DNA from: Bugula neritina
Taxonomy: Eukaryota > Animalia > Bryozoa
NCBI GenBank assembly: GCA_964035545.1
Contig: CAXIUT010000172.1
Coordinates: 1 to 14,582 of the forward strand
Direction: 5' to 3'
Length of the DNA: 14,582 nt
Position numbers and translations under genes: made by a program
Shown: positions 1-14,582 of the stretch, in pieces
Layout: the number at the start of each line of letters is the position of its first letter
Position numbering within the stretch: position 1 is the stretch's first letter
The notes under the pieces: generated by a model
Seen by the model: only the letters and a program-made list of their open reading frames with translations
Told to the model about the DNA's origin: nothing
The model's database searches: none

Positions 1-75
1 CCCAACCCCAACCCCAACCCCAACCCCAACCCCAACCCCAACCCCAACCCCAACCCCAACCCCAACCCCAACCCC
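1..75 (+). repeat. Left telomere, (CCCCAA)n
   Basis: Perfect tandem CCCCAA repeats from base 1 to 75, the Tetrahymena-type telomeric repeat. Confidence 0.98.
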
Positions 76-352
76 TTTTTTTGTAAAGTTCTAGTTCATA
101 TTTGATTGTAAAAAAATAATAAAAAATTAATCAGTTCTTTAAAGCTAGGATCTATAACAACCTTCTTCATTTCTTTATAGAATGATTGATTTGCTAAATA
201 TTTTTTTATTTTTATATTAAAAACATAGAAGTAGATTAAGGTTGATTTGATTGAGAATGATGGAATAAGCTGCTGTTATTTATATTAATGATAGATTTCT
301 AAAGGTATATTAGATAAGATGAAATGGAAAACTAACTCAAAACAAAAAAAGA

Positions 353-741
353 TCATTCTTCAATGAGATGATTAATCCATTTAACGTTGATCGGTTTATT
401 CACTTCCCAGATATTGTTATTTTATTCCCATGGATCATCATTTATCTCCAATAGAACAACATTTGGAAACAATTCATTAAATTCCATTTGTGGAATTGAC
501 CCCCAGTATGCACTATCTTGTCTCGCCTGTGCCAACTACAACTCCTTTTGATATACTAAACTCATATAAGCGTTATGTTCTTTTGTCTGAATATGACAAC
601 GATTGCCTAAATACTACATCAAGTACAAATCAAACGGAATGAGTAGTTGTGGTTTTGACAAAGTAAACAAATCCAGTCGTCGTATTTGTTTGGCTTACCA
701 GATGGAGAACCTCGAGGACTGATAGTACTCTTCTACGACAT
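353..741 (-). CDS. RanBP2-type zinc finger protein (122 aa)
   Basis: MSEKSTISPRGSPSGKPNKYDDWICLLCQNHNYSFRLICNRC matches W-x-C-x2-C-x3-N-x6-C-x2-C. A 20-nt intron at 607-626 must be removed to complete the finger. Ends in TGA at 353-355. Confidence 0.85.
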
Positions 742-1011
742 CAAAAATAAAATTATTATGTAGAATAAACCTTTATATCGAATACACCATCAAAACAGCT
801 GAACTTTTATTCTAATACTTTATAGCACAAACAACAACCAATATACAACTAAAAAACTCATAAGATGGCCATTATCTATAAAAAACACCAATTTTTATAA
901 GTTCAATATTTAGTCTCGAATAAATGCCGATTAAGCAATTTATGAATTCTTTTTGATTTGATTTGATTTGATATGAAGATATCTAATAATAAAGTGTATG
1001 AAATGAGTTGA

Positions 1012-1483
1012 TCATTTTTTAGCATGTCCCAAAGCAGTTCTACTTTTATCGTATACATGTTGTGATTTAGTCCATTTTTATCGATATTCATCAAGAGCAT
1101 CTTGATCTTTATCAAAGTTAGATTTCTTTGTTATGAAAGGATTCAAAACCGATAACCTCTTTTGCTCTTACCCTTTCAGATAATTATCTCTGAGTGGAAT
1201 CAAAAGTACTTATACTATGTCTTGAATGTGTTGTTTGGATTATAGCTTTGGAAGTTAAGCCAGTTACTGGTTGACTGCTGAAAATTATCCTTATTTATTC
1301 ATGAAGTACTTCGGTAAGAGTTGGCTTTTGTGTCTAATTCTGATCTTTTCGTTCTTTGTAGAAGTGGAAGTTATCAGTTCTTTGAGGATCACAGCGCTAC
1401 TCATACCAATTTCCAACTAGTGTTTTTGCCTTGAATTGACTCGGATAGTCTGAAGTTTGTTTAACAATAAAGTCCCTGTACAT
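1012..1483 (-). CDS. GNWxEER-motif ciliary microtubule inner protein-like (CFAP68/95/107-type) (143 aa)
   Basis: MYRDFIVKQTSDYPSQFKAKTLVGNWYEER...LDEYREKWTK. The TLVGNWxEER motif is typical of axonemal MIPs. 20-nt introns at 1290-1309 and 1190-1209 restore the frame to TGA at 1012-1014. Confidence 0.7.
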
Positions 1484-1692
1484 TGCTAAGTTACAATTAT
1501 AAATATATAATTTATAGAAAAACTAAATCATATGAACAAATGCTACACGTTGGCTAGTTTTTGAGTAAAATAGTTATTTTAGTGAATGATTTAAGTTTAT
1601 TGTGTTTGAGATGGTATAATAAATAAGTTGGTTAATCAATAGGGAGGCAATAATTAAAATTGAATGTAGCAAAAAATATCAATAAATTACCT

Positions 1693-2365
1693 TCAGACCA
1701 ACTACTATTCCATGTTGGTACTGATGTTACTACTTTTTGAACAAGTAGCTAACCTTTTAACTTCTTCTTCAACTCTTATCTTCTTCTTCCCCTGCCTCTT
1801 TCTCCTATATTCAGCCTTTGTTTTCTATGTCTTCTTAGCTATTTGCCTTCTTCTTTGAGGTCGCTTTTGGAAAAGGTGAGTGAGCTCTTGAATATACTGA
1901 TTGGCGGAGTTATTGGTCTGGAGGTGTCTGTGGGAGGTGAGGCGGATGTGTTGTTGGTAGTCGATGTAATGGGTTTTGCAGAGTTGGCAGTAGTTGCTGG
2001 GAGGTCCTGCTTTCTTGTTGTTTTGTCCAGCTGTCAAGCCTACTTCTATAATGGATTTTTCTTGAGCATTTTGAATCTTCTAGTCGAAGCGAATCCTCTC
2101 AAAGCTAGTGTTTTCTTTACAGAATCTCTGAGTGGAACAAAGTATACCTCATCACAGGGTAGGAGGAAAGCAGGAGTGAAGTGAAGTTTGTCTGCATTGA
2201 AGTGAGGAACAATGCTTCCTGTGGCTGAAGGGCTTCTACATTGACTCACAAGTACTTGCTGGGGAGTTAGAAGGTCACAGTTAAGGCCAGTTCTGGACAA
2301 TGAGTAGAGACTTTGTTAAGTACCAATTGGTGGGGGTTAGTGTTAACAGTTTGATTCTTTAGCAT
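1693..2365 (-). CDS. Dbf4-type zinc finger (zf-DBF) protein (210 aa)
   Basis: NYCQLCKTHYIDYQQHIRLTSHRHLQTNNSANQYIQEL matches the Dbf4 motif C CCHH finger, followed by a basic NLS-like tail. 20-nt introns at 2236-2255 and 2128-2147 join the two ORF-track fragments. TGA at 1693-1695. Confidence 0.75.
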
Positions 2366-2956
2366 TGGAATTATAAATTTAGCAATCCCCTTCCATATTT
2401 TTAAATTTATTTACCTCTATCTTCTCCTCTCTTCCAGCTCTTCTTCTCCCTTTTTTCCTTCTTCTTCACCCCATTAGACAGATTTCTCCGATCTAGGATA
2501 ACTAGCTTTTAAAAATCATTCAAAATGGCGCTTAAAAACAATGATTTAACCCAATATCTCAAAAACAATAAATATCTATTCAATTAACTTTCGAATGATT
2601 GAAAAATGGATACATCTTTGATAAATTTTACTTTTTTTGACAATATAAAAAGCGGACATTTCGCACATACTGGAAAGATTCAGTTAAAATAGTGATAGAA
2701 TATTAATGTAGCATACCATTACTATCAAATCAAACAACTAATATTCATTTAATACTGATTGGAATTTCAACTCGTATGACTTTGAAAACATTTATCAGCT
2801 GAGTCTTTAATTTTTAGATATGCCTATCTATTGGTTTCGAATAGGTCTTTCGAATATTTGTCTTGTTTTGTGGATAAGGAGAGCTGTGTTTGAGGTGTTG
2901 CAATGATGATTTGGTTGGGAATAGATTAAATAATAATTAATCATTGATAATATTTT

Positions 2957-3416
2957 ATGGTGAAATCTACTCCCCTTTTGAAGAAGAGAATCGTTAAGAA
3001 GAGAACTCTTAAATTTACTCGTTTCCAATCTGACCTTTACGGAGGAAGACTTGCTGCTAGCTGGCGCAGACCTAGAGGTACTTTATAGAGGATGTAGGTA
3101 TTGACAACAGGATGAGAAGAAGATTTAGAGGCAACAAAAAGATGCCTAAGATCGGTTACGGATCAGACAAAACAACCAGATACTATTTACCCAATGGATT
3201 GAAGAAATTTGTTGTCCATAACATCAAGGATCTTGATGTTCTTCTCATGAATAATCGTAAATTCTGTGCAGAAATCGCAAGTAACGTAAGTTCAAGAGTA
3301 CTTTTGACATTATTTAGAAAAGAGCTGAAATCGTTAAAAGAGCTCAACAAATCCGAGTCAAGATCACCAACGCTCGTGGAAAAGTAAGAACCGAATAAAA
3401 GAAACAAGAAGCCTGA
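2957..3416 (+). CDS. RPL32: 60S ribosomal protein L32 (eL32) (139 aa)
   Basis: [15 protein letters not shown]...[18 protein letters not shown]...MPKIGYGS...[20 protein letters not shown]...VRTEE. 20-nt introns at 3078-3097 and 3298-3317. One in-frame TAA (3396-3398) at a conserved Glu. Confidence 0.97.
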
Positions 3417-3559
3417 TGTCAATCTATTTAAATCCCTATCTTCATCTATCAACACTTAACTCACTCTATAATCCCATCAAAAGATCTCACTGATTGCTAT
3501 AGATATGAGTTATATCTATGCTGATTTATTCCATTTGTAATATAATTGATAAGGTGATA

Positions 3560-3826
3560 ATGTCTAAAGCTGATGGATTGCTTATCGGAACAATAGTGTT
3601 TGTAGTGCTGGGTATCATTGCAGCTGTCGTCTTCTACATCTACATCGGAATGAAGAGTCCAACTCAGGCTGTATCGGCAAATCGCAAGTACATTTTAATT
3701 AATACTAGAGTGGGTATGGTATCTGTTTTGATTGGAACTATCAGTATGTGGATTATGTGGGCCTGCACCTATATGCATCAAATGAATCCGATTATTCAAC
3801 CCATCCTGGAAGCCAAAACTAGCTGA
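3560..3826 (+). CDS. V-type ATPase V0 subunit e (Vma9/ATP6V0E-like) (81 aa if intron spliced)
   Basis: Two hydrophobic helices and the C-terminal MWIMWACTYMHQMNPIIQP signature. Probable in-frame 21-nt intron at 3688-3708. Start at 3560 is preferred over the ORF-track start at 3518. Confidence 0.9.
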   Translation: MSKADGLLIGTIVFVVLGIIAAVVFYIYIGMKSPTQAVSANRKYILINTRVGMVSVLIGTISMWIMWACTYMHQMNPIIQPILEAKTS

Positions 3827-3928
3827 TTGCTATCCATAAATATTGTCATAGATTATTGATTAATTAGTACTGCTAAGAATAGATTCAAGAGGATAAAGAC
3901 AACTAATTAAATAATACAAAGAATGAAA

Positions 3929-4780
3929 TCAGAACATTCTAGTTTTTGATTTTTCTGGTTGATAGGCAGGTCCTACACTTTGTTCCACTGCTTCTTTAAG
4001 TTCCATTATTTATCTTAAAAATTCAGTCCTGATTTATTGTCCTGAAGGCAGATAGGTCAACTTTTATTCATCTATCTTTTATTGCATGAACAAATTCAAC
4101 ACTAAATGCTTATATATTTATGTCTCTTCATGCATTGATGGTTTGGGTAGAGTTCCTCTGGTTTTAACAAGCAAATCTTTCCACCATCCCATTTCCTACA
4201 ATCCTGTATCATTCACTCCCGTTGCTCTTTTGAATGCCTATACTGCTCTATGTCTGGTCTCGTTATGTTTCTTTTATATCATTATATAAATATCTTTGAA
4301 TTCCTAGTCAATTTGCTTGAGAATGGCTTTATATTAGTCATCTAAAGTCCTCTTATTCTTTTTCATTTAGATATCAACATGTCTAATTCTTTATAGTTCT
4401 TAATCTAATATTCTAAGGTTATCTTAGTTGTCTCTTGATATATTTCCTATTGAATTTTTACTAGGAACCACTCTATGATCTTTATGAACTGCACTTCCAT
4501 AGATACAATTTACACATAGAAGTTTAAACTAGTTTTAGCAATAGAGAGTGATAAAGTTGTTATGGACTAGACATTTTTGAGGAAGTTAGTTTTAATAGCT
4601 AACTCGATATAGATCCAGACAGGTACAGAAGTTTTATTTTCTGCTTTGAAGACTTTATATATATTCTGCATGATCTTATTGTAGAAGGACAGATGCTTTA
4701 GTTGGTGAGCCTTGGTCTCGCATGCTATTATAGGAATTAGGAGAGTAAGGTAGAGGACGTCTTTCTTTACGATTCGACAT
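3929..4780 (-). CDS. B-box zinc finger plus coiled-coil protein (283 aa)
   Basis: Uninterrupted frame under UAR=Glu. CLVHNNFITLYCENEFKLLCVNCIYGSAVHKDHRVVP is a type 2 B-box, followed by a helical coiled-coil-like region. No intron needed. Confidence 0.85.
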
Positions 4781-4857
4781 AGTTTATCAATATAATTATT
4801 TTAAAATCAAGATATCATTTCAAATCTAATAGTAAATGAAAGCATATGGAATGAATA

Positions 4858-5867
4858 TCATTATTTCTTTTTATTCTTAAATCCTGATCTAAATATAAGA
4901 TCCCAGAAAGGTGAACTAACTCCATATCCAGCCAACTCGTCTCCGAAATGATGTCTGTTGTGATACTTTTGCATCCGATGAAACCAACTTCCCTTATACT
5001 TCACTGTATCTATATGATGTAAAGCATAGTGAGAAATATCATATATCACATACTATAACAAAAATGATGACCAGAATATTGCATAAAGAAGAGGATCTTC
5101 AAGCTTAATTATTCGTTCAAGTAAAGATAACACTAAAAAATAGATTGCCAAAAATAGAGGAACAGGTAAAACTAAACGGTCGCTAAATAGATAAATAAGT
5201 ACGGGTCATTAGGCAGCATATGATGGATTCCATGGGTGAAAAAATGGATGTATCTTGCGATATTACTATTGGGAATTAGACCTTATGAATGGAATAAAAA
5301 TCTGTGAAGACAATATTCGACGAGACTGAATGTTAGCATGCCAAGAGCGATTGTTAGAATGATTTCGAGAGCGTTAAGAGTGTCCCAGGCTGAGACACAG
5401 TAGAAGTAGTATGCGATGAAGAGAGAAGGGGCGAAGGGTACGACGTACCATTTGTTATGAGTGAGGACTTCGATGAATTAGTTTGCAAAGAGTCGAGGAG
5501 ATTCTACGAAGAGCCAGTGAGGAGAATGTATGAGTTTCATGTAGGTTTAGTGGTCTGCGTTGTAGATTTGTGTGTTGAGAGGTTTATTGGGGTCAATATA
5601 CTGTTCTATTTATTTTTTGAAGGAGCCAATGGCCATGGTGGTGGCCATTCCCAAGGTGAGAGGGTGATGGAACTTCATTTCTTCTTCTATGTGTTTCATA
5701 TTTTGATTTTTGAGGAGGAGTCCTCCTCCTGGGTGATGAGGTTTGAAGGTGGTGACATCTAGGATGTAGTCGTTGTAGAGGAGAAGAGTTTTTTAATTTT
5801 ACTAGGCATATGTTCTAACTTGTTCTAGATTTTAAAATTTGAGATTGTTGTTGTGAGTCGTACTCAT
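4858..5867 (-). CDS. FA2H: Fatty acid 2-hydroxylase with N-terminal cytochrome b5 domain (FA2H/Scs7-like) (329 aa)
   Basis: b5 motif DVTTFKPHHPGG, then His boxes EYCLHRFLFH, HFFTHGIHH, YDISHYALHH and KYHNRHHF, plus GYGVSSPFWD. 20-nt intron at 5183-5202. Ends TAA(E) then TGA. Confidence 0.93.
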
Positions 5868-5979
5868 AATAAGATCAGCAATTACAACTTAATATTGGAA
5901 TTCAAACTATTATTCCAATAAAATCAATAAATCTATTAATAAAATAATAAAACTAATTATTCTAAACGATTTTATCCCA

Positions 5980-7082
5980 TCAAATACCATCAAAGAAAGG
6001 ATGTTCCATTGCCTGCTTAGCTGTAAACCTTTTCTTCTGCATCTATCATATCTTACGTAGTCCAACTTGAGCAAGTGCTTTATCAAATCTAAAGCCTACC
6101 AGGTAGCATTGCATTCATTGCCTTTGTTTACAAATTACTCATAGTTAGAAGGCTATTCAGCTTTGATGTCCCCATTGTCAAAGGCTACGATGATATCGAA
6201 ACAGATATTTTATTTTTTGTGTCCTCGTCGTTCAGTTAGTTTGTAATCTTTTATATAGTTTACAACCTATTTTGCTCCAAGGATCTTTGTTAGCTTTAAG
6301 ATTTGGTCTATTTGATCGTTGCCCATCAAAAAAGGAGTCTTTTTGAATATCTAAATCCAAACATATCTACCATTCCAGCCATTATCATTCCTGCAGCCCA
6401 ACAATCAACTCGGTAATCATACTGAGTATTAGAAAAATAAAGTTCTGGTGCTTTGTAGTAGGTAGATGCGACTTTAGTGTTGTTTTACTTGGAAGGGAAG
6501 TAGTACTAGCTGAGTCCCAAGTCTATTATTTTCAGTTGTTTTAGGTTATGGTTGATAAGAACGTTAAAAGGTTTGATGTCTCTATGCATGATTCCTTTGG
6601 AGTGGATGTAGTCAAGTCCCTATCTATTTTACTGAGTACTTAAAAGAGTTGTTTCATGTATATTTTGATATCTCTGAGGGAAAGAGTTGGATATAGTTAT
6701 CTGAAATCTTGATGCTAGAAATGTTAGGTAATCAGACTGGCTGTTTTTAAGTGAGGGCATTTGACTATATCAACCAGTTTTATGATGTTAGGGTGGGAAA
6801 GAGTTCTTAGTAGGTGGTACTATCTTTTTATTTTAGTTGGTTTTATAGGTAGGAGAACTTTGACTGCAACTTTTTCTTTAGTATTTTGGTTGCGTCCTTC
6901 GAAGACATGGGCGTAGCGGCCTCTTCCAATTTTATGAGAAATGGTGTACTGGTCAAGTTATCTTGATTAGAAGGTTAGTACCCCCAGGGAATATCGATGG
7001 TGTCGTAGAGGATGGGTTTTAGATCCTATCTTTTGAGGTTTATAGAAGAATAAGGATGAACAGATGTTTATTTTTTCTCCAT
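5980..7082 (-). CDS. Casein kinase II alpha-like Ser/Thr kinase, divergent (340 aa)
   Basis: [67 protein letters not shown]...[13 protein letters not shown]. Four 20-nt introns at 6962-6981, 6620-6639, 6351-6370 and 6037-6056. Confidence 0.92.
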
Positions 7083-7427
7083 TCAAATATTTAAATTACT
7101 AATTATCTATTTATAGCCACTATCCAACATTAAATCAATAAAAAATAAATAGATATCCTTTGATTGGTTATTTAAATATTAAGTTATGGTTAGATTGGTC
7201 TTTATGATATAATTTTAGTTTAGATAATAAAAAAGTCATTGTTTGTCAAGAAGATAAAGACTTTTGAATGATTTATTTGTTATTATAAGTTATTTTTATC
7301 AGAGCAGTAGGGCATTACTTTTATGATAAAAGAGTTAACTTGAATATATAATTTATCGAATAGTAAATGGATAATAATATCTTTTTCAATAATAATAAAC
7401 AGATAATCATATAAAATCGACTGTAAA

Positions 7428-8117
7428 TCATTTATTTATTGATTTATTGTTAATTTTAATGAAGTTGTTAATGTTGATTTTACCAAATGCTTCATTTATT
7501 TTTAGTTTATAACTTTTATTTTTTATCTTCTACCTTCTTGATCCTTATTTTCTTAACGATATTGTTGTCTTCTTTGCAATAAAGTTTCTTTATTACAGTT
7601 ATAATAAACTAAAATCTTCTTCATCTTTGTTCTTTTCATAATATTAAATCTTCTTTGATTAATTTGTTTTTAGCCAAAAGTTTTATTTCCCTTTGCAAGG
7701 CTACAAATCTGGTAGTACTGAACTATTCTCTTTTCCTCTTTGATTTTTATTTAAAAGATTAATAGAAAAAGGTGAACGAGGACTTATTTTACTTGTAAAT
7801 CTTGCTAGACTTCTAGACTATCCTAATGAAGGATATCTATTATTGTTTGACTGACAGTTCAAGTAATTTTACTTTTAATCTATGTTTACTGAATTAATTT
7901 ATGTTTTTTTATCAGTTGATTGAGTTCTAATATGACTTAAGGCAGTCCTAGTAGTTTTCCTATTGAGTAGGGAGTTATAAAGAAAGGATGATTATGTGTT
8001 TTTGTTGTATTTGGACTGTAATTTATTAGTTAGTACTTTTATACTATTCATTTTGGAGAAAGTTTTGAACATATTTTATTTTTGAATTCTTCTATAAAGT
8101 TGATTTTGTTCTAACAT
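7428..8117 (-). CDS. Hypothetical K/N/S-rich protein (~229 aa)
   Basis: 690-nt ATG-to-TGA frame under UAR=Glu that fills the gap between genes (MLEQNQLYRRIQKENMFKTFSKM...). No recognisable domain. Possible in-frame 21-nt intron at 8016-8036. Confidence 0.6.
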
Positions 8118-8272
8118 TCTATGAGTTAAAATATTATAAGATAATAGATATTGAAATTATGTTTAATTTAATGTATAGATTTAAAGTTGAATAAAAGCCA
8201 AATAGAGTGGAAGAAGATAAAAAACAATGAAAATAATATTGATATTGAATGATTGATAATTGATATGGTTAA

Positions 8273-9253
8273 TCAATGCAGGGTATTTGGGTTGATATGT
8301 TTGCGAACAAAAACAAGATCTTAAAGTCCCCCATGTTATTTAGTCCATTGTGCTAGCTTTATGACTTCCTGGATAGTTAACTACTGAAAAGTTTAATCGT
8401 CGCAATTTTAAGGTCGAGATCCTATTTTATAGAAAAGAAAATCTTGAGAACGAAGATAATTAAGGAGAGCTAAAGATTTTTAATCATAATTTTTATGGTC
8501 TTTTCCGATAGAGAATCCAGACCACTCGACAACAATGATAATATCAGGAGATCTTTATATAGTTTTTTTCATTCCTTCTAGACACTCTATCTCAAGTCTT
8601 TCGACATCAATTAAGGCAAAATTGACTTTTACATCAGCAGGTAGGACATTATCAACTAAATTGATCATAACTTTTTATTTATAGTCAGGATAATCCAAAC
8701 CATGATCAATAATATCCTCAGATGTATAAATCTGACTTGCAGCTGTATTGTCGTAATTAACTCTGATATGTCCTTAAGCTTAGAAGTTACTAGCTGCTAC
8801 TTTGTAAATAGTTGTTTGGTTTTGTAATCCATTAAGATAAATATTTTTGTAAAGCAAGTCTCTAGTTAAACTCATAGGTTAAAATAAATATAGTTTACCT
8901 TTTGGACCTGATGCTTTCGCATAGACTATTGCTTATAGTCCAATATGTGCTCCAATATTTAAAATTGTATCTCCTTCCTTGACAAAACGGCCAAAAGTTC
9001 TCATGTTATTTGGTTCCCAAGTTCCCTGGGTTCTTATTACTTTTGATATTGCTTCATCAACTGGATCCAATAGCACATTGATCCCATCATAAATTGTGCT
9101 GACAAGTAATTCTCTATCCGATATCATGAAGTTCAATTTACTTTTGAAGTTTTTAACATCATAGCTACATAATATATTAGCTGCTGATAAGTAGTATAGT
9201 TGTAAGAGGAAGATAACGATCAGTAAGGGACAGTTATACCTTGTTTGAATCAT
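8273..9253 (-). CDS. FkbM-family SAM-dependent methyltransferase with N-terminal signal/anchor (326 aa)
   Basis: GTWEP, VKEGDTILNIGAHIGL (motif I), GPKGKLYLFEP (E encoded by TAA), NFALIDVERLEIECLEGM, IIVVEW. Hydrophobic N-terminus. Intronless. Confidence 0.88.
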
Positions 9254-9454
9254 ACAATCACTAATAACTAATTACAGATTTTAAATTTATTCAATATTTA
9301 AATTTATATTCATATAAGTGACTTTTTCACTACTTTTAAAAATATATATCATCAAAAAGAGATAAACTATTTATAAACAATAAGATAAACTATAAATTCA
9401 AATATATATAAACTTTTGATTAAGATAAATAGCTATTTATAAATTATTAGAGAA

Positions 9455-10462
9455 ATGCAGGTTAAACTAGAATTCTAAAAATAAATACATTTAACTAATC
9501 TAGTAGGAATCAATACAGTATAAGAACTTATTCAAAGAGCTAAACTACTCTTTACTCGTCTTCCTTCTTTCTTCTAATTCAAAATTAAAAAACAAGATGG
9601 ATAAGTTCTTGATGCAGTTGCCTTGAACTTACTTCAAAGTGAAGCAAAGAAAGTAAAATTATTTATCAGTCCTGTTAAATAAGTTTCTCATGATTTGATG
9701 GAAATTTAAAGTGAAGATTCATATATCAAGTTATGTGACCAAAGTGAAGTTTAGGAGCTAAATAGTGAATAGACTTCAATAAAATAATAAAGAAGACATT
9801 TAGGGAGATAATCAATGTTTCTTAAGTCAGTTTAGATTGACGAAGGATGCTAATACAATATCGAAGAGTTCATCAGATAAAATCAAGATTTCATTAAAAA
9901 AGATGATAAAAATAGGGTTATTTATGAACATAAGGAAAATAACAAATAATAAAATATTAAAAAAGAGTCTATGTTAAAAGAAAAACCTGTAAAAACATAA
10001 ATCTACTATAAAAGATCTATGTAAAAATAATAAATTCTTTAAAAAAATGAAAAAAAGTTAGTTTAAGAAAAGATAGCTGAATAAAAATAGTAATAAGAAA
10101 TAATATTCAATAATGTTCAATGTGATATCTGTTCAGCTTTCCCTATTCGTGGTCCTGTCTTTAAATGTTTGGTTTGCTAGAATTATGATCTTTGCCAATA
10201 ATGCTAAAAGATATATCATCATTTTCATCCTACTTTAAAAATGACCAGACTCTAGCACTATCCAACTGAAATAAGAGTTTGTTTTACTAAATAGGCTTCA
10301 AAATACATGAAAAAGCATCTAAAATAAGAATAGGGAAGATTGAGATAATAAAGAAGATAAAAGCTAATGGGCAAGAAGGCATAGATAAATGAAGTAGATC
10401 CTAAGACTTTAAAGAGTAGATAAGTTCGTGGAAATAATTTTTTGAAGGCTCTTTTCGGATGA
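9455..10462 (+). CDS. PB1-like plus ZZ zinc finger protein (p62/NBR1-like architecture) (335 aa)
   Basis: ZZ finger VQCDICSAFPIRGPVFKCLVCENYDLCQECEKIYHHFHP at ~10115-10230. N-terminal MQVKLEFEKEIH...KVKLFI resembles a PB1 domain. Missed by the ORF track because it is rich in TAA/TAG. Confidence 0.85.
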
Positions 10463-10500
10463 CAGAAGTGATTTTATGAATTATAATTATAATAATTAAT

Positions 10501-11396
10501 ATGGCTAATGTCCAAGGCTTTAGAAATTTGAATGACCAGAACAATAATAACAGAGGTCAAGGAAACGACGGAAACTATTAAAATTTGAACGCAGTCGAAG
10601 ATATTCCTTTTATGAATCCAATGAAGGGAGATCAACGTCCTCCCATGGATTAAACCATCCCCTATACTCTTAAAATAATATGCTGCCCTGACTTTAAAAT
10701 ATGTTCTAGTACTCTTATCTTTTTAGTAGCCATCTGGGTTTTGTATATAATTTGTCTTGTTAATGGAGTTTAAACCAAAAATCAATAAGTTTTAGCTGTA
10801 TCTTAACTTGTTTTGATAGATTTTGGAGCTGCTCTTGGCATTTTGATCAAAGAAGGACAAATCTATAGATTAATCACTGCAACCTTTCTCCATGTCAATC
10901 TCTTACACATCTTAATGAATTCCATTAGTTTGCTCATCTTTCTCACTAGATTCTAAAAAATATATCCCATTCATACTCCTTTCATCCTCCTGGTCTCCAC
11001 TATTACTGGTATCTTCTTACCTATTTAGGCTTTATGCTGAGTGTTGTCTGCAATAGAACTAATACCTCTGTTGGAGCATCTACAGCCATTTTTGGAATTC
11101 TTGGAGGATTTATTGCCTATTTGATTATTAACTGGGTCGCTCTTGAAAGATTTGGTCATGTGAGGTCGACTTTGACTTGCATCATTGGAATAATAGTTGT
11201 TTTTTCATTACTTTTTTCAATAGGTTAGGCCATCGATGGAATAGCTCATATTGGAGGGCTAGTAGGAGGTTTGTTGATGTCTTTAGCCATATTACCTGGC
11301 ATTCAAAACAAGAGTAAAATAATAACAACAATTGGAATTGGAGCGATCGCGGTGATGAACTTAGTAACTTTTTTGGTGTTCTTTTTGACTGATTGA
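10501..11396 (+). CDS. Rhomboid intramembrane serine protease (291 aa)
   Basis: GQIYRLITATFLHVNLLHILMN, catalytic SVGASTAIFG and AHIGGLVGG, multiple transmembrane helices. 20-nt intron at 11009-11028. Confidence 0.93.
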
Positions 11397-11431
11397 CTTT
11401 GAAATGATAATCATAAAATATTATTTAACAA

Positions 11432-11911
11432 ATGCTGAAGTATTGTACTAGATTCTTCTACTCAAACGTGAAGTCATACACTAACCTAGAAGAATTAAAT
11501 ACTTATCTTTTAAAGAATAAATTCGCACACTCTCTCGTATATTTCAGAGCTAGCTGGAATCCTCTATGCTAAATAGCAGACCAACAACTGAATACCCTTG
11601 CCTCACAGAATAGATTTTTGGAAGTCATTAAAGTAGATAGCGATATTTCACCCAAAATAGCTAGGCATTATGCTGTAAAGAACTAACCTGAATTTGTTTT
11701 TTGTTTATATGGAGATGAAGTGATCAGACAAATCGGGCCCAACGAGGAAGGACTTCATTAAAAATTGAACAGAATGGTGAAATTGGGACAGGAGACAGAT
11801 ACAGACTATTTACTTTAAGGACAGAGATGGTCTCCTTACGGCACTCGTTTTGAAAGGTACTATATGTAGGTGCTAAAACCCTTATATGAAGCAAATGTAA
11901 GTGATATATGA
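11432..11911 (+). CDS. Atypical thioredoxin-fold protein (WNPLC), probably mitochondrial (159 aa)
   Basis: LVYFRASWNPLCE...VIKVDSDISPKIARHYAVKNEPEFVF...GDEV..IGPN is a thioredoxin fold lacking the first Cys. The N-terminus MLKYCTRFFYS resembles a mitochondrial presequence. Intronless. Confidence 0.85.
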
Positions 11912-11995
11912 GATCAATAGATATCATCAACTTATAAAGCTGTTATAGTTTTGATGTTAGATCTTTGAATAGTATATTTAATTGAATGATAATCA

Positions 11996-12497
11996 TCAGA
12001 AATCTTAATGGTCTAAGATCCGGTTACATTCTTTGAGTACTTCATTACGTTTGATTCCCAAATGGAAATCTTATCCCAAATTACACATATCGAACAATTT
12101 CTTGTTATGTTTTTGAAGCAACCTAAATCATTTTATAGCTACATAGGACTAACAAAAGTGTAGCTGAGGGGGATAGTTGCAAGAGGCCACCACACCATAG
12201 CTTTATTAACGTATATTCTCCAAGATAGAAGGATATTAGCTATCATGCATGAGTATCCTACTCCCTTGAGGACGATGTCATAGTTATACTAACTGGATAA
12301 TGAGTCGAATACCGTTTAGCTAGATATGCCCAATCTCTTTATTCTTGAGTTTTATAGAGATGAGTGTCGAAATTGATTATGTATTGGTTAAGAAAATTTT
12401 TTCTAAGCTAACTAGCTTGGAGTTAATCTGGACTATAACCTCTTTTAAACTACCAATCCTATTTCTCTCTGATGTAGCGTCTGATTTGGGCCGACAT
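11996..12497 (-). CDS. Small two-TM membrane protein, possible ciliate-specific mitochondrial respiratory complex subunit (153 aa)
   Basis: MSAQIRRYIREKEDWEFKRGYSPDEL...ERDWAYLAKREYNYD, two hydrophobic segments, then KHNKKLFDMCNLGEDFHLGIKRNEVLKECNRILDHEDF. 20-nt introns at 12293-12312 and 12123-12142. The gene model is solid, but the functional call is only a recollected resemblance. Confidence 0.7.
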
Positions 12498-12633
12498 CTG
12501 TCAGATATTCAATGTAATAAATATATCAAATTGAAGTTAATAATCAACAAACTATCATCATAACATAAACCTTTAAAATCAAATCAACTCAAATGAAATC
12601 ATATTAAATAGTTCTAATTCTAAATAATAAAAA

Positions 12634-14388
12634 TCAGATAGAGGGATGAATTCTTGATTTTCTGATATTTTATTTATACTAAACGTGTTCTTTATCTAAT
12701 TTTTTTTATGATTCTATTTATATAAACTATTAATTAGTTTTATGATAATATAAAACTTTAAATTTATCTCCTTTTAGTTATTTATTCCAACTATAAAGAT
12801 TATTCACTAAATCTGTCGTTATCAATCTCGATATCCTCCCACTCCCATTCTTTAGTCTAGATTTATGAAATCCTATCACCTTATTCTTTGAATATTATTA
12901 TAAAATAATTGGAGAACCAGCCATACCGAATTTAGTATCCAATTGATGAGATATCATCTTTTTGTCTTTTTAGATCTTTAGACCTGATTTCTAACTTTAT
13001 ATCTTTACTCTGTTTAGAGCCCTACCCACTTAATCATAAGCAGGACAACCGAATAGTCGATATGATTAGTTCTATTAATCGAAATTAACCAAAAGTTCAA
13101 GATATATATCAAGTTCTATAGATTATTTAAGTTTTAAAAGACAATAGTCGTCATTTATATCTTATAACATAGTTAGTCCTTTTTTAATCAAGGTATCTTT
13201 AGATTAATCAATTATTATTTTAGATTATGAGTTGTATTAAAAAGAATCAACTAAATATCCTTTTTATTTGTTTGAAAAAGAAGGATAAAAAGTTATTCTT
13301 ATCTTATCGTTTTTATTATTGAAATGCTAGTATTTAGGATTATATATGCTACTGAAACAAGTTAAAATAAGATTACTAGATATTAAAAAGGCTGTACTAA
13401 TATTTTTCATATCTTAACTTCCTTAATATTAAGTAACTATCTGACCTATGCAGTTACATGGTTTCTTATTATATTTATTTTATTCTACTATCTTTAATGG
13501 TATTTCTTCTTAGATTTTTGATGATGAAGCTATTTTACGTGCATGGAGGACACTTCTTTCTTTTAAATACTATTTAGTTTGAATTGAACTTTAACTACAT
13601 TTGGTCATAACTTTTTCCCACAATTTAAAGTTGTTTATCATATTTTTATGTATCAACACAGCTCCATTGCAATAGTTATTAAATTTTCTATAAACTGCAG
13701 CTTTATGAAAACCAATAACCTATCCAGTATTGATTTGAATAGGGCTGCCACTGTGTCCTGGACTTGATGGAAGAGAATGTTTAATAATCATAAATTTAGA
13801 ATCAATTTTTTGTATTGAAGTTTATTCTTAACCTTAAAAACCTGTTTGTTCAGCAATATATTTTTATTATTTTCTTTTGAATTTAGGATAGCCATAAATC
13901 TTCATAGATTCTTGATCATTGTTAAATTGGCTTGTAAGAGTAAAATATTTATCTAGTTTGATAGGCTATTCAAGTAGAAGTAGAGCATAGTCTAGTTGTA
14001 TTGCATGTCTTTTTTGAGATTTATCTGATGCGATTGACTGATATTAATCAGGTATTTTATAGTCTTTTATTTTTATTTTTTTGATTGAGGTTTAATGGGG
14101 AGCAAGGCTAAAGTTAATTTCTTTGTAAAAGCACTTTTATTTTTTGTTGAAAATATTATGAGCAACTGTAGCTACAAGTCGAGAAGTAATCATGAATCCT
14201 GTGCCAATAGAAGTTTATTCTCCTGTCATAGGATGTTTAACAAAGATAGACCCTATTGCATTATGTGGGAATTATTTTAATTTTTAAGGAGGAACAATTT
14301 TTTATGGCTAATCTGTTCCTCCTTGATCTTCAAATTCTGATGAATCTTAACTGTTGATGGTATATTATTCATCTGAATAATCCTCCAT
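12634..14388 (-). CDS. Tandem trypsin-like (V8/glutamyl endopeptidase-type) peptidase: active domain plus pseudo-protease domain (584 aa)
   Basis: Domain 1: FPHNAIG, GTGFMI..LVATVAHN, DYALL, IYGYP, PGHSGSP, VIGFH. Domain 2: PCNCIG, STAFLI..LILTCFSS, DDYCLL, LFGCP, FGMAGSP, VIGFH. Intronless 1755-nt frame. Confidence 0.88.
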
Positions 14389-14465
14389 TTAAGAGCTGTA
14401 ATAATAAGTATTAATTATCTATATGCTATTTAATCTTGTTTTTTTATCTTTAAAATGATATCAAA

Positions 14466-14582
14466 GGGGTTGGGGTTGGGGTTGGGGTTGGGGTTGGGGT
14501 TGGGGTTGGGGTTGGGGTTGGGGGTTGGGGTTGGGTGGGGGTTGGGGTTGGGGTTGGGGTTGGGGTTGGGGTTGGGGTTGGG
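14466..14582 (+). repeat. Right telomere, (TTGGGG)n
   Basis: Tandem GGGGTT repeats to the end of the sequence, with two imperfect units near 14520-14540. Complementary orientation to the left telomere, so the molecule is complete. Confidence 0.98.

Follow-up and report, generated by a model that had tools for sequence, protein, structure and literature searches.

The 14,582-nucleotide stretch of DNA analyzed here (hereafter the window) contains 15 segments of exactly 20 nt that, judged from the sequence, are most probably (roughly 0.8) ordinary spliceosomal introns, U2-type with GT-AG ends, in a ciliate with TAR as glutamate codons and with introns that would have collapsed to 20 nt across its genome. 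The ciliate is a cobiont within a 216-Mb host assembly and has telomeres of the C4A2 type. The presence of these telomeres at both ends of the window indicates that it is a complete macronuclear mini-chromosome. In the peritrich nuclear code (NCBI table 30) TAR specifies glutamate, and the code of this ciliate is of that type, with TAA and TAG at conserved glutamate positions and TGA as the sole stop. Indeed, TAA or TAG is the codon for the glutamate in 6 of 16 kinase APE motifs and in 9 of 24 HRDLKPEN motifs, a TAG aligns with a glutamate of CK2 homologues, and a tRNA with anticodon CUA is present in locus L004. When the 15 segments are removed, the window contains eight long ORFs, each with TGA as its only stop. 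The features, by position and strand, are as follows.

1..76, no strand: left telomere, CCCCAA repeats, read directly
353..741, minus: gene A, small zinc-finger-like protein, one intron; ORF restored without 607-626, weak NZF-type Pfam hint only
607..626, minus: gene A intron, 20 nt, GTACTTGATGTAGTATTTAG, phase 1
1012..1531, minus: gene B, unknown protein, two introns; ORF restored without both, no homology support
1190..1209, minus: gene B intron, 20 nt, GTACTTTTGATTCCACTCAG, phase 2
1290..1309, minus: gene B intron, 20 nt, GTACTTCATGAATAAATAAG, phase 0
1693..2365, minus: gene C, DBF-type zinc finger protein, two introns; Pfam zf-DBF on the large exon, ORF restored
2128..2147, minus: gene C intron, 20 nt, GTATACTTTGTTCCACTCAG, phase 0
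2236..2255, minus: gene C intron, 20 nt, GTACTTGTGAGTCAATGTAG, phase 2; codon-score frame test passed on both flanks
2957..3416, plus: ribosomal protein L32e (RPL32) gene, two introns; exon pieces map to PF01655
3078..3097, plus: RPL32 intron, 20 nt, GTACTTTATAGAGGATGTAG, phase 1; exact Pfam colinearity, frame test passed
3298..3317, plus: RPL32 intron, 20 nt, GTACTTTTGACATTATTTAG, phase 0; exact Pfam colinearity (positions 90 to 91), frame test passed
4858..5990, minus: cytochrome b5 and fatty-acid hydroxylase gene, one intron; PF00173 and PF04116 on exon pieces, ORF restored
5183..5202, minus: cytochrome b5/fatty-acid hydroxylase intron, 20 nt, GTACTTATTTATCTATTTAG, phase 2
5980..7082, minus: CK2-alpha-like protein kinase gene, four introns; homologue alignment, Pkinase matches on exon pieces
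6037..6056, minus: kinase intron, 20 nt, GTAAGATATGATAGATGCAG, phase 0; gap-free junction against homologues, KLDY to KKRFTAKQA
6351..6370, minus: kinase intron, 20 nt, GTAGATATGTTTGGATTTAG, phase 0; gap-free junction, AGM to IFKK against AGMIFRKEPF of homologues, frame test passed
6620..6639, minus: kinase intron, 20 nt, GTACTCAGTAAAATAGATAG, phase 0; gap-free junction, same-position introns in L032 and L031
6962..6981, minus: kinase intron, 20 nt, GTACTAACCTTCTAATCAAG, phase 2; gap-free after conserved WG, same-position introns in L032 and L031
10501..11396, plus: rhomboid-family protease gene, one intron; PF01694 on both flanking pieces
11009..11028, plus: rhomboid intron, 20 nt, GTATCTTCTTACCTATTTAG, phase 1; PF01694 colinearity
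11996..12497, minus: gene N, unknown membrane-like protein, two introns; ORF restored
12123..12142, minus: gene N intron, 20 nt, GTAGCTATAAAATGATTTAG, phase 2; frame test passed
12293..12312, minus: gene N intron, 20 nt, GTATTCGACTCATTATCCAG, phase 2; frame test passed
14466..14582, no strand: right telomere, GGGGTT repeats and a few irregular units, read directly

A preliminary description of this DNA had proposed 15 introns of exactly 20 nt with the form GTA-N11-A-N3-AG, and all 15 segments conform, with restored ORFs. Each has the GT and AG ends of a spliceosomal intron on the coding strand (three or four on the plus strand and 11 or 12 on the minus strand), and each has A at +3 and at position 15, that is, at -6 from the 3′ end. 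Given an A frequency of 0.21 at the other inner positions, the chance probability of A at position 15 in all 15 segments is ~7e-11. Positions 4-14 show no consensus and positions 16-18 are T-rich; the claim that a polypyrimidine tract is absent is thus essentially right, as the T-rich stretch 3′ of the A is only 3 nt long. The GC content of the introns is 0.32 versus 0.31 for the window, and their density in the window is ~1 per kb (15 in 14.6 kb). In a set larger than these 15, introns in phases 0, 1, and 2 number 13, 7, and 12, respectively.

The segments behave as introns, in line with the preliminary description, and their removal restores frames that are colinear with protein models or homologues. 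In RPL32 the colinearity is exact: the three exon pieces correspond to positions 2-23, 25-90, and 91-108 of Pfam Ribosomal_L32e (PF01655), and position 24 comes from the split codon. The spliced kinase forms a single alignment block of ~305 aa with the full-length CK2-like proteins P0066, P0031, and P0118, with no gaps at any of the four junctions. In the rhomboid protease, the two pieces contain PF01694 positions 2-33 and 57-116 and are colinear to within one residue. For genes A, B, C, and N it is the reading frame that supports removal.

The same pattern is found in other DNA of the ciliate. In an independent set of 28 loci from its other contigs (100.8 kb, window excluded), length 20 is the only one at which GTA..AG pairs are in excess, with 214 pairs versus 158 +/- 12.5 at other lengths. 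When divided by the base at -6, pairs with A number 113 at length 20 versus 57 +/- 8 at other lengths and pairs with another base 101 versus 101, such that the entire excess at length 20 has A at position 15. With the window included (115 kb), length 20 has 46 occurrences of GTA..ATNTAG versus 6.1 +/- 2.7 at each other length from 14 to 60, and the GTA..AG length counts, which cover up to 115 kb, show no detectable excess at 19 or 21-34 nt. The fixed length therefore holds outside the window on length counts, and the A at position 15 is practically invariant there as well. Junction lengths derived from homology alone are exactly 20 nt in 18 of 28 cases and fall in the 3n+2 frame class in 23 of 28. 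Three of the 28, all in kinesin, have implied lengths of 1 mod 3 (19 or 22 nt), a hint of rare variants. At other loci, all three introns that break kinase domains are 20 nt long with A at position 15, and the introns read in L021, L028, and L029 have GT..AG ends too. Two of the window's kinase introns also have counterparts at the same positions in other ciliates: the intron at 6620-6639 is 20 nt in L032 and 23 nt in L031, and that at 6962-6981 is 21 nt in L032 and 23 nt in L031. These orthologous segments are GT..AG but differ in sequence, and both L032 introns have A at -6.

We propose that these introns have been compressed to a lineage-specific minimum length. Their architecture comprises a 5′ GUA, 11 unconstrained bases, the A at position 15 as putative branch point, a short U-rich trinucleotide, and AG. 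The module from the candidate branch A to the 3′ splice site (A, three bases, AG) matches that of the 15- and 16-nt heterotrich introns and stays constant as length varies in relatives. The 14-nt spacing between the 5′ splice site and this A is most likely the smallest loop that the lineage's spliceosome is able to close. Since no consensus for U2 pairing surrounds the A, the A and the 3′ AG would have to be picked largely by spacing, which would make recognition effectively distance-constrained with no need for new machinery. A mere floor at 20 nt, however, predicts a Paramecium-like tail, and the absence of a detectable one in the length counts favors a constraint tighter than a simple floor. 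From the letters of the DNA, then, we infer that removal takes place at the RNA level, that the A at position 15 acts in branching, and that the length of 20 nt originated as a steric minimum.

A more far-reaching reading, which is possible although we hold it to be doubtful, is that the spliceosome itself is changed and that length is the primary signal, the A lying exactly 14 nt beyond the 5′ splice site and 5 nt before the 3′ end, in a system that would have arisen independently of the 15-nt heterotrich introns. Any transcript containing GUA-N11-A-N3-AG would then be spliced. The lack of a tail at 19 or 21-30 nt in 115 kb and of a sequence consensus around the A are consistent with such a caliper, as are the sense-strand counts in validated exons, where 20-nt instances of the full motif reach about half the number at other lengths (4 versus 9.5 +/- 3.4) and GTA..AG pairs at 20 nt are the fewest of all lengths (17 versus 25.3 +/- 4.7). 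However, this depletion of decoys is not significant (z about -1.7), and the four motif-perfect 20-nt decoys in sense orientation within homology-validated exons (30.7 kb) are unspliced. None of the four is T-rich at positions 16-18, which indicates that sequence matters beyond spacing. Of the ruler-like splicing suggested in the preliminary description, the fixed 20 nt and the invariant A stand, whereas these decoys, the 21 nt at an orthologous site of a related TAR=Glu ciliate, and the 19 or 22 nt of the kinesin junctions argue against a pure ruler. The core spliceosome and U2 are, moreover, reported as conserved in peritrichs: all ciliates examined, three peritrichs among them, keep both the core spliceosome and the GUAGUA motif of U2 (PMC13685798). 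SF3B1 is encoded on the ciliate contig C204, which has TAR sense codons; searches for SF1-HH and U2 snRNA, dominated by the host and run on an assembly in which the ciliate part is incomplete, matched the host only. Somewhat less likely still is an independently evolved two-sided caliper, in which spacing defines the intron and only a 14-nt distance from 5′ splice site to branch A together with a 5-nt distance from A to 3′ site is accepted, although it would, if true, explain the absence of a length tail. A special measuring spliceosome, like the 15-nt lariat loops suggested in the preliminary description, is a matter of inference.

Ciliates such as Euplotes use programmed frameshifting frequently, and the segments could in principle be bypassed in translation, by a programmed frameshift or a ribosome hop, or be artefacts of assembly or annotation. 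We consider this very improbable. All segments share GT..AG ends, GTA, and A at -6, like the RNA-verified heterotrich introns (PMC9505925), and all three phases are represented. The DNA was assembled with the segments in place in independent runs from three studies, and the differences in length (20, 21, and 23 nt) and sequence among the orthologous GT..AG segments of the two other ciliates point to intron behavior and not to slippery sites. Least probable of all, although the developing macronucleus of ciliates does lose numerous short pieces of DNA, is that the segments are leftover germline (IES-like) DNA in a germline or unprocessed window, as telomeres at both ends mark a processed somatic chromosome, the boundaries are GT..AG rather than TA-type, and in four runs compared with the window, all of them DNA contigs, no contig lacked the segments or had joints.

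The idea is less new than first supposed, since peritrichs are already described as having intron lengths in a narrow range (PMC13685798) and a "molecular caliper" has been put forward before (PMC6009652). The 20-nt introns amount to a lengthened form of the tiny introns of fixed length known in other ciliates, and an origin independent of the 15-nt heterotrich class is plausible on phylogenetic grounds. A second and presumably independent lineage of ciliates in which introns have one length provides a natural comparison for asking how small a spliceosomal lariat can be and which distance is fixed. When introns of 15, 16, 20, and 21 nt are compared, the spacing from A to AG is constant and that from the 5′ splice site to the A depends on the lineage. 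Annotation is affected as well: the usual alignment and gene-finding programs, with a default minimum intron of 20 nt or more, would break most genes of the ciliate, and its rare genetic code and its hidden place as a cobiont among the contigs of another species are further obstacles.

The earlier likening to Stentor (15 or 16 nt, A at -6) and to the variable introns of Paramecium agrees with PMC9505925, PMC13685798, and PMC6009652. Paramecium introns are variable, at 20-34 nt (Jaillon 2008, as cited in PMC6009652). Like the ciliate studied here, Paramecium is of oligohymenophorean type, with GT-AG introns of reduced signals, a lower limit of 20 nt, and disfavored 3n lengths, but its lengths spread over ~15 nt, whereas here an excess is detectable at 20 nt alone and not at 21-34 nt. 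Narrow, Paramecium-like length distributions are described for three peritrichs, Vorticella campanula, Epistylis hentscheli, and Campanella sinica (PMC13685798), and the ciliate shares with peritrichs both narrow lengths and the TAR=Glu code; the main text of that paper, supplements aside, gives no peritrich intron length, motif, or branch-A position. In the Bigelowiella natans nucleomorph, introns are 18-21 nt and a "molecular caliper" has been proposed (Gilson 2006, as cited in PMC6009652). The very narrow range (~19-20 nt), the canonical GT-AG ends, and the proposal of a measured length are common to both systems. In contrast, on that account the nucleomorph introns are markedly AU-rich with no discernible branch A, whereas here an A is present at -6 practically without exception and the intron GC equals that of the surrounding DNA, and the evolutionary origins are unrelated. 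The heterotrichs Stentor coeruleus and Blepharisma have introns of 15 and 16 nt with GTA, A at -6 (position 10 of 15 or 11 of 16), and AG (PMC9505925, PMC13685798). They share with the present introns a near-single length class, a strict 5′ GTA, the A at -6, a short T/W-rich stretch before AG, and the absence of a branch-site consensus, and heterotrichs have the canonical major spliceosome. However, the introns described here are 20 nt long, with the five additional bases all located between GTA and the A; they have a 3n+2 length and occur in all phases, whereas heterotrich introns are 3n in length and favor phase 0; they are dense in the window, whereas heterotrichs are intron-poor; and they belong to a phylogenetically distant lineage with TAR=Glu and C4A2 telomeres.

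The preliminary description had proposed that 15 segments of the window are introns of one length. Indeed, all 15 are 20 nt long, run from GT to AG on the coding strand, and carry an A at +3 and an A at position 15 (A15, that is, position −6). Positions 4–14 show no consensus among the 15 segments; positions 16–18 are T-rich. Removal of the segments restores the reading frames, as asserted, giving eight long open frames that all end in TGA. In RPL32, the Pfam family Ribosomal_L32e matches the three exon pieces at 2–23, 25–90, and 91–108, with position 24 being the split codon, and colinearity of the predicted protein is exact across both introns. When the spliced kinase is aligned with three full-length CK2-like proteins, it forms one block of ~305 residues, with zero gaps at any of the four junctions, and in the rhomboid gene PF01694 is colinear with two pieces to within one residue. 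For the window genes A, B, C, and N, the evidence for introns consists of frame restoration and the motif. Retention of a 20-nt segment shifts the frame and in 12 of the 15 cases places a TGA ahead of the normal stop, in line with the selection against 3n introns that is known from ciliates. DNA assemblies of four sequencing runs (X4, X7, X6, and X8) cover the window introns and contain no joints; run searches turned up no RNA run with this ciliate in it. We infer that the segments are removed at the RNA level and that A15 would be used as the branch point.

The window spans an entire linear chromosome, capped by telomeric repeats at both ends, each read directly:

1–76: left telomere, CCCCAA repeats
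~14466–14582: right telomere, GGGGTT repeats with a few irregular units

This 14.6-kb telomere-to-telomere mini-chromosome carries ~15 genes on both strands, separated by very short spacers. In run X4, a contig of 1,964 bases agrees with the window as far as about 2762, beyond which it runs on into GGTTGGGG repeats, which points to an alternative site of chromosome breakage and telomere addition in the gene C/RPL32 interval of another isolate. It is C181 in an assembly of 321 contigs and 216 Mb, in which the contigs of tens of Mb (C1–C9) use the standard code, have long introns (hundreds of bases), and encode many axonemal dyneins, whereas TAA and TAG are sense codons on the small contigs; the ciliate contigs are roughly C10–C321. 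The window therefore comes from a ciliate cobiont or contaminant in the assembly of another organism, and the assembly is a mix of the two, host and ciliate. Only part of the ciliate is represented: four dynein heavy-chain matches come from it, and a profile search of the assembly with the dynein family PF12774 yielded zero ciliate junctions. DNA of the same ciliate also turns up in runs filed under three different organism names. PL0344, a ciliate that reads UAA as Lys and UAG as Glu, was rejected as the source; its median intron is 57 bp.

Among kinase genes, TAA or TAG occupies the invariant APE-motif Glu in 6 of 16 cases and the HRDLKPEN Glu in 9 of 24; neither codon ever occupies the Lys of HRDLKPEN. 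In the alignment of the CK2 homologues, Glu stands opposite a TAG of the window. TGA is the only stop in all genes of the window and in L001–L030, which are other loci of the same ciliate. TAA and TAG encode glutamate in this ciliate; with TGA as the stop, this is the peritrich-type code. Two tRNA genes probably encode suppressor tRNAs that read the reassigned codons:

L004, 3658–3729, minus strand: tRNA gene on another contig, anticodon CUA (reads UAG), labelled Pyl by ARAGORN; Rfam tRNA, 62 bits
L013, 2274–2344, minus strand: second tRNA gene, with an odd anticodon loop

An Rfam search of the window and 19 loci returned two tRNAs only and zero snRNAs.

The statements made here for the whole genome draw on 28 other loci of this ciliate, 100.8 kb of DNA around kinase genes, and on coordinate rows from a profile search of contigs. 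In the 28 loci, GT..AG pairs were counted by length, independently of gene models.

GT..AG pairs in the 28 loci, at length 20 and at other lengths (10–60)
GTA..AG: 214 at length 20; 158 ± 12.5 at other lengths
GTA..AG with A at −6: 113 at length 20; 57 ± 8 at other lengths
GTA..AG with another base at −6: 101 at length 20; 101 at other lengths
GT followed by C, G, or T: 405 at length 20; 381 ± 27 at other lengths, no significant excess

The length-20 excess is present with A at −6 and absent with other bases, so the whole excess carries the A, and the expected enrichment of A15 beyond the window is thereby borne out in these loci. With the window included (115 kb), the stricter 3′ module ATNTAG occurs 46 times at length 20, compared with 6.1 ± 2.7 times per other length from 14 to 60. 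Lengths 19, 21, 22, and longer show no excess in the same 115 kb. A codon model built from long ORFs proved too weak for use; a second one, built from kinase domains, chose the correct frame in 79% of 25-codon windows and confirmed the peak at length 20. Clustering of the second model's frame-switch points gave 277 clusters, mostly spurious, and was abandoned.

Junction lengths were also worked out from exon-by-exon Pfam matches (CCT chaperonin, kinesin, and Ras families; 28 junctions on ciliate contigs) by comparing where neighbouring exons end and begin in the genome and in the profile. Exactly 20 nt is implied at 18 of the 28, and the frame shifts by 2, as it does with 20 nt, at 23; a shift of 0 occurs at none. 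The remaining five, all in kinesins, have a frame shift of 1. Two, on contigs C108 and C272, leave enough space for a pair of introns; the coordinates of the three others are:

C182, 2483–2504: kinesin junction, frame shift of 1
C208, 20168–20181: kinesin junction, frame shift of 1
C170, 47840–47870: kinesin junction, frame shift of 1

These coordinates suggest an occasional 19- or 22-nt intron, with 22 nt the best fit at the C170 junction. At three loci the kinase domain match breaks off early, each time interrupted by a 20-nt GTA..A15..AG segment (3/3).

Close relatives of the window kinase are encoded on public contigs of two other ciliates (L031 and L032), the second of which also reads TAA and TAG as Glu. 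Both contain short segments at the same two kinase positions:

L032, 1938–1958: GT..AG segment, 21 nt, A at −6, same position as window 6962–6981
L032, 2281–2300: GT..AG segment, 20 nt, A at −6, same position as window 6620–6639
L031, 72–94 and 417–439: segments of 23 nt each, same two positions

Three of these four orthologous CK2 introns have A at −6. The L032 segments differ in sequence from the window introns, and shared positions with divergent sequence are the behaviour expected of introns. In the 21-nt case the A-to-AG spacing is kept and the 5′ part is longer.

Heterotrich introns of 15/16 nt are built alike, with GUA, a conserved A at −6, a brief run rich in U, and AG (PMC9505925, PMC13685798); the introns described here carry five extra bases in the part between GUA and the A. 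Among the introns compared (15, 16, 20, and 21 nt), the spacing from A to AG is constant, whereas the stretch that separates the 5′ splice site from the A varies with lineage. The U2 GUAGUA motif and the core spliceosome are reported to be kept in all ciliates examined, three peritrichs among them (PMC13685798). SF3B1 is encoded on a ciliate contig. Among the matches listed, SF1-HH and U2 snRNA fall on host contigs only, which says little because few candidates were scored and ciliate representation is partial. The simplest interpretation is that a canonical spliceosome works here at its steric minimum; it would pick the branch A and the 3′ AG by position and not by U2 pairing.

Alternatively, the spliceosome of this lineage may contain a dedicated caliper, measuring intron length as a recognition signal. 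The missing tail toward longer introns exceeds what a mere floor predicts. Decoys bear on this point. Motif-perfect GTA-N11-A-N3-AG matches, counted at length 20 versus other lengths in the window exons and the kinase domains of L001–L030, are about two-fold underrepresented on the sense strand of these validated exons (4 versus 9.5 ± 3.4) and show no such shortage on the antisense strand (10 versus 6.8). The sense-strand shortage is suggestive of selection against cryptic introns and would favor a caliper; however, it is not significant, and all four surviving decoys lack T-rich positions 16–18, so sequence contributes besides spacing. An earlier decoy test in long open frames was confounded, since such frames run through introns, and was replaced by the test in homology-validated exons.

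Literature searches returned no explicit "20 nt" intron class in ciliates, nor one in peritrich genome papers with intron data. Tiny introns of near-fixed length are established in heterotrichs (15/16 nt; PMC9505925, PMC13685798), short introns with a 20-nt floor and a range of 20–34 nt in Paramecium (PMC6009652), and an 18–21-nt class, for which a caliper mechanism was proposed, in chlorarachniophyte nucleomorphs (PMC6009652). A 2026 survey reports narrow intron-length distributions for three peritrichs, with no length or motif in the text consulted (PMC13685798). The 20-nt class described here, 3n+2 in length and in an intron-dense ciliate with a peritrich-type code, is an addition to these known tiny-intron systems.
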